Part shown: piece after piece, positions 1 to 64,000 of the stretch
How positions within the stretch are numbered: the stretch's first letter is position 1
Layout of the letters: every line of letters begins with the position of its first letter
Assembly: GCA_040751795.1 (NCBI GenBank)
Contig: JBFMHR010000005.1
Coordinates: forward strand, 192,001-256,000
Reading direction: 5' to 3'
Length of the DNA stretch: 64,000 nt
Source of the DNA: Thermoplasmatota archaeon
GTDB lineage: Archaea > Thermoplasmatota > Thermoplasmata > UBA10834
Notes under the pieces: model-generated
Databases searched by the model: none
Told to the model about the DNA's origin: nothing
What the model saw: the letters and a program-made list of their open reading frames with translations, nothing else
Translations under genes and position numbers: made by a program

Positions 1-1
1 G

Positions 2-3000
2 ATGGTCATCTACACAGAGCTGTACGACGGCGTCGGGGACTTCATCTACTCGATGTACTCGTACCCGGCGATCCCGGCGGGCTCCCAGACGGCCGAGGTG
101 CAGTTCTCCGGCGAGGACGTGTACTCGTCCCTCGACGACGGGCCGTACCAGGTCTACATCGTGCTCTTGGACGAGGAATGGCGCTTCCTGGACTCCGGCA
201 GCTACTTCACCGACCCGTACCTCTACACGGAGTTCGACCCGCCCGCGGCCCTCTTCGTCCCGCCCTACTCCGACTACGCGAGGGACGACGACGGGAACGG
301 GCTGTACGACTTCCTGGTCGTCAACACGACCATCGAGGTACACGAGCCGGGGTACTACAGCGTCATGGCTGACCTGTACGACGAGTACAACTGGGACTTC
401 ATCGGGTACGTCGAGAATGGGTCGTACTTCACCGCGGGCGTCTACGACGTGCAGCTCCTGTTCCAGGCGATGCCGATCAACCAGTCGATCCTGGACTACT
501 ACTGCTACGTGGGCCTCGACCTGGTGCGCGACAACTCGACCAACGTGGACTCCGACTACTACTACACGGCCTACTACCTGTACTCGGACTTCGAGGGTCC
601 GGGCGCGTCGTTCGTCACGCCGTTCAGCGACGCCGCGGCCGACACCGACGGCGACTGGTACTACAACCACGTCGACGTGACCCTGTACCTCGAGTGCTTC
701 GTGACGGGCCTCTACGACCTCGAGATCTCCGTCCTGGATCCGTCGTGGGACGACTTCATGGCCGTCCACGAGACCGTCAGCCTGACCGCCGGCCTGACAG
801 TCTCCTACACCTTCCAGCTCGACGGCGACGACATCAGGGAGAACGGCATCTCGGGAGAGTACTACACCGAGATGTACCTGTACTCGAACGCGACGGGCGT
901 GGAGCAGGACCACGAGTACTACTACACCGGATACTACTACTACAGCGACTTCGACCCCGTCGGCCTGTACTTCGACTACTGCGACGACTTCGGCCGCGAC
1001 CTCGACTCGGACGGGTACTACGACGAGCTCGTGGTGGTGGCGTACATCTACCCGTACTCCACCGGCGACTTCTACGTGACGGCGTACATCGAGGACTACT
1101 GGTACGACTACGTCAAGACCGTGGACGAGGTCATATCGGTCGTGGAGGGCGTGACATACGAGTGGGAGATCACCCTCTCCGCGTACGAGGTCCTGACCAA
1201 CGACCAGGACGGCTACTACTACCTGTACCTCGAGGCCTGGGACGTGGACGAGACCTACCAGTACGACTACACGGACTACTGGACCTCGTACTACTACCTC
1301 GACTACTTCGACCCGATAGGCGCGTTCTTCCTGCCGCCCTACGACGACTACGGCAGGGACGACGACTCCGACGGCTACTTCGACTACCTCGTGGTGGAGC
1401 TCTGGGTCAACGCCTCGACCGAGGGCTACTACGATATCGAGGTCGAGATCTACGGCCCAGGGTACTGGTACTACGACACGCTCTGGTTCGAGCTGTACCT
1501 CTACGAGGGCGACCCGGTGGAGGTGCTGGTGGAGATACCCGCCGCATCGGTCTGGTCCGGGGGCTCCGACGGCTACTGGTACCTGTACATGTACACCTAC
1601 GACCACTACACCTCGACGCAGTTCGACGACGACTCGTACACGACGGACTACTACTCCACCTCGTCCTTCGACTCCCCGGCCGTCCAGTTCGACCCGCCCC
1701 ACAACGACTACGGCCTCGACACGGACTCCGACGGGTACTACGACTACCTGATGTTCGAGATCGAGCTCGACTGCTATGAGGCGGGGACGTACACCGTCTT
1801 CATGGACCTGTACTACTACGGCACCTACATCACCAGCCTCTGGTCGACCGAGAGCATGTCCGTCGGGAACGAGGACGTGGACTTCGCCGTCGAGGGCTGG
1901 CTCCTCTACTACTTCGGCGTGAGCGGGTACTACAGCGCCGACCTGTGGGTCGAGGACTCCGAGGGCAACGTGCTCGACTACGACTACATCGACTACACGG
2001 TCAACTACTACTACTCCTGGGACTTCGAGGGCGTCCCGGCGTGGTTCTCCCCGCCGCACAGCGACCAGGCGGTGGACGAGGACTCCGACTCGCTCTACGA
2101 CTACCTCCAGGTGAACGTGTCCGTGGAGGTCGACGTCGCGGGCGACTACGTCGTCACGGCCCTCCTGTACGACGACTGGTGGAACCCCGTGCACACCGCG
2201 ACGGCGTCCGCGTACCTCGGCACGGGCGTGCACGAGCTGCAGCTGTTCTTCGACGCGTGGGTCGTCACGATGGCGTCCAGCGACCCGTACTACGTCTACC
2301 TCGAGCTGTACGACGAGAACGGGAACGCGATGGACTCGGACAGCTTCTACCTCGGCGCCTACGACCAGGCAGACTTCGACCCGGCCATGCCGACCATCGA
2401 GTCCGTGTGGGCGTACGACGCCCCCGACGTGGACGGCGAGGTCGGCGCTGACGAGTGGTTCGGCGCGGTCCCGGTCGACCTGCTGGCCGCGGACGGGATG
2501 AACGAGGTCCAGGCGACGGTGTACGTGCTCAACGACGGCGAGATGCTGTACATCCTGATCGACGCCACGGGCGACCTCACGGAGACCGAGGGCGACATGG
2601 CGGCCGTCGCGTTCGACACCGCCAACGACGAGACGGAGACGGACGGCGGGGACGACCAGTTCAGCCTCGAGGCCGGCGCCTCCGTGACATACACGGAACA
2701 CCTGGTGTACGATGACATGTACGGCGGCTGGGTCTCGGACTGCGCGCCGTTCGACGAGCTGCTCGCAGACCACGACGGGCTCGAGGGCGCGGCGGGCTTC
2801 GCCGCGACGCCGGCCCTCGCCGCCCCGCACAGGGTGTACGAGCTGAGCATCCCGCTCGCGCTCCTCGGCGTGGCCCCGGGCGACACCCTGGGCCTCGGCG
2901 GGTTCTGCGAGTACTCCCCGATGGTCTGGGACCTGGAGGACTACTCCTACAGCACCTGGCCCGTCCACTTCGAGGACGTGCCCGCGCAGAGCATGTACGG

Positions 3001-3967
3001 TGACCTCGTCCTGTCGGAGGAGCCGCCCCTGACGACCGTCGAGCTGGACGGCACCGCGGGCGAGGCGGGCTGGTACGTGTCGGCCGTCGAGGTGACGCTC
3101 ACCGCCACCGGCGGCACCGGCGGCGTGGCCAACACCTCCTACAACATCGACGGGGCCGGCTGGCTGACCTACGAGGACCCCTTCGTGATCGACGACGACG
3201 GCCTGCACACGGTGCAGTTCTACTCCATAGACATGGGCGGCAACGAGGAGCCGGTGAGGTCCGTCCAGGTCATGGTGGACACGGTCGCGCCCGTGACGAG
3301 CGCCTCCGCGGAGGGCACCGTCGGCCTGGCCGATTGGATCACCAGCGCCGCCACGGTCGAGTTCGACGTGTCCGAGGCGTCATCCGGCGTCGCGGTCACG
3401 ATGTACAGGCTCGACGGCGGCGACTGGACCGAGCTGACGGGCTCGAGCATCGAGGTCTCCGAGGACGGCGAGCACACGGTGGAGTTCTACTCCGTCGACG
3501 TCGCGGGCCACGAGGAGGCCGCGTCCAGCATCGACTTCAAGGTCGACGCCAGCGGACCTGAGACGGCCTGCACGGTGGACGGATCGACCGTCACCCTGTC
3601 CCCCCTGGACAACGCGAGCGGCGTCGCCGCCACCTGGTACCGCATAGACGGCGGCGAGTGGATGGCCTACGCGAACCCGTTCGAGGTCTCAGGCGAGGGC
3701 ATGCACACCGTGGAGTACTACTCCGTCGACGCGGCGGGCAACAACGAGACCGCCGCCTCGGTGCAGGTCGAGGGCAAGGCCGCAGGGCTCCTGGGCGTGG
3801 ACACCTGGATATGGGCCGTGCTCATACTCGTGGTGGTGGCCGTGGTGGCCATGCTGCTCTTCCTCCTCATGAGGAGGAGGCCCGCGCAGCCGATGCAGAT
3901 GGTCCCCGGCGAGGCGGTCGTGCAGCAGCCGGCCTTCGAGGAGCCCCCGCCGCCACCGGCGCAGTAG
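2..3967 (+). CDS. Large Tyr/Asp-rich surface protein, 5'-truncated by the window: ~119-aa repeats with DxDxD(G) loops, a CBM9/DOMON-like domain, OmpL47-like Ig repeats and a C-terminal TM anchor
   Basis: At least 6 repeats of F.PP(Y/H).D...D.D.DG.YD.L; APDVDGEVGADEW...VYVLNDGEMLYILIDA; three Y.IDG..W..Y..PF...G.HTV.(F/Y)YS.D..GN.E units; TM followed by RRR and a Pro-rich tail. Confidence 0.85.
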   Translation: MVIYTELYDGVGDFIYSMYSYPAIPAGSQTAEVQFSGEDVYSSLDDGPYQVYIVLLDEEWRFLDSGSYFTDPYLYTEFDPPAALFVPPYSDYARDDDGNGLYDFLVVNTTIEVHEPGYYSVMADLYDEYNWDFIGYVENGSYFTAGVYDVQLLFQAMPINQSILDYYCYVGLDLVRDNSTNVDSDYYYTAYYLYSDFEGPGASFVTPFSDAAADTDGDWYYNHVDVTLYLECFVTGLYDLEISVLDPSWDDFMAVHETVSLTAGLTVSYTFQLDGDDIRENGISGEYYTEMYLYSNATGVEQDHEYYYTGYYYYSDFDPVGLYFDYCDDFGRDLDSDGYYDELVVVAYIYPYSTGDFYVTAYIEDYWYDYVKTVDEVISVVEGVTYEWEITLSAYEVLTNDQDGYYYLYLEAWDVDETYQYDYTDYWTSYYYLDYFDPIGAFFLPPYDDYGRDDDSDGYFDYLVVELWVNASTEGYYDIEVEIYGPGYWYYDTLWFELYLYEGDPVEVLVEIPAASVWSGGSDGYWYLYMYTYDHYTSTQFDDDSYTTDYYSTSSFDSPAVQFDPPHNDYGLDTDSDGYYDYLMFEIELDCYEAGTYTVFMDLYYYGTYITSLWSTESMSVGNEDVDFAVEGWLLYYFGVSGYYSADLWVEDSEGNVLDYDYIDYTVNYYYSWDFEGVPAWFSPPHSDQAVDEDSDSLYDYLQVNVSVEVDVAGDYVVTALLYDDWWNPVHTATASAYLGTGVHELQLFFDAWVVTMASSDPYYVYLELYDENGNAMDSDSFYLGAYDQADFDPAMPTIESVWAYDAPDVDGEVGADEWFGAVPVDLLAADGMNEVQATVYVLNDGEMLYILIDATGDLTETEGDMAAVAFDTANDETETDGGDDQFSLEAGASVTYTEHLVYDDMYGGWVSDCAPFDELLADHDGLEGAAGFAATPALAAPHRVYELSIPLALLGVAPGDTLGLGGFCEYSPMVWDLEDYSYSTWPVHFEDVPAQSMYGDLVLSEEPPLTTVELDGTAGEAGWYVSAVEVTLTATGGTGGVANTSYNIDGAGWLTYEDPFVIDDDGLHTVQFYSIDMGGNEEPVRSVQVMVDTVAPVTSASAEGTVGLADWITSAATVEFDVSEASSGVAVTMYRLDGGDWTELTGSSIEVSEDGEHTVEFYSVDVAGHEEAASSIDFKVDASGPETACTVDGSTVTLSPLDNASGVAATWYRIDGGEWMAYANPFEVSGEGMHTVEYYSVDAAGNNETAASVQVEGKAAGLLGVDTWIWAVLILVVVAVVAMLLFLLMRRRPAQPMQMVPGEAVVQQPAFEEPPPPPAQ
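250..2390 (+). repeat. Protein-level tandem repeat (~357 bp, ~119 aa period) within the first CDS
   Basis: Repeat starts near 255, 610, 965, 1325, 1685 and 2045; DNA is diverged while the amino-acid motif is kept. Confidence 0.8.
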
Positions 3968-3986
3968 GCGGAACGCAAACCCCAAC

Positions 3987-4019
3987 CGGGGCGGGCGGCG
4001 CTTGGCCGCCCTCGCCCCG
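3987..4019 (+). terminator. GC-rich hairpin after the first CDS, probable terminator or mRNA-stabilising stem
   Basis: CGGGGCG/CGCCCCG and GGCGGC/GCCGCC stems, followed by pyrimidine-rich TTCTCATTTCCC. Confidence 0.45.
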
Positions 4020-4119
4020 AGGTTCTCATTTCCCTCGCGCTCAGAGGGCTCTCCCGGGGCCGGCCCGGGGAACCTTGAAATACGGACACACTGTACATGC
4101 CGGGGAGGATGGTGCTCTC

Positions 4120-4938
4120 TTGTTCCGGGTGGCCAGGTCCCTGTCCGCGTCGCTCCTTCTCGCGTCGATGGCGTGCTTTGTCTTGATAGGCCCTGCCGCG
4201 GGCCAGGACGTCGAGGCGCCGGCCGTGGTTGTCACCGTCGACGGCATCGAGGGGGAGGACGGGTGGTACACCTCCCCTGTGGAGGTCACCGTGAGCGCGT
4301 CGGACAGCGGTTCGGGCGTCGCGACGGTCGAGTACAGGATCGAGGGCGTGACCGACTGGACGGCGTACGTCTGGCCGTTCGAAATCGCCTCGGATGGCGA
4401 ATGGGTCGTCGAGGCGAGGGCCTACGACAACGAGGGGAACGTGGGCGAGGACGATTCGCCTGTGCGGATCGACGGTACCGCCCCTGTGACCTCGTCCGCG
4501 GCCGAGGGCCCGGTCGTGAACCTCACGGCGGCGGACGGGACGAGCGGCGTCTACGCGACGTGGTACCGCGTCGACGGCGGGGACTGGACCCTGTACGACG
4601 GCCCGTTCGAAATCGCCGGCGAGGGGAACCACTCCCTGGAGTACTGGTCCGTGGACGCCGCGGGCAACCAGGAGCCGGTCGAGGAGCGCCAGGTCGAGGT
4701 GATAAGGACCGAGTCGGCGTTCAACCTGGAGTGGTGGATGGTCGTCCTCGTGGGGCTGCTGCTCCTGATGATCGCTCTCGGGAAGATCTTCGGCATGCGC
4801 AGGAAGGCGAAGGAGTCGGACGCCCGCTCGGCCGTCAAGGACATAGGCACCGCGATGTCGCAGATGATGGAAGACGTCCCCCAGAAGCCGCCGGCGGACA
4901 AGCCCCCGGCCGACATCGGGCCTCCGAAGCCCAAGTAG
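4120..4938 (+). CDS. Secreted, membrane-anchored protein with two OmpL47-like Ig repeats
   Basis: TTG start after GGAGG; signal peptide; EYRIEG..W..Y..PF and WYRVDGGDW..Y.GPF...LEYWSVDAAGNQE repeats like those in the upstream gene; C-terminal TM. Confidence 0.8.
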   Translation: MFRVARSLSASLLLASMACFVLIGPAAGQDVEAPAVVVTVDGIEGEDGWYTSPVEVTVSASDSGSGVATVEYRIEGVTDWTAYVWPFEIASDGEWVVEARAYDNEGNVGEDDSPVRIDGTAPVTSSAAEGPVVNLTAADGTSGVYATWYRVDGGDWTLYDGPFEIAGEGNHSLEYWSVDAAGNQEPVEERQVEVIRTESAFNLEWWMVVLVGLLLLMIALGKIFGMRRKAKESDARSAVKDIGTAMSQMMEDVPQKPPADKPPADIGPPKPK

Positions 4939-4949
4939 GGCCGCTCCGC

Positions 4950-7900
4950 TCACTCCGGCAGCGCGGCGTCGCCGCCGTCCTTGCGGGCGGGGCCGTTCAG
5001 GCCCCTGCCGCGCCTGCTGTTCTCCCTGACGAAGGACTGCAGGAGCATCCCGACGCCGGCGAAGTCCGTGTCTATGTCGCCCGTCCAGTTCTCTATCCTC
5101 TTGCGGTAGATCTTCTCCACCTTGGCCAGGAACCCGGCCATCCTATCCTCGATCGCCTCGGGCGCGTCGCCCTCGTAGACGACGGCCATGTATGTCGTCC
5201 TGCCCCTCCTCACCAGGACCTTGTAGTGCTCGAAGCCGAAGCTCCTCAGCCCGTCCTGGGTCTTCGCCATCGAGTCCTCGACGAAGTTCAGCACGGCCGT
5301 CAGCATCCCGCTCAGGACGTCCTCGTCCACCTCGCCCTTGACCTTCTCGGCGGCCCTCCCGATGAGGAAGCCGTCGTTGTGTATGAGCATGATGTCCCTG
5401 ACCACGAAGGGCTCCTTCCTGAACCTGATCGCGACCGCGAACGAGCCCGCCGCGACGCCGGCCATGGCCAGCATCCCGACCATGAACCACGCGTCCTCGC
5501 CTCCGCCCTCCGCCCTGACGACCGTCACCGTGAGGGTGTCGGTGTCGCGCAGCCCGTCGGGGTCCGAGGCCGTCACGGCGATGCTCACGGTCCTGCTCTG
5601 CTCCCCGTCCGCCAGGAAGTCCCCCGGGAAGTGGAGGAGCAGCACACCCTCGAGCACCGTGGCGTAGGCGCCGTGGTCGCCGGAGAGGGTGAATGTCAGG
5701 CCCTGCTCGTGCCTGTCGGGGTCGACCGCGCTCTCCCTGAGGTCCACCGCGACCTGCACGCCGACCGTGGCCTCGACCCCCTCCTCGAAGTCCAGCGAGG
5801 GGGCGTCGGGCACGGACTGCACGGTGAGCTCCGCCATCGACTCGACGAGCGCCCCGCCGGGGTCCGTGGCCCTCACCACGAACCACAGGTTGCCGTTCCA
5901 GTTGGCCTCGGTGGAGAACACGACGGTCCAGGCCCCCTGCGCGTCCTCCGAGGCGGCGGCAGAGACGGCGTCTTCCACGGCGAACACGGTGAACGTGAGG
6001 TCCTCCCCGTCCGCGTCGTCGAAGTAGGACCTGAGGTCCCCGCTCGACGGGTAGGGCATCGGGACGTCCTCCTGGAATGAGTGCATGGGCAGGGCGGCCG
6101 ACGAGGGCGGGGTGTTGTCCCCGACGGAGACCTCGATGGCCCAGCTGTCCGAGAGCTCCCCGTCGCTGACCGTGATCCCGAGGTACACCACCTGGCCGAC
6201 CATCTCCGCGGGGTAGAGCAGCGTCAGGACCATGCCGGCGGGCACGGCGTGGGCGTCGTCGGTCGCGACGTGCAGGTCGTCGAGGTCGTTGTCCGGGTCC
6301 GAGACGTACCAGGTGAGGTCGAACTCGAACCCGAGGTCGTGCATGACCCGGAGGTCCGGCACCCCCTCGATCACAGGGGCCTGGTTGACCCTGTGGACGA
6401 CGATGGTGCCCACGCTCTCGACCCTCGCCCCGGAGGCGTCCGTCGCGCTGAATATGATGTAGTCGCTCCCGTACCAGTCCATCGGGGCGAAGATGCTGAC
6501 TATGTTGCCGGCGCTGATGTTGATGAGCACGTGGGTGTAGCCGTAGGTGAAGAACAGCTCGTCCCCGTCCGGGTCGACGAAGTAGTCGTCCAGGTCGAAG
6601 ACGTCCACGCGGGTCTCGCCCTGGTACATGTCGACGTCGGGGACGGCGTCTATGGCGACGGGGACGTTGTTGTCCGAGACGGTGACCTGGACGACGGTCG
6701 ACGCCGTGGCGCTCCCGTCGCTCACCGTGACGACGACCGCCTGGTCCGTCCCGTTGAGCTCCTGGGGGTACAGCATGTGCAGCGCCAGCCCTTCAGCGGA
6801 GACGTGGGCGGAGCTCGCGTCGTCCACCGACAGGGAGAGGTCCCCCTCGTCGTCGTCGACGTCGTGGACGTAGTACCGCATGTTGTAGACGTAGAGGACC
6901 CCGTAGCGGACCTCCAGCGGCTCCACGGCGTCCACGGTCGGCCAGTCGTTCACCGCTATCACGTGGACGGTGAGGTTGGTGCTCGCCGACAGCCCGTCGG
7001 GGTCGACGACGTGCAGGCCCAGGACGTCGGTGCCCGAGAGGTCCTGCTTGGTGCTGAGGGTGAGGGTGAGGTACCCCGTCCTGTTCTCGCCGCTGACCTG
7101 GACGACGGCGTCGTTGGTGACGTACCACCTGAGCTCGCTGTCCAGGTGCACCGAGTCCTGGACGTAGGGCGACAGGTCGATCGTCCACGAGCCTGAGTCC
7201 TCGTACTTGAGCTGGTCCGGGACGCTCTGTACGAACGTCGGCGCGTTCGCCGTGTGGGTCACGGTGAGGTGGAGCGACGCCTGCAGGCCCCCTGCGCTCA
7301 CGCGCAGGTACCCGTCCGAACCGGCCTCGCCCACGTACAGCCTGACCGAGGAGCCGTTGTGCCTGTTCAGGGAGCCCAGCTCGGGGTCGACCTCCCAGAG
7401 GAACTCCAGGTCGGTGACCGGGTTGTCGAAGTCGTCGGTCGCGAGGGCGGTGAAGGTCTGCTCGGAGTCCTCGGGGACGAAGGACGGGGCCGGGGTGATC
7501 GTCAGCTCGGATGCTGGTGCGGGGGTGACGGTGATGGGCGTGCTGAGGCCGTACGCCCCCTGCGCCTCGGCCACGATGATGATCGTCTCCGCCTCGGTGC
7601 AGGCCTCGTTGGGCACGGTGACAGAACCGCCGGTGGTGATGTAGGCCGAGGTGACCGCGAGCTCGGTGTCGATGTCGTCGGGCGAGCCGGAGTCCACGGC
7701 GGTGAGCTCCACGGGCCCGGTCCAGTGGACCATGGTCGTGTTGGACCCGTCCTTGACATAGACCGTGACCGGGAAGGTCTCACCCGCCACCGCGGTCTCG
7801 GGCACGACGACGACCAGGTATGAGACCGCCGTGCCGTGCATCGCGGAGACAGAGTGGACCCTCGGCGTGGAGAGGGTGTCGAAGGTCTGCAATGATGCCC

Positions 7901-9908
7901 GCACCCTGAGCTGCGGCTCCGCGGACGCGATCGAGTAGGAGCCGCCGGAGCCGGCGAGGGTCCAGGTGTCGCCGTTGTCGAGGGAGTAGCTGTACCGCAC
8001 CAGCCCGCGGTCGTCCGTCTCGTCCGTCGTGAGCGTGTACCACATGCTGAAGTCCGAGGCAAGGTAGTCCTCCGTCTCCACGGTCCCGCTCGGGGAGTAC
8101 CGCTCGTACCAGCAGGTGAAGGCCGAGAACGCGGGGGTGTACCACTCCAGGTCGGTCGACATGTAGACCCTGTACTGCACATACCTCCCCTGCTCGCCGA
8201 CCGGGCAGGGGCTGGGGAGCACGTCCGCGAGCTCCCACTCCTCCCATGTCGGGTCCGTCGGGGAGGTCGAGTTGCCTACCCTTCCCCTCACCTCGACCGA
8301 AGGCGGGACCAGCGCCGAGACGGTGAAGTGGTCGAAGTCGGCGGCCGGCCTCGAGATGGTCAGGGAGAACAGGAACAGGCCGACGTCGACCCTCTGCATG
8401 AGGGCATCCGAGGCCGGGTCGTGGTGGACGAGGCCGAAGTCGGTCCCGTCCTGGCTGGCATGGAGCCACACGCCCGTGGAGTTGCGGACCGCCCTCAGGT
8501 GGGCCGTCTCGAGGTCCGCCCACGCCGACGTCGCGACCGTCGAGCTGGTGCCGTTGTGGCAGACCGCGGCCTGGACGGTCCCGGACGCGCCGGTGCCGAC
8601 CTTGGAGAGGTAGAGCCATTCCCTCGGGCCCTCGTAGATGAGGAGGCCCGCCCCCATGGAGCCCGTCGTGAACGCCTCGTCCACGAGCGTGGAAGCGCTG
8701 AAGTCGCCGGTGACCTCCTGGTGCAGGAAGTTGCACGAGACGGCGGTGTCGTCGATGGGCGAGTTGGGGGAGCCCAGGATGTGGACCCACCCCGGCCTGG
8801 TGACGCCGACGTCGCACGAGCCGCCCGAGAGGGCGGGGTCGTTGAGCCAGGTCCACTTCGGCAGGAGCGTCGTCCCGCCGAAGGCGTCGTCCAGGAGCGA
8901 GACCCCGGTGGCGGAGTACGATGCCGTGGTGAATGTCGCGTTCGTCCCAGGGCCGAGGTGCCTCGACTCGAGCACGCCTGTCCCGCCCTGGACCGTGTAG
9001 TTGACGACGAGCCTGGGGTTCTGCTCTGGCGCGTCGGTGTCGTCCGAGCTCTGGAAGGCCTTCTGGTTGTCCCCCGCGGCTGGGACCGGCACCAGCACGA
9101 GCCCGATATTGTCCGTGGGCGACCTCGCCCACCCCTCGGCCAGCTTCGAGACGTCGATGCCCATCCAGCCGACGACGTTGGCAGCGGTCTGCCTCCCGTA
9201 GGAGTAGGGGTCGTAGTCGCCCCCCGGGTTCGTCCACGTGGTGGACACGGTGCTCTTGGCCCAGCAGACCTCCGACTCGACGAAGCTCACGGTGAGCCTG
9301 TGCACGTCGAACTCGACGTCCACTCCCCGCGAGCCCTGCGTCTGGTAGAGCCAGAGGGTCGCGTCGTCGACCACCGCCTCGGTTGGGATGGCGGCGAGGT
9401 CGAACCAGAGCACGATGTGCATGCGCTTGTCGTCCTCGGAGTCCATCAGGAGGTTGCTCGAGGCGCCGAAGTTGTCGTTGACCCTGTTCTCCGACAGGTA
9501 CGAGTCGACCCCCTCCGTCCCGGGCTGCGTCGAGAAGAAGTGGCTGGACACCCGGTCGTCGACGACCACCTTCCCGGCGAAGGATGAGGTGTCCACGTTG
9601 GTCTCCGTCCCCGCCGAGTAGTCGGCGGAGTCATAGTCCCCGTCCGACTCGTTGAGCCAGCTCAGCGTCGCGTCGCCCCCCTGCAGCACTGTCCCGGAGA
9701 GCGTGTAGTCCGAGCCCTGGTCGAAGTCCCAGACGATCGACGTGGTGTCGTCGGGGTTGTCGATGACCGTCGGGTCGGAGGATGCGCCCTGGCCGATCAG
9801 GAGCAGGGACGACAGGAGCATGAGCGCGCAGGCGCAGAGGGCGGCGGGCGCCCTCGCCCCTGGGAGGGCGAGCTCGTCGGTGAAGTGACCGTGGTGAGGC
9901 GGTGACAT
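4950..9908 (-). CDS. Giant surface protein (DNRLRE-like, ConA/lectin-like and cadherin-like Ig domains) with TM and cytoplasmic longin/roadblock-like tail
   Basis: ATG at 9908 after GGCGAGGT; signal peptide; VDSYLSE...NFG...LWFDL..IP....DATLWLY; repeated DL..Y..D.D.D.L..; TM, then RDIMLIHNDGFLI...DEDVLSGMLTAVLNFVEDS. Confidence 0.8.
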   Translation of the reverse strand: MSPPHHGHFTDELALPGARAPAALCACALMLLSSLLLIGQGASSDPTVIDNPDDTTSIVWDFDQGSDYTLSGTVLQGGDATLSWLNESDGDYDSADYSAGTETNVDTSSFAGKVVVDDRVSSHFFSTQPGTEGVDSYLSENRVNDNFGASSNLLMDSEDDKRMHIVLWFDLAAIPTEAVVDDATLWLYQTQGSRGVDVEFDVHRLTVSFVESEVCWAKSTVSTTWTNPGGDYDPYSYGRQTAANVVGWMGIDVSKLAEGWARSPTDNIGLVLVPVPAAGDNQKAFQSSDDTDAPEQNPRLVVNYTVQGGTGVLESRHLGPGTNATFTTASYSATGVSLLDDAFGGTTLLPKWTWLNDPALSGGSCDVGVTRPGWVHILGSPNSPIDDTAVSCNFLHQEVTGDFSASTLVDEAFTTGSMGAGLLIYEGPREWLYLSKVGTGASGTVQAAVCHNGTSSTVATSAWADLETAHLRAVRNSTGVWLHASQDGTDFGLVHHDPASDALMQRVDVGLFLFSLTISRPAADFDHFTVSALVPPSVEVRGRVGNSTSPTDPTWEEWELADVLPSPCPVGEQGRYVQYRVYMSTDLEWYTPAFSAFTCWYERYSPSGTVETEDYLASDFSMWYTLTTDETDDRGLVRYSYSLDNGDTWTLAGSGGSYSIASAEPQLRVRASLQTFDTLSTPRVHSVSAMHGTAVSYLVVVVPETAVAGETFPVTVYVKDGSNTTMVHWTGPVELTAVDSGSPDDIDTELAVTSAYITTGGSVTVPNEACTEAETIIIVAEAQGAYGLSTPITVTPAPASELTITPAPSFVPEDSEQTFTALATDDFDNPVTDLEFLWEVDPELGSLNRHNGSSVRLYVGEAGSDGYLRVSAGGLQASLHLTVTHTANAPTFVQSVPDQLKYEDSGSWTIDLSPYVQDSVHLDSELRWYVTNDAVVQVSGENRTGYLTLTLSTKQDLSGTDVLGLHVVDPDGLSASTNLTVHVIAVNDWPTVDAVEPLEVRYGVLYVYNMRYYVHDVDDDEGDLSLSVDDASSAHVSAEGLALHMLYPQELNGTDQAVVVTVSDGSATASTVVQVTVSDNNVPVAIDAVPDVDMYQGETRVDVFDLDDYFVDPDGDELFFTYGYTHVLINISAGNIVSIFAPMDWYGSDYIIFSATDASGARVESVGTIVVHRVNQAPVIEGVPDLRVMHDLGFEFDLTWYVSDPDNDLDDLHVATDDAHAVPAGMVLTLLYPAEMVGQVVYLGITVSDGELSDSWAIEVSVGDNTPPSSAALPMHSFQEDVPMPYPSSGDLRSYFDDADGEDLTFTVFAVEDAVSAAASEDAQGAWTVVFSTEANWNGNLWFVVRATDPGGALVESMAELTVQSVPDAPSLDFEEGVEATVGVQVAVDLRESAVDPDRHEQGLTFTLSGDHGAYATVLEGVLLLHFPGDFLADGEQSRTVSIAVTASDPDGLRDTDTLTVTVVRAEGGGEDAWFMVGMLAMAGVAAGSFAVAIRFRKEPFVVRDIMLIHNDGFLIGRAAEKVKGEVDEDVLSGMLTAVLNFVEDSMAKTQDGLRSFGFEHYKVLVRRGRTTYMAVVYEGDAPEAIEDRMAGFLAKVEKIYRKRIENWTGDIDTDFAGVGMLLQSFVRENSRRGRGLNGPARKDGGDAALPE

Positions 9909-9962
9909 GGCTCTTCGGACCTCGCCTTCGGCGGGCCGTGGTTCATCAACTCGTGCCTGGGC

Positions 9963-10001
9963 TATATATACGGGCGACAGCAAGTTATCGGGAGTGATAA
10001 C
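9963..10001 (-). promoter_or_regulatory. TATA box plus upstream palindrome GTTATC-N6-GATAAC for the giant surface protein gene
   Basis: TATATATA at 9963-9970; inverted repeat at 9984-10001. Confidence 0.5.
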
Positions 10002-10095
10002 GGTCCTGGCCCTGAGGGCCATGCTGAGGCGCGGGGCCCCGCCAGTGCCAGCTCCCGGGCCCCTGCGGCAGGTTGAAATACGGCCTGCGCCCCGG

Positions 10096-10644
10096 TCACC
10101 GCCTCAGCATGCCGGGGAGGGACGCCAGTATGGACCTCAGGCGCGACAGCGCGGAGGAGAACTCCCGCCGGAAGACCGCGGCGCACAGGGCGGCGAGGAA
10201 CAGGAGGGCGAAGCCGAGGTCGGAGAGGACGTAGGTCGTGCCCATGTCCGCGAGCTCCCTGGTGCCCCAGTCCGCCGCGAAGCCGATATCGAACCCGCCG
10301 TCAGCAGTCAGGGTCACCCCGAGCTCGAGGTAGAACTGGTCCTCCACCAGGGGCCACAGGAACGCCACGCCGCCCAGGTCCAGGACGATGTGAGACGCGA
10401 GGTAGAACTGGACGAGGACCGCCGCGGGCATCCACCCCGGCCTCACGAACCTCGAGTAGGCCAGGAGCGCCATCGGCAGGACCAGTATAGGCACGAAGCT
10501 GTGCCCCAGGGCCCTGTGGAGGCCGAAGAGCGCGTCGAGGTCGGGGAGGACCGCCAGGGGGGCGAACAGGACCGCCCTCCTCGCGTCGACCCTGAGGGCC
10601 AGGAGGAAGAGCAGCGGGAACAGGAGGTGCATCAGCGGGTCCAT
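10096..10644 (-). CDS. Membrane-bound metal-dependent hydrolase (YdjM/DUF457-like)
   Basis: MDPLMH...LPDLD...HRALGHS...SHIVLD motifs within hydrophobic helices. Confidence 0.8.
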   Translation of the reverse strand: MDPLMHLLFPLLFLLALRVDARRAVLFAPLAVLPDLDALFGLHRALGHSFVPILVLPMALLAYSRFVRPGWMPAAVLVQFYLASHIVLDLGGVAFLWPLVEDQFYLELGVTLTADGGFDIGFAADWGTRELADMGTTYVLSDLGFALLFLAALCAAVFRREFSSALSRLRSILASLPGMLRR

Positions 10645-10772
10645 GGGGGTGCCTGCAACGGGGAGGCCAAGCGGACTATGTAAGCGTTCCCCCGCTGGAG
10701 GCGTCTGGGGCAACCTCTTTATCCTCCCTGCGCATTGGTTCGCCAACCAGTCCCGAGGAGGAGGGGACGCGC

Positions 10773-11276
10773 ATGCACAAGATGACGGAGCACAACCTCA
10801 ACGAGGCGTACGCGGGCGAGAGCCAGGCATTCATGAAGTACACGATCTGGGCCGACAAGGCCGAGGCGGAGGGGAAGGCCAACGTGGCGAGGCTCTTCCG
10901 GGCCGTAGCGGCGGCCGAGAAGGTCCACGCGGTCAACCACTGGAAGGTGCTCGGGAACGTCCTCGAGACGGCCGCGAACCTGGAGCACGCCGCGGAGGGC
11001 GAGAGGCACGAGATCGACGAGATGTACCCGGCCTTCAAGGCCGTGGCAGAGCTTCAGCAGGAAAAGGCGGCTATAAGGACGATACACTGGGCGCTTGAAA
11101 CGGAAAAGGTGCATCTCAAGAAGTACGAGAGGGCCATCGAGGCGGCCAAGGCGGGGAAGGACGTGGAGCTCGGCGCGCTGCACGTGTGCCCCGTCTGCGG
11201 CTACACAATGGAGGGCGAGGCCCCGGACATCTGTCCCATATGCAACGCCAAGAAGGCTTCCTTCAAAGTGTTCTGA
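10773..11276 (+). CDS. rbr: Rubrerythrin
   Basis: NL.EAYAGESQA, E..HA, EGE.HE..MYP, E.VH di-iron motifs; C-terminal CPVCG...CPICN rubredoxin-like site; SD GGAGG. Confidence 0.95.
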   Translation: MHKMTEHNLNEAYAGESQAFMKYTIWADKAEAEGKANVARLFRAVAAAEKVHAVNHWKVLGNVLETAANLEHAAEGERHEIDEMYPAFKAVAELQQEKAAIRTIHWALETEKVHLKKYERAIEAAKAGKDVELGALHVCPVCGYTMEGEAPDICPICNAKKASFKVF

Positions 11277-11371
11277 CGGCGGAATCGACGCCGTTAACTA
11301 TGTCTCCCGGCCATACGTGAGGCGGGCCCGGCTTGTCCGGGCGAGTGGTGATCCCGTTGGGCGTCGGAGGT

Positions 11372-12541
11372 ATGGAGGGCAGCCGTGGCGCGGAACGCGC
11401 CGACGGAGGCGCAGCCCCCTCCGGGCGCCGCCCGCCGGGGCGACTCAGATGGGGCCGGGCCGTGTCGGCGCTGAGCATCACGGCCATGTTCGCCATGCTC
11501 GTCGCCGCGCCCATGCTCTTCGAGGAGCCGACGGTCAAGATCGGCGTCCTGGTCCCCCTGACAGGGAGCTACTCGTTCCTCACCGACGTGAGGGACGGCA
11601 TGCTCCTGGCGGTCGAGAAGCTCAACAGGTGGGGCGGGATGAACGGGGCCAGGATCGAGCTGCTCGTCAGGGACACGGAGTCCGACCCGGAGAGGGCGGC
11701 GGAGGCGTTCGCCGAGCTCGAACGCGAGCATAGGCCGCTCTTCTACGTCTCGAGCGTAAGCCACCTGACGACCGCCGTCATCCCGCAGGCCGATGAGGCG
11801 GAGGTCATCCTGGTCGCGGTCGTCGCGGCGGCGCAGAACCTCACGGAGGGGTCGCACTGGTGCGTCAGGTACTACTCGGACGCCCAGGACGAGGTCGACG
11901 CCACGATGCACTCCATCGAGACATTGGGTGTCACCGACGTCGGCATCCTGCACGGCAACGACGACTTCAGCAACTCGGTCAACTATATCCTCGTCAACGC
12001 CCTCGAGGACGCGGGGATGTCGTACGAGAGCGTCCCGTTGGAGGCCCTCGACGGAGACTATGCAGCGGAGACGTCGCAGGTCATGGACAGGGATGCGGTC
12101 TTCCTCGGGATGCCCGCCACGTACATCAGGGAGACGCTCCTCCAGCTCAGGGAGGGCAACTACACGGGGCACATTCTGACCGCGAGCGGCGGCACATCCA
12201 CCGCCGTGAGGTCGATGCCGGAGGCCGAGGGCATATACGTCGCCGCGCCCTCGATGTACAACGAGAACTACCTGCCGGCCAAGTGGATCGCCGAGGAGTT
12301 CCAGTCGCGCTACGGCAGGCCGCTCACCCACTACGCGACCTGCGGCTACGACGTCATATACCTCTTCAGCGGGCTGATGAGGGACCTGGACCTCACCCGC
12401 TCCAACGTCCACGAGATGGTCGAGAGAGGTTTCGTCTACTCGGGGACGACGGCCACGCTGCGCGTCGACCCGGGCTCCCACGACATCGGCTTCGACCTAC
12501 TATCGGCCAGGGTCTCGGAGGGGCGGCTGTGGTACCTCTGA
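11372..12541 (+). CDS. Membrane-anchored solute-binding protein of the branched-chain amino acid (LivJ/PBP1) type
   Basis: KIGVLVPLTG...GMLLAVEKLN..GG.NG..IEL...DT.SDP; N-terminal TM; ATG after GGAGGT. Confidence 0.85.
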   Translation: MEGSRGAERADGGAAPSGRRPPGRLRWGRAVSALSITAMFAMLVAAPMLFEEPTVKIGVLVPLTGSYSFLTDVRDGMLLAVEKLNRWGGMNGARIELLVRDTESDPERAAEAFAELEREHRPLFYVSSVSHLTTAVIPQADEAEVILVAVVAAAQNLTEGSHWCVRYYSDAQDEVDATMHSIETLGVTDVGILHGNDDFSNSVNYILVNALEDAGMSYESVPLEALDGDYAAETSQVMDRDAVFLGMPATYIRETLLQLREGNYTGHILTASGGTSTAVRSMPEAEGIYVAAPSMYNENYLPAKWIAEEFQSRYGRPLTHYATCGYDVIYLFSGLMRDLDLTRSNVHEMVERGFVYSGTTATLRVDPGSHDIGFDLLSARVSEGRLWYL

Positions 12542-14466
12542 CCCGCCTCGTCCAGCGCGTGCCTGCGCGCCTCGTCACCAAGTTCATAGCCGCCTCGATA
12601 GTCATCTCCGCCCTCTTCCTCTCGCTCAGCGTGTACAGCGTCGATGCGAGCAGACATTCCATGGAGGTGGCCATCGGCCAGGAGTCCATAGACCTCGCGA
12701 ACCAGTTCGCCCTGTCGGTCGACAGGGGCGTCTACACGAAGCTCCACGAGCTGGCGATCATCGCCCTCGGCAGGGCCATCGAGGAGAACCTGGTCGCCTC
12801 CAACGCCGAGTTCGACGCCATGGACGACCCGGAGGCGTACATCGACGCCACCGACGCCGAGTGGACGTCCGTCCCGGTCGACGAGGTCACGCCGTTCATG
12901 GAGGCGATCATGTCCAACGAGCTCTCGCTCGACCTCACCGCGAGGCTCGAGACCCACTACCTCACCGAGCACGGCATAGACATGTACGGCGAGGTCCTCG
13001 TCACGAACAGGTACGGCGCGACCATAGCCATGACCGATCGGTCGTCCGACTACAGGCAGAACGACGAGGAGTGGTGGCAGGCCACAAGGGCGTCGGTCCA
13101 CCACGTCAGCGACGTCGAGTACGACGCCAGCTCGGACATGTACGGCCTCCCGGTGTGCTACAGCGTCGTGGACGGGGACGGCGAGTTCATCGGCATCATC
13201 AGGGCCTTCGTGGGCGTGATGGAGGTCATCGCGGAGACCCAGTTCGAGGCCGAGAACTTCGAGTCGACCGAGGTGAAGGTCGTCTCCTCCTCCTGGACCA
13301 TGATCTACTCGTCGATAGCATACAGGATCTTCGAGGACGTCTCGTCGAAGGAGTACATAGGGCACATACAGGGCGAGTCGGGGTACTTCAAGTCGGTCGA
13401 GGGGGGGCGTGAACGGCTCTACGCCTACACGGTCTCCCCGGGGTACCTCGAGTACGAGGGCCAGAGCTGGATCGTCATCATGAGCCACGACGAGGAGGAG
13501 GTGCTCGCCGGGGTCACCTCCCTCGGGGACCGCATCATGGCCGTGTCCTACGTCTTCCTGATGCTGTTCGTGGCGGTGGCCTTCGCGCTCTCCGCCAGCG
13601 TCACCAGGCCCGCGGCGGCCGTCAGGGACGCCGCCTCCCGCATGGCCAGGGGGGACCTCGGGGCCCGCGTGGAGGTGCGGTCGAGGGACGAACTCGGGGA
13701 CCTGGGCCTGGCGTTCAACGACATGGCATCGGAGCTCCAGGAGTTGTACGACGACCTCGAGGCGAAGGTCCAGGAGCGCTCGAGGGACGTCGACGCCGCC
13801 AACAGGAAGCTCCAGCTCCTCGGGTCCATAACCCGCCACGACGCCCTCAACCAGCTCGCGGTGCTCCGCGGCTGGCTGTCGATGGTCGAGGAGGGGGCCG
13901 CCGACCCCGCGGTCAAGGAGTACGTCGCCAAGGTGAAGGCCGCGAGCGAGACGCTGGAGGAGCAGCTGAAGTTCACCGGCACCTACGAGAAGATCGGCGT
14001 GACCAAGCCCGAATGGGTCGACGCGAAGCTCGCGCTGGACTCCAACCTGCCCGGACTGGACCTGAAGGGGGCCAGGGTGGTCAACGACCTCGCGGGCCTC
14101 GTCGTCCACGCGGACCCGATGTTCCCGAAGGTGCTGAGGAACCTGGCGGACAACTCCGTCAAGCACGGCAAGGGCACCACGGCCGTCTCCTTCTCGTACG
14201 AGGAGCGGCCGGAGGGATTGACCATCGTCGTGGCCGACGACGGCGGCGGGGTCCCCGCGGAGCTGAAGCCCAGGCTCTTCGAGCGCCCCAGGGACGCCAA
14301 GGGGCGCGTGGGCTACGGCCTCTACCTCTCGAAGGCCATCCTCGACATCACCGGCATGACCATCAGGGAGACGGGTACGCCCGGGAAGGGGGCGAGGTTC
14401 GAGATCACGGTCCCCCCCGGCCGGTACCGCCTGTCGATGGCGCCCTCGAAGGCCCGGAGGCGCTAG
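12529..14466 (+). CDS. Sensor histidine kinase (TM, Cache-like extracellular domain, TM, HAMP, HisKA, HATPase)
   Basis: GTG start overlapping the upstream gene; HAMP RDELGDLGLAFNDM; H-box TRHDALNQL; NLADNSVKHG, DDGGGVP and GYGL boxes. Confidence 0.9.
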   Translation: MVPLTRLVQRVPARLVTKFIAASIVISALFLSLSVYSVDASRHSMEVAIGQESIDLANQFALSVDRGVYTKLHELAIIALGRAIEENLVASNAEFDAMDDPEAYIDATDAEWTSVPVDEVTPFMEAIMSNELSLDLTARLETHYLTEHGIDMYGEVLVTNRYGATIAMTDRSSDYRQNDEEWWQATRASVHHVSDVEYDASSDMYGLPVCYSVVDGDGEFIGIIRAFVGVMEVIAETQFEAENFESTEVKVVSSSWTMIYSSIAYRIFEDVSSKEYIGHIQGESGYFKSVEGGRERLYAYTVSPGYLEYEGQSWIVIMSHDEEEVLAGVTSLGDRIMAVSYVFLMLFVAVAFALSASVTRPAAAVRDAASRMARGDLGARVEVRSRDELGDLGLAFNDMASELQELYDDLEAKVQERSRDVDAANRKLQLLGSITRHDALNQLAVLRGWLSMVEEGAADPAVKEYVAKVKAASETLEEQLKFTGTYEKIGVTKPEWVDAKLALDSNLPGLDLKGARVVNDLAGLVVHADPMFPKVLRNLADNSVKHGKGTTAVSFSYEERPEGLTIVVADDGGGVPAELKPRLFERPRDAKGRVGYGLYLSKAILDITGMTIRETGTPGKGARFEITVPPGRYRLSMAPSKARRR

Positions 14467-14469
14467 CCC

Positions 14470-15933
14470 TCACCTGTGCGGTATGGCCCCTTCGGCCTCC
14501 GCGACGAGGGCCTCCAGCTCCTTCCTCAGGTCCTCGGCGATCGGCCCCGGCACGTGCGTCCTGAGTATCTCCTTCGCCTTGTCGCGCGCGTGGTCGACCG
14601 CGTTCTTCCCGCCTCCGGCCTTCCACTCCTTGTAGGTGCGCCCGTCGGTCACCATCGGCTGCCACATCTCCCTGAAGTGGTCCAGGGTGTGCTTCTTGCC
14701 CATGTAGTGCCCCTCGTGCCCGACCTCCATGATGACGTCCATCGGGACGGTGGAGTCGTCCACGCGGAACCCCTTGAGCATGTCGGCCATCATGGTGAAC
14801 ATCTCGTGGTCCAGTATGAGCTGCTCGTGCGACAGCACGGTCCAGTTCTCGAGGAGCCCAGGGCCCGAGGTCATGTCCGCCCCGCTCAGGTACGCGATGA
14901 ACGCCGAGAATGCCTTCTCGTACCCTGCCTGGACGTCCGGCGCCTTGGAGCAGGTGCCCCAGCCGCCGATGAAGATCGGTATGCCGTAGTACCTGGACAT
15001 CTGGACGTGCGCGGCCCTGACCATGTCCGCCGCGGGGAACAGCCCCTCGAAGAGGCCGCTCTGGACGTCCATCGCCATGGGCTCGCTCGAGTAGCACAGG
15101 GGCGAGCCGGGCGCCGCGAGCTGCAGCACCGTCGCCAGCGCGATCACCTGGGCGTTCCCGAGGACGACCGCGCCCGCCACGGTCATCGGCGCCGTGGCGC
15201 CTATGAGCGGCATGGCCATCAGCAGCGGCGGGCACCCGGCGCGCGAGAACTCTATCGCGGCGTCGGTGGTCATGCCGAGCACCATGGGCGAGGTCGTGCA
15301 GGTGAGGCTCGATATTATCGGCCTGCGCCTGAGCTCCTTCTCGCCTCCGACGACCGCCTCGGCCATCTTGATCTCGTAGACCGCCTCCTCCCTCTGGTAG
15401 GTGGAGCCGGTCGTGTAGTGCTTCTCGCAGTTCTCCGTGGCCGCGAGGTACTCGTGGACCGTGTGCGCGTGCTTCGGCACGTCCAGCGGGGTCACGAGCG
15501 GGTTGTACATGTGCATCATCGGGAGGTGGTCCACGATCTTCGCGGAGTCGGCCACGTCCCTGAGCGCGGAGGGCCTCCTCTCCCCGGTCTCCAGGTCTAT
15601 GGTGGCGAGGCCCACGCCGTCCGTGCAGGCGTAGCAGTGCGCCCCGTCGAGGACGAAGTCGTACTTCGGGTTGCGCGCCGCCATCGTGAAGCTCCTCTTG
15701 CACCTCTTCATGGACTCCTCGACCAGGGGGCCGGGGATCCTGCAGACATGGGTCTTCTCGTCGACCTCCGCGCCCGCCTCTTTGAGGAGCCTCCTCCCCT
15801 CCTCGCTCACGACCTTGATGCCCATCCTCTCCAGCAGCTGGAGCGACCTCAGGTGCACGGCCTCCGCGTCCTTCGTCTCCATGACCTCGAGGCGCCTCAT
15901 GCCGAACGAGCCGGGCCTGAACTTCGCGTCCAT
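14470..15933 (-). CDS. mttB: MttB-superfamily methylamine:corrinoid methyltransferase, pyrrolysine-free (paralog 1)
   Basis: LQLLERMGI.V...L..AGA.VD; GATAPMTVAG; YYGIP...SKAPDVQAGYEKA; GPGLLE...EQLILDHE; no in-frame TAG. Confidence 0.9.
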   Translation of the reverse strand: MDAKFRPGSFGMRRLEVMETKDAEAVHLRSLQLLERMGIKVVSEEGRRLLKEAGAEVDEKTHVCRIPGPLVEESMKRCKRSFTMAARNPKYDFVLDGAHCYACTDGVGLATIDLETGERRPSALRDVADSAKIVDHLPMMHMYNPLVTPLDVPKHAHTVHEYLAATENCEKHYTTGSTYQREEAVYEIKMAEAVVGGEKELRRRPIISSLTCTTSPMVLGMTTDAAIEFSRAGCPPLLMAMPLIGATAPMTVAGAVVLGNAQVIALATVLQLAAPGSPLCYSSEPMAMDVQSGLFEGLFPAADMVRAAHVQMSRYYGIPIFIGGWGTCSKAPDVQAGYEKAFSAFIAYLSGADMTSGPGLLENWTVLSHEQLILDHEMFTMMADMLKGFRVDDSTVPMDVIMEVGHEGHYMGKKHTLDHFREMWQPMVTDGRTYKEWKAGGGKNAVDHARDKAKEILRTHVPGPIAEDLRKELEALVAEAEGAIPHR

Positions 15934-15937
15934 CCCC

Positions 15938-16591
15938 TCAGGCCCCCTTGCCCATGAGCCGCTTCGCCGTCACGGCCGCGCTGTTCGCGTCCGATGCGTA
16001 GTGCGCGCCGATCTCCTTCGCCCACTCCTCTGAGACGGCGGCGCCGCCGACCAGCAGGGGCGCTCCGATGCCCGCGGCCCTCAGCGCGTCCACGACCTCC
16101 TTCTGGGTGTCCACCGTGGTGGTCATCAGGGACGAGGCCCCGAGCAGGTCGGCGCCCATCTCCTTCGCGGCGGATACGAAGTCCTCGGTAGGCGCGTCCT
16201 TGCCCAGGTCGCGCACCTCGAACCCGCTCGCCTCGAGCATGATCCTCACCAGGTTCTTCCCTATGTCGTGGATGTCCCCCGCGACGGTGCCGAGCACCAC
16301 CCTCCCGACGACGTTCCTCTGGGCGGCGACCCTCTTCATCTCGGGCTCCAGCACCTGGATGGCCGCGCCCATGATCTCCGCGGCGTAGATCAGCTCGACG
16401 ACGAACATCTCCTTCCTCGCGAACTTCTCCCCGACCTCGCGGATGCCCTTCGCGAGCCCGTCCTCTATCGCCTCGACGGGGCTCACGCCCGCGGCCAGCG
16501 CCTTCCTCGCGGCCTCGACCGCGGCCTCCTGCTGCAGGCCCTTCACTCCGTTCTCAAGCTCCGCCAATATGGCGCCCTTGTCGACAGCCAT
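15938..16591 (-). CDS. Cognate corrinoid (B12-binding) protein, MttC/MtbC family
   Basis: N-terminal cap domain, then GTVAGDIHDIGKNLV...SSLMTTT...VGGA B12-binding motif; SD AGGAGGT. Confidence 0.95.
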   Translation of the reverse strand: MAVDKGAILAELENGVKGLQQEAAVEAARKALAAGVSPVEAIEDGLAKGIREVGEKFARKEMFVVELIYAAEIMGAAIQVLEPEMKRVAAQRNVVGRVVLGTVAGDIHDIGKNLVRIMLEASGFEVRDLGKDAPTEDFVSAAKEMGADLLGASSLMTTTVDTQKEVVDALRAAGIGAPLLVGGAAVSEEWAKEIGAHYASDANSAAVTAKRLMGKGA

Positions 16592-16707
16592 GTCATACCT
16601 CCTTCGATCCTCAGCGCCGGGCCGCGGGGCCCGGCCGAAACAGCGTGCCGCACTCGTCGGCGGCGAACAGGGTTGCCGGCCATTCGCTGGCCGGGGGCGG
16701 ACGAGAA

Positions 16708-16851
16708 TCAGTTGGCGGGCCTTCCCACCTGGAGCCCGGCGCCCAGGTGGAGCAGGAGCCTCGTGAGGACCTGGTCGAGGGAGGCCTCTCGCTTCGAGCG
16801 CCCCGCCCTCAGGCAGGGCCTGCGCGACTCAGGCCTGTAGAACGTCGCCAT
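16708..16851 (-). CDS. Putative 47-aa small protein upstream of the corrinoid gene
   Basis: ATG after AGGTGGGGAG; genome-typical codons; MATFYRPESRRPCLRAGRSKREASLDQVLTRLLLHLGAGLQVGRPAN. Confidence 0.35.
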   Translation of the reverse strand: MATFYRPESRRPCLRAGRSKREASLDQVLTRLLLHLGAGLQVGRPAN

Positions 16852-17033
16852 TGTCCGCTCCCCACCTGCCGGGACGGTCTCAGCCCCGGCCTCGGAAGGC
16901 GTATCGAGCGCGTGATACTTAAGTCTCATGGGGCGCGCCCGGCAAAACGACTTAAACCAGACTGCAAAGCCTAAAGAATCGAAGTGGCCATGCCCCCACG
17001 GCCCGGAGGAAGGAGGGCTGGAGGTGGCACCCG

Positions 17034-18467
17034 ATGGCGGTCGCCCGAGTGAGGTTCCTGGACAGGACTGAGGAGGATTTCGTGCACGGCAAGAGCCTTC
17101 ACTGGCTCGAGAAGATCGGAGTCATGGTCAAGAGCCCGAAGGTCCTGGCCATGCTGGAGAGGGCGGGCGCGCGGGTAGACAGGGACAAGGGGGTCGCGAT
17201 GATCCCCGAGCCGATGGTGAGGGAGGCGGTCCAGAAGGCCCCCAAGAGGATCGTCCTCGGGGCGCGCGACCCGAAGAACGAGAAGGTCATCCCGGTCGAG
17301 ACTTGGCCGCTGATGACCACCACCGGCCTCGCGGTCTACACCTTCGACATCGACACGGGCGAGAGGCGGCCGACGACATCGAAGGACCTCGCCAACTTCT
17401 CGAGGGTCGCGGACGCGATGGACGCGGTGGACATCGTGTGGACCACGGTCACGGCCGGCGACGCCCCGCAGGACGCGCTCGCGCTGCACTCCCTCTGGAC
17501 CACGCTGAGGAACTGCACGAAGCACATCCACGTCATCCCGACCCCGAAGAGCGCGGAGGAGGCCAAGGCCCTCGTCGACCTGGGCGCCATGGTCGCGGGC
17601 GGCCACGACCAGCTCAGGAAGAGGCCGCTCTTCTCGGTCATCAGCTGCCCCATAGCCCCGCTCGGCTTCGAGAGGGCGTCGATCGAGGGGCAGGTCGAGT
17701 ACTCGAAGGCGGGCATCCCCGTCGTCTGCATGTCCATGTCCCTCTCGGGCATGTCGGCCCCGGTGACGACGTGCGGCACGATCGTCAACATCAACACCGA
17801 GAACCTCGCCAGCCTGGTCATCTCGCAGGTCGCCGCCCCGGGCGCGCCGTTCGTCTACAGCTCGGAGTCGGCGCCCATCGACATGACCACGGGCGTGATG
17901 GACTACTCCTCGCACAACCTGCCCATGATCGCGTCGGGCGCGTCGCAGATGGCCAAGAGGTATGGCCTCCCCTCGCAGACGGGGAACTGGGGGATCGAGA
18001 CCAAGGTGCCGGGGATGCAGGCCTCGTTCACCGAGCTGCTCACGACCTTCCTCGCCTCGATGTCCGGCTCGGACATGGTCGCCGGCGCTGGGAGCTGCGA
18101 CGCCGCGAAGGGCGCCGCCCTCGAGCAGGTCGTCATTGACTCCTACCTGTGGGAGGACTGCAGGAAGTACATGAGGGCGTTCGAGATGAGCGACGAGGCG
18201 GCCGCCACGGAGGTCGTCCAGGCCGTCGGGCACGGCAACACGTTCCTCAGGCACATGCACACGGCCCGCAACTTCAAGAAGGAGATCATATTCCGCGACC
18301 AGGAGCGCAAGATGTGGCAGGCCACGCTATCGAGCGACATGGTCCCCGGGGCGAAGGCCGTCGCGAAGAAGGTCCTCGCGGAGCACAGGGTCCCGGACCT
18401 GGACCCGGGCGTCGTGAAGAGGGGAGACGCGCTGGTCGAGGCCCACACGCGCACGCTGAAGGACTGA
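17034..18467 (+). CDS. mttB: MttB-superfamily methyltransferase, pyrrolysine-free (paralog 2, divergently transcribed)
   Basis: SLHWLEKIGV.V...AGARVD; GMSAPVT.CG; YGLPS...; GAG...LEQVVID; SD GGAGGTG; no in-frame TAG. Confidence 0.9.
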   Translation: MAVARVRFLDRTEEDFVHGKSLHWLEKIGVMVKSPKVLAMLERAGARVDRDKGVAMIPEPMVREAVQKAPKRIVLGARDPKNEKVIPVETWPLMTTTGLAVYTFDIDTGERRPTTSKDLANFSRVADAMDAVDIVWTTVTAGDAPQDALALHSLWTTLRNCTKHIHVIPTPKSAEEAKALVDLGAMVAGGHDQLRKRPLFSVISCPIAPLGFERASIEGQVEYSKAGIPVVCMSMSLSGMSAPVTTCGTIVNINTENLASLVISQVAAPGAPFVYSSESAPIDMTTGVMDYSSHNLPMIASGASQMAKRYGLPSQTGNWGIETKVPGMQASFTELLTTFLASMSGSDMVAGAGSCDAAKGAALEQVVIDSYLWEDCRKYMRAFEMSDEAAATEVVQAVGHGNTFLRHMHTARNFKKEIIFRDQERKMWQATLSSDMVPGAKAVAKKVLAEHRVPDLDPGVVKRGDALVEAHTRTLKD

Positions 18468-18492
18468 TCGGCCGGTCGGGACGGGGGCGCCC

Positions 18493-19251
18493 TCAGCCGG
18501 GCATGACCCGGGGGAAGAGCTTGAAGGTGCACCTGTCGTGCCCCTGGGCCATGCACGCCTCCTCCACCGCCACCATCGGCCTGCCGAAGGTCCTGAGGCC
18601 GGCCGTCTCCATGATGTTGCCTATGGGGAGGCACATCGGGGAGTCGCACTTGCCGAATGAGCGCGCGAGCATGGAGGTCGTGTCGACCTTCGCCATCGCG
18701 CTGCGCTCGTCGAAGAAACTGATCTCGTAGGTGCTGATCCAGCCGACGTCGGAGATCATCCTGAGCGCCGAGTCGAAGGTCCCGGCCGCCGTCGCGGCGG
18801 GCGGCATCTGCATGATCCTGTCGTGGAGGTCCACTATCCCGGAGAGCAGGTTGCCGATGTGGGACTGGAGGCCCTCGTCTCCGCGGGCGTACCTCATGAC
18901 CGAGATGGTCGACCAGATACCCTCCTCGGCCGACACCCTCTCCACGAACCTGTCGGGGTGCTGTCGCAGGATCGACCCGTCCGTCTCGTCGGATGTCAGG
19001 GAGGCGGCGGTCTGGGAGAGCCTGGTCTGCTGCCTGAGGCGCCCCTTCTCCTTTCCGAACTCGTACCGCCTCCGGACGATGTCGACCAGGTCGAGCTCCT
19101 CGGCCTGGATGAGGATGTGCCTGAGCTCGGCCGCCACCCAGCCAACGTCGTCGGCGTGCCCCCGCTCGCCCACGTCGATGCCCAGGTCGTACGCGGACTT
19201 GGCCAGCTTGGCCTTCGCGAGGTCGTCCAGGTGCTCCTTCCTGTAGATCAT
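18493..19251 (-). CDS. V4R (4-vinyl reductase) domain protein
   Basis: C-terminal PMC...G.......E..CMAQG...C.F signature. Confidence 0.8.
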   Translation of the reverse strand: MIYRKEHLDDLAKAKLAKSAYDLGIDVGERGHADDVGWVAAELRHILIQAEELDLVDIVRRRYEFGKEKGRLRQQTRLSQTAASLTSDETDGSILRQHPDRFVERVSAEEGIWSTISVMRYARGDEGLQSHIGNLLSGIVDLHDRIMQMPPAATAAGTFDSALRMISDVGWISTYEISFFDERSAMAKVDTTSMLARSFGKCDSPMCLPIGNIMETAGLRTFGRPMVAVEEACMAQGHDRCTFKLFPRVMPG

Positions 19252-19278
19252 GTGCGCGCCTCAGAACGGACGTGGGCC

Positions 19279-19662
19279 CTACGTGAACGCCCCGGAGAGC
19301 GCGGGAGCGAGGTCCTTCGCGAGCCCGTCGCCCTCGAGGTACTCCTTGAGCTGGAGAGCGAGCTCGCGCCTCTTCTCGGCCGACTCCTCCAGCGCTATGT
19401 TGTTCACCATGACGGAGATGATCCTCCTGCTCTCGAAGTCGAGGATGCCCACACGCGACAGGAGATCGTCGAGGGCCTGACCCTGGACCGCGTTCAGGCG
19501 GCCAGCGTCGGCCGCCCTTCTCACGTTGTCCCTCGGGTCGCCCGCGCCGCCCCCGGCGCGGGCGCAGTCGCTCGCATCGCCAGCACTGCGCCTTCTGGGG
19601 CCCCGTCCCCCGATGCCCGTTGAGGGAGGAGCCTCTCCATGCCCACTGGAGTCCCCGACCAT
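19279..19662 (-). CDS. Hypothetical protein (disordered N-terminus, helical C-terminus)
   Basis: ATG after GAGGTG; genome-like codon usage in LDDLLSRVGILDFESRRIISVMVNNIALEESAEKRRELALQLKEYL. Confidence 0.6.
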   Translation of the reverse strand: MVGDSSGHGEAPPSTGIGGRGPRRRSAGDASDCARAGGGAGDPRDNVRRAADAGRLNAVQGQALDDLLSRVGILDFESRRIISVMVNNIALEESAEKRRELALQLKEYLEGDGLAKDLAPALSGAFT

Positions 19663-19726
19663 GTTCACACCTCGTCCGCGCTCGGATCGAGTGGCCCGCC
19701 CCGTCCCCTGGGCGGGCAGCAGGTGC

Positions 19727-19746
19727 TGTACCCCGTTCGGAGTACA
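19727..19746. promoter_or_regulatory. Palindromic operator candidate TGTAC-N10-GTACA (copy 1)
   Basis: TGTAC CCCGTTCGGA GTACA, overlapping the minus-strand TATA-like TTTTTGTA upstream of the CDS starting at 19662. Confidence 0.5.
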
Positions 19747-19804
19747 AAAACGTTCCCTGACCATTATCACAAGCGGGTCTGGCGCCCGCGCACCCGGCGG
19801 AGCA

Positions 19805-19990
19805 TCACTCGGCGGGGTTGTTGAGCGGGCAGCCGTAGCAGAGGTCCTTGAAGACCTCGCGGTTGAAGAGCTCCTTCACCCTCGATGCCAGGATGTCCGC
19901 GTCCATCCTGCACTCCCTCGGCACTACGAGGGTCAGCCTTATGCACTCGCTGCATGTCGTCAGGTTCTCAAGAGTCTTGAAGTCGTCCAG
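19805..19990 (-). CDS. 61-aa Cys-motif microprotein (CxxC...CxxC) with a CTG start; absent from the ORF track
   Basis: (M)DDFKTLENLTTCSECIRLTLVVPRECRMDADILASRVKELFNREVFKDLCYGCPLNNPAE; SD GGAGGGGG; TATA TTTTATAT at 20040-20047. Confidence 0.65.
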   Translation of the reverse strand: MDDFKTLENLTTCSECIRLTLVVPRECRMDADILASRVKELFNREVFKDLCYGCPLNNPAE

Positions 19991-20066
19991 GGTCCCCCTC
20001 CCACTCGGCGCGATGCCGACCTCGGAACCGCTTGCGTGGATATAAAATCGGGCGTCCCCGCGCGGC

Positions 20067-21143
20067 TCAGAACTTCTCGACCGCCTCGATCGCGTCGAGG
20101 ATGTCCTGGGGCCTCATCCGGTCGGGCATGTTCCTGGAGTCCGGGTCCTTGCTGGCCGCGTACTCCGCCGCCTTGCGCAGGGCCGCCTTCGACGGCGACC
20201 CGAGCGCCTTGAGCGAGGTCGGCAGCCCGACCTGTTCGCACCAGGCCTTCACCGCGGCGACCTCCTCCCTCCTGCGCCCCTCGTAGACCATCTGGACGAT
20301 GGTGCAATATGCGACCACCTCGCCGTGCTCGCCGTGCGCCTCCCCGGTCCTCTTGAGTCCGTTGTGCAGCGCGTGGGCCAGGGCGCACCCGGTGTTCTCG
20401 AACGCCATGCCGGAGGAGAGCTTCACCGCCTCGATGACGTCGTCCACCTCGCGCGAGTGGACGCCGTTCCTGACGTCCCGGACGGCCTTCAGGCCCTTCT
20501 CCATGAGGCTCTTGTAGCACGAGTCGGCGAGGGCTAGCGCGGCCGCCGTCGGGGCCGGCCTGTCCTTCTTCTTGGCGCGTGCCATCGCGAACGCCTCTCC
20601 CTCGAACTTGGTCGAGAGGGCGTCCCCCATGCCCCACACCATCAGCTTCGCCGGAGCCCTGCTCAGGACCTCCGTGTCCTCGATCACCAGCACGGGGTTG
20701 CGCGAGAGGGTGAGCCACTCGACGAACCTGTGGTCCTCCGTGTACACCACCGCCTCGGCGCTGGTGTCCGCGTTGGTGGCGCACTGTGTCCCGACCACCA
20801 CGGACGGGACCTTGAGCTTCCACGCGACGATCTTGGCGGTGTCGACGGCCTTGCCCCCGCCGACGCCGACCACGAAGTGCGGGGAGGCCTTCCTCCCCGC
20901 GTCGGTGAGCCGGTTGACGGTCGCCCAGGTGCACTCCTTCACGCCGGACTCCCACAGGACCACGTCGATGCCGTTCGACTCCAGCGACTTCCTGACCTTG
21001 TCGCCTGCGACCGAGAGCGCGGTCGATCCCCCGATCACGAAGGCGCGGTTCCCGTAGGCCAGCGCCTTCTGGCCGAGGTGGTAGATCGCCCCCCTGCCCT
21101 GCAGGTAGAGCGACGGGGTGACCATCTTCCTGATTCCGTCCAT
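20067..21143 (-). CDS. gldA: Glycerol dehydrogenase-like family III metal-dependent polyol dehydrogenase
   Basis: P..Y.QG.GA; GVGGGKAVDTAK; GDALST; ALAHALHNG; HGEVVAY. Confidence 0.85.
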   Translation of the reverse strand: MDGIRKMVTPSLYLQGRGAIYHLGQKALAYGNRAFVIGGSTALSVAGDKVRKSLESNGIDVVLWESGVKECTWATVNRLTDAGRKASPHFVVGVGGGKAVDTAKIVAWKLKVPSVVVGTQCATNADTSAEAVVYTEDHRFVEWLTLSRNPVLVIEDTEVLSRAPAKLMVWGMGDALSTKFEGEAFAMARAKKKDRPAPTAAALALADSCYKSLMEKGLKAVRDVRNGVHSREVDDVIEAVKLSSGMAFENTGCALAHALHNGLKRTGEAHGEHGEVVAYCTIVQMVYEGRRREEVAAVKAWCEQVGLPTSLKALGSPSKAALRKAAEYAASKDPDSRNMPDRMRPQDILDAIEAVEKF

Positions 21144-21233
21144 GCCGTCCTCTCCAGCCATGACTGTCAGAAACGCTCCAGCAGTACAATCACCGCCGAG
21201 TATAAGAAAATAAGTCCTTAAGGCGCGGAGGCG

Positions 21234-21989
21234 ATGCCGTGGCGCGACCGTCTGGAGCGTGCCACGGTGGGAGAAGGCAGGTGCGCCAAGTGCTCTGGCC
21301 CCGCCGAGATCAAGCGGAGCACGATGGCCACGTACGACGCGCAGTGGGGAGGCCACGACGAGGCGGCCGCCTCGGAGCGCAGGAAGAGGCTGGCCCCCGT
21401 CGCGGACCCGCTCCTCTCCATGGTCATGCCCCTGGCGGACAAGGTCGTCGTCGACCTGGGCATGGGGACCGGGACCCTCGCGTTCAGGGCGATGGAGCTC
21501 TCGACGCCCAGGAGGACCGTGGGCGTGGACTTCTCGACCACGGGGCTCAGGGTCGCCCGCGCGGTCTCCAGGCACTCACGCTTCAGGGACATGGACGTCG
21601 AGATGGTGAAGGGGGACCTCGAGAGGCTGCCCCTCGCGCGCCGCTCCGCGGACGTGATCGTGAGCCAGGCCACGGTCAACCTCATCCCCGACAAGGCCGC
21701 GGTGTTCTCCGAGATCGCGAGGGTGGCGAAGTCGGGGGCGAAGGTCGCCATATCCGACGCGTTCAGGACGTCCAGGGGGTCGCAGGACGGCTCCTGGGAG
21801 CAGTGCATCGGCGGCGCCATAACGGTGACGGAGTTCTCCACGATGGCGCTGAACTCAGGCCTGATCATCCTCGGCCAGACGGACCTCACGCAGGTCGTGA
21901 GGCAGCTGGTGTCGTCCAAGAGGTGGGAGTGGCCCGAGTTCCTGGAGCACAACATGGACTACAGGGCGTTCATGATGATGAGGAGCTGA
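21234..21989 (+). CDS. Class I SAM-dependent methyltransferase (ArsM-like fold)
   Basis: VVDLGMGTG; GDLERLPL...ADVIVS...NLIPDK..VFSEIARV.K.G; WEQCIGGA. Confidence 0.8.
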   Translation: MPWRDRLERATVGEGRCAKCSGPAEIKRSTMATYDAQWGGHDEAAASERRKRLAPVADPLLSMVMPLADKVVVDLGMGTGTLAFRAMELSTPRRTVGVDFSTTGLRVARAVSRHSRFRDMDVEMVKGDLERLPLARRSADVIVSQATVNLIPDKAAVFSEIARVAKSGAKVAISDAFRTSRGSQDGSWEQCIGGAITVTEFSTMALNSGLIILGQTDLTQVVRQLVSSKRWEWPEFLEHNMDYRAFMMMRS

Positions 21990-22140
21990 GCCAGGACGCC
22001 GGGAGAAAGATGCGGGGCCGGGAGCTTCGCGGGCCTCGCCTTCTGAGGAGAGACTGGGTGGATAGGACAAACGGCTGGCCCGTCCCGCTTCACGGCCCCT
22101 GTGTTACAGAGGTGTTTCCGGCCTGAATGGGGGATGCCCT

Positions 22141-22257
22141 TCAGACTGCGTTGTGCTGCTGATGGATCACGTTGCCGCACCTCGGGCACCTGTCCGCGTC
22201 CTTCGGCAGTGTGAGCCCGCAGAGGCTGCAGCGCTTCTCATGTTCCCCTGACCCCAT
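22141..22257 (-). CDS. 38-aa zinc-ribbon microprotein; absent from the ORF track
   Basis: MGSGEHEKRCSLCGLTLPKDADRCPRCGNVIHQQHNAV, a CxxCG-x9-CPxCG pattern; ATG 22257, TGA 22141. Confidence 0.7.
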   Translation of the reverse strand: MGSGEHEKRCSLCGLTLPKDADRCPRCGNVIHQQHNAV

Positions 22258-22272
22258 CCTAACCGACTCGGT

Positions 22273-22292
22273 TGTACTACTGTAATAGTACA
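22273..22292. promoter_or_regulatory. Palindromic operator candidate TGTACTA-N6-TAGTACA (TGTAC-N10-GTACA copy 2)
   Basis: Perfect 7-bp inverted repeat between the divergent zinc-ribbon and RHH genes. Confidence 0.55.
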
Positions 22293-22415
22293 GAGGTACT
22301 TCAAATTGCCGTCCGTCAAGCCGGCCATTTGCCGAAATGAAACGGATGCCTCCCCCGCGGCCCTCCCCGATAACACGCTTATAAGCCGCAAACCGATTTG
22401 GGCCCGGGGATTCAA

Positions 22416-22628
22416 ACGGCGAAGGATGAGAGGGTCACGATGAAGGTGGACAGGGCCCTGTGGCAGAGCGTCCAGGGCCTCATCGACGAGCACCCGGAGT
22501 GGGGTATAATGTCCGTCCCGGAGTTCGTGAGGCGGGCGATAGACTCCGAGGTCAGGGCCCGCAGGGAGGCGGAGTCCAGCCGCGTGATCAAGCTCCAGAT
22601 CTCCCCCCAGCGCAGGAAGCCGTCCTGA
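22416..22628 (+). CDS. Ribbon-helix-helix (CopG-like) DNA-binding protein; start uncertain (ACG 22416 or ATG 22440)
   Basis: ERVTMKVDRALWQSVQGLI......SVPEFVRRAI RHH pattern; TATA CTTATAAG at 22378-22385. Confidence 0.75.
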   Translation, partial: TAKDERVTMKVDRALWQSVQGLIDEHPEWGIMSVPEFVRRAIDSEVRARREAESSRVIKLQISPQRRKPS

Positions 22629-22656
22629 TCCCCCAGTGGTTGTCGCGCGCCCCGCA

Positions 22657-24093
22657 TCAGCCCTTCTTCGATGTGGCCAGCGAAACCCCGACGAGGGCCG
22701 CCGTCGCGACGATCATCACCGGGACCACGGGCAGGAAGCCCCACGAGTACGAGGCCGGCACCGCCCCGAAGTAGAAGCCCGCGTAGAGCAGCTCCCCCGC
22801 CGCGATGGACGCCATGCACCCCCACTTGTTCGCCCTCCTCCAGTACAGCGCCGCCACGGTCGTCGGGAAGAGCACCGCCAGCCCCGTGAAGGTCGTCTTG
22901 GTGAGCGTCTCGAAGAGCGTCTCGACGGAGCTGAGGGCGATGGCGAGGCTCAGCAGGGCGAGCCCGACCACCAGGGCCTTGCCCACTATGAACTCGTGCC
23001 TCTGGCTCGCGTCGGCCCTCACCCACTTCTTGTAGACGTCCCTCGTGAGCATCGAACTCAGCACCAGGAGCTGCGAGTCGGCCGTCGACATGAGCGCGGC
23101 GAAGGCACCGGCGAGCATGATCCCCAGGACCCACGATGGCGCGAACTCGTCGACCATCATGGGCAGTATCTGGTCCGGCTCGGAACCGGTGAGGCCGGGG
23201 AACTGCAGGTTGCCCCACGCGCCTATCAGCACGGGGCACAGGAACACTACGGCGGTTATCGGCGCGTACATCATCATGGATACCTTGATGGCCTTCTCGT
23301 CCCTCGCGCTGTAGAACCTGACGAAGAGCTGCGGGAACATCGGGTCGCAGAAGATCCAGAGGAGCATGAAGCTGAGCCAGACCTGGGGCGTGAAGTAGTC
23401 CCTCCCTCCGGGCCTGGACACCAGGTCCGGGAACTCCTCCGCGAGCCGCGTGTTCGCATCGGTGAACCCGCCGAGGCCGGCGGAGACTATCCCGACGGCC
23501 GCGATGAGGGTCACGAACATCATGGCCCCCTGGAGGACGTCGGTGTACGCGTCCGCCCTCATCCCGCCGATGGTCACGTACGCGACGACGACGATGGTCA
23601 CCAGCACCGCCCCGAGCTCGTAGGAGACCTCCCCGTCCGTCAGCGTCTCGAACGCTATCCCGCCCCCGATCGCCTGCGTGGCGATGTACGGGAGGGTGAA
23701 GACGACCATGACACCGAGGAAGACCATCCTGAGGGAGTCGGAGCTGAACCTGTCGCCTATGAGCTCTGCCGGGGTGATGTACCCCTTCTCCCTCCCCAGC
23801 CTCCATATCCTCCTGCCGAGGAAGAAGAAGGAGAGGGCCATGATCCCCGTCCCGAAGCCCATGATGCCGTAGTACGCCAGGCCGAACTTGTACGCCGCCC
23901 CGGCGAACCCGAAGAACGTGAAGGCGCTGAAGTTGGTCGCAGCCAGCGTGAAGAACAGGACGACCGGGCCGATGCTCCTCGACGCCACGAAGTAGTCGTC
24001 CGAGGTCTTGGCCGACCTCCTGTAGGCGTAGAAGGCGATGAGGATCATGATGGCGAGGTAGGCCGCGAAGAACGAGATCGCCACGACGTCCAT
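22657..24093 (-). CDS. Sodium:solute symporter (SSS; PutP/PanF-like)
   Basis: DDYFVASRSIG...ATNFSAFTFFGFAG; GGMRADAYTD.LQG; AALMSTADSQL; ~13 TM segments. Confidence 0.92.
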   Translation of the reverse strand: MDVVAISFFAAYLAIMILIAFYAYRRSAKTSDDYFVASRSIGPVVLFFTLAATNFSAFTFFGFAGAAYKFGLAYYGIMGFGTGIMALSFFFLGRRIWRLGREKGYITPAELIGDRFSSDSLRMVFLGVMVVFTLPYIATQAIGGGIAFETLTDGEVSYELGAVLVTIVVVAYVTIGGMRADAYTDVLQGAMMFVTLIAAVGIVSAGLGGFTDANTRLAEEFPDLVSRPGGRDYFTPQVWLSFMLLWIFCDPMFPQLFVRFYSARDEKAIKVSMMMYAPITAVVFLCPVLIGAWGNLQFPGLTGSEPDQILPMMVDEFAPSWVLGIMLAGAFAALMSTADSQLLVLSSMLTRDVYKKWVRADASQRHEFIVGKALVVGLALLSLAIALSSVETLFETLTKTTFTGLAVLFPTTVAALYWRRANKWGCMASIAAGELLYAGFYFGAVPASYSWGFLPVVPVMIVATAALVGVSLATSKKG

Positions 24094-24311
24094 CACGCAC
24101 CACCCCCGTCGTCGGTCCAGTAGTACCTGGCGAAGAGGAAGTAGAGGGCGAACAGGCCGGCCTCGAGGACCGCGATGTACGTGACGATGTAGGGCAGCCC
24201 GAGGACGGTCGGCCAGGACCAGTCCCATGCCCATATGTCGATCGATAGCACGAACAGCAGCGAGAACGCCGCCGCCCAGAACCACTTGCTGCGCAGCACT
24301 TGAGCCATCAT
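24093..24311 (-). CDS. Small 2-TM accessory protein of the SSS transporter (DUF997/DUF3311-like)
   Basis: DIWAWDWSWPTVLGLP motif; TGATG overlap with the symporter start. Confidence 0.75.
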   Translation of the reverse strand: MMAQVLRSKWFWAAAFSLLFVLSIDIWAWDWSWPTVLGLPYIVTYIAVLEAGLFALYFLFARYYWTDDGGGA

Positions 24312-24642
24312 CCCTGCCTCCCGTCGTCGAGCGTTTCCTGGATTGGGAGGCTGGAAACGGAGAAACAATGCCTCGGCGGGGTGAATGGGCGCGGCCGATA
24401 TGAACCTTTGCGGGCGCGGCGCGGGCCCGCACGCGCGGACGGGAACATCTGCGCCGAGGTCCGGGGAGGGCCATTTCGGTATGTCACATTTTATCTCCAA
24501 CACACATGGTACCATCGGACGGCCATGCACTTTATCGCGTGAATCGTGGACGACGCCGGACGTCTGCGCCTCCCGGGTCCGACCAGCCGGCGTGCAAGGA
24601 TGCAAATACGATGCGGCGGATAGTGTTGTACGGGAGGAGAGG

Positions 24643-25794
24643 ATGGCGAGGGCGGAGGATGTCAAGGTCAGGTCCGTGATGAGCACCTCGCCGGTGACCG
24701 TGGAGGCGGACGACACGGTCTCCGACGCGATCGCCAGGATCAGGAGGCACAGGGTCAAGGAGCTCCCGGTCCTCTCGAAGGGCGTCCCGGTCGGGCTGGT
24801 CAGCTATTCATCCTTCATAGAGCGCAGGAGCGTCCCGCTGAACGCGAAGGTCTCGTCCATCATGCTCCCGGTGTCCAGGCTGAGGGAGGAGGACAGCGTC
24901 CTCGACGCCGCGGAGCTGCTGGTGTCTTCTGGCATAAGGGGCGCGCCCGTGATGAGGGGGAACAGGCTCGTCGGGTTCGTTTCCCGCTCCGACATAATAC
25001 GCATCATGCCCAGCATGCCGGAGATGAGGGCCGTCAAGGCCGGCGACCTCATGACAGCCGAGCCGCTGTCCGTCACCCCCGACGAGTTCGTCGGGAGGGC
25101 CCAGGTCCTCATGGAGGGGCTGGACGAGAAGGCGCTGCCGGTCGTGGGAGACGGGGACAGGCTAGTGGGGGTCATAGGCATGACGGAGGTGATGGACGCG
25201 GTATGGTCGCCGAAGGGCGACATGCCGCAGAGGAGCCCCAGGCCCCCGAGGAAGGTCTTCGACTCGAGGACCAGGGCGCAGATCAGGGTCGGCAGCGTGA
25301 TGACCAGGGGGGCGGTGAGGGTCTCGCCGGCCGACTCGCTCGGGAGGGTCGTGGACCTCATGCTCGACAGGGGCCTCTCCACGCTCTTCGTCACGGAGGA
25401 GGAGAGGCTCGTCGGGGTCGTCGACCAGGCGGACCTAATGGAGCAGCTCCTCAGCCTGAGGCCGAGGGACCAGGTGTTCGTCCAGGTCTCGGGCCTCACG
25501 GCCCACGACCCGGACGTGCTGGACGGGCTCTACTCGATGATAGGCAAGGGGATGAAGAGGCTCGCCAAGATGGAGCGCCCCAGGGTCTTCTACCTGCACG
25601 TGGCGACCTACGACCACGAGGGGCTCGCGAGCAAGTTCAGCCTCAGGGCCAGGCTCAACACCGACGGGGGGATGTACTACGTCCGCGGCGCCGGCTGGAA
25701 CCTCTTCAGGACCGCCTCAGGCCTCCTGGAGACGCTCGAGGCGAAGGTGAGGAGGCAGAAGGAGAAGGAGCAGGACAGGAGGCGGAGGCGGTGA
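24643..25794 (+). CDS. Four-CBS-domain protein with a C-terminal HPF/RaiA-like domain (putative ribosome hibernation factor)
   Basis: Four CBS repeats (VMS..PVTV...LPV...VG), then VQVSGL...FYLHV..Y......FSLRARL......Y.....WNL......LETLEAKVRR; SD GGAGG. Confidence 0.75.
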   Translation: MARAEDVKVRSVMSTSPVTVEADDTVSDAIARIRRHRVKELPVLSKGVPVGLVSYSSFIERRSVPLNAKVSSIMLPVSRLREEDSVLDAAELLVSSGIRGAPVMRGNRLVGFVSRSDIIRIMPSMPEMRAVKAGDLMTAEPLSVTPDEFVGRAQVLMEGLDEKALPVVGDGDRLVGVIGMTEVMDAVWSPKGDMPQRSPRPPRKVFDSRTRAQIRVGSVMTRGAVRVSPADSLGRVVDLMLDRGLSTLFVTEEERLVGVVDQADLMEQLLSLRPRDQVFVQVSGLTAHDPDVLDGLYSMIGKGMKRLAKMERPRVFYLHVATYDHEGLASKFSLRARLNTDGGMYYVRGAGWNLFRTASGLLETLEAKVRRQKEKEQDRRRRR

Positions 25795-25889
25795 CGGCCC
25801 CGAACCCTCCGGTGAAAAAGATATCAACCCCGTGGCCCGTTCCAGAGCCGCTCAAGGACGCGGAGAGGCTCGACAGGAGGATTGGAGAC

Positions 25890-26282
25890 ATGCCGATATC
25901 TGAACACGTCGGGAAGGCAGACTGGAAGACCGAGAAGCACGTGCCTGTCATCGAGTGCCCGGACAAGGTCGCGGCCGACCAGGTCTTCGACATAACCGTG
26001 ACGGTCGGGAAGGAGATCGCGCACCCGAACACGACCGCCCACCACATCAGGTGGATATCGCTCTACTTCCACCCCGAGGGGGAGAAGTTCAGCTACCAGG
26101 TCGCCAGGGTGGAGTTCTCGGCCCACGGCGAGGGCGCCCAGGGCGCGGACACGAGCACCGTCTACACCCACCACAGGGCGACGGTGTCGATGAAGACCAA
26201 GAAGGCCGGGACCCTGCACGCGGTGTCGCTGTGCAACATACACGGCCTCTGGGAGAGCGAGAGGAAGCTCGCGGTCGGGTGA
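25890..26282 (+). CDS. sor: Superoxide reductase (neelaredoxin, class II SORL)
   Basis: EKHVP...HPNTTAHHIRWI...CNIHGLW iron-site motifs. Confidence 0.93.
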   Translation: MPISEHVGKADWKTEKHVPVIECPDKVAADQVFDITVTVGKEIAHPNTTAHHIRWISLYFHPEGEKFSYQVARVEFSAHGEGAQGADTSTVYTHHRATVSMKTKKAGTLHAVSLCNIHGLWESERKLAVG

Positions 26283-26761
26283 CTTCCCAGGTGCGGTGCG
26301 TAGGCTCGGCCAGAATCGATGGCCGGCCTCTGGTCGTGATGCGAACAGGGCGTCCCATGCGCTACATCCGCGAGATAGTTGCTTAAGGATGGGGTGCCTA
26401 GGTCTGTGCGAGACGGCGGAGCGGGCGATGACCCCTCTAGGAGGACTCCGAGACCGCTCCCGATGTCTCCATTTTTCCGTCTTTCATCAGAGCCTGTGCA
26501 GACTATGTGCCACGAGCAGCCTGAATGCCGACTCGCGCCTCCCCGTGGTCATGTGATCCCTGAGAGTGCCCGCAACGAGATCCGCCATCTGAAGGCCTGG
26601 AGTCCGCCAGCTGTCGCATTGCTCCGCTTGGCAGGTGCCGGACCCTGCGAATAGCCTCTCCAGGTCCCTGCCGAAGTGCGCTCCCGCTCCGGGTCTCCAG
26701 TCGGCCCCATGTCCCCCGATAATCCATCACTTAATGTACAGGCCTCGTCGATTACGATGTC

Positions 26762-27946
26762 ATGGGGCTCTCGCCTCTGCCGGAGGAGGTGGAGCACGAC
26801 CTCAGGGCGTGCCTGCAGTGCGGCTACTGCAACTTCGTGTGCCCGATCCAGCTCAACCCCGACCGGGGCTTCGAGTCCTACCGCGTCAGGGGCAAGATGT
26901 ACCACCTGAAGAAGTACGTCCGCCCCGGCTTCATGCAGAGGCTGCTGGGCAACGCGCCAGAGATCTCCCCAGAGTTCGTCGAGCGGGTCTACAACTGCAC
27001 CGCCTGCGGCTACTGCCAGGTCGCGTGCCACGTCGAGATCAGGTTCAACGACAGGTGGGAGCAGGTCAAGGAGTGGTTCGTGAGGAACGGGGTCGGACCC
27101 CTTGACAGGCACAGGGCGCTGAGGACCAGGGTCATCGCGAAGCACAACCCATACGACGAGCCCCACGAGGCCAGGGACGCGTGGGTCCAGAAGGACGCGA
27201 AGCGGTCCAAGGACCCGGAGGTCCTGTACTTCACCGGCTGCACCGCGAGCTACAGGCAGCAGAGGATCGCCCAGGACGCGCTCAGGGTCCTCGAGGCCGC
27301 GGGGGTGGAGTACGACGTCCTCGGGAGGGACGAGTGGTGCTGCGGCTCCCCGCTCATCAGGACCGGCCAGACCGACATCGTCACCGACGAGAAGGACGGG
27401 CTCGTCAAGCACAACCTCAGGGAGTTCGAGAGGCGCGGCGCGAGGAAGGTGGTCACCGCCTGCGCCGGATGCTTCATGACCCTGAGCCACAACTACCCGA
27501 TGTACGCGGGCAAGCTGGACTTCGAGCTCCTGCACATGACGCAGTTCATGGACAAGCTAATCAAGGACGGGAGGCTGGAGCTGAGGAGGCCGCTCCCCAA
27601 GAAGGCGGCGTACCACGACCCCTGCCACATAGGTCGGCACTTCGGGATCTTCGAGGAGCCCAGGAGGATACTGAACGCCTTCCCCGGGTCGCACTACATC
27701 GAGCTCCCGCACAACAGGCTCGACTCGCAGTGCTGCGGCGCAGGAGGGGGATACAAGATCCAGTTCAACGACCGCGCGGAGCACATCGCCTCGCTCAGGG
27801 TCGAGGAGGCCAGGGGCGCCGGCGCGGAGATGCTGGTGTCGGCCTGCCCGTTCTGCGTCACCAACCTGACCGGCGGGGCGAAGAGGGCGGGGATCGACAT
27901 GCCCGTGGCCGAGCTGGTGTCCCTTGTGGCGGAGAGCGCCAGGTGA
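26762..27946 (+). CDS. Fe-S oxidoreductase of the HdrD/GlpC type (two [4Fe-4S] motifs, two CCG domains)
   Basis: CLQCGYCNFVCP; CTACGYCQVAC; FTGC...WCCG...TACAGC; YHDPC...CCGAGGG...SACPFC. Confidence 0.9.
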   Translation: MGLSPLPEEVEHDLRACLQCGYCNFVCPIQLNPDRGFESYRVRGKMYHLKKYVRPGFMQRLLGNAPEISPEFVERVYNCTACGYCQVACHVEIRFNDRWEQVKEWFVRNGVGPLDRHRALRTRVIAKHNPYDEPHEARDAWVQKDAKRSKDPEVLYFTGCTASYRQQRIAQDALRVLEAAGVEYDVLGRDEWCCGSPLIRTGQTDIVTDEKDGLVKHNLREFERRGARKVVTACAGCFMTLSHNYPMYAGKLDFELLHMTQFMDKLIKDGRLELRRPLPKKAAYHDPCHIGRHFGIFEEPRRILNAFPGSHYIELPHNRLDSQCCGAGGGYKIQFNDRAEHIASLRVEEARGAGAEMLVSACPFCVTNLTGGAKRAGIDMPVAELVSLVAESAR

Positions 27947-27995
27947 GCCCTGGAAGCCTTTTAATCATGGGTAGGCAATCATCGCACCGTTCCAG

Positions 27996-29039
27996 ATGCG
28001 CGCCCTGCCGCTGTTCAGGTTCAACAGGCGTGCGCGGTCCACGAGCTGGGGGATCGCCCTCTGCACCATGTTCATAGTGGCCAGCTTCTCCATCGCCGCG
28101 GGCCTGAGGACATCGATGGACGCCCTCTCGGACAACTTCTCCACGGAGTACTCGGTCGTGTCGTACCCCGGGGCCTCGGGGATGGACCCGTTCGATGCAT
28201 CGACGCTCGGGGCGGCCGAAGCGAGGAGCGCGCTCTGCGTCGTGGCCGTCGTGTGGGCCGGCGAGGTGGACCAGGTCGTCTTCAGCGTCTCCGACCCCGG
28301 CTCCGTCCTCCCGGAGGCTCTCGCGACGTCGGGGACGGAGGTGAAGGCCGGCTCCGAGGCGGCCATCGAAGGGACCGCGACCCTGGTCGGGGCGACGAGC
28401 CAGGTGGTCACGGTCGTGTCGGGCTTCTCGTCGACCATGTTCTCCCCGTCGTGGGTGCTGGGCAGCGAGGAGCTCCTGATGGCCCTGACGGGCTTCCCGG
28501 CGGGCTCCTGCAACCTCGCCGTCTCGAAGGACCTGTCACAGGAGGAGATGGCGTCGCTCGAGTCCGCGGGGTTCGTGGTCCAGCCGACCGTCTCGATCAT
28601 CGAGTTCCTCGACTCCGGCGTGGACGATCTGCAGTCCGACGCGTACTGGGTCCTGGTGCCGTCGGCCTTCGTCATCGCCGTGCTGGTGTACAGCTTCATA
28701 GGCTCGGAGGTCGTCGACAAGAGGCACGACATAGGCATCATCAAGACCCTCGGGGCGGGGCGCGGCCGTGTCCTGGCCTACCTCCTGGGCGAGTCCCTCC
28801 TGATATGCGCGTACGGCGCCGTCCTCGGCGTGGCGCTCGGGATCGTGATGTCCTACGCCGTATCGACCGCAGCCTCCCACGTCTTCACCTCCGTGTTCTC
28901 GGTGGAGGTCGACGAGACGCTCCTCCTCGTGTCGTACCTGGTGGCCGTCGCGGCCGGTATGGCCGGCTCGCTGCTGCCAGCCGCCAGGATGACCATGACC
29001 TCGCCCTCGGAGGACCTCAGGGAGGGGTCGCCATTCTGA
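27996..29039 (+). CDS. FtsX/MacB-like ABC permease
   Basis: C-terminal KRHDIGIIKTLGAG..VL...L.E and three TMs; P.EDLR ending. Confidence 0.8.
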   Translation: MRALPLFRFNRRARSTSWGIALCTMFIVASFSIAAGLRTSMDALSDNFSTEYSVVSYPGASGMDPFDASTLGAAEARSALCVVAVVWAGEVDQVVFSVSDPGSVLPEALATSGTEVKAGSEAAIEGTATLVGATSQVVTVVSGFSSTMFSPSWVLGSEELLMALTGFPAGSCNLAVSKDLSQEEMASLESAGFVVQPTVSIIEFLDSGVDDLQSDAYWVLVPSAFVIAVLVYSFIGSEVVDKRHDIGIIKTLGAGRGRVLAYLLGESLLICAYGAVLGVALGIVMSYAVSTAASHVFTSVFSVEVDETLLLVSYLVAVAAGMAGSLLPAARMTMTSPSEDLREGSPF

Positions 29040-31069
29040 TGATCCGCCGCAGGGCGATGGTCGTGATCGCCCTGTCCGTGACCATCTTCACGGCGACGAC
29101 CTCGGTGCTGGCCGGCCTGTACAACGCCCCCGCCGCCTTCGCGGCAGGCGAGGGGTATGTCATCGCGTCGGTCGAGGCGCCGACCATCTTCTCGAGCAAG
29201 GTGGACATGGAGATGGCCTTCGCCCTCGAGCAGATGGAGCAGGTCACGGGCGTCAGCCCGGAGGTGTTCGCCTTCTCCTCCTGGGGCGGGGAGTCGTTCG
29301 TGGTCAGGGGCGTGGACTTCGACAGGCTCGCGTCCGTCGGGCCGGTGCTGGACACCGAGATGGCCGGGGACGCCGGGTCCGTCGGGCACGGCCTCCTCGG
29401 CGAGAGGCTCGCGGGGAGGCTCGGCCTGTCCCTCCCCTGCACCGTCCCACTGGCCGGGAGCTACTCGACGAGGATAGAGGTCGTCCCGGTCGTCGGCACG
29501 TTCTCATCGGGCTCGTCCCTGGACGACGAGATGCTCGTGGACGTGGACATCGCGCGCCGCCTCTCGGGCATGCATCCCGGCGAGGCCTCGGTGATCCGCG
29601 TGGCGACCTCGGAGCCCGAGTGGCTCGATTCGCTCCTCACCCCCTCGTCCGCGAGGTTCACCCTGTTCAACATGTCCATCTCCAAGTCGAGGGTGGGCCC
29701 GGACGAGGAGTGCACCATAGGCGTCACGGCGCTGAACTGGGGCGGCTCGAACAGCTCTGCGACGGTGACTTTCGCGGACGACGGGGCCGATTTTGACCAG
29801 ATCCACATAGACCTCGACGCCTCCAGCATGGCGGACGTCCAGGCCGTCTTCGCGAGCGCCTCGGTCGGGGGGCACAACATCACCATCAGCATCGGGGGCG
29901 ATTCCCCTGTGACCATGTGGACGGAGGTGGAGGTCGTCGGTCCGTACCTCGTATCGTCCTTCGGATCCTCGCTTCTCATGGGCTCTCCCCTGGTCGTGCG
30001 CGTGGCGACCTACCAGGGCGCCCCGGCCCCCGGGGTCCAGGTCACGCTGGCCGATTCGGTCCCATCGTCGAACACCACGGACGCGACCGGCGCGTGCACC
30101 ATCCTGGCGGACGAGGCCGGGACGTTCCAGGTCACCTTCGACACGGACGGGACGGCGTTCGCGGGCATGGACTTCCAGGGCCCCGACGAAGTCGAGGTCC
30201 TCGATCCCGCGTCCTTCTCGCCGGAGTTCCTGCCGGAGGTCACATCGCTGTCGATCTCGCCGAGCTCGGTCAAGGAGGGGGAGTCCGCTGTCGCGATGGT
30301 CACGGTCGAGAACGCCGGCCTGGTCGCCGGGACGGCGACGGTCCTGCTGGCCGTGGACTCGGTCCCCTACGCCACGGTCGAGGTCCCCCTCGGCTCCGCT
30401 GGCCGTGCGGCCAAGTCCATCCCCCTAGGATCCCTTTCGCCCGGTTCCTACGTGGTCCAGGCGGGGGACCTGACGGCGGTCCTGGAGGTGAAGCCCTGGT
30501 ACTCCGAGGACCCCGACTTCATCGAGCTCGTCGTGAGGTACGGCGACTCCATCTCGGTGTCGTCGTCCGGGTCCGTCCTCGTCTACCAGGCTGCGAAGAT
30601 CTCCGAGGGGAACGTCTCGCTGGCCCTCACCTCGCTGGGCGTGGTGGCGGCGCTCCTGGCGACGCTGGCCATAGTGTCCGCCTTCTCCAAGGAGCTCCAC
30701 GACGGCAGGAAGAAGCTCGGCATAATGAGGGCGCTCGGCGCGTCCAGGGAGAAGGTCCGCGCGATGGCCTTCAGGCAGGCGCTCGTCGCCTCGCTCGCGG
30801 GCTCCGCGGCCGGCGTCGGCGCGGGGATGCTGGTCTCGATGTGGCTCGTGAGCTCCGGGGCCTTCTCGGTCGTTGGGCACGTCCTCGAGTTCGGCGTGGA
30901 CCTGGGCCTGGTGGTCCTCACGCTGGCGGGGGTCGTGGCGATAAGCCTCGTGAGCGCGGTCGCGTCGGCCGAGTTCGCGGTCCGCGAGAGCGCCATGTCG
31001 TCGATAAGGGACCTCCCCGAGGAGGAGGCCCCGGAGCAGGACCCGGACCTTCCGCCCGAAGGGCCCTGA
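29039..31069 (+). CDS. FtsX/MacB-like ABC permease with CARDB/Ig-like extracellular insertions
   Basis: TGATG coupling to the upstream gene; VRGVDF periplasmic core; V.V.N.G...GT..V.L.VD CARDB-like units; LGIMRALGAS. Confidence 0.8.
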   Translation: MIRRRAMVVIALSVTIFTATTSVLAGLYNAPAAFAAGEGYVIASVEAPTIFSSKVDMEMAFALEQMEQVTGVSPEVFAFSSWGGESFVVRGVDFDRLASVGPVLDTEMAGDAGSVGHGLLGERLAGRLGLSLPCTVPLAGSYSTRIEVVPVVGTFSSGSSLDDEMLVDVDIARRLSGMHPGEASVIRVATSEPEWLDSLLTPSSARFTLFNMSISKSRVGPDEECTIGVTALNWGGSNSSATVTFADDGADFDQIHIDLDASSMADVQAVFASASVGGHNITISIGGDSPVTMWTEVEVVGPYLVSSFGSSLLMGSPLVVRVATYQGAPAPGVQVTLADSVPSSNTTDATGACTILADEAGTFQVTFDTDGTAFAGMDFQGPDEVEVLDPASFSPEFLPEVTSLSISPSSVKEGESAVAMVTVENAGLVAGTATVLLAVDSVPYATVEVPLGSAGRAAKSIPLGSLSPGSYVVQAGDLTAVLEVKPWYSEDPDFIELVVRYGDSISVSSSGSVLVYQAAKISEGNVSLALTSLGVVAALLATLAIVSAFSKELHDGRKKLGIMRALGASREKVRAMAFRQALVASLAGSAAGVGAGMLVSMWLVSSGAFSVVGHVLEFGVDLGLVVLTLAGVVAISLVSAVASAEFAVRESAMSSIRDLPEEEAPEQDPDLPPEGP

Positions 31070-31072
31070 GCC

Positions 31073-31942
31073 TCACTCGACGACGCTGAGCCAGACATGG
31101 AGGTTGCCGTAGAGGTACTGCGCCTGCCCCTCCTCGCGGATGTAGAGGTCGAAGTCGAACCTCCAGACCCCGGGCTGGTCCAGCGCGAAGGTGACGTTGA
31201 CGAACCGTGTGTCGCCCTCGTCCATGGAGAAGTTGTACCACCTGGTGCCCCAGTGCGTGTCGTTCCAGCAGTATGCGGCCATTGAGAAGTCCCTGGGCCC
31301 GTCCTCGCCGTTGTGCATCTCGACCGTCAGGGTGATGTTGGACCCGAGGGCGCGGGTGCTGTTGATCTTCGCGCTCCCGTCCTCGGTCATGGCGAAGTAG
31401 GTCCTGGACGGGTACTCCGCCGTGATGATGAGCGCCAGGCACACGCCCGAGACCACGAGCGCGGTGCCGACCATCGCGGCGACGACCTTGTCGAACTTGA
31501 AGGGCTCGATCTCCTCGTCCCTGGCCGCGGCCTTCCCCTTCTCCACCGGCTCCGGCTTCGCCGTCCGCGCCTTGAGCGTCTCCACGGCGACCGCCGCGAG
31601 GGAGAACACTATGAGCGACGCCCTCGTCGTGTTGGAGTCCAGGCCGATGGGGGTGAGCACGAGGAACAGGCCCAGGAATATGATGACCAGGATGCTTATG
31701 CCGAGGCTAAGGACGAACCTCGCCTCGAGGCCGGTGCCCTTCCAGAAGAAGAGCCTGACGACCGCGAATCCGGGCACGAAGAACATGTAGGGGAGCCCGA
31801 GGGCGAACGCCGCGGCGGTACCTGGCAGCGCCACGAGCACCGCTGTCGCGACCACGGAGAAGAGGGCTATCGCGAGCCTCTGGCCGTCGTCGGTCTCGAG
31901 GAACCCGATGGTCCTTCCGAGCGCGTCCGATCCGTCTCCCAA
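31073..31942 (-). CDS. DUF1616-family archaeal membrane protein
   Basis: GLP.MFFVPGFA...L.ARFVLSLGISI......L.LTP.G; C-terminal beta domain ending Y.NLHVW.SV. Confidence 0.75.
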   Translation of the reverse strand: MGDGSDALGRTIGFLETDDGQRLAIALFSVVATAVLVALPGTAAAFALGLPYMFFVPGFAVVRLFFWKGTGLEARFVLSLGISILVIIFLGLFLVLTPIGLDSNTTRASLIVFSLAAVAVETLKARTAKPEPVEKGKAAARDEEIEPFKFDKVVAAMVGTALVVSGVCLALIITAEYPSRTYFAMTEDGSAKINSTRALGSNITLTVEMHNGEDGPRDFSMAAYCWNDTHWGTRWYNFSMDEGDTRFVNVTFALDQPGVWRFDFDLYIREEGQAQYLYGNLHVWLSVVE

Positions 31943-32132
31943 GTGTGCTCAGACCTCGGCCTGCTGAAACGTGTAGGCCCATATATCTGTTTGCGGTGGT
32001 GCGCCAGTATGCGCGCTGCCCCGCGCCCCGCCGGCGCGCCCGGCCAGGCCAGTCGCATGTTGTGGGAACCTATATAAACGGCTATTCCAATAGTTGCCGA
32101 CACTTGTATTACCCCCGGAGAGGTGGCTCAGT

Positions 32133-32942
32133 TTGGCTAACGAGGTCGAGAAGGTCGCTTGCCCTGTCTGTGGCAAGATCGTCGGAGTGAACGTCTCATC
32201 GTGCCCGTACTGCGGCGCCGAGTTCGAAGCGGACGAGGAGGTGGAGGTGACGGGCAAGGCCGGATCGCCCGCCAACGCCGTCACCAGCGAGGAGGCCGAG
32301 GAGGTGGCCTGCCCGGTGTGCGGCACGCTCGTCGGGCTCGACGTCATCGTCTGCCCCAAGTGCGGCGCCGAGTTCGAGGCGGAGGAGATCGAGGAGGTCA
32401 TAGAGGTCGAGGAGAAGGCCACCTTCGAGGAGGAGCCCGAGCCCGCCCCGGCGAAGCCGAAGCGCGCGGAGTCTTCCAAGCCGAAGCCGAAGGCCAAGCC
32501 GGCCAGGGAGGAGCCCTCGGAGGGGTCGCCCGCCAGCATCCTGGACCTCAGGGTGCTCGGCCTCGCGCTCATCATGCTCGGAGTCGTCGGGACGCAGATC
32601 GCGCTCTTCGCGGACTGGTACTGGGAGTGGGTCCCGGCCATCGAGGACAACATGGTCCTCTTCGTCGTCATCCCCGTCGTGATCCTCGTCGTTGGGCTGG
32701 CCGTGTTCATGGTGATGAAGAAGGCCGCGTCGGGAGGCAGGGACGTCTCGGGGATGGCCCCGGGGGCAGCCCTGGCCCTGTTCATGTTCGGCATCATCGC
32801 GCTGATCATAGTCGTCCTCTGGGACCCGGTCAACGCGGCGCTGAAGGACTCGCCCGCGACGGTCGCGGGCGGCTTCGCGGTCGCGCTCGTGCTCGGGATC
32901 GTGTTCATGGTCCTGGGGGCGAGGCGCGCGGCGTCCGCCTGA
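32133..32942 (+). CDS. Membrane protein with two N-terminal zinc ribbons, a charged linker and 4 TMs
   Basis: CPVCG...CPYCGAEFE and CPVCG...CPKCGAEFE; TTG start after GAGGTG. Confidence 0.8.
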   Translation: MANEVEKVACPVCGKIVGVNVSSCPYCGAEFEADEEVEVTGKAGSPANAVTSEEAEEVACPVCGTLVGLDVIVCPKCGAEFEAEEIEEVIEVEEKATFEEEPEPAPAKPKRAESSKPKPKAKPAREEPSEGSPASILDLRVLGLALIMLGVVGTQIALFADWYWEWVPAIEDNMVLFVVIPVVILVVGLAVFMVMKKAASGGRDVSGMAPGAALALFMFGIIALIIVVLWDPVNAALKDSPATVAGGFAVALVLGIVFMVLGARRAASA

Positions 32943-33081
32943 TGCCGCGGGCCCGGACAAACCCTCAAAACCCTTCAGGCGCGTCTTCCCGACAGGCAGC
33001 CGATACGAAATTCGTACTCCGACGTCCGAGTCCGCAATGTTTGATATACGATGGCGCCGTTGGAGGTTGGACACGGACGCG

Positions 33082-33223
33082 TGGCAGGCCTCGATTGGTG
33101 TGGTGGGGTTGGTGCCAAGGCGGTGTCGGGTGGGCGTGATGGGCGCCCCTCGGTGCATTTTTCAGCGGCTCGGGGGGCGGCGGCCGCTTCCGGGGGCACG
33201 CGAGCTCGGTCCGGGGCCTGCCA
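33082..33223 (+). ncRNA. Candidate structured non-coding RNA
   Basis: Closing stem TGGCAGGCCTCG/CGGGGCCTGCCA; inner GTGCC/GGCAC; hairpins GGGCGT/GCGCCC and AGCGGC/GCCGCT; many G-U pairs; TATA-like TTTGATATA at ~33040. Confidence 0.35.
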
Positions 33224-33374
33224 GTGCTCATGTATTCCGGTGACCAAATAATTATGTACCATTATGTCCATATGTGTGGTGCCGAGCGGAAGGGATGGAC
33301 CAGCCGGCGCCCGAGGGCGTCCCCGCACGTGTCTCTCCCCGAAGCGAGAGCTGGATGAATGGAGTGTGTGACCA

Positions 33375-33908
33375 ATGGAGAAGAAGATACTCACGATAAT
33401 GGTGGCGCTGATAGTTGTCGCCGCCATCGTGGTCGCGTTCGTCATGATCGCGGCCGGAGGCATGAAGACGGCCGGGGGCTTCACGAGCCTCTTCAACGAG
33501 CTCGAGAACCCTAACCCCAGCGTGACCTATGGCGAGTACCTGGAGTTCCCCGACGACTGGGAGGCGCTAGACATCGTCACCGTCAGCGACACCATAGTCG
33601 ACATGGACCCGAGGGGCGAGGAGCTCATCGGGGGCGTGACCGTCTACACGGTCAGGCTGTACTTCGTCTACATCGACGACAAGTGGTCGGACCCCGACGA
33701 GGGCTCGCTGTTCTACGTGCCCACCACGGAGCACAGCAGCGGCTACTTCACGGTGAACCACGGGCTGTTCTGGCTGGACGTGTCGTCCCCCGAGAACATC
33801 GCGGCGCAGTACGACATAGGCGACGTCATAGAGCTCAAGACGGCCCTGGATGCCAACGAGGACAACAGCAACACCCTGTCCTTCAGCAGTTGGCTCCTCG
33901 CGGACTAG
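33375..33908 (+). CDS. Hypothetical N-terminally anchored extracellular protein
   Basis: MEKK plus hydrophobic helix; acidic beta-rich body; genome-like codon usage. Confidence 0.75.
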   Translation: MEKKILTIMVALIVVAAIVVAFVMIAAGGMKTAGGFTSLFNELENPNPSVTYGEYLEFPDDWEALDIVTVSDTIVDMDPRGEELIGGVTVYTVRLYFVYIDDKWSDPDEGSLFYVPTTEHSSGYFTVNHGLFWLDVSSPENIAAQYDIGDVIELKTALDANEDNSNTLSFSSWLLAD

Positions 33909-34031
33909 GCGGCCGGACGTGCCCCGCCCCCCCCTTCAAACCTCTTCCCCCTGTTCTCACCGCACCGACGGCCGCGAGGCCGGCCGTATTTCAAGCTACT
34001 GACCCCCCTCCCCGGAGGCCGAGGCCAGCAG

Positions 34032-34049
34032 GCGAAAGGGTATTATAAG
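34032..34049 (+). promoter_or_regulatory. Archaeal BRE-TATA promoter of the NG-repeat/TPR gene pair
   Basis: GCGAAAGGG-TATTATAAG. Confidence 0.65.
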
Positions 34050-34213
34050 CAGCTAAGCACTCTTCACCTCCGAGAGCAACCGCTAAGATGCCATGGGCTT
34101 AGCGTCGCTATATCGGGCTGACTGAACGAGAGTGCTTTTGGGGGAGTGAGGGAGTAGCGGCCCGCATGTAGGCACGCCTATCCCCCTCGTGCATCCGGTA
34201 AGGAGCAGGAGCG

Positions 34214-36862
34214 ATGGGCTCAAGCCGCCGCCAGGGCAAGGCGCAACCCCCCGCGCCCCCAGGTTCAAGGGGACTCACCAATGGCAATGCTCTTGCCGGC
34301 CCGCCGCGCGTGAGGGTCAAGGCCGTCCCGAACGGCCGCGTGAACGGCCTCACGAACGGGCGGAAGGACGGGATCACGAACGGCACCAGGCCCGCCGTCG
34401 CCAATGGCGCGCAGCGCCCGCGCAGCAGCGGGAGGACCAACGGGCTCGTCAACGGCCTCGCCCGGGGCCTCACCAACGGCCGCACGAACGGCCTGACGAA
34501 CGGGGTCCCCCAGGGGCAGAGCGCCCCGGGCCGCTCCCCCAGGCGCAGCGGCCGCATCAACGGCCTGGTCAACGGCCTCACCAACGGACTGACGAACGGC
34601 CTCACGAACGGGTTGACCAACGGCCTCACCAACGGGATGACCAACGGCCGCGTCAACGGCAAGGGGGCCGTGAACGGCTTCAGGTTGTCCACGAGGTCCA
34701 GGCGGGTAGCCGACCGCCCCACGGGGGTCCGGAGGAAGATGCTCCTCTTCGCCGCCGTGGTCGCCATCATCCTCTTCATACCCTACGCGCTGGTCCACAC
34801 CTTCCCCCCCGACGAGGTCGAGGTCGACGGGTATTTCATGGACTGGACGGAGGCGACGGTCTACGAGGACACCCCGGACTCGGAGAACCCCGACGTGTCG
34901 CTCACGGCGTACGCCATGAAGGCGAGCCCGCGCGCGTCCTACTTCTACATGGCCACCGAGGGCTCCATGATGAACGGCGCAGACGGGGGCGCCGACGGCT
35001 TCTACATATTCGTCGACCGCGACGGGGACACCGGCACTGGCTACCTGGTGAGGGGCCTCGGCGCGGACCACATGATCGCCGTCATCGGCTGGAACGGCTC
35101 AGCCGAGCTGGCGGCAAGCTACGTCTTCACCCAGACCGCGGAGCAGGACGACTACGGAGGGTTCAGGCAGTCATCGGACCCCATGGTTGCGTTCCGGGAC
35201 GGAGAGATGGAGATCGGCACGGGCCTCATAACCGGCCCGGCCACCGAGGTCGCCATCGTCGCCCGCCACACGGACGTACCCGATGACTGGTCAGAGGTGA
35301 ACTTTGCGTGCTCCGGCCCCGCGGTCCGGGTTTCTCAACACTATGAGGCCCCCGAGGTGACGGCCGGGCTCACGGACGAGCTCATGCTGAGCATCGACTT
35401 CTCGGCCAAGGGCTCCGCCGTTGACCTCGAGGGCCTCAACCTAAACCTCTTGGGGACCGCCACGGCCACGGACGTGAAGGCCGTGCGCGGTTCAGAGCTC
35501 CTCGGGACCAGCCACGACGGGATGGTGAACTTCTTCCGCCCCGTCCGGCTGGTCCCGGGCGCGCTCGTCAGGGTCTCCGTGCTCGCGTCCTTCGAAGAGG
35601 GCACGGAGGGGCGGTCGTTCGGGCTGAGCCTCGACGAGGACGGCGGCCCGGTGTTCGCTGAGAACACCACCTTCTCCCTGACCTCCTACCAGGAGGGGGC
35701 CAGGATGACGTACGTCTCCGGCCGGCCAGCCGCCATAGCGATCGACGGCGCGTTCGCGGACTGGGACTACACGGTCCCGGTCGAGGACGGGCTGGGCGAC
35801 GTCGTCCTCGCCGGCACCGGCGTGGTCGACAACGCCGACGTGGACATCACGGAGGTGGCGTCATGGGCCGCCGAGTCCAGCGCCTATTTCTACATGTCCG
35901 TCGACGGGCGGATGCTCGGCGGAACGAACCTCCCCGGTTCGCTGGCCAGGTGGGCGGACGCCCCGGAGCCGGGCGGATCGATGCCCAACGCGACCGAGGA
36001 GGAGCACATGTTCGGCGCGGACTTCGCATACGTGTTCGTCGACCTGGACGACGACGAGGCCACAGGGTTCTGGATCGGGGGCGCGGAATCCGCGGTCATG
36101 GTCGCGGGCAAGGACGGCCGCCTGCTCCTCGCCAACGCCTACCGCTACACCGACGGCTCGTGGTCCTTGGCCGGGCCGGTCGAGGCCGCCACCGACCGGG
36201 CCAGGATCGAGGTCCGCTCCTCGTTCGAGGACCTCGGGATGGGTTCGGACAGGGCGTACAACGTGACGTTCGTGGCCCAGGACTGGCGCGGCTCGGAGGA
36301 CGGCGTCGTCGCATCCCTCCCGGCGGGCGTGCTGTCGGGGTCGAGGACGTTCGGGGGGATCATCCTGAACGAGCTATACTCGACCAACCCCACGAAAGCG
36401 CTCGACTGGTTCGAGCTGTACAACACCTCCACCGTGTCGATCGACATATCCGGCTGGACGCTGTACGTCGACGGCGTCTTGAAGTTCACCATCCCGGACG
36501 GCACCATCCTGGACTCCGGGGATTTCTATCTCTCACCGTTCCTCAGCTTCCTGAGGGGGACCTCCTACGTCATCTACGACGACTCCGACCCCCCGGTCCT
36601 GATAGACTCGGTGACCGTGCCCACATGGACCGTCAAGTCGTACGGCCGCATCGGGACGCCGGACGACGGCTACGGCACATGGGCGTGGATGACGCCCACT
36701 CCGGGGGAGATCAACATCGGCCAGACGCCGATCCCGGAGTTCGGGGACATACTAGTCCCGCTAGCGATAGTACCATTAGTCCTCTTCGCCATTAGGCGTA
36801 CCCGAGGCGTACGCGGGAAGGAGCGAGGGGATTCAGAAGGGAAGTCCGATGGAAGTACCTGA
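34214..36862 (+). CDS. Surface protein: cytoplasmic (NG-L-T)n repeats, TM, duplicated DOMON/CBM9-like domains, lamin-tail domain and PEF-CTERM sorting signal
   Basis: SD AGGAG; 21 NG dipeptides in the first ~155 aa; RRK then TM; two (I/V)DG.F.DW...YFYM...Y.FVD.D.D..TG domains; IILNEL...DWFELYN...DISGWTL; IPEF-TM-RR. Confidence 0.85.
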   Translation: MGSSRRQGKAQPPAPPGSRGLTNGNALAGPPRVRVKAVPNGRVNGLTNGRKDGITNGTRPAVANGAQRPRSSGRTNGLVNGLARGLTNGRTNGLTNGVPQGQSAPGRSPRRSGRINGLVNGLTNGLTNGLTNGLTNGLTNGMTNGRVNGKGAVNGFRLSTRSRRVADRPTGVRRKMLLFAAVVAIILFIPYALVHTFPPDEVEVDGYFMDWTEATVYEDTPDSENPDVSLTAYAMKASPRASYFYMATEGSMMNGADGGADGFYIFVDRDGDTGTGYLVRGLGADHMIAVIGWNGSAELAASYVFTQTAEQDDYGGFRQSSDPMVAFRDGEMEIGTGLITGPATEVAIVARHTDVPDDWSEVNFACSGPAVRVSQHYEAPEVTAGLTDELMLSIDFSAKGSAVDLEGLNLNLLGTATATDVKAVRGSELLGTSHDGMVNFFRPVRLVPGALVRVSVLASFEEGTEGRSFGLSLDEDGGPVFAENTTFSLTSYQEGARMTYVSGRPAAIAIDGAFADWDYTVPVEDGLGDVVLAGTGVVDNADVDITEVASWAAESSAYFYMSVDGRMLGGTNLPGSLARWADAPEPGGSMPNATEEEHMFGADFAYVFVDLDDDEATGFWIGGAESAVMVAGKDGRLLLANAYRYTDGSWSLAGPVEAATDRARIEVRSSFEDLGMGSDRAYNVTFVAQDWRGSEDGVVASLPAGVLSGSRTFGGIILNELYSTNPTKALDWFELYNTSTVSIDISGWTLYVDGVLKFTIPDGTILDSGDFYLSPFLSFLRGTSYVIYDDSDPPVLIDSVTVPTWTVKSYGRIGTPDDGYGTWAWMTPTPGEINIGQTPIPEFGDILVPLAIVPLVLFAIRRTRGVRGKERGDSEGKSDGST
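34271..34678 (+). repeat. Degenerate 12-bp tandem repeat encoding NG(L/R/M)(T/V)
   Basis: AACGGCCTCACC / AACGGACTGACG / AACGGGTTGACC etc.; synonymous variation between units; longest uninterrupted run ~34559-34660. Confidence 0.9.
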
Positions 36863-38831
36863 TGCACCCAAAGGCGACTCTGAGAGGATGACGGAGAGCC
36901 TGTCGCTCACCGAGCTGCTCCGGCCCATCGGCTCGCTGGGGGAGGCCTCGAGGCCGTTCGTGCCCGTGCTGGGCGGGCCGAGGCTGTACCTGCTCCTCCT
37001 GTACGCGGCCGTGGTCATCGGCGCCTCGGTCGAGTTCTTCATGAGCCAGGAGCTCTGGTACGGGAGCTGGGAGGTCTACAACACATACGTCTTCGTGGTC
37101 TCCGGCTTCTTCGTCGCCATGGGAATAGCCATGCTGTTCCTGACCGCCGGGAAGGCCCCGGACGACGGGTTCAAGCTCCCGCTCTCGAAGGAGACCATGT
37201 GGGTCACGGGCCTCTTCACCCTCGTCACGACCGGCGTGGGCCTGGTCGCGCTCGGCGCCGACATAGGCGCATGGGCCGTGCTGCTCAGCGTCCTCATGGT
37301 CTCGGGCTTCGTCCTGATGGTGATGGGCATGAGGTCCATCTCAAACAGGGACAGCTTCTGGCTGGCCGTGTTCGGCTTCGGGGTGATACTGATGGTGCTG
37401 ATGCCCGTCCACGAGGCGTTCGACCTCGCCAGGAGCGAGGAGGGGGAGTACCCGTTCACCGGCCTGAACCTCTTCCTGATGGCCGCGGGCATGTCCACCT
37501 CGCTCCTCTCGCTGCAGTTCATGAAGACGAGGGACGGCTTCCTGGGGGCGTGGCTGATAGGCGCCATGGCCCTGTTCCTGCTGGCGTTCCACGAGCAGAC
37601 CGGGATCGTGTCGACGGGCACATACGAGCCCTACGACCGGAGCCTGGCCCTGATAGGGGTCGTCTTCTCGTTCCTGCCCCTGTTCATGTACCTCTGGAAG
37701 GAGAGGGAGTACTACTCGATGTGGTCGAAGCTGCGGAGGGCCGTGCACCTGATGCGCACCGGCGACTTCCCCGGCGCCCTGGTCCAGGCCGACGCCGCGG
37801 TACAGGAGAGCTCCGAGGCCGGCGTCTCGCACAAGTTCGCCGTCCCCTGGACCGTCAAGGGGGACGTCCTCTACCACATGAAGGAGTTCTCGAAGGCGAA
37901 GACCGCCTACGACCTCGCCCTCGAGATAGACCCCGACGACAGCACGACCTGGTGCCACCTGGCGAACATGTACGCCTTCGAGGGCAAGAGGGCCCTGGCC
38001 CTCGGCGCCTACGACAGGGCCATCCAGGCCGACCAGAGGAACTCGACCGCGTGGAACAACAAGGGCGCGGTCTTCAGCACACTGGACTGGCCCGAGGAGG
38101 CCCTCGCGTGCTTCAGCAGGGCCGTCGCCCTCGACCCGAGGAACTTCGACGCCTACATGAACCTGGCCAGGACCTACGTCAAGCTCGGCAGGAGCGACGA
38201 CGCGGTGATGAACTACCAGAAGGCCATAGAGATCAGGCCCAGGAGCAGGCTCGCGAGGGACGGCCTCCAGAGGGAGTTCTACAAGGGCATGTGCCTGGAC
38301 CAGATCCGCGGCTGGGAGGAGATGGGCCTCGATACCGCCCCGCTCAGGGCGCTCCTCGAGGAGGACCCCGCCAACTTCGAGCAGCGGTCCAAGCAGTTCC
38401 TCTCGGACATCATGGAGCAGAAGGCCCAGCTGGTCATCGGGGGCGGCGCGGACAAGTTCGACGTGAACGCCGCGATCAAGGCCGTGCTCACCGTGACCGC
38501 GGACAAGGGCGCCACCCTGGAGCGGATGATGAAGGAGACCAACCTCACGAGCGACCAGCTCGTCCTGCCGATCGCCCTCCTGATGAAGACGGAGAAGCTG
38601 CACTTCAAGAGGTCCGGGGCGCACGAGGTCTACGTGTCGAAGGGCAAGGCCCCCGACGCGCCGCCCCAGCCCCCGCCCGAGGAGGAGCCGCCCAAGAGGG
38701 TGTTCCCCCTCAGGAAGGAGAGGCCGCAGGAAGAGGAGGACGAGGAGCAGGTCGAGCCGACCGCCTCGGTCCTCGTGTTCGGCGGCAGGAAGAAGCCCAA
38801 GAAGAAGCGGCAGACGGGGCCCGGGTCCTAG
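36849..38831 (+). CDS. Polytopic membrane protein (~9 TM) with TPR repeats and a C-terminal wHTH-like domain
   Basis: Hydrophobic N-half; W..KG..L.....F..A..AYD.ALEIDP and AWNNKG...L....EAL..F..A..LDP TPRs; tail ATLERMMKETNLTSDQLVLPIALLMKTEKLHF; 14-bp overlap with the upstream gene. Confidence 0.8.
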   Translation: MEVPDAPKGDSERMTESLSLTELLRPIGSLGEASRPFVPVLGGPRLYLLLLYAAVVIGASVEFFMSQELWYGSWEVYNTYVFVVSGFFVAMGIAMLFLTAGKAPDDGFKLPLSKETMWVTGLFTLVTTGVGLVALGADIGAWAVLLSVLMVSGFVLMVMGMRSISNRDSFWLAVFGFGVILMVLMPVHEAFDLARSEEGEYPFTGLNLFLMAAGMSTSLLSLQFMKTRDGFLGAWLIGAMALFLLAFHEQTGIVSTGTYEPYDRSLALIGVVFSFLPLFMYLWKEREYYSMWSKLRRAVHLMRTGDFPGALVQADAAVQESSEAGVSHKFAVPWTVKGDVLYHMKEFSKAKTAYDLALEIDPDDSTTWCHLANMYAFEGKRALALGAYDRAIQADQRNSTAWNNKGAVFSTLDWPEEALACFSRAVALDPRNFDAYMNLARTYVKLGRSDDAVMNYQKAIEIRPRSRLARDGLQREFYKGMCLDQIRGWEEMGLDTAPLRALLEEDPANFEQRSKQFLSDIMEQKAQLVIGGGADKFDVNAAIKAVLTVTADKGATLERMMKETNLTSDQLVLPIALLMKTEKLHFKRSGAHEVYVSKGKAPDAPPQPPPEEEPPKRVFPLRKERPQEEEDEEQVEPTASVLVFGGRKKPKKKRQTGPGS

Positions 38832-39715
38832 ATCTGGACCTTCCCCTTCTTCAGCAGCGTCTGCAGCGCCTCGTCCGCGGCCCTGTCCTTCTTGTCCCTG
38901 TCGTCCAGGGCCTTCCGGGTGGCGAGGTTGACGTCCCTTATGGCGTTCCTCTCCTCCCGGACCTCGGCGCGCTTCTGGTCCTTGATCTCTATGACCTTCC
39001 CGCGGAGCTCCATCGCCTTCTGGTGGACGGCGTCGGCCTCCTCCCTCAGCTTGATGAACTCCTCGTGCTTCTTGTTGGCCGCCCCGGAGAGGGCCGCGAT
39101 CTCCTTCGCGTGGGTCTGGGCCTCCTCGTGGAACCTGTGCTGCTCCTCCGAGAGGCGCACGACCTCCGAGTGCTCCTTGTCCGCGAACTTGAAGAGGGCG
39201 TCTATGCTCGCGTCGACGTCCTTGACCTCCTTCTGGATCTTCTCCTGCTCCGCGAGGATCTTCTTCAGCCTCTCGACGTCGGCGGCGCGGGCCTTGATCT
39301 TCTCGAGGAGGTCCCTCTCCTCCGCGAGCTTGAGCGGGACGGTCTGCTGCCTCAGCTCCAGGGCCTTGATGTCCGCCTCGGCGACCCTGACCTCGGTCCT
39401 GAGGTCGCCCATGGGCTTCCCCCTGAGCTTCCTCTTGAACTCGATGAGCTCCTTGGCCTTGGCCTGGAGCTCGTCCCTCTTCTTCTTGTGGGCCCGCATC
39501 TCCGCGACCGCTGCGTCCCTCTTGTCCCGGGCCGCGTTCATCGGCCCCTGCAGCTCCTTCCTCTTGTCGTGTAGCGAGTCCCTCTCGGACCTGGCGATCG
39601 CCGCGAGCTCGTTTATCTCGTCGCGCTTGTTCAGGAACGCCCTGAACTTCAGCTCCGCGCTGTCGAGCTCGCTGATCTTCTTCTTCTTCGATGGAGACTC
39701 TCTCTTGGTCTTCAT
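38828..39715 (-). CDS. Archaeal coiled-coil protein (COG1340-like)
   Basis: KRDE.N...RD.L; LE..QQT..L....E..L..KI; ADAVH; KKGKV ending; promoter-like CTTATAAC upstream. Confidence 0.8.
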   Translation of the reverse strand: MKTKRESPSKKKKISELDSAELKFRAFLNKRDEINELAAIARSERDSLHDKRKELQGPMNAARDKRDAAVAEMRAHKKKRDELQAKAKELIEFKRKLRGKPMGDLRTEVRVAEADIKALELRQQTVPLKLAEERDLLEKIKARAADVERLKKILAEQEKIQKEVKDVDASIDALFKFADKEHSEVVRLSEEQHRFHEEAQTHAKEIAALSGAANKKHEEFIKLREEADAVHQKAMELRGKVIEIKDQKRAEVREERNAIRDVNLATRKALDDRDKKDRAADEALQTLLKKGKVQI

Positions 39716-40168
39716 TCGGACCCGCCAGGCCAGATAATACGGCAGGGGATAATGGCACCGGGTTATAAGGGTTGCTCAGGTCCTCGGGATGGTTCAGGCC
39801 CGCCGGAGCGCGCGCAAGCCGTCAGCTCCTCGATGCTGAAGGCAGGCATCCCATGGAATGGCCGCAGACAGGCTACGCGCGAAAGCAAGTGCTATATACT
39901 CCGGGTATCTAGCCTCATCCATCAACTCCCCAGTATGACTCCCTCTTGGAATCGGAGGAATGCTGGGTTCCATTTCATCGAGACTGGATCGTGGTCTTCA
40001 GGGCGGGGGGACTGGTGCAGTGGAGACGATTGCATTCATGGACGGTGATGATCTCCATCATAGCACCCCCGTCCATGGTCTTCGCCCAGGGCCAGTCGAC
40101 CGCGCGACGCTAACCCGATTGCCCACCCTCACAGGGCCGCGACAATCCGCTGCGGTGAGACATCCAAG

Positions 40169-41239
40169 TCACGGCTCATGCATGAGCGCGATGCCCGTGC
40201 CAGGTCCGGAGGGCGCCTTCAGCTTCCCATCTATGAACTCGAGCCCCGACGACGGGTCGTCGATGATGTTGAAGTGTGAGTCTAGGTCGGCGTACCTCAC
40301 GTTGTCCGAGCTGAGGACGAAGTGCAGCCCAGCGGCGATGGAGAGCTGTATCTCCCCCATGCAGCCGACCATGGTCCCGATCCCGGCTTCTGCCGCGAGC
40401 CTGTTGATGACGATGGCGTCGTGGATGCCAGCGCTCTTCATGAGCTTGATGTTGATGAGGTCGACGGCTCGCTCCTTGATGACCCTCTTCGCGTCCGCAA
40501 CGTCCTTGACGCACTCGTCGGCCATTATCGGGACGGGGCTCCTCTCCTTGACCTTCTTCAGTCCGGCGTAGTCCTCGGCCTTCACGGGCTGCTCCACGAG
40601 GACGACGTCCAGCGTCTTCATAGCCTCGCACAGCTCCAGCGCCTGCTCGACGGTGTAGCCCTGGTTCCCGTCGACCCTGAGCTGGACCATCGGCCCGACC
40701 GCGTCACGGACCGCCGCGACCCTCCTGATGTCATCCTCCAGGTCCAGGCCGACCTTCACCTTCAGCGCCCTGAACCCCTCCTTGTAGTGCTTAAGGGCGC
40801 GCTGGACCGTGACCTCCTTCGACTCGATCCCGATGGTCATGTCGGTGAGGACGCTGTCCCCCCTGGAGCCGCCGAGGTACCTGTGCAACGGCTTCTTCTC
40901 CCTCTTGCTGAGGAGGTCGTACACGGCCATGTCCACCGCGGCCTTGGCCGAGGTGTTCCCCGGCGCGATGGCGTCGAGCCTCCTGTGCAGGCCGGAGAGG
41001 TCCGTCTCGTCCGTGCCGACCAGTTTCTTGGCCGCCTTGGCCAGATAGGCCTCGACGGACCCGACCGTCTCGTGAGTGACGTCGGTCGGGGAGGCGGCGC
41101 CGACGCCGTACCCGTCCCCCGAGACGACCTTGACCATGATGTTCTCCGCGGTGTCGGATGTGCCCGTCGCGATCCTGAAGGTGCACCTGCGCTGGTTGAT
41201 GAAGGTCCTGGTCTGAATGGAGTCTATCGTGGCCCGCAC
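40169..41239 (-). CDS. Dipeptide epimerase (L-Ala-D/L-Glu epimerase family, enolase superfamily)
   Basis: KAAVDMAVYD; LKVKVG; RVDGNQG; VEQPV; MADE; NIKLMK; MVGCMGE; DLD. Confidence 0.9.
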   Translation of the reverse strand: MRATIDSIQTRTFINQRRCTFRIATGTSDTAENIMVKVVSGDGYGVGAASPTDVTHETVGSVEAYLAKAAKKLVGTDETDLSGLHRRLDAIAPGNTSAKAAVDMAVYDLLSKREKKPLHRYLGGSRGDSVLTDMTIGIESKEVTVQRALKHYKEGFRALKVKVGLDLEDDIRRVAAVRDAVGPMVQLRVDGNQGYTVEQALELCEAMKTLDVVLVEQPVKAEDYAGLKKVKERSPVPIMADECVKDVADAKRVIKERAVDLINIKLMKSAGIHDAIVINRLAAEAGIGTMVGCMGEIQLSIAAGLHFVLSSDNVRYADLDSHFNIIDDPSSGLEFIDGKLKAPSGPGTGIALMHEP

Positions 41240-42108
41240 CCCCTCTCGAAGAGCTTCACCGCGTTGATGTCCTTAGGGAGGCCGATGCTCTGCGCGACCG
41301 GCGCGCACTTGGTCCTGAGCAGGTAGGCGATGGGCGCGAGGTCCGTCTCGGAGAGGGACTCGAAGTTGGCCATGCCCTTGGCGATGACCAGGTCCTTCGC
41401 CCTGAGCATGTCGCCGAAGCCGCCGTCCATGGAGTCCAGGTCTATGCCGACCGCGAAGCCGGGAGCCTCGACGACCTCGTCGACCAGCTCCTCCAGCCCG
41501 AGCCCACCGATGTCCCTCATGGTCACGTCGGTGAGGATGGGCTCCTCCTTGAGCACGAGCGTGACCCTCGCCCCGAGCCCCTTCAGCTGCCTCAGTGCGA
41601 GCCTGTCGAACACGACCTCCCCGCAGTTGTCCAGGAGGTACGCGACCTCGGCGCCCTTCCCGAGCAGCCTCCTGATCGCGGGGGTGTCGTCGTGCCCCAG
41701 CCCCTCGGCGAGCAGGCCCCTGAACTCGGTCCTGAGCTTGCCAGGGTGGTCGAAGCCGGTCCCGATGCCGAAGTCCAGCACGTTCCCGACGACGGCGCAG
41801 AGGAAGGACGTCCTCAGCTTGTCCCTGGACTTCGACACGAGCCTCTCGGCGGCCGGGTAGAGCTCCAGGGCGACCTCGTTGCTCTTCGCCTTCAGCCCCT
41901 TGTAGGGGTCGTCGTCTCCCAATATCCTGTAGACTCCCTTGTGGACATCCGTGGCCACCGTGGCCGAGCAGACGCCCTCCCCGAAGAGCCTGCCGAGCTC
42001 GGCGGAGGCGTACTTCACCGTCTCCACCGACTTGGAGGGGTCGACCTCCATGGTCTCGAAGAGGACCCTGCGTATCAGGCAGGGCACGCACTCGGGGCTC
42101 ATCCTCAT
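41224..42108 (-). CDS. DUF89/ARMT1-like damage-control phosphatase
   Basis: ECVPC; DPYK..K...N; GNVLDFG; DNCGEVVFD; IAKGMANFESL; KC.PVA. Confidence 0.9.
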   Translation of the reverse strand: MRMSPECVPCLIRRVLFETMEVDPSKSVETVKYASAELGRLFGEGVCSATVATDVHKGVYRILGDDDPYKGLKAKSNEVALELYPAAERLVSKSRDKLRTSFLCAVVGNVLDFGIGTGFDHPGKLRTEFRGLLAEGLGHDDTPAIRRLLGKGAEVAYLLDNCGEVVFDRLALRQLKGLGARVTLVLKEEPILTDVTMRDIGGLGLEELVDEVVEAPGFAVGIDLDSMDGGFGDMLRAKDLVIAKGMANFESLSETDLAPIAYLLRTKCAPVAQSIGLPKDINAVKLFERGCGPR

Positions 42109-42241
42109 GGCGGCGCGGGAATCTCGCTACACGGATTTAACAGGTCTGGAACTACCCTAGCGCCTCCCGCTGATACCCAGCACCTCAGTTTGATATGGGA
42201 CGTCAACGTTCACAGCCTGGCGAGTCCGGACAGGGTGCCCC

Positions 42242-43201
42242 ATGAAGGTCTCGGTGCGCAGGATGACGGTCGAGGACATCCCCGACGTGAAGAGGGTCGA
42301 CCTCCTCTCCTTCCAGGAGCTGGTGGAGGCGAGGCACCCCGATGTCAGGAGGATCACCCCCAGGACCGACGACAACCTCCTGTCCTACATGCGCTCGGAC
42401 CCCGAGGGCGCGTTCGTCGCGCTGGGGGACCACGCGGGCATCATAGGCTCCTCGTTCTCGCACATATGGGGCAAGACCGGCTGGGTCGGCCCCGTCTCCG
42501 TCCTCCCCGCCTACCAGGGGAAGGGCGTCGGGAAGGAGCTGGTGAAGCGCTCGCTCGAGTACCTCGACCAGGCGGGCTGCTCGGACATAGGGCTCGAGAC
42601 GATGCCCGAGAACCAGGTCAACATCGGGATGTACATGCGCATTGGGCTCAAGCCCGCCGGCCTCGTGCTGATGATGGGCAAGGGGCTGACGGAGGGCGGC
42701 ATCGACGACGTCCCGGACGACGACGCCATGATCGAGAGGCTCTCCGAGAGCAGGGCGAAGGAGTCCCTCCTCGGCCAGATGCGGAAGCTCTCCGACTCGG
42801 TCCAGCCGGGCCTGGACTACACCCGCGAGGCGGTCCTCACCCAGGACCACGCCTCGGGCGAGACCCTCCTCGCCCTGGACGGCAATAGGCTCCTGGGCTT
42901 CTCCATTGTCCACACTCACCCCAGACGCGAGAGGATGCAGAACGCCGTGGTGAAGGCGCTGGTGGTCTCCCCGGGCGCGGGGACGGACCCGCTGATACCG
43001 CTCATAGCGGCCTCGGAGCTGCTCGCCCTGGACGACAGGTCCGCGGAGCTCTCGGTGCCGGTCCCCGCCATGTGCACGAGGGCGGTGGACGCCCTCCTGT
43101 CCAGGGGGTACTCGGTCGCTCAGACCTACGAGAGGATGATGTGGCTCGGCACTTCGGGCATGTCCGAGAGGGTGTACAACCTCTGCTCGTGGTCGGGCTG
43201 A
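42242..43201 (+). CDS. GNAT-family N-acetyltransferase (tandem GNAT)
   Basis: GPVSVLPAYQGKGVGKEL acetyl-CoA motif A; Y...G. Confidence 0.85.
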   Translation: MKVSVRRMTVEDIPDVKRVDLLSFQELVEARHPDVRRITPRTDDNLLSYMRSDPEGAFVALGDHAGIIGSSFSHIWGKTGWVGPVSVLPAYQGKGVGKELVKRSLEYLDQAGCSDIGLETMPENQVNIGMYMRIGLKPAGLVLMMGKGLTEGGIDDVPDDDAMIERLSESRAKESLLGQMRKLSDSVQPGLDYTREAVLTQDHASGETLLALDGNRLLGFSIVHTHPRRERMQNAVVKALVVSPGAGTDPLIPLIAASELLALDDRSAELSVPVPAMCTRAVDALLSRGYSVAQTYERMMWLGTSGMSERVYNLCSWSG

Positions 43202-43202
43202 G

Positions 43203-44303
43203 TCACTTCAGTATCCCGAGCTGGCCCAGCTTCTCAGGGAGGTAGGTGTCCGTCACGTAGTCGAGGCCGTACTTCGCCAGCGCCTGCTGCTCCGCCTTCT
43301 TGCCGATCTCGAGCATCAGGTCGATCTCGTGCTTCCAGAACTCGTCCTTGAACCTCGGGTCGGTCTTCTCCGCGTTGAGCGCCTGGATGTCCTTGTCGTT
43401 GAGCTTGTCCGTGGGGAGTTCGTAGTTCAGGATGTCCGAGGCGGTGATGCCCACGAACTCGGCCGTGGGCGTGGCCAGGTACTCCGATATGTGGGCGGTC
43501 TTGATGGCGCCGTAGGCGATGGACGCGTGGATCCTGAAGCTCCAGGGGTCGCCGTCCGTGAAGGTGACGACGGGCAGCTTCATCTCCTCGTTCAGCCGCT
43601 TGATGAACCTGCGCGTGCTCCTCGCCGGCTGCCCCTTGAGGTGCACTATGACCGCGTGGGCCTCCTCGTCGAACTTGTTCTCCACCAGCCTGTCGAACAT
43701 ACCGCCCGTCTCGATGGCTATGATGAAGTCCGCGTCGCAGTCCACGAACTCTATCTTCTCCTTCTCGACGTTGTACGGGACGCCGTACCCCGAGTCGCCG
43801 ACGTCGTCCCTGCAGTTGATCTTCTTCTTCTTGCCCTTCCTGTCCGTCTCCTGGATCGTGATGTTGCCCATGACCCTCGCGCCGTCCTCCTCGGGCCTGA
43901 GCTTGAAGTCCTCCCTCATGCAGCCGGTGATGATCTCGAGGTCCTCCGCGAGCATGTTGGACTCGTCCTGCGCGGAGAACTTCGCCTTGGGCCACCCCTC
44001 GGATATGTAGTACATCTCCCTGAGGGTCGAGCTCTTGCTGTCCTTTATCATGTCCTCGATGAACTCGAGCATGTACATGGTGCGGAGGAGCATCTGGGCG
44101 CCCGTGAGCTTCTTTGCCGACCTCGCCCCCATCGCCTTCCCGTACTTCCACACGGCGGCCTTGTGGTCGAACCTGATGTTGCTCTTGGTCCTGAGGGGGA
44201 TCATCATCTTGGGGATCTTCCCGCCGTCCAGCTGGTCGTAGACCTCCTGGGCTATCCCGGTGAGCTGCTCGACGGCCCTCTGGTGCCTCTCGCTATTCTT
44301 CAT
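43203..44303 (-). CDS. top6A: DNA topoisomerase VI subunit A
   Basis: STLREMYY catalytic Tyr; F..QDES; IETGG; KGQP.R.TR; DGDP; KAEQQAL. Confidence 0.97.
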
Positions 44304-46281
44304 CCTTGATCACCTCCGCCCCCTCGTCGTAGTCGACCTCGCCCTCCTCGGCCGCGGCCCCCTCCTCGACGGGCAGCTCGCCCGTGATCTTGAGGTGCTC
44401 CAGGTCCCAGTCGCCGGGCAGCACGTCCACGCCGATCACCGACGCTGCGTCTATGCCGCTGACGTAGACCTCGTTCTCGTCGTACTCCTCCTGGGTGAGC
44501 CCGTGGATGTCGAACTTCAGCTCGAACACATCCGTCGAGGCGATGCGCTTGACGTCCCAGGTGACCTTGTTCCCCTCCCGGATCTCGAGCGGCTCAAGCG
44601 TGAGCGTCTTCGGGTCGACCTTGTCGAACGGCACAACCATGTGCAGGTGGAATCCCTGGGACTTCGGCGTGTAGTTGAAGATCCGCACCAGCACGTGGTG
44701 CCTCTTCTTCTCGAAGGCGACCTCGTCGTCTATCCACACCACGTTCATGATCTTGGTGATGGTCCCGGCGAGCTCGGGGACCGGCTTCCCCACGATCTTG
44801 GCGCTCTTCTCGGCTATCATGGGTATGATGTCCTGGACGATCTCGAACTTGACCTTGGCCTTGCTCTTCTTCTCGGCCTTGTTGAGGTGGGTCTTGAGGC
44901 GCCTTGCGCACGCCTTGAGGGCGAGCTCGATCTCCTCCTTGATCTCGGGGATGTTCGCGACGGCCTCCTTCGACTCCGAGGTGAATGGTATCTTGGTCGA
45001 CGCGAGGTGGACCATGATGATGGCCGGGCCGAAAGGTATGCCGCTGCCACCCCTCTGCTCGAGCCCGTACCTCCTCCAGTCGACGTTCTCTATCGCCTGG
45101 GTCGTGGCGCAGGCGCCCTGCTGGTACATCAGCGGGACCCGGTTGGCGAACCTGAGTATCTGGACCGGCTCCTCCTTGCTCAGCTCCCCGCCGTAGACTA
45201 TCCCGACCTCGACTATGAACGGGTTGCCCGCGTAGACCTTGGGCTCCCTGGTGACCGGGGGGGCGTAGAACTCGGCCTTGACCTCCCCCAGCACGTTCTT
45301 CAGCCCCTTCCGGATTAGCGTCTCGCCTATCGGGGAGAGGCAGTCCGTCTCGGGGGCCATGATCTTGACCTTCTTGATGGCGTCGAGGACGGCGCCGGCC
45401 TGCTCGAGCGTGAGCTTTCCGGGGCTCTGCTCCGGAGGCACCCCGGCAAGCTCGCAGATCTCCTTGGCGACCCTGTTGGATATCCTCGAGAACTCGGAGC
45501 TCAGGAAGCTGGTCATCCTGAGCGACTCGGTGTATTTCGCCATGCTCAGGAGCTCGCCGAGCTCCACGCCCTCGGGGTGGGGCATGACCGGCTTCGTGGG
45601 CGGCGGCACCTGGTCCGAGGCGCGCTCGAAGACTATGGGGGCGCCCTCCGGAGGCACGAACGTGATCCTTGCGTGCGGGTTGACGATGGCGGTGCCCTTG
45701 AGGTACTCGAACACGGACTGCTTCCCGCCGATGTACTTGCCCTTGAGGTGCACCTGTATGCTGGTCCCGTGCTCCCGGTCCCAGATGACCCTGTCCTCCC
45801 TCAGCCTGTCGGGCCTGTTCTTCTTGGTGTCCAGGATGAGGTCGCACTCGTAGGCGGTGTCCTCGTCCGATATCTTCGACCGGACGGTCGCTGCCTTGCC
45901 CGTGGTGAGCTGGCTGTACATGACGACGGCGGAGACGCCTATGCCCTGCTGCCCCCTCCGCTGCGCCCTCGTGTGGAACCTGGAGCCGTACAGGAGCCTC
46001 GCGAAGACGTTGGGGACCTGGGCCTTGACTATCCCGGGGCCGTTGTCCTCCACCGTCAGCTTGTACTCGGTGTTGTCGATCTTCTCTATCTTGACCATGA
46101 GGTCCGGGAGTATGCTCGCGTCCTCGCACGCGTCGAGGCTGTTGTCCACAGCCTCCTTGACAGAGGTGATGAGCGCGCGCGTGAGCGAGTCGAACCCGAG
46201 TATCTGCTTGTTCTTCTCGAAGAACTCGGAGACGGAGATCTCCTTCTGGTTCTTCGCAAGCTCATGGGCTATCGATGCCAA
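44293..46281 (-). CDS. top6B: DNA topoisomerase VI subunit B with C-terminal extension
   Basis: TTG start; EFFEKN...LGF; [10 protein letters not shown]; EDNGPGI; LYGSRF...RGQQGIG; RFANRVPL; P.TSESKE. Confidence 0.97.
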
Positions 46282-46383
46282 TCGTTCCCGCCTCCACAAG
46301 GAAGCCAATGCCGGGCGGCGCGCCCGAGTGCATCCCAGATGCTCCCAATAGCGTCCTGGAATAAAAAAGTGTTGCGAGGCTGG

Positions 46384-47040
46384 TCAGGGCCCTGCGCCCT
46401 CGTAGGCCATGTACAGCTCCCCGGAGGAGACGCGCGAGCGGAAGCCGTGGAGGAGCACGAGGAGCGCGACGACGAAGGCAGCGCTCAGGATGATCGCTAC
46501 GTAGAAGGGGAGCACGACGTGAGTGCCGGACATCAGGCTCATCAGCCCCCATGCCAGGGGGCTCAGGGGGGCGATCGCGGCCCCGGCGGCCACGGCTACC
46601 TTCCAGTCCACGCGGACGATGAGGAGCAGCGCCGCAACGATCGTGGCGAAGATCAGCAGGGCGGCGAATGAGTACATCTCAATTGAGAACTCCCTCAGCG
46701 TGTAGTGGTCCTCGGCCCTCTCGTACAGGAAGGCGAAGTCTATGAACCCGCCCGCGACGGCGACCGCGGCCCCTGCCAGGACGATCAAGCCCACGAACGT
46801 GCCCGGGTCGAGCGGGGCGTCCCCGATCCTGCCATCCCTGAGGCGCATCGCCACATAGACCGCGAGGGCCATCAGGAACAGGTCCCAGCCGAAGTTCATG
46901 GCGATGAGCGTCACGATGCCGGTGAACGGGTCCTCCAGCCTCGGCTCGATGCTGATGTTCGCGGACACGGCGGACGGGACCAACATGAGGGCCGAGAGCG
47001 CCATGAGGAAGAGCGCGGACCCCTTTCTCGCGAGCTCCAT
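46384..47040 (-). CDS. Hypothetical membrane protein
   Basis: Signal peptide plus ~5 hydrophobic helices. Confidence 0.7.
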   Translation of the reverse strand: MELARKGSALFLMALSALMLVPSAVSANISIEPRLEDPFTGIVTLIAMNFGWDLFLMALAVYVAMRLRDGRIGDAPLDPGTFVGLIVLAGAAVAVAGGFIDFAFLYERAEDHYTLREFSIEMYSFAALLIFATIVAALLLIVRVDWKVAVAAGAAIAPLSPLAWGLMSLMSGTHVVLPFYVAIILSAAFVVALLVLLHGFRSRVSSGELYMAYEGAGP

Positions 47041-47121
47041 CTCCCCACCACCCTCAGAGGCTACAGGTCTCCGAACGGGCTCGGGGGTATTTCAATCGTG
47101 GGGTGACATGTCTGGGCGGGG

Positions 47122-48111
47122 TCACTCGAACTTCTCGCCGCACTTGGGGCACTGGGCCGCGTCGGCCGGGACGTCCGCGCCGCACTCGGAGCAGACGAAG
47201 GTGTCCTCGGCGTCCACCCCCATCGCCTTCGAGAGGCTCGGGACCTTCGCCTCGTCCTTGGGGGTCTGCGCCTCGGCCTCCTTGCGCTTCTCCTCCCACT
47301 TCTCCAGCTGCTTCTCCCTCATCCTGCGGGCCCTCCGGGTCCACCAGATCATCCCGACGAGGATGGCGTAGATCACGAAGAACTGCATGTACGCCTGGAT
47401 TGCGGAGTAGTACAGGAGCGGCTGCATGACCTCCCAGGTGCTCGTGTAGACCGGGCCGATGGCCCAGACCTCGAGCCCCTCCTCGTACTCGGCCGCGAGG
47501 TACCAGGTGTCGTTGACCTTGGCTGAGAACACGAACTGGTTGATCGGGTCGGAGATGGTCGTGGCGAGGTAGTACTGGGCGACGGTGTCGTTGCGTGGCC
47601 CGGGCAGCATGGTCCTGTTATCGAGAGGGCCCAGCCCCAGGATGAGGACCGTCACGTTGGATATGGTCGCGTTGGCGTGGGCGTTCACGTTGAGCGTGTA
47701 GTTGAACGCGGTCATCGAGTCGCCCCGGAGCGGGGTCACCGACCCGTCGCTGAGGGTCATGGCCGCGTCGTCGCTGTAGAGGCTCACGGGCTCCACGTCG
47801 GTGTACAGCCCGAGGAAGAAGAACGCCTCGACGATGAGCATGACCGCACAGGCTATCGCGCCCGCCAGGAGCAGTATCCTGGCCCTCTTGACCCTGAAGC
47901 CCCAGAAGACCCCGAGCAGGAAGAACGGCGGCAGGATGGTCACGAGGCAGGTGTCGAGCATGTAGACGAGCAGGAGGTAGAAGGCCGCGCCGACGATGGC
48001 GGCGCCGAGCGGTATCGTCAGCTCGGGCCGCTTGACTAGCTTCTCGAAGAGGTCCTTCCCCATCTTGATGAGGTTGTGGGGGAACACCAAGGGCTGCTGG
48101 TCCTGCTCCAT
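47122..48111 (-). CDS. Membrane protein with an extracellular beta domain and a C-terminal zinc ribbon
   Basis: 3-4 TMs; many N-x-T/S sequons; FVCSECGADVPADAAQCPKCGEKFE. Confidence 0.75.
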   Translation of the reverse strand: MEQDQQPLVFPHNLIKMGKDLFEKLVKRPELTIPLGAAIVGAAFYLLLVYMLDTCLVTILPPFFLLGVFWGFRVKRARILLLAGAIACAVMLIVEAFFFLGLYTDVEPVSLYSDDAAMTLSDGSVTPLRGDSMTAFNYTLNVNAHANATISNVTVLILGLGPLDNRTMLPGPRNDTVAQYYLATTISDPINQFVFSAKVNDTWYLAAEYEEGLEVWAIGPVYTSTWEVMQPLLYYSAIQAYMQFFVIYAILVGMIWWTRRARRMREKQLEKWEEKRKEAEAQTPKDEAKVPSLSKAMGVDAEDTFVCSECGADVPADAAQCPKCGEKFE

Positions 48112-48245
48112 CTCGTGAGGCAATCCGCTCTTGCCATAAAAAGATTGGTTCGGTGCCCCGCCGGGGGGGCCGGGAAGGTGCCTCAAATACAGTTATATAG
48201 GGACACATGCGATTGACGCCCTTCCCTGGAGAGGAGGCCCCAGCG

Positions 48246-49211
48246 TTGAAGACCGCGGTCATAGCCATCGGAGGCAATGCCATCCTCCGCGCCGGCGAGG
48301 AGGCGACCCTCGAGAACCAGCTCAGGAACGCCACCGCGACAGCGAAGGCCCTGACCGACATCATACAGACGGGCAGGGACATAGTCATCACCCACGGGAA
48401 CGGCCCCCAGGTGGGCGACCTCTACCTCAGGAACGAGATCGCCAAGGACAAGGTCCAGCCCATGACCCTGGACGTCTGCGTCGCCCAGAGCCAGGGGCAG
48501 ATCGGCTACATGCTGCAGAACGCCCTGAACTCGGAGTTCGCGGCGCGGCACATGAACAAGGTCGCGGTCTCGCTCATCACGCAGGTCATAGTGTCGGAGG
48601 ACGACCCGGCCTTCAAGGAGCCGACCAAGCCCATAGGCCGCTACTACAGCGAGGAGGAGGCCCGGAAGCTGGAGCAGGAGAAGGGCTGGAAGATGGTCCT
48701 CGACAAGAAGAGGGGCGGGTACAGGAAGGTCGTCCCGTCCCCCAAGCCCATAGGCATAGTCGAGAGCAAGCCCGTAAGGCGGCTCATATTCGGCGGCAGG
48801 GACCAGGCCGAGGTCGTCATAGCCTGCGGCGGCGGGGGCATCCCGGTCGTGTTCAAGGACGACAGGTACGTGGGCGTCGAGGCCGTCGTGGACAAGGACC
48901 TCGCGGCCGCGATGCTGGGCAACAACATCAAGGAGTCCCTCTTCGTCATTGCCACCGACGTCGAGCACGTGTTCGCGGACTTCGGGAAGCCCACCCAGAG
49001 GCCGCTCAAGAAGGTCACCGAGTCGCAGATCCGGGGCTTCTTCAACGCGGGACAGTTCCCCCCCGGCAGCATGGGCCCGAAGGTCGAGGCCGCCATAAGG
49101 TTCCTCAAGGGCGGGGGCGAGGAGGTCATCATAACCTCCATAGACAAGCTCCCCGAGGCCATAGGCGGCTCCGCTGGAACACATATCTACCGGGACGATG
49201 TTAGTCCCTGA
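48246..49211 (+). CDS. arcC: Carbamate kinase
   Basis: AIGGNA; THGNGPQVG; SQGQIGY; PTKPIG; RKVVPSP; GGGGIPV; EAVVDKD; GSMGPKVEA. Confidence 0.95.
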   Translation: MKTAVIAIGGNAILRAGEEATLENQLRNATATAKALTDIIQTGRDIVITHGNGPQVGDLYLRNEIAKDKVQPMTLDVCVAQSQGQIGYMLQNALNSEFAARHMNKVAVSLITQVIVSEDDPAFKEPTKPIGRYYSEEEARKLEQEKGWKMVLDKKRGGYRKVVPSPKPIGIVESKPVRRLIFGGRDQAEVVIACGGGGIPVVFKDDRYVGVEAVVDKDLAAAMLGNNIKESLFVIATDVEHVFADFGKPTQRPLKKVTESQIRGFFNAGQFPPGSMGPKVEAAIRFLKGGGEEVIITSIDKLPEAIGGSAGTHIYRDDVSP

Positions 49212-49215
49212 GCAG

Positions 49216-50316
49216 ATGGCGACCATAGAGGAGCAGATCAAGGCGATCGAGGACGAGATCGCCAAGACCCAGTACAACAAGAAGACCCAGCACCACATCG
49301 GCAAGCTGAAGGCCAAGATGGCCCGGCTCAAGGACGAGATGGAGGTCAGGCGGTCCAAGGGGCCTAAGACCGCCGGGTACGCCGTGAGGAAGTCCGGCCA
49401 CGGCACGGTCGCGCTCGTCGGCTTCCCCAGCGTGGGCAAGTCGACCCTCCTCAACAAGATCACCAACGCGCAGAGCGAGGTCGCCGCCTACCAGTTCACC
49501 ACCCTCACCTGCGTCCCCGGGCTCATGGAGTACCGCGGGGCGAAGATACAGGTGCTCGACCTGCCAGGGCTGATCAAGGACGCGTCGAAGGGCAAGGGGC
49601 GCGGGAGGGAGGTGCTCTCCGTGGTGCGTTCGGCGGACCTCATCCTCCTCATGATCGACGTCTTCGAGACCAACGTCCAGGTCCTCGTCGACGAGCTCTG
49701 GACGGCGAACATGAGGCTGAACCAGCGCCCGCCCGACATCGTCATATCCAAGAAGAACCGGGGCGGCGTGCTCGTGAACTTCACCACCCCGCAGTCCACC
49801 GTCGACGAGGAGCTGGTAGTCGACATGATGAACGAGTACGGCTACATCAACGCGGACATCGTCATCAGGGAGGACATAGTCGAGGACCAGCTCATAGACT
49901 ACATCTCGGGCAACAGGCACTACGTCCCGGCGGTCGTGGCCGTGAACAAGACCGACCTGGTCAACAAGGAGTACATCGCGCATCTGAGGAGGAAGCTGAA
50001 GGGGTGGAAGCTCGTGCCGATCTCCGCGGAGAGGGGCATAGGCGTCGAGGAGCTGAAGGAGGAGATATACGTCGCCCTCCGGTTCATCCGCATCTACCTG
50101 AAGCCCCAGGGGAAGGAGGCCGACATGGCCGAGCCGCTGGTCATCAAGGACGGCTCGGACATAGGCGTCATATGCGACACGATACACAGGGACTTCAGGA
50201 GGAACTTCAGGTACGCGCAGGTCTGGGGGAAGAGCGCGAGGTTCCCCGGACAGATCGTGGGCCTGGAGCACAAGGTCTCGGACCAGGACGTCGTGACGAT
50301 AATAGTGAAGCGGTGA
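49216..50316 (+). CDS. drg: DRG/Rbg1-family OBG GTPase with TGS domain
   Basis: TQYNK.T..HIG.LKAK; GFPSVGKS; FTTL; DLPG; NKTD; WGKSA.FPGQ.VG. Confidence 0.95.
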   Translation: MATIEEQIKAIEDEIAKTQYNKKTQHHIGKLKAKMARLKDEMEVRRSKGPKTAGYAVRKSGHGTVALVGFPSVGKSTLLNKITNAQSEVAAYQFTTLTCVPGLMEYRGAKIQVLDLPGLIKDASKGKGRGREVLSVVRSADLILLMIDVFETNVQVLVDELWTANMRLNQRPPDIVISKKNRGGVLVNFTTPQSTVDEELVVDMMNEYGYINADIVIREDIVEDQLIDYISGNRHYVPAVVAVNKTDLVNKEYIAHLRRKLKGWKLVPISAERGIGVEELKEEIYVALRFIRIYLKPQGKEADMAEPLVIKDGSDIGVICDTIHRDFRRNFRYAQVWGKSARFPGQIVGLEHKVSDQDVVTIIVKR

Positions 50317-50384
50317 GCGGGTCTCTCAGAAATCGTGCAAGTTGTTTGAAGGAAAGGGTTTGTGGCGAGCGATGAAGAGGGACA

Positions 50385-50606
50385 TTACTCCTTCTTCATC
50401 AGCTTCATGAAGCCGCCGCCCTCGTGGATCTCGAGGTTCTTGTCCCTCAGTATGGACTCGAACTCGGGCCAGTCGATCACGTCGACACGGGGGCTGCCTC
50501 CCCTCGTGAACTCGATCTCGGTCGTTCCTCTGACCTTCCCTGGCCTCAAGCTCTTCTCGGCGGCGATCTCCTTTGCCCTGTCGAGAGATATTGGCTTCAT
50601 CGGCAT
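50385..50606 (-). CDS. Small hypothetical protein (73 aa)
   Basis: ATG after GGAGGG; own TATA-like TTTATATG; globular-looking sequence. Confidence 0.65.
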   Translation of the reverse strand: MPMKPISLDRAKEIAAEKSLRPGKVRGTTEIEFTRGGSPRVDVIDWPEFESILRDKNLEIHEGGGFMKLMKKE

Positions 50607-50740
50607 GGTGCATCCCTCCGTCTTGTATGTCGGACCCTTCCGACCGTCCTTCGAATAGCCGTCTGACATATAAATGACTTTCGCTGGCTAGTACAATCTT
50701 CGATGCTGGCTCTATGTCGGACGCTCGCTGGCGCGCGCGG

Positions 50741-52066
50741 TCAGAAGAGGACGAGGAGCATCAGGGTGGACACGAAGAGGGTGGCCATGGCTACCGGGAA
50801 GCCCACGAACGTGAACTTCCAGAAGTCCACCTCCACGCCCATCCCCTCCGCCTTCTCCGCGACTATCACGTTCGCCGCCGCCCCGAGGATCGTGGCGTTG
50901 CCCGCGAGCGTCGAGCTCGAGGCGAGGGCTATCCAGAGGTCCGTCTCGGACACGGGGATGAGCTCGCTGAGCAGCATCACCGCCGGCACGTTGCTCACTA
51001 GGTTCGATAGGAGCGCCGAGAGTGCCGCGAGCCACTCCACCTTCGGGACGCCCCCGTCCTCGAACCCGGGGAAGAAGTCCTTGATCTGCGTGAGCAGCCC
51101 CGAGTCCCGGACGCCCTGCAGGACGATGAACAGCCCCACGAAGAAGAGGATGATGGACCAGTCCACCCCGCCGAGCATGTCCTTCGCCTTGACCCTGGAC
51201 ACCATCGGCACGACGAAGAGGGCGGCCACGCCGCCGATGAAGGCAACCATGGCGATGGGCGCGTCGATGACGTGGCTCGCGACGAACGCGACGAAGGTCC
51301 CGGCCGTGATTAGCAGGAGGGCGTAGAGCCCGAACCTGTGCTCCCTCATCTTCCTGAGGCCCGACTCGGCGAGCACGTCCCCCTTCACGATCTCCTCCTG
51401 GAACATCGCCCAGCCGTCGCTCAGGATCTTCCTCCTGAACTCCTGGGCGCTGCCCCTGTTGATCTCCTTCCTGTAGATGATGTACAGTATCGCGATCGCG
51501 ACGAGCATGCACACGGCCGCCACGGGCACGAGCCTCGCAGAGAAGTCGACGAACGATATCCCGGCCTTGGTGGCGATGTACGCGTTCTGGGGGTTGCCCA
51601 CGGCCGTCGCCACGCTCCCTATGTTGGCGGCCATCGCCTCGGCGACCAGGAACGGGACCGGGTTGGACTTGAGGAGCCTGCAGGTCCTGATTATGATGGG
51701 GGTGAAGAGCAGGACGACGGTGTCGTTGAGCACCAGCGCCGAGAGGACGCCCGTCACGACCATCGTGAGCACGAGGAACGTGAACTGGTCCTTCGAGTAC
51801 CTGATCATCCTGAGCGATATCCACTCGAAGAAGCCGCAGAGCTCCAGCCCCGCGACGAGGATCATCATCCCGACGAGCAGCAGCACTATGTCGAGGTTGA
51901 TCGCGGATATCGCGTCGGATGGCGCCACGACCCCGAGGACGACCATGAGGGCGGCGCCGATGAGGGCGGCCGCGGGCCTGTCAACGCGGACCCTGGGGAA
52001 CCTGCGTATGGAGATCAGCGCGTAGGTCGCGAGGAACACCGCGAGGGCTACCCAGAGCACATCCAT
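50741..52066 (-). CDS. ArsB/NhaD/CitMHS-type anion transporter
   Basis: DRP.AAL.GA; SAL.LND; ANIGS.AT.VGNPQN; SNLVSNVPAV; STLAGN.T.LG..AN. Confidence 0.88.
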   Translation of the reverse strand: MDVLWVALAVFLATYALISIRRFPRVRVDRPAAALIGAALMVVLGVVAPSDAISAINLDIVLLLVGMMILVAGLELCGFFEWISLRMIRYSKDQFTFLVLTMVVTGVLSALVLNDTVVLLFTPIIIRTCRLLKSNPVPFLVAEAMAANIGSVATAVGNPQNAYIATKAGISFVDFSARLVPVAAVCMLVAIAILYIIYRKEINRGSAQEFRRKILSDGWAMFQEEIVKGDVLAESGLRKMREHRFGLYALLLITAGTFVAFVASHVIDAPIAMVAFIGGVAALFVVPMVSRVKAKDMLGGVDWSIILFFVGLFIVLQGVRDSGLLTQIKDFFPGFEDGGVPKVEWLAALSALLSNLVSNVPAVMLLSELIPVSETDLWIALASSSTLAGNATILGAAANVIVAEKAEGMGVEVDFWKFTFVGFPVAMATLFVSTLMLLVLF

Positions 52067-52161
52067 CCGTGAGTGCAACCACGATGGTGGATATCAATCC
52101 TGCCATGCCCTCCAGGCCGTCCCCAAAAGGATTAAACGCAGGGAATGGCTATCGCGCAGCC

Positions 52162-53418
52162 ATGATTCAGCGCCCCCGCGGGACAAGGGACTTCGGCCCC
52201 CAGGAGATGGCCGGGCGCAGGGCGGTCGAGCAGGCCATGCGCGATGTCTGCCTCCGGGCGGGGTTCGGCGAGGTGGTCACCCCGACCTTCGAGCACTCGG
52301 AGCTCTTCACCCTCAGGTCCGGGCAGGCCGTCATAGACGAGATGTACGTCTTCAGGGACAAGGGCGACAGGGAGATGGCCCTGAGGCCGGAGATCACCGC
52401 GTCGGTCATCAGGTTCTACGTCAACGAGCTCTCCAACACCCCCAAGCCGCTGAAGCTGTACTACGTGGGCAACTGCTTCAGGTACGAGAACCCCCAGAGC
52501 GGCAGGTTCAGGGAGTTCTTCCAGCTCGGTGCGGAGCTCATCGGCTCCAAGAACGCCGAGACGGACGCCGAGGCCATCGCGCTAGCCGTCAACTGCGTAC
52601 GCGCCTCGGGCCTCAAGGACTTCAAGGTCCGCGTCGGGCACATCGGGATACTCAAGTCCCTCGTGCAGGAGGAGGTCCAGGACAAGAAGGCGGCCGCCGA
52701 CATCCTGAGGATGCTGGACAAGGAGGACTTCGACGCCATGGGCGACATGTTCGACGCGAGGGCCCTCCCGAGGAGCCTCTTCGAGAGGATCACGGCCATC
52801 GCGGAGATGAAGGGCCCCGTGGGCGTCCTTGACTCGCTCGGCGACTCCGGGGCAGCGAGGCACCTCAGGGAGGTCTTCGGCACCCTCCACCTCTTCGGCG
52901 TCGAGGGCTGCGAGGTTGACCTCGGGATAGTGCGCGGGCTCGACTACTACACCGGCATGGTGTTCGAGATCGACGCCCCCGCCCTCGGTGCGGAGAAGCA
53001 GATCATGGGCGGCGGCTCCTACACGCTCTCGGAGCTCTTCGGCGGCGAGCCCGTCTTCAGCACGGGCTTCGCGATCGGAATCGACAGGGTGATGCTGGCC
53101 CTCGCGGCCGAGGGCGGAGGGAAGGCCCCGGTCCAGCTCGACGCGTACGTGATCCCGACCAAGGACGAGATGAGGGACGACGCCTTCAGGATAGTCGCGG
53201 GGCTTAGGTCCGCGGGACTGAGGGCGGACGTCGACCTGATGCGCCGGAACATGAGCAAGAACCTGAAGTACGCATCATCGGCCGGCGCCAGGTTCGCGGT
53301 CATCGTGGGCAGCAAGGAGATGGCCGACGGCTCCGTCACGCTCAGGGACATGGGGACCGGCGGGCAGAGGGTGGTCCCGGTGAAGGACCTGGCCGACGCC
53401 ATATCGGGGAAGGGCTGA
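52162..53418 (+). CDS. hisS: Histidyl-tRNA synthetase
   Basis: RPRGTRDF; LRPEITAS; FRYE.PQ.GR.REF.Q.G.E; VRGLDYYTG; anticodon-binding domain. Confidence 0.97.
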   Translation: MIQRPRGTRDFGPQEMAGRRAVEQAMRDVCLRAGFGEVVTPTFEHSELFTLRSGQAVIDEMYVFRDKGDREMALRPEITASVIRFYVNELSNTPKPLKLYYVGNCFRYENPQSGRFREFFQLGAELIGSKNAETDAEAIALAVNCVRASGLKDFKVRVGHIGILKSLVQEEVQDKKAAADILRMLDKEDFDAMGDMFDARALPRSLFERITAIAEMKGPVGVLDSLGDSGAARHLREVFGTLHLFGVEGCEVDLGIVRGLDYYTGMVFEIDAPALGAEKQIMGGGSYTLSELFGGEPVFSTGFAIGIDRVMLALAAEGGGKAPVQLDAYVIPTKDEMRDDAFRIVAGLRSAGLRADVDLMRRNMSKNLKYASSAGARFAVIVGSKEMADGSVTLRDMGTGGQRVVPVKDLADAISGKG

Positions 53419-53429
53419 GGCCCGGGACG

Positions 53430-54224
53430 GTGGTCGTGACGGAGGTACGCGACCTTGACCCCGAGCGACAACCGGCGTTCTTCAAGTGCCTCGAGGAGTG
53501 GTCCCCCGACATGGCGGACGTGGGCGACCGGAGGGAGGTCTGGTTCGAGAGGATGTCGAAGATGGGCCTCCGGGCCAAGATCGCCTTCGACGACAAGGGG
53601 GTCCCGGGCGGCATGATCCAGTACCTGCCCATCGAGCACTCGCAGGCGGAGGGGGAGGGGCTCCACTTCGTCCTCTGCATCTGGGTGCACGGGCACAAGC
53701 AGGGGAGGGGCGACTTCCAGGGGAGGGGCATGGGCTCGGCGCTGCTCAGGGCCGCGGAGGACGACGCGCGCTCCATCGGCTCCAAGGGCATGGTCGCCTG
53801 GGGCCTGTCGATGCCCTTCTGGATGAAGGCATCGTGGTTCAGGAAGCACGGCTACAAGAAGGTCGACAAGGACGGGATGAGCGTCCTCATGTGGAAGCCG
53901 TTCTCCGACGACGCCCGCCCGCCCAGATGGGTCCGGGTCAGGAAGCGCCCTTCGAGGCATGAGGGTGTCGTCACCGTCACGTCGTTCAACAGCGGGTGGT
54001 GCTCCGCCGGCAACATGGTGCACGAGCGGGCGAAGAGGGCCTCGTCCATGTTGGGCGAAAGGGTCCGCTTCGAGTTCGTCGACACCATGGACAGGGCGAC
54101 GATGCTGGAGTGGGGCATCAGCGACGCCCTCTTCATCGACGGGAAGCAGGTGCGCACGGGCCCGCCGCCCTCGTTCGACAAGATCAGGGGCGCCATAGAG
54201 CGCCGCGTCAGGAAGCTGGAATAA
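53430..54224 (+). CDS. GNAT acetyltransferase with a C-terminal thioredoxin-like (YoaP-like) domain
   Basis: GMIQYLP; CIWV; QGRGMGSALL; WFRKHGY; tail SGWC...LFIDG. Confidence 0.8.
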   Translation: MVVTEVRDLDPERQPAFFKCLEEWSPDMADVGDRREVWFERMSKMGLRAKIAFDDKGVPGGMIQYLPIEHSQAEGEGLHFVLCIWVHGHKQGRGDFQGRGMGSALLRAAEDDARSIGSKGMVAWGLSMPFWMKASWFRKHGYKKVDKDGMSVLMWKPFSDDARPPRWVRVRKRPSRHEGVVTVTSFNSGWCSAGNMVHERAKRASSMLGERVRFEFVDTMDRATMLEWGISDALFIDGKQVRTGPPPSFDKIRGAIERRVRKLE

Positions 54225-54259
54225 AAGAGAAGGTGCCATCCGGGTCAGCCCCGGATGGT
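54225..54259 (-). terminator. Hairpin plus U-rich tract terminating gdhA, between convergent genes
   Basis: GCCATCCGGG/CCCGGATGGT stem; the minus strand continues ACCTTCTCTTTT. Confidence 0.6.
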
Positions 54260-54278
54260 CTGAGTTTGAGAGTGGTTT

Positions 54279-55532
54279 CTACGGGTAGAAGCCCCGGAGC
54301 TTCGTGGCGTCGGCGACCCTCTTCACTGCGACGAGGTACGCCGCGTCCCTCATGTTGCACTTGTGCTTCTCCTTCATGTCCCACACTTCGTGGAACGCCT
54401 TGGTGATCTTCTGGTCGAGGCGATCGTTGACCTCTTCCTCGGTCCAGTAGTAGTTGTAGTTGTTCTGGACCCACTCGAAGTAGCTCACCGTGACACCGCC
54501 CGCGTTGGCGAGGATGTCGGGCAGGACGAGCACGCCGTTCTTGTACAGGATCGCGTCGGCCTCGAAGGTGGTCGGGCCGTTCGCGCCCTCACCGGAGATC
54601 GTGGCCTTGATCTTGCCAGCGTTGTCCTTCGTTATGACGTTCTCCAAGGCGCAGGGCAGCAGCACGTCGACCTTGAGCTCCAGTATGGCCTCGTTCGTGA
54701 TCGGCTTCGTCCCGGGGAATCCCTTGACGCTGCCGGTCTTCTTCTTGTGGGCCATGACCTCGTCGTACTTGAGGCCCTTCTCGTTGATGATCCCGCCCTG
54801 GGAGTCGCTCACCGCGATGACCTTGGAGCCGAAGTCGCGCTCGATCAGCATATGGGCGAACGCACCGACGTTGCCGTACCCCTGGATGGCCACGGTCGCG
54901 CCCTTCAGGTTCATCCCGATCTTCTTCGCCGCCTCGCGGACGCAGAAGACGAGGCCCCTCGAGGTCGCCTCGGGCCTGCCCAGCGAGCCGCCGATCTCCC
55001 TCGGCTTGCCCGTGATGACGCCCGGCACCGCGTAGCCCTTCATCATGCTGTAGGTGTCCATGATCCAGGCCATCTCGCGGCCGCCCGTGTTGACGTCGGG
55101 CGCGGGGATGTCCTTCTCAGGGCCTATGATGATGGATATCTCGGAGGCGTACCTCCTCGTCATCCTCTCGACCTCGCCCGCGGACATGGTCTTCGGGTTG
55201 GCGATGATGCCTCCCTTCGCACCTCCGTACGGGATGTCGACAGTCGCAGTCTTCCAGGTCATCCACGAAGCCAGCGCCCTGACCTCGTCGATGTCCACCT
55301 GCGGGTGGTACCTGATGCCGCCCTTGTAGGGGCCGCGGGCCTCGTTGTGCTGGACCCTGTACCCGGTGAACACCTTGACCTTCCCGTCGTCCATCTTGAC
55401 CGGGAAGTTCACGGACAGCTCCCTCTTCGGGGACTTCAGAACCTCGACCAGGCCCGGCTCGAGCCCGAGGGTCTTGCCGGCCTTGTCGACCATCTTCCTC
55501 ATTTCCTCAAACGGATTCGCCTTGCCTGCCAT
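54279..55532 (-). CDS. gdhA: Glutamate dehydrogenase
   Basis: GPYKGGIRYHP; MTWK; GGAKGG; DIPAPD; GSLGR.EAT; QGYGNVG; EGANGP; NAGGV.VSYFEW. Confidence 0.97.
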   Translation of the reverse strand: MAGKANPFEEMRKMVDKAGKTLGLEPGLVEVLKSPKRELSVNFPVKMDDGKVKVFTGYRVQHNEARGPYKGGIRYHPQVDIDEVRALASWMTWKTATVDIPYGGAKGGIIANPKTMSAGEVERMTRRYASEISIIIGPEKDIPAPDVNTGGREMAWIMDTYSMMKGYAVPGVITGKPREIGGSLGRPEATSRGLVFCVREAAKKIGMNLKGATVAIQGYGNVGAFAHMLIERDFGSKVIAVSDSQGGIINEKGLKYDEVMAHKKKTGSVKGFPGTKPITNEAILELKVDVLLPCALENVITKDNAGKIKATISGEGANGPTTFEADAILYKNGVLVLPDILANAGGVTVSYFEWVQNNYNYYWTEEEVNDRLDQKITKAFHEVWDMKEKHKCNMRDAAYLVAVKRVADATKLRGFYP

Positions 55533-55808
55533 TCTAACACCATTGGCCTCTCAGCCCGCTATCGAAGGCTGCTTGCGGCCTGAGCACTAGAAGCGCATGT
55601 TTGCGCCCGATTTAAATCTATCCCCTGTACTCCCGTTGCCCTCTGGACAGGTTGCTACTATTGCCGGGTCCTTCCGCCCGTTCCTTCGAAAAAGACGCCC
55701 TCGCTTCGGAAGGAACATATACCGTGGAGGGGGGTCTTTCGAAAACCGCTGAGGCGGGGTTTCCCGCCTCGACACGCCCGTACGATATTCGCGAGCCCGG
55801 GGCGGCTA

Positions 55809-56345
55809 TCACCGGCGCAGGTCGAATCCGATCAGCACCGTCGCCAGCTTGGGGTCGTCGTCGAGGCCCGCGCTGCGCCTGATGTGCAGGTCGCCCATGG
55901 TCGACGGGCTCGATGAGACCACCCTGGCTGTGAAGGGCAGGGCCTCGACCTCCGCGAACGGCACGGGCGGCAGGACGAACCTCGCGTTCCTCCCGGACCT
56001 TCCGTCGTGGAACATCACGAAGTCCTTCCCGAGGTAGAGGGTCTTGACCCCCGGCCTCTCCTCGACCTTGTCCCCGGGGAGCAGCTCCCGCCCTATGACG
56101 GCGCCGTCCTCGTCTATGAGCATGACCGTGGCGTGCGGCGGCGGCCTGAAGGAGGCGTCCTTCACTATGCACGCGACCCTGTCGCGCGTGAGGCACTCGA
56201 GGACCCCCTCGTTCCTCACGACCAGCGGGCCGAAGGCGCGCACCTCCGACTCCATCTCCCTGAGCTCGGAGCGCATCGTGTCGCTGATGTAGAACGACCT
56301 CCTGACCCCCTTCAGCGACTCCAGCAGACCAAGTACCTCGTCCAG
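55809..56345 (-). CDS. Hypothetical protein; probable CTG start extends the ORF-track call by 23 aa
   Basis: Open frame (M)DEVLGLLESLKGVRRSFYISDT before MRSE; G-rich SD before the CTG; F.PPP..TV motif. Confidence 0.65.
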   Translation of the reverse strand: MDEVLGLLESLKGVRRSFYISDTMRSELREMESEVRAFGPLVVRNEGVLECLTRDRVACIVKDASFRPPPHATVMLIDEDGAVIGRELLPGDKVEERPGVKTLYLGKDFVMFHDGRSGRNARFVLPPVPFAEVEALPFTARVVSSSPSTMGDLHIRRSAGLDDDPKLATVLIGFDLRR

Positions 56346-56381
56346 ACTGAACCCCCCCGCTAGCGCCCCGGAACCCCGGGC

Positions 56382-57050
56382 TCACCTCGGCTGGACCGGG
56401 CCTATCCGGTGCGTCGCGTGCAGCACGTGCGCCACGAGGATGTCCTCGGGGACCGCGCCGCCGACCTCGAAGGTGTCGTTGATGACCGTCTTGGGCACGC
56501 CGGACAGGTGGTGCTTCTGCGCCAGGTGGACGAACTCGTTCGCCTCCACCATGTCCGCCCAGACCATGTCCGACTCGACCGCGAGCTTGTGCGCCAGCCT
56601 CACGGACGAGGGGCAGTAGGGGCACGTCGGGGTGACGAACACCTGCAGGTGCACCGGCTGGTCCAGCTCCCTGAGAGCGTCCTTGCTCCTCTGGGAGAGG
56701 CCGCTCTCGCCCCTCGAGACGTCGAGTATGGCCCCCACGAGGGAGTGGAACTCGTACCCCGAGGGCATCCCGTAGAACCTGATGCCGTAGTCCTTCCTGC
56801 CGACGATGGCGGTGGCGGGTATCTTGTCGACCCGCAGCTCCGTCGCCTTCATCTGGTCCCGGACGAAGTCGTAGACCTCGACCTTGATCTTCGGGGAGAC
56901 CTCGCCGAGCTCCCTGGCCACCTGGACAGTCTCGCTGCAGAACACGCACGGCACGTCCTGCGTGAACACTATGACCCTGACATCGTCCACCATCTTCTGG
57001 GAGAACTCCTTCCTCAGCGCCTCCCTCTCCTTGTCATTCAACAGCGGCAT
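56382..57050 (-). CDS. Protein disulfide oxidoreductase (PDO; AhpF N-terminal-like, two thioredoxin folds)
   Basis: CVFC and FVTPTCPYCP motifs; IRFYG.PSGYEF; GVPK. Confidence 0.92.
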   Translation of the reverse strand: MPLLNDKEREALRKEFSQKMVDDVRVIVFTQDVPCVFCSETVQVARELGEVSPKIKVEVYDFVRDQMKATELRVDKIPATAIVGRKDYGIRFYGMPSGYEFHSLVGAILDVSRGESGLSQRSKDALRELDQPVHLQVFVTPTCPYCPSSVRLAHKLAVESDMVWADMVEANEFVHLAQKHHLSGVPKTVINDTFEVGGAVPEDILVAHVLHATHRIGPVQPR

Positions 57051-57072
57051 TTCCACCACACCTCTATTCGCG

Positions 57073-57498
57073 CTACTCCCTTATGACAACATCTATCTTG
57101 ATGCCCTGCCGGACCGAGGCCGTGACTATGCAGAAGTCCTCGAACATGGTCAGGCACCGCTTCAACTTTTCTCGGTCAGATTCACTCACCTTCGGCTTCA
57201 TGGTGACCTTTATGCCTTCAATCCGCCACCTGCCCCTCTCGTTCCTCGTGAGGGACGTCTCCACGTCCGCCTCGAGGTCCTCCGCCTCGACCCGGGACTT
57301 GCTCAGGCAGAACAGGAGGCTCGCGCTGAGGCAGTGCCCCACGGCGGAGGAGAGCATCATGCTCGCGTTGGGGGCGGACGAGCCCCCCAGGGGCGCGGGC
57401 TCGTCCATGCTTACGGTCCCCTTGTCCCACTCGTCGAAGGAGATCTCGAACCTGTAGCCGTCCCTGCGCCTGATGTGGGCGTGTATCTTCTCGTTCAT
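57073..57498 (-). CDS. OsmC/Ohr-family protein
   Basis: DEP.PLGG...P.....S.VG.C; C...FEDFC.VT.SV. Confidence 0.88.
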   Translation of the reverse strand: MNEKIHAHIRRRDGYRFEISFDEWDKGTVSMDEPAPLGGSSAPNASMMLSSAVGHCLSASLLFCLSKSRVEAEDLEADVETSLTRNERGRWRIEGIKVTMKPKVSESDREKLKRCLTMFEDFCIVTASVRQGIKIDVVIRE

Positions 57499-57644
57499 TC
57501 CCTGCCCCCGGCCTTAATCGACCGCCGCGCCTAAGTCTTTTCCCCGTCCCGGCGCCCCAGCATAACCCAAGTCCAGTTCGCTGGAGAACCTAGAAATACG
57601 CCGGAGCATGATTGCTCGCCACCCATCGGACGAGGCGTGGTGCA

Positions 57645-59075
57645 TTGAACGGCAAGGTCAGGAGAGAGCGCGACTCCCTCGGGGAGAGGGAGGTCCCCAA
57701 GGACGCCTACTACGGCATACAGACCCTGAGGGCCGTCGAGAACTTCCCGGTCAGCGGCATCATGGCCAGGCCGGAGTTCATCAACGCGTACGCGATGGTG
57801 AAGAAGGCCGCCGCCCTGGCGAACATGGAGATCGGGTGGCTCGAGCCCTACGTCGCGGAGGCGATAGTCGCCGCGTGCGACGAGATAATGGCGGGGGAAC
57901 TGCACGACCAGTTCGTCGTCGACGACTTCCAGGCGGGCGCCGGCACGTCGTTCAACATGAACGCGAACGAGGTCATCGCCAACCGCGCCCTCGAGCTGGT
58001 GGGCAGGCAGAAGGGCGACTACTCGGCCATCCACCCCAACGACCACGTGAACATGTCCCAGTCCACCAACGACACCTACCCGACGGCGATGAGGCTCTGC
58101 ATACTCATCATCGCCCAGGACCTCCTCGACAACCTGGAGGTCCTCAGGCGGGCCTTCATGCGCAAGGGCATGGAGTTCCAGAGGATACTGAAGTCGGGGA
58201 GGACCCACCTCATGGACGCGCTCCCCGTCACCCTGGGCCAGGAGTTCATGGCCTACTCCGTCGCGGTGAAGAAGGCGAGGGACCAGCTCAAGGGCACGCT
58301 GAAGCTCCTCGAGGAGATGCCCATGGGCGCGACCGCCGTGGGCACCGGCGCCAACACCCACCCGGACTACCAGAGGCTCGTCGTGAAGCACCTCAGGGCC
58401 ATCACCAGCCTGAACCTCATAGAGTCGGAGGACCCGAGGGAGGCCCTCCAGAGCAGGCTCTGCGTCGCCAGCGTCTCGAGCTCGCTGAGGGACCTGGCCC
58501 TGGAGCTCATAAGGATCTCCAACGACCTCAGGCTCATGAACTCGGGCCCGACCACGGGCCTCGCGGAGATCAGGCTGCCCGAGACCCAGCCCGGCTCCAG
58601 CATCATGCCGGGGAAGGTCAACCCGGTGATGGTCGAGTGCATGAACATGATCTCGTTCCAGATCGTCGGCAACGACATCGCCGTCGCCATGGCCGTCCAG
58701 GCGGGCCAGTTCGAGCTCAACGTCATGAACCCGGTCATGGTCCACAACCTCCTCGAGTCGATGGTCCTGCTCAACAACTACCTGCCAGTCTTCGTGGACA
58801 AGTGCGTCAAGGGCATCGAGGCCAACGAGGACAAGTGCAGGTCCTACCTCGAGAAGAACCCCTCCCTCGCCACCTTCCTCCAGCCGCACATAGGCTACGA
58901 GAAGGCGGCGGAGATCGCCAAGGAGGCGATGAAGAGGAGGATGTCCATCAGGGACCTGGTCCTGGAGAAGGGCGTCATGACCAGGGAGCAGGTCGACAGC
59001 ATATTCGACTGGGAGTACCTCAGCGGCTCCCAGAAGGTGGACAAGCGGTACAAGGGGAACGGGCCTTCCAGATAA
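57645..59075 (+). CDS. Aspartate ammonia-lyase or class II fumarase
   Basis: YYGIQT.RA.ENF; GTS.NMN.NEV; VN.SQSTND; GRTHLMDA; GSSIMPGKVNP; GATAVGTG leans toward AspA but is not decisive. Confidence 0.9.
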   Translation: MNGKVRRERDSLGEREVPKDAYYGIQTLRAVENFPVSGIMARPEFINAYAMVKKAAALANMEIGWLEPYVAEAIVAACDEIMAGELHDQFVVDDFQAGAGTSFNMNANEVIANRALELVGRQKGDYSAIHPNDHVNMSQSTNDTYPTAMRLCILIIAQDLLDNLEVLRRAFMRKGMEFQRILKSGRTHLMDALPVTLGQEFMAYSVAVKKARDQLKGTLKLLEEMPMGATAVGTGANTHPDYQRLVVKHLRAITSLNLIESEDPREALQSRLCVASVSSSLRDLALELIRISNDLRLMNSGPTTGLAEIRLPETQPGSSIMPGKVNPVMVECMNMISFQIVGNDIAVAMAVQAGQFELNVMNPVMVHNLLESMVLLNNYLPVFVDKCVKGIEANEDKCRSYLEKNPSLATFLQPHIGYEKAAEIAKEAMKRRMSIRDLVLEKGVMTREQVDSIFDWEYLSGSQKVDKRYKGNGPSR

Positions 59076-59148
59076 CCTATAAATACGCACTGCCCTTTTT
59101 CAAGCGCAGTGCTCCACGTGCGGCGCATGGCGGTGGAGGTGTGACATT

Positions 59149-59940
59149 ATGGACTGGGGTTTGAGGAACAGGATGTCGAGGATCATAAGGCCGGAGGACG
59201 GGCGCTCGGTCATGCTCGCGGTGGACCACGGGTACTTCCTGGGCCCGACGAGCAGGCTCGAGGTCCCGCGGAAGACGATCATGCCGCTGGCCCCGTTCGC
59301 CGACTCGGTCATGCTCACGCGCGGGGTGCTCCGCTCCTCCGTCGACCCGACCATCTGCAACTCGGTGGTGCTCAGGGTCTCGGGAGGCGCCAGCATCGTC
59401 GGCGAGGACCTCTCCAACGAGGGCATAACCACCAGCGTCGAGGACGCGCTCAGGCTCAACGCGTCCGGCATAGCCCTCTCCATATTCGTGGGCAGCAAGC
59501 ACGAGCGCCAGACCCTCCTCGCCCTCTCCGAGCTCGTGGACGAGGGGCAGAAGCACGGGATGCCCGTGCTCGCGGTGACGGCCGTCGGAAAGGAGATCGG
59601 CCAGAAGGACGCGAGGTACCTCGCGCTCGCCTCCAGGATAGCCGCCGAGATAGGCGCGCACATCGTCAAGACCTACTACTGCGAGGACTTCGGGAAGGTC
59701 GTCGAGAGCTGCCCCGTCCCCATCGTCGTGGCGGGCGGCAAGAAGATCCCGGAGAAGGACGCCCTCGAGCTCACCTACAACTCGATGAAGGCCGGCGCGG
59801 CCGGCGTGGACATGGGGAGGAACATCTGGCAGTCGGACCACCCCGTGGCCATGATCAAGTCGGTCAGGCAGATCGTCCACGAGGACGCGACCGCGAAGGA
59901 AGCCTACGAGACCTTCAAGAAGCTCTCGAAGGGGAAGTGA
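59149..59940 (+). CDS. lsrF: LsrF-like class I (DhnA-type) aldolase/thiolase
   Basis: MDWG..NR.SRI....G..VMLA.DHGYF.GP; VKTYY; PIV.AGGKK; GVDMGRNI.Q. Confidence 0.85.
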   Translation: MDWGLRNRMSRIIRPEDGRSVMLAVDHGYFLGPTSRLEVPRKTIMPLAPFADSVMLTRGVLRSSVDPTICNSVVLRVSGGASIVGEDLSNEGITTSVEDALRLNASGIALSIFVGSKHERQTLLALSELVDEGQKHGMPVLAVTAVGKEIGQKDARYLALASRIAAEIGAHIVKTYYCEDFGKVVESCPVPIVVAGGKKIPEKDALELTYNSMKAGAAGVDMGRNIWQSDHPVAMIKSVRQIVHEDATAKEAYETFKKLSKGK

Positions 59941-59962
59941 GCCAGCGGAAGGACCGGGCGGC

Positions 59963-60994
59963 ATGAAGATGCGCGTCGCGATGTACTACAGCAACAGGGA
60001 CGTGAGGCTCCAGGAGCTCCCGAGGCCGGAGCCGGGGCCCGGCGAGATGCTCGTCAAGGTCATCGCCAGCGGCATCTGCGGAAGCGACGTCATGGAGTGG
60101 TACCGGATCAAGAAGGCGCCGCTCGTGCTGGGCCACGAGATCGCTGGCGACATAGCCGAGGTCGGCGCCGGCGTGACCAGGTACAGGGTCGGCGACCGCG
60201 TGTTCGTCTCGCACCACGTGCCCTGCGGTACCTGCAAGTACTGCAGGAGCGGGCACCACTCCGCGTGCGACACGCTCAGGAAGACCAACTTCCATCCAGG
60301 CGGGTTCGCCGAGTTCGTCCGCATCCCCAGGATCAACGTCGAGAAGGGCGTCTCCGTGCTCCCTCCGGAGCTCACCTACGACGACGGCGTCTTCATAGAG
60401 CCGCTCGCGTGCGTCGTCCGCGGCCTCAGGATGGCCAGGTTCGAGCCCGGCACGACGGTGCTGGTCCTCGGGAGCGGCATAGCGGGCCTGCTGAACATCA
60501 AGCTCGCCAAGGCCCTCGGTGCGGGGAGGGTGGTCGCCACGGACGTGTCGCGGTACAGGCTGGACGCCGCGAGGAGGTTCGGGGCCGACGCCGTCATAGA
60601 CGCGTCGCAGGACGTGCCAGCGAAGGTCCGCGAGGCGAACGGCGGCCTGCCGGCCGACCTGGTCGTCGTGTCGACGGGGGCGACGCCCGCGATCCGCCAG
60701 TCCTTCTCGTGCGTGGACCGCGGCGGCACCATACTCATGTTCGCGCCGCCGATGCCGGGGGTCGAGGTCCCGGTGCCCTTCGGCGACATCTGGAAGGACG
60801 AGGTCACGATAACCACCACCTACGCCGGCAGCCCCCAGGACATCGCCGAGGCGATCGAGCTGCTCAGGAGCGGGAGGGTGAAGGTCGCGGACATGGTCAC
60901 CCACAGGCTGCCGCTGGCCGAGACGGGCAAGGGCTTCGAGCTGGTGGCGAAGGCCGGCGAGTCCATCAAGGTGATAGTGGAGCCCCAGAAGTGA
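59963..60994 (+). CDS. Zn-dependent MDR dehydrogenase (sorbitol/threonine dehydrogenase-like)
   Basis: GICGSD; GHE; CGTCKYC.....C; EPLAC; GSGIAG. Confidence 0.9.
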   Translation: MKMRVAMYYSNRDVRLQELPRPEPGPGEMLVKVIASGICGSDVMEWYRIKKAPLVLGHEIAGDIAEVGAGVTRYRVGDRVFVSHHVPCGTCKYCRSGHHSACDTLRKTNFHPGGFAEFVRIPRINVEKGVSVLPPELTYDDGVFIEPLACVVRGLRMARFEPGTTVLVLGSGIAGLLNIKLAKALGAGRVVATDVSRYRLDAARRFGADAVIDASQDVPAKVREANGGLPADLVVVSTGATPAIRQSFSCVDRGGTILMFAPPMPGVEVPVPFGDIWKDEVTITTTYAGSPQDIAEAIELLRSGRVKVADMVTHRLPLAETGKGFELVAKAGESIKVIVEPQK

Positions 60995-61040
60995 CCGTGG
61001 TCGACCGCACTGCTCTTGAGGCAGCACGGGGATACAGGCC

Positions 61041-61979
61041 ATGGTGAATCCGATGGGTCGTTCATCCGAGAGCCCGTCCTCAGACGGGCATGAAGATGCG
61101 AGCACCATGGACCGGGAGCCCCTGCTACCATGGTACTTCGTGGGCGCAGTCGCCATCATATGCGGGGTGGCCTTGGCGGCGATGGCCGTCCTCGGCCCCC
61201 TGGTCCTCGGGGATATAGAGTACAGGACCTCGGCATCGGGCGAATGGCAGATACAGGGAGGGGACCTCGTCAACCTCCTCCTGGTCGTCCCGATCCTGTT
61301 GCTGGGCGGGGTGACGCACCTCATGAGGCGGCCCGGCTCCAAGTATCTCCTGATCCTGCCGCCCGTGACCCTCATGTACACCGGCCTGAGCCTCGGCCTG
61401 GGTCAGGAGTGGGGCAACCCAGCATACGACGGTAACGCAGAGCAGTATGCTTGGCTCTTCCTGATACTCATAGTGGGGGGACTGGTGCTCCTGCTCGCGA
61501 GCCTGTCGATGTTCACGCCTGCGGACGCCCCGCAGTTCAAGCGGAGGACGCTGAGGATATACGTCGCCGTGATGGCGTTGTTCCTCCTGATCTTCGCGGC
61601 AATGTGGCTCTCCGAACTCGTCGAGGTCATGTCCACGGGGGACACGTCCACGGGCTCCTACGAGGCGACCCCGACGCTGTGGTGGGTGGTCAGGTACCTC
61701 GACCTCGGGGTCACGATCCCGCTCGGCTTCATCGGGCTGTTCCTCCTCCTCACCAGGCCAAGGGAGTCCTACCCCCTGGTGCTGCTGTTCTTCGGCTTCT
61801 TCGTGACCCTGGGCACGGCCGTGCTCTCCATGGGCATCATGATGACCCTGAACGACGACCCCGATGCGCAGCCCGGGGGGTTGCCCGTGTTCGGCTTCCT
61901 GGCGGCCTTGTCGTGGGTCGGTCTGCTCTACCTGGTCAAGGACAAGCTCCCGTGGCCGGGGCGCGCCCGGAGGGGATGA
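61041..61979 (+). CDS. Hypothetical polytopic membrane protein (start may be 61107)
   Basis: ~8 TMs; G.D.V.L and Y.LDLG...P motifs. Confidence 0.7.
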   Translation: MVNPMGRSSESPSSDGHEDASTMDREPLLPWYFVGAVAIICGVALAAMAVLGPLVLGDIEYRTSASGEWQIQGGDLVNLLLVVPILLLGGVTHLMRRPGSKYLLILPPVTLMYTGLSLGLGQEWGNPAYDGNAEQYAWLFLILIVGGLVLLLASLSMFTPADAPQFKRRTLRIYVAVMALFLLIFAAMWLSELVEVMSTGDTSTGSYEATPTLWWVVRYLDLGVTIPLGFIGLFLLLTRPRESYPLVLLFFGFFVTLGTAVLSMGIMMTLNDDPDAQPGGLPVFGFLAALSWVGLLYLVKDKLPWPGRARRG

Positions 61980-61989
61980 CGGCTCCTGG

Positions 61990-62625
61990 TCAGAGCACCA
62001 GCCCCGCGGCGAGGACCACGAGCACGCCGAGTGTGTTCAGGGCGAAGGCCACGACCATGAACGTCCTCTCCCTCACGGCGGTGATGCTCGCCAGGAGGGT
62101 GACGCCGACCTCGTCCGGGAGCGGCGAGGCGATGATCAGGCCTGCGATGCCGACGGAGAGGTAGTACGCGAGCCTGGGTGGCATCCTCCTCACGACCAGG
62201 CCGTTGAAGAGCGCGAAGGCCTTCGAGCCCCTGAACTTGTCTATCTCGTCCTGGAAGGTCACCCGTATGAACTTGAAGAGGAGGTAGTCCGACAGGAGCG
62301 CGCCCACGCCCCCGACGGCCGCTGCAACGAAGATGTTCACGTCGTTCGCGATGGTCGCGAGGAGGGCCACTCCGAACGGCGACCCGAAGCCGAAGGCGAA
62401 CATCATCCCCCCGAAGAGCGCCGAGACGTAGCCGAGGTCGCCGAGGCCGTGGAAGTAGGACTGGACGCCCTGGTCCTGGAACAGCGCATAGGCGGCAAAG
62501 GCGACCACGGCCAGCATCATGACCTTGGGGTACTTGACAAGGACGAAGAGGTACCACAGCCCGTCGATCAGCCTCTTGCCCAAGCGCCCCCTGTGGTTCA
62601 TCCCGACCGTTATCCGCGGGAGCAT
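61990..62625 (-). CDS. Membrane protein, possibly DedA/VTT-like
   Basis: GALLSDYLLFKFIR; IIASPLPDE.G; multiple TMs. Confidence 0.6.
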   Translation of the reverse strand: MLPRITVGMNHRGRLGKRLIDGLWYLFVLVKYPKVMMLAVVAFAAYALFQDQGVQSYFHGLGDLGYVSALFGGMMFAFGFGSPFGVALLATIANDVNIFVAAAVGGVGALLSDYLLFKFIRVTFQDEIDKFRGSKAFALFNGLVVRRMPPRLAYYLSVGIAGLIIASPLPDEVGVTLLASITAVRERTFMVVAFALNTLGVLVVLAAGLVL

Positions 62626-62845
62626 AAATCATCCTTGCGCCCGCCCGGCCCCGCGCGGGCTGGCCACGGCTCCGTTCCCCGCAAGCCTTTTCTACCGACC
62701 GCCCGATTCGGCAATCGCGCCGACATCGGCGCGAGGACTGCCCAAGGCTATGGCATTATCTGTGTGGGTCAATTCTCTTTGATACTGCCGAGAATGGTGC
62801 TGGGCTTGTCAAGTGGTCCTTCTGGCGACTGCGAGGTGGAGCGAG

Positions 62846-64000
62846 ATGCCAACGGTAGCAGGCTACGAGAAGGAGTATGTGTCTAGGACCAGGAGATCGA
62901 GGGCGCACTTCGAGAAGGCGAAGGAGCTGCTCCCGGCGGGCGTGGAGAGCAACGTGCGGTTCTTCGAGCCCTACCCGTTCTATGTGAAGAGGGCCAAGGG
63001 GCCGTACATCTACGACCTGGACGGGAACAGGATAGTCGACTTCGCACTGGGCTACGGCCCGATGATACTGGGCCACGACCACCCGGAGGTAATCAAGGCC
63101 GTGAGGGCGCAGGTGGGGAAGGGGACCATGTACGGCGCCTCCTCCGAGCTGGCAACGGAGTACGTCCGCACGGTCCAGAAGGCGATGCCGTCGATCGAGA
63201 TGTTCAGGTTCGCCAACTCGGGGACCGAGGCCACCATGCACCCCATGAGGGTCGCGAGGGCCTACACTGGGAGGGAGAAGATCGCGAAGGCCGAGGGGTC
63301 GTACCACGGGGGCCACGACTACGCGCTCCAGGGCGTCGACATCCCCGGGGACATGCTGAGGGACCCGAGGAGGCAGCCCTCGGTGCCGTTCGGGAAGGGG
63401 ATCCCCCGGAGCATCTCCGACCTCGTGGTGATGTACCAGTTCAACGACTGGGGGGCGACCGAGGAGGTGCTCACGAAGAACGCCGACGAGCTCGCCGCGG
63501 TGATCATCGAGCCCATCCAGGCGGGCGGCGGCTGCTTCGCCCCGCGCGACGGCTATCTGAAGAAGTTGAGGAGGCTCACGAAGGCCCTGGGCATAGTGCT
63601 GATATTCGACGAGGTCCTCACGGGCTTCAGGGTGGCCAGGGGCGGCGCGCAGGAGAGGTACGGCGTGAAGCCGGACATCACGTGCATCGCGAAGATCGCC
63701 GGCGGAGGGTACCAGCTCGGCGGCTTCGGAGGCAGCAGGAGGATCATGGAGGAGATTGTCCCGAGCGAGGACGGGAACGTGTACCACGGCGGGACGTACA
63801 ACGCCCACCCGGTCTCCGTCGCCGCGGGCCTGAGGACGCTCCAGATACTGGGGAAGCCGGGCATCTACGGGGAGATCGACCGGATAGGCGGCTCGCTGTT
63901 CCACGGCCTCAGGGACGTGGCCGAGGACAGGGGCGTCGACGTGTGGGTGGAGTCGGTCGGCTCCATGGGCCAGATGTACTTCACCGACAAGGAGGTCTCG
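62846..64000 (+). CDS. Class III aminotransferase, glutamate-1-semialdehyde aminomutase-like; 3'-truncated by the window and absent from the ORF track
   Basis: Manual translation: MPTVAGYEKEYVSRTRRSRAHFEKAKELLPAGVESNVRFFEPYPF...DLDGN...GPMILGH...FANSGTEA...YHG...LIFDEVLTGFR...AKIAGGG...GGTYNA. Confidence 0.9.
   Translation, partial: MPTVAGYEKEYVSRTRRSRAHFEKAKELLPAGVESNVRFFEPYPFYVKRAKGPYIYDLDGNRIVDFALGYGPMILGHDHPEVIKAVRAQVGKGTMYGASSELATEYVRTVQKAMPSIEMFRFANSGTEATMHPMRVARAYTGREKIAKAEGSYHGGHDYALQGVDIPGDMLRDPRRQPSVPFGKGIPRSISDLVVMYQFNDWGATEEVLTKNADELAAVIIEPIQAGGGCFAPRDGYLKKLRRLTKALGIVLIFDEVLTGFRVARGGAQERYGVKPDITCIAKIAGGGYQLGGFGGSRRIMEEIVPSEDGNVYHGGTYNAHPVSVAAGLRTLQILGKPGIYGEIDRIGGSLFHGLRDVAEDRGVDVWVESVGSMGQMYFTDKEVS

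Follow-up and report, generated by a model that had tools for sequence, protein, structure and literature searches.

A co-inherited gene pair of Thermoplasmatota encodes an Asn-Gly-repeat surface protein and an 8-TM/TPR/winged-helix membrane protein

Results

Two overlapping genes of a Thermoplasmatota archaeon (GCA_040751795.1) constitute a real two-protein envelope module assembled from known parts. The pair lies at 34214-38831 of the window, by which we mean the whole 64,000-nt stretch of DNA analyzed (JBFMHR010000005.1, 192,001-256,000). It is co-inherited among related genomes and fused into one protein in one lineage. The features of the two genes, in window coordinates, are as follows.

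34214..36862, + strand: gene 1, ORF starting at the upstream ATG; 882 aa, predicted type II (N-in) surface protein
34214..34738, + strand: predicted cytoplasmic N-terminal segment, residues 1-175; polybasic (L/R/K)-T-N-G tetrapeptide repeats, predicted disordered
34739..34795, + strand: signal-anchor TM helix, residues 176-194 (hydropathy 2.79; AF2 helix 172-195)
34811..35314, + strand: ectodomain module 1, residues about 200-367; sequence homologue of module 3
35315..35722, + strand: beta-sandwich module, residues about 368-503, from VIA structural matches
35723..36331, + strand: ectodomain module 3, residues about 504-706; CBM9/DOMON-like fold, from VIA
36338..36712, + strand: lamin-tail domain, residues about 709-833, from PF00932 and VIA
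36731..36862, + strand: PEF-type C-terminal tail; IPEF, hydrophobic helix, basic cluster, then 18 extra residues (direct reading)
36849..36862, + strand: overlap of genes 1 and 2, 14 nt
36849..38831, + strand: gene 2, 660 aa; 8-TM domain, TPR domain, helical linker, winged helix, variable linker and C-terminal peptide
36984..37697, + strand: 8-TM domain, residues 46-283, from hydropathy and the K/R distribution over 32 orthologues
37836..38258, + strand: TPR domain, residues about 330-470 (Pfam TPR_1, E 2.1e-27); predicted cytoplasmic
38463..38636, + strand: winged-helix domain, residues 539-596 (AF2 elements H-H-H-E-E)
38754..38828, + strand: conserved C-terminal peptide EPTASVLVF and polybasic tail, residues 636-660, after a variable Pro/Glu/Lys linker

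Genes 1 and 2 are genetically coupled

The TM domain of gene 2 was found in 22 of 41 related genomes (E ≤ 1e-41), and the same 22 genomes contain full-length or contig-split matches to gene 1 (E ≤ 1e-100). The remaining 19 genomes lack gene 2 and show paralogue-level matches to gene 1 or none. In 21 of these genomes gene 2 directly follows gene 1 on the same strand; in the other, G022, the two genes are on separate contigs. Within the window's own taxonomic family a ten-gene block is wholly syntenic, so that adjacency there adds little, and independent support therefore comes from two genomes of a second family (G025 and G026) together with one cluster of fused proteins. In G025 the pair persists, while queries with the remaining eight window genes gave no match at the locus and the annotated neighbors differ; the two genes (L017 7655..10132 and 5773..7668) overlap by 14 nt, as they do in the window. 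The fused proteins P0179 (1559 aa) and P0210 (1562 aa), seen on three contigs from different sources, combine a gene-1-like and a gene-2-like part in a single chain, with the join passing through the PEF helix and basic tail.

Genetic coupling of the two genes is therefore strong: co-occurrence, adjacency and natural fusion bear out the linkage in relatives expected by the original prediction, and the ORF coordinates (36849 against 36862) confirm its 14-nt overlap. A simpler account, in which genes 1 and 2 are merely co-transcribed envelope genes lacking any physical or functional dependence, appears quite unlikely. Most of the adjacency does fall in one family with the whole block syntenic, but presence and absence agree exactly across the 41 genomes, the overlap is kept in a different genomic context, and a natural fusion exists.

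Rfam gave no match between positions 33000 and 40000 of the window. Among the sequencing runs listed as sharing its sequence none was an RNA run, and the DNA runs all had small word shares (≤ 0.08). A search of a limited collection of papers returned nothing on archaeal NG repeats, on this gene pair or on PEF-CTERM proteins in Thermoplasmata. The literature matches to 'NG repeat' were mollusc shell-matrix proteins and TALE repeats.

The NG repeat of gene 1 is coding

Gene 1 has 447 homologues at E ≤ 1e-5, with full-length orthologues in relatives, which Thermoplasmata records name 'lamin tail domain-containing protein'; its AF2 model has a mean pLDDT of 73.8. Residues 1-175 hold 21 NG dipeptides, compared with two in the remaining 707 residues, and 30 K+R against two D+E. 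The NG spacing is mostly four residues or a multiple of four, and the underlying DNA is a 12-nt tandem array (TRF period 12/24). In the AF2 model this segment lacks secondary structure, with a pLDDT of about 30-37. Repeat copy number varies between orthologues, and the repeat ends in an invariant pre-TM motif, G..NG.G..NGFR; all 41 aligned sequences share G141, G145, N148, G149, N154, G155 and R157. A match to the FliH GxxxG-repeat model covered the stretch 112-154 alone (28.7 bits against a cut-off of 293) and was set aside as compositional similarity.

The repeat is coding and is more than chance. None of the 12 orthologous loci read interrupts its sense frame, NG is retained at 32-72% overall identity, and both an N-terminal motif, SPPxSPGSRG(L/F)TNG, and the pre-TM motif are kept at the protein level down to 32% overall identity. 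These observations uphold the upstream start that had been proposed for gene 1 over a downstream one at MLLF (34739). Non-translation of the NG region, with the true start at the Met at 34739 or with the antisense ORF 34108-34779 as the real gene, is already largely refuted, and we regard it as extremely improbable. In its favor, GC3 is 0.93 in the sense frame and the antisense ORF alike, so that GC3 alone cannot discriminate, and by direct reading a GGAGG-like motif also precedes 34739. Against it stand the open sense frame and the conserved protein motifs, the stops that interrupt the antisense frame in six of the ten loci measurable, and the long ORFs of paralogues, in which the repeat again sits after zinc ribbons and ahead of the TM helix.

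Membrane anchor and ectodomain of gene 1

The sequence VRRK directly precedes the 19-residue hydrophobic helix 176-194. Composition, hydropathy and the AF2 helix agree with the anatomy first proposed, a basic, NG-rich N-terminus of ~175 aa followed by RRK and a TM helix. The ectodomain is acidic and all-beta (33 K+R against 99 D+E), and its two halves are homologous, as also foreseen (BLASTP E 7e-12, 31% identity over 144 columns); neither half matches a Pfam family at E ≤ 10.

Residues 200-340, in module 1, are homologous in sequence to module 3; taken alone, module 1 gave Ig-like matches only in the structural search (Z < 8). The beta-sandwich module matched 8gn6_A (Z 10.5, rmsd 3.0 over 120 residues), 6mnj_A (Z 10.4) and the CLIPPER domain 9ifr_A (Z 8.8) in VIA. 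Module 3 matched 2ivf_C (Z 11.8, rmsd 3.5 over 171 residues) and the CBM9 structure 1i82_A (Z 11.4, rmsd 3.4 over 156 residues), followed by 4jpq_B (Z 10.5) and 1ulv_A (Z 9.1). Residues 504-706 thus share the CBM9/DOMON-like fold of the CBM9 of Thermotoga xylanase 10A (1i82) and of the gamma subunit of ethylbenzene dehydrogenase (2ivf_C), with 7-14% identity and no Pfam match to such structures. The lamin-tail domain that had been read in gene 1 is recognized by PF00932 at residues 713-772 (E 1.2e-8, 35.7 bits against a cut-off of 34.3), is carried by the orthologues as well, and matched 4q1z_A (Z 8.8) and lamin B1 7dtg_A (Z 8.0, rmsd 2.2 over 85 residues) in VIA. A Foldseek search of the PDB with the whole gene 1 model was uninformative, returning only generic multi-Ig adhesin chains at TM-scores ≤ 0.21. 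The folds of the ectodomain are those of general binding or scaffold domains and name no ligand.

A PEF-type tail in a genome with an archaeosortase-C-like gene

Direct reading of the C-terminus, IPEF-GDILVPLAIVPLVLFAI-RRTRGVRGK, with an AF2 helix at 847-864, corroborates the IPEF-TM-RR end of the original prediction and follows the three-part layout of PEF-CTERM (TIGR03024), in which a PEF motif precedes a hydrophobic helix and then a basic cluster. Neither the whole protein (E ≤ 0.1) nor its last 52 residues (E ≤ 10) gave a match to the NCBIfam PEF-CTERM model, in a search whose HMMER filters may discard very short, weak matches. In the same genome seven ORFs share this IPEF-helix-basic ending, and five of the seven begin with a long cytoplasmic segment followed by NG repeats; the earlier premise that sorted proteins do not normally start in this way fails in this lineage.

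The genome contains one exosortase-family ORF, for which the best model is archaeosortase C (TIGR03762; E 2.3e-22, 80 bits against a cut-off of 100), and sub-threshold matches of a similar kind occur in 31 of the 41 relatives. Searches of G024, G025 and G026, all of which have the gene pair, gave no exosortase-family match; as these genomes are 88-90% complete, non-detection does not show absence. A passage of PMC5244752 states that archaeosortase C recognizes PEF-CTERM, and PEF-CTERM proteins are predicted archaeosortase C substrates (TIGR03024/TIGR03762; Haft et al. 2012 as cited in PMC5244752). Gene 1 resembles such proteins in the layout of its C-terminus, and the archaeosortase-C-like gene of the genome is a candidate for the cognate enzyme. 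It differs in having a 175-residue cytoplasmic repeat and a signal anchor instead of a short signal peptide, in its failure to match the HMM, in the 18 extra residues after the basic cluster, and in that the sortase-like gene scores below the cut-off.

Gene 2 combines a rare 8-TM domain with TPRs and a winged helix

Gene 2 contains eight TM helices, one of which (207-227) is weakly hydrophobic, rather than the roughly nine counted originally. Averaged over 32 orthologues, the proposed inner loops hold 5.2, 2.75, 1.66, 1.0 and 5.16 K+R, and the proposed outer loops 0.06, 0, 0.84 and 1.03. From this positive-inside pattern and from the fusion we infer a topology with both ends of gene 2 inside the cell, which fits the distant relatives of the 8-TM domain, where zinc ribbons are N-terminal and TPRs C-terminal. 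The gene 1 repeat and the TPR domain and tail of gene 2 are accordingly predicted in the same compartment, the cytoplasm, as the original prediction required.

Residues 1-300 match no Pfam or NCBIfam family and gave no usable match in the ESM Atlas. The 8-TM domain is rare, with only 36 cluster representatives among 1.84 billion at E ≤ 1e-3. Residues H188, E189, N207, H248, E249, Y262 and D263 are conserved at the predicted outer helix ends; among gene 2 orthologues H248, E249, Y262 and D263 are invariant and H188 and E189 nearly so, the latter two reading H-Q in the G025 orthologue. Exosortases and archaeosortases use a catalytic Cys. By sequence the bundle is not assigned to these enzymes, with no PF09721/TIGR04178 match and no Cys in the invariant columns.

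This conserved cluster bears on a possible role of gene 2 as a maturation factor, in which the bundle would be a membrane-embedded, metal-dependent enzyme whose outward-facing His/Glu/Asp site works on gene 1 at the surface of the membrane, on its PEF-proximal segment or on a glycan or lipid attachment, with the TPR domain and winged helix holding or regulating it. The placement of the invariant and nearly invariant residues, the position of the PEF helix immediately before the bundle in the fusion, and the persistence of the pair in the three genomes in which no exosortase-family gene was found are consistent with such a role. The bundle belongs to no known Pfam or NCBIfam enzyme family, however, its conserved positions include no Cys such as exosortases and archaeosortases have, the H188/E189 pair is altered in G025, and the incompleteness of the three genomes weakens the argument from missing sortases. 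On balance we consider a maturation factor unlikely.

In the predicted cytoplasmic part, the TPR domain of the original prediction is confirmed, as four Pfam TPR_1 stretches between about 334 and 466 rather than the five or so repeats it had named. The wHTH-like tail that it described adopts a winged-helix fold in the AF2 model (local pLDDT about 81-89), and the best 50 VIA rows are all winged-helix (Z 7.8-9.3), led by 9j89_D (Z 9.3, rmsd 1.7 over 62 residues) and 4hw0_A (Z 9.1). The best Foldseek match, the Rpc34 winged helix, reached E 5.7e-3, with none at E ≤ 1e-3. The profile search suggested earlier yielded no Pfam family for the tail: at E ≤ 10, Pfam searches of the gene 2 tail, the ectodomain halves and the repeat gave noise only (DUF3391, 0.43; Yae1_N, 4.6e-4, below cut-off). 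A PDB sequence search with the gene 2 alignment was swamped by TPR columns and is uninformative on the tail. A PCI-like reading of the TPR domain and winged helix was dropped, as the Pfam search gave no PCI family match. At the extreme C-terminus, all 32 gene 2 sequences compared share T638, A639, S640, L642 and F644; the EPTASVLVF motif is unique within its own genome, and the G025 orthologue lacks it.

The NG repeat is a hallmark of a larger family

An NG repeat precedes the TM helix in all four own-genome paralogues of gene 1 and in 50 of 51 listed database paralogues. These belong to a Thermoplasmata family (own-genome paralogues, P0070-P0120) with the order zinc ribbon/HhH/TPR/KaiC, NG repeat, TM helix, ectodomain, LTD and, in some cases, DUF11. 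Its ectodomain is homologous to that of gene 1 (25-34% identity), NG repeats stand right before the TM helix, and part of the family has a PEF-type tail. Gene 1 differs in lacking a folded cytoplasmic domain, in its tetrapeptide (LTNG) repeat as opposed to the hexapeptide (xGxxNG) of the own-genome paralogues, and in being the only member paired with an 8-TM/TPR/winged-helix gene. Among the 51 paralogue matches listed, 13 have TPR Pfam domains in one chain with NG repeats, ectodomain and LTD. In BLASTP of the cytoplasmic part of gene 2 against P0083 and P0070, the TPR stretches alone align, and weakly; the winged-helix tail is absent there, and gene 2 is therefore more than their cytoplasmic part split off as a separate gene.

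The four own-genome NG paralogues have no gene-2-like neighbor. The repeat therefore does not need gene 2, and, as a hallmark of the whole family, it cannot be a code specific to the gene 2 TPR. Of the docking element for a TPR partner that the original prediction saw in the repeat, the shared predicted cytoplasm stands and the partner-specific code does not. A complex prediction for gene 2 residues 296-610 with gene 1 residues 100-175 scored 0.02 against a mark of 0.32; the tool returned 'no answer', which counts neither way.

The fuller form of that earlier reading takes the NG repeats as multivalent TPR ligands and the winged helix as a DNA binder, making the pair a membrane-tethered outside-to-inside regulator. 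The common compartment, the many paralogues with TPR and NG repeats in one chain, and the presence of the DNA binders Sso10a-2, NolR and MarR among the winged-helix neighbors are in line with it. Nevertheless, NG repeats are family-wide and occur where the gene 2 partner is missing, and the paralogues' TPRs align only weakly with that of gene 2 and come without its winged-helix tail. In the putative recognition helix the invariant residues (L573, P574, A576, L577 and L578) are hydrophobic. Protein-binding winged helices (Rpc34, ESCRT-II, cullin WHB and Rpa2) fit the gene 2 model as well as DNA-binding ones in VIA, and the winged helix, being fixed to an 8-TM protein, could meet DNA at the membrane only. 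Such a regulator is very unlikely in our view.

Two known systems show partial likeness to gene 2. PrsT, the TPR protein of XrtA/PEP-CTERM systems (TIGR02917), is likewise encoded beside a protein with a sorting-type tail. It is a secreted lipoprotein, whereas gene 2 is polytopic with its TPR domain predicted inside the cell, and the two share generic TPR similarity only (51 bits against a cut-off of 312). Regulators of the ToxR/CadC type also place a winged helix on an integral membrane protein. Theirs is N-terminal, of OmpR type, beside a single TM helix, whereas that of gene 2 is C-terminal, follows eight TM helices and a TPR array, and has no sequence family. We know of no PEF-CTERM protein with a dedicated 8-TM/TPR partner, and the literature search found none.

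Discussion

Our leading interpretation, held tentatively and at somewhat short of an even chance, is a dedicated two-protein envelope module that acts as a structural or adhesive trans-membrane tether rather than as a classical signaling pathway. Genes 1 and 2 would be expressed from one overlapping transcript and are probably translationally coupled. The disordered, polybasic Asn-Gly repeat of gene 1 would lie just beneath the membrane, and one TM helix would cross to an acidic exterior of two CBM9/DOMON-like modules, a beta-sandwich and a lamin-tail domain. The PEF-type helix may then re-enter the membrane as a second anchor, or be exchanged for a lipid by the archaeosortase-C-like enzyme. 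Gene 2 would be the obligate membrane partner, its eight-helix bundle presenting the conserved His/Glu/Asp cluster outward and its TPR array, winged helix and C-terminal peptide facing the cytoplasm. Association may occur within the membrane, with gene 1 helices packed against the gene 2 bundle, and the TPR domain, winged helix and peptide would tie gene 1 to cytoplasmic partners.

A bolder proposal, which we consider a long shot, is that the bundle is a new membrane-embedded processing enzyme, its outward-facing His/Glu/Asp site dedicated to the PEF-type tail of gene 1 as an alternative to archaeosortase, and that the family-wide NG collar and the TPR domain, winged helix and C-terminal peptide of gene 2 couple the finished protein to a sub-membrane structure. 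If true, this would amount to a trans-envelope linkage in Thermoplasmata.

The envelopes of uncultivated Thermoplasmata are little known. Our analysis defines a large surface-protein family, specific to this lineage, whose members are anchored at both ends and have a cytoplasmic Asn-Gly repeat beside the membrane; one subfamily in which a co-inherited 8-TM/TPR/winged-helix partner, encoded by its own gene, has replaced the cytoplasmic domains of the surface protein itself; and a rare 8-TM domain (the 36 cluster representatives among 1.84 billion) that always occurs with TPRs. Without binding between the two proteins, the pair remains an ordinary envelope-protein operon. With it, they would serve as a tractable system for studying the connection of an archaeal surface protein to the cell interior, or a new maturation step of PEF-tailed proteins.

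Organization of the gene pair

The source genome comprises 2.05 Mb with a G+C content of 64.7%, and the database relatives of the window's proteins carry the labels Thermoplasmata, Methanobacteriota or Thermoplasmatota archaeon. The ORFs of gene 1, encoding a surface protein, and gene 2, encoding a multi-spanning membrane protein, lie on the plus strand and share 14 nt.

Features of the gene pair (window positions)
33909–34213: upstream intergenic region of gene 1, 305 nt
34214–36862 (+): gene 1, ORF of 882 aa
34321–34660: 12-nt tandem array of gene 1, whose copy number differs among loci L002–L012 fetched from relatives
36849–38831 (+): gene 2, ORF of 660 aa

By direct reading, the intergenic region contains a TATA-like TATTATAAG at about 34043–34051, and AGGAG/GGAG immediately precedes the gene 1 ATG; an Rfam search covering this region gave no match. 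The first 175 residues of gene 1 contain 21 NG dipeptides, mostly at a spacing of 4, versus 2 across the other 707 residues, and carry 30 K+R versus 2 D+E. This repeat, which corresponds to the 12-nt tandem array in the DNA, is followed by VRRK and a hydrophobic helix (176–194), an acidic middle part of 647 residues (K+R 33, D+E 99), and a C-terminal end composed of IPEF, a helix, and a basic cluster. The lamin-tail domain (LTD) is the sole Pfam family recognized in gene 1.

The NG repeat is translated

The sense frame of the repeat shares its GC3 of 0.93 with an antisense ORF (34108–34779, minus strand; 223 aa of RP(L/F)V repeats). Because the two frames have wobble positions in common, composition cannot decide between them, and we relied on comparative data. 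In 12 of 12 orthologous loci fetched, with an ectodomain identity to gene 1 of 43–72%, the sense frame is open for 100–220 codons upstream of the TM helix and encodes (L/R/K)TNG repeats of variable copy number. These loci retain the N-terminus SPPxSPGSRG(L/F)TNG and the pre-TM motif VNGxGAVNGFR(L/I)S, and GR(V/I)NG(F/L)(T/I)NG repeats are still present in gene 1 orthologues at 31–34% identity. Seven columns of the repeat/pre-TM motif are invariant in all 41 aligned sequences. The antisense frame is interrupted by stops in 6 of the 10 loci that could be measured, the other 2 of the 12 beginning with non-ATG codons.

The open frame, the conserved motifs, and the antisense stops thus led us to reject both a gene 1 start downstream of the repeats, which had been raised as a possible flaw in the original prediction, and the antisense ORF as a real gene. 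The latter is open because of the codon structure of the NG array and is an artefact of the repeat. That the repeat is non-coding is extremely unlikely. Across the 10 of 12 measurable loci, the N-terminus ranges from 100 to 199 residues with 8–22 NG; the variation in array copy number between close relatives suggests slippage, with both expansion and contraction.

Structure of gene 1

The AF2 model of gene 1, built with 41 sequences, has a mean pLDDT of 73.8. Residues 1–167 are unstructured (pLDDT ~30–37), helices are modeled at 172–195 and, at the C-terminus, 847–864, and the ectodomain is confident and all-beta, with pLDDT mainly 85–96. A Foldseek search with the whole model returned nothing informative. 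The structure search VIA gave matches for individual modules: a beta-sandwich resembling a sialidase N-terminal module for residues 366–503 (8gn6_A, Z 10.5; 6mnj_A, Z 10.4), the CBM9/DOMON-like fold for residues 504–706 (2ivf_C, Z 11.8, rmsd 3.5 over 171 residues; CBM9 1i82_A, Z 11.4; 4jpq_B, Z 10.5; glucodextranase 1ulv_A, Z 9.1), and LTD-like domains for residues 709–833 (4q1z_A, Z 8.8; lamin B1, Z 8.0). Sequence comparison also showed homology between the 504–706 module and the first ectodomain module (E = 7e-12). The source of one gene 1 orthologue, P0038, calls it "archaellum component FlaF", a name without support in the present analyses.

The NG collar is a family-wide feature

The ending of IPEF, helix, and basic cluster is found on seven ORFs of the same genome, four of which are gene 1 paralogues of 1027–1338 aa. 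From the N-terminus, each of the four has cytoplasmic zinc ribbons, a long linker of low complexity, hexapeptide repeats (xGxxNG) with 7–19 NG, and an Arg cluster preceding the TM helix. Counting NG in the 120 residues that precede the first strongly hydrophobic segment gave 7 or more for 50 of the 51 paralogues listed from databases (P0070–P0120); the N-terminal cytoplasmic parts of these paralogues contain zinc ribbons, HhH, TPR or KaiC-like ATPase domains. The NG repeat is therefore not peculiar to this gene pair: a large Thermoplasmata family is characterized by this segment beneath the membrane, which we call the NG collar, together with a long cytoplasmic N-terminus. Gene 1 is the member with the collar only, in a tetrapeptide form; no other ORF of its genome has at least 3 consecutive xxNG units. 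A disordered, polybasic, family-wide collar that lacks acidic residues would suit a role as a binding platform, or as a spacer or brush at the surface of the membrane. The richness in Asn-Gly would make the collar unusually prone to deamidation.

Sorting machinery

A single exosortase-family ORF, located beyond the window, was found in the genome; the model that matches it best is archaeosortase C (E = 2.3e-22, 80 bits versus a cut-off of 100). In PMC5244752, which cites Haft et al. 2012, archaeosortase C is described as recognizing PEF-CTERM. The NCBIfam PEF-CTERM model gave no match to gene 1. ArtC-like matches below threshold occur in 31 of 41 related genomes. Three relatives that carry the pair with PEF-type tails (G024, G025, and G026) gave no match to ArtC or the general exosortase signature, and as these genomes are 88–90% complete, absence of the enzyme from them is not shown.

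Architecture of gene 2

Hydropathy analysis of gene 2 revealed seven clear TM helices and a weaker one at 207–227, which lowers the approximately nine originally counted to eight; the TPRs and the wHTH-like tail stand, the former recognized by Pfam and the latter by fold. In 32 orthologues, the proposed inner loops average K+R counts of 5.2, 2.75, 1.66, 1.0, and 5.16, and the proposed outer loops 0.06, 0, 0.84, and 1.03. Because K+R are concentrated in alternate loops, gene 2 is predicted from sequence to be N-in/C-in, with its TPR array and tail in the cytoplasm.

The 8-TM domain belongs to no Pfam or NCBIfam family and is rare: a search with a 13-sequence profile found 36 cluster representatives among 1.84 billion at E ≤ 1e-3. 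We scanned 23 of these for domains, omitting 13 short fragments and close orthologues. TPRs lie C-terminal of the 8-TM domain in all 23, zinc ribbons lie N-terminal of it in several, and DUF835 is found at the end of two. Conserved polar residues (H188, E189, N207, H248, E249, Y262, and D263) are located at predicted outer helix ends, and the bundle might be a maturation enzyme, although we consider this unlikely.

Residues 470–660 were matched in orthologues only (53 matches, one common architecture). The AF2 model of the tail (mean pLDDT 71.7) shows three helices, then a winged helix at 539–596. Foldseek found nothing at E ≤ 1e-3, its best match being the Rpc34 winged helix (E = 5.7e-3); the best 50 VIA matches were all winged helices (Z 7.8–9.3). 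They include DNA binders (Sso10a-2, NolR, MarR) as well as protein binders (Rpc34, ESCRT-II, cullin WHB, Rpa2). The original prediction, that the TPR array reads the NG repeats and the winged helix binds DNA, is in our view unlikely. The C-terminus consists of a variable Pro/Glu/Lys linker, the peptide EPTASVLVF, and a polybasic end. Five columns of the peptide are invariant in 32 of 32 sequences, and it occurs once in the genome; it was not found in G025 gene 2, the most distant orthologue read.

Coupling of the two genes

Of 41 related genomes, 22 contain a match to the gene 2 TM domain (E ≤ 1e-41), and gene 1 is matched at ortholog level (E ≤ 1e-100) in the same 22, with some of the gene 1 matches divided between contigs. 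Neither gene was found in the other 19; kin among the genomes are not independent. In 21 of the 22, gene 2 directly follows gene 1 and shares its strand, bearing out the anticipated linkage; in G022 the two are on separate contigs.

Genes flanking the pair (window positions)
32094–32942 (+): 282-aa protein with two zinc ribbons (Zn_ribbon_3, E = 1.8e-10), an acidic linker, and ~4 TM helices
33375–33908 (+): 177-aa protein with an N-terminal TM anchor; no Pfam or NCBIfam family
38828–39715 (−): DUF7121 coiled-coil protein (E = 3.2e-11), convergent with gene 2, the ORF ends sharing 4 nt (38828–38831)

The 282-aa protein, which has the theme of a zinc ribbon on a membrane protein in common with the gene 1 paralogues, keeps this place, two genes before gene 1, in 6 of the 7 own-family loci checked, the seventh starting too near to include it. 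The 177-aa protein adjoins gene 1 on its upstream side in all seven, and the DUF7121 gene is kept downstream in the family. As far as each of these loci reaches, synteny is kept in a block of up to ten genes around the pair, so own-family adjacency says little. In G025, from another family, the neighbors are a C11 peptidase, a PurM-like gene, a CitMHS transporter, and an ABC-2 permease; the DUF7121 gene is not kept there, and tblastn did not find the 177-aa protein beside the pair. The pair is still adjacent, again with a 14-nt overlap. Mere co-transcription, without dependence between the proteins, is quite improbable.

Single-chain fusions of gene-1-like and gene-2-like sequences occur in P0179 (1559 aa, two contigs) and P0210 (1562 aa, one contig), which form one cluster from different sources in another lineage than the window. 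The first half comprises NG repeats, a TM helix, an ectodomain, an LTD (599–660), and IPEF-helix-RLRRK; the second comprises the TM domain (768–1055), TPRs, a winged helix, and a C-terminus that ends in ASILFFRRKK. The join is consistent with a cytoplasmic N-terminus of gene 2.

Interpretation

All parts of the pair are known folds, and the logic of the sorting tail is already known. In the literature searched, the family-wide NG collar, the rare 8-TM/TPR unit, and its obligate pairing with one PEF-tailed surface-protein subfamily all appear to be undescribed. The best-supported reading, which we hold tentatively, is a dedicated two-protein envelope module. Gene 1 would be a doubly anchored surface protein with a ligand-binding or structural role, and gene 2 its obligate polytopic partner, whose cytoplasmic TPR array, winged helix, and peptide may link gene 1 to a component of the cell interior. 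Should the PEF tail be cleaved in P0179 and P0210, a sortase-type cut would part the two halves of the fusion.
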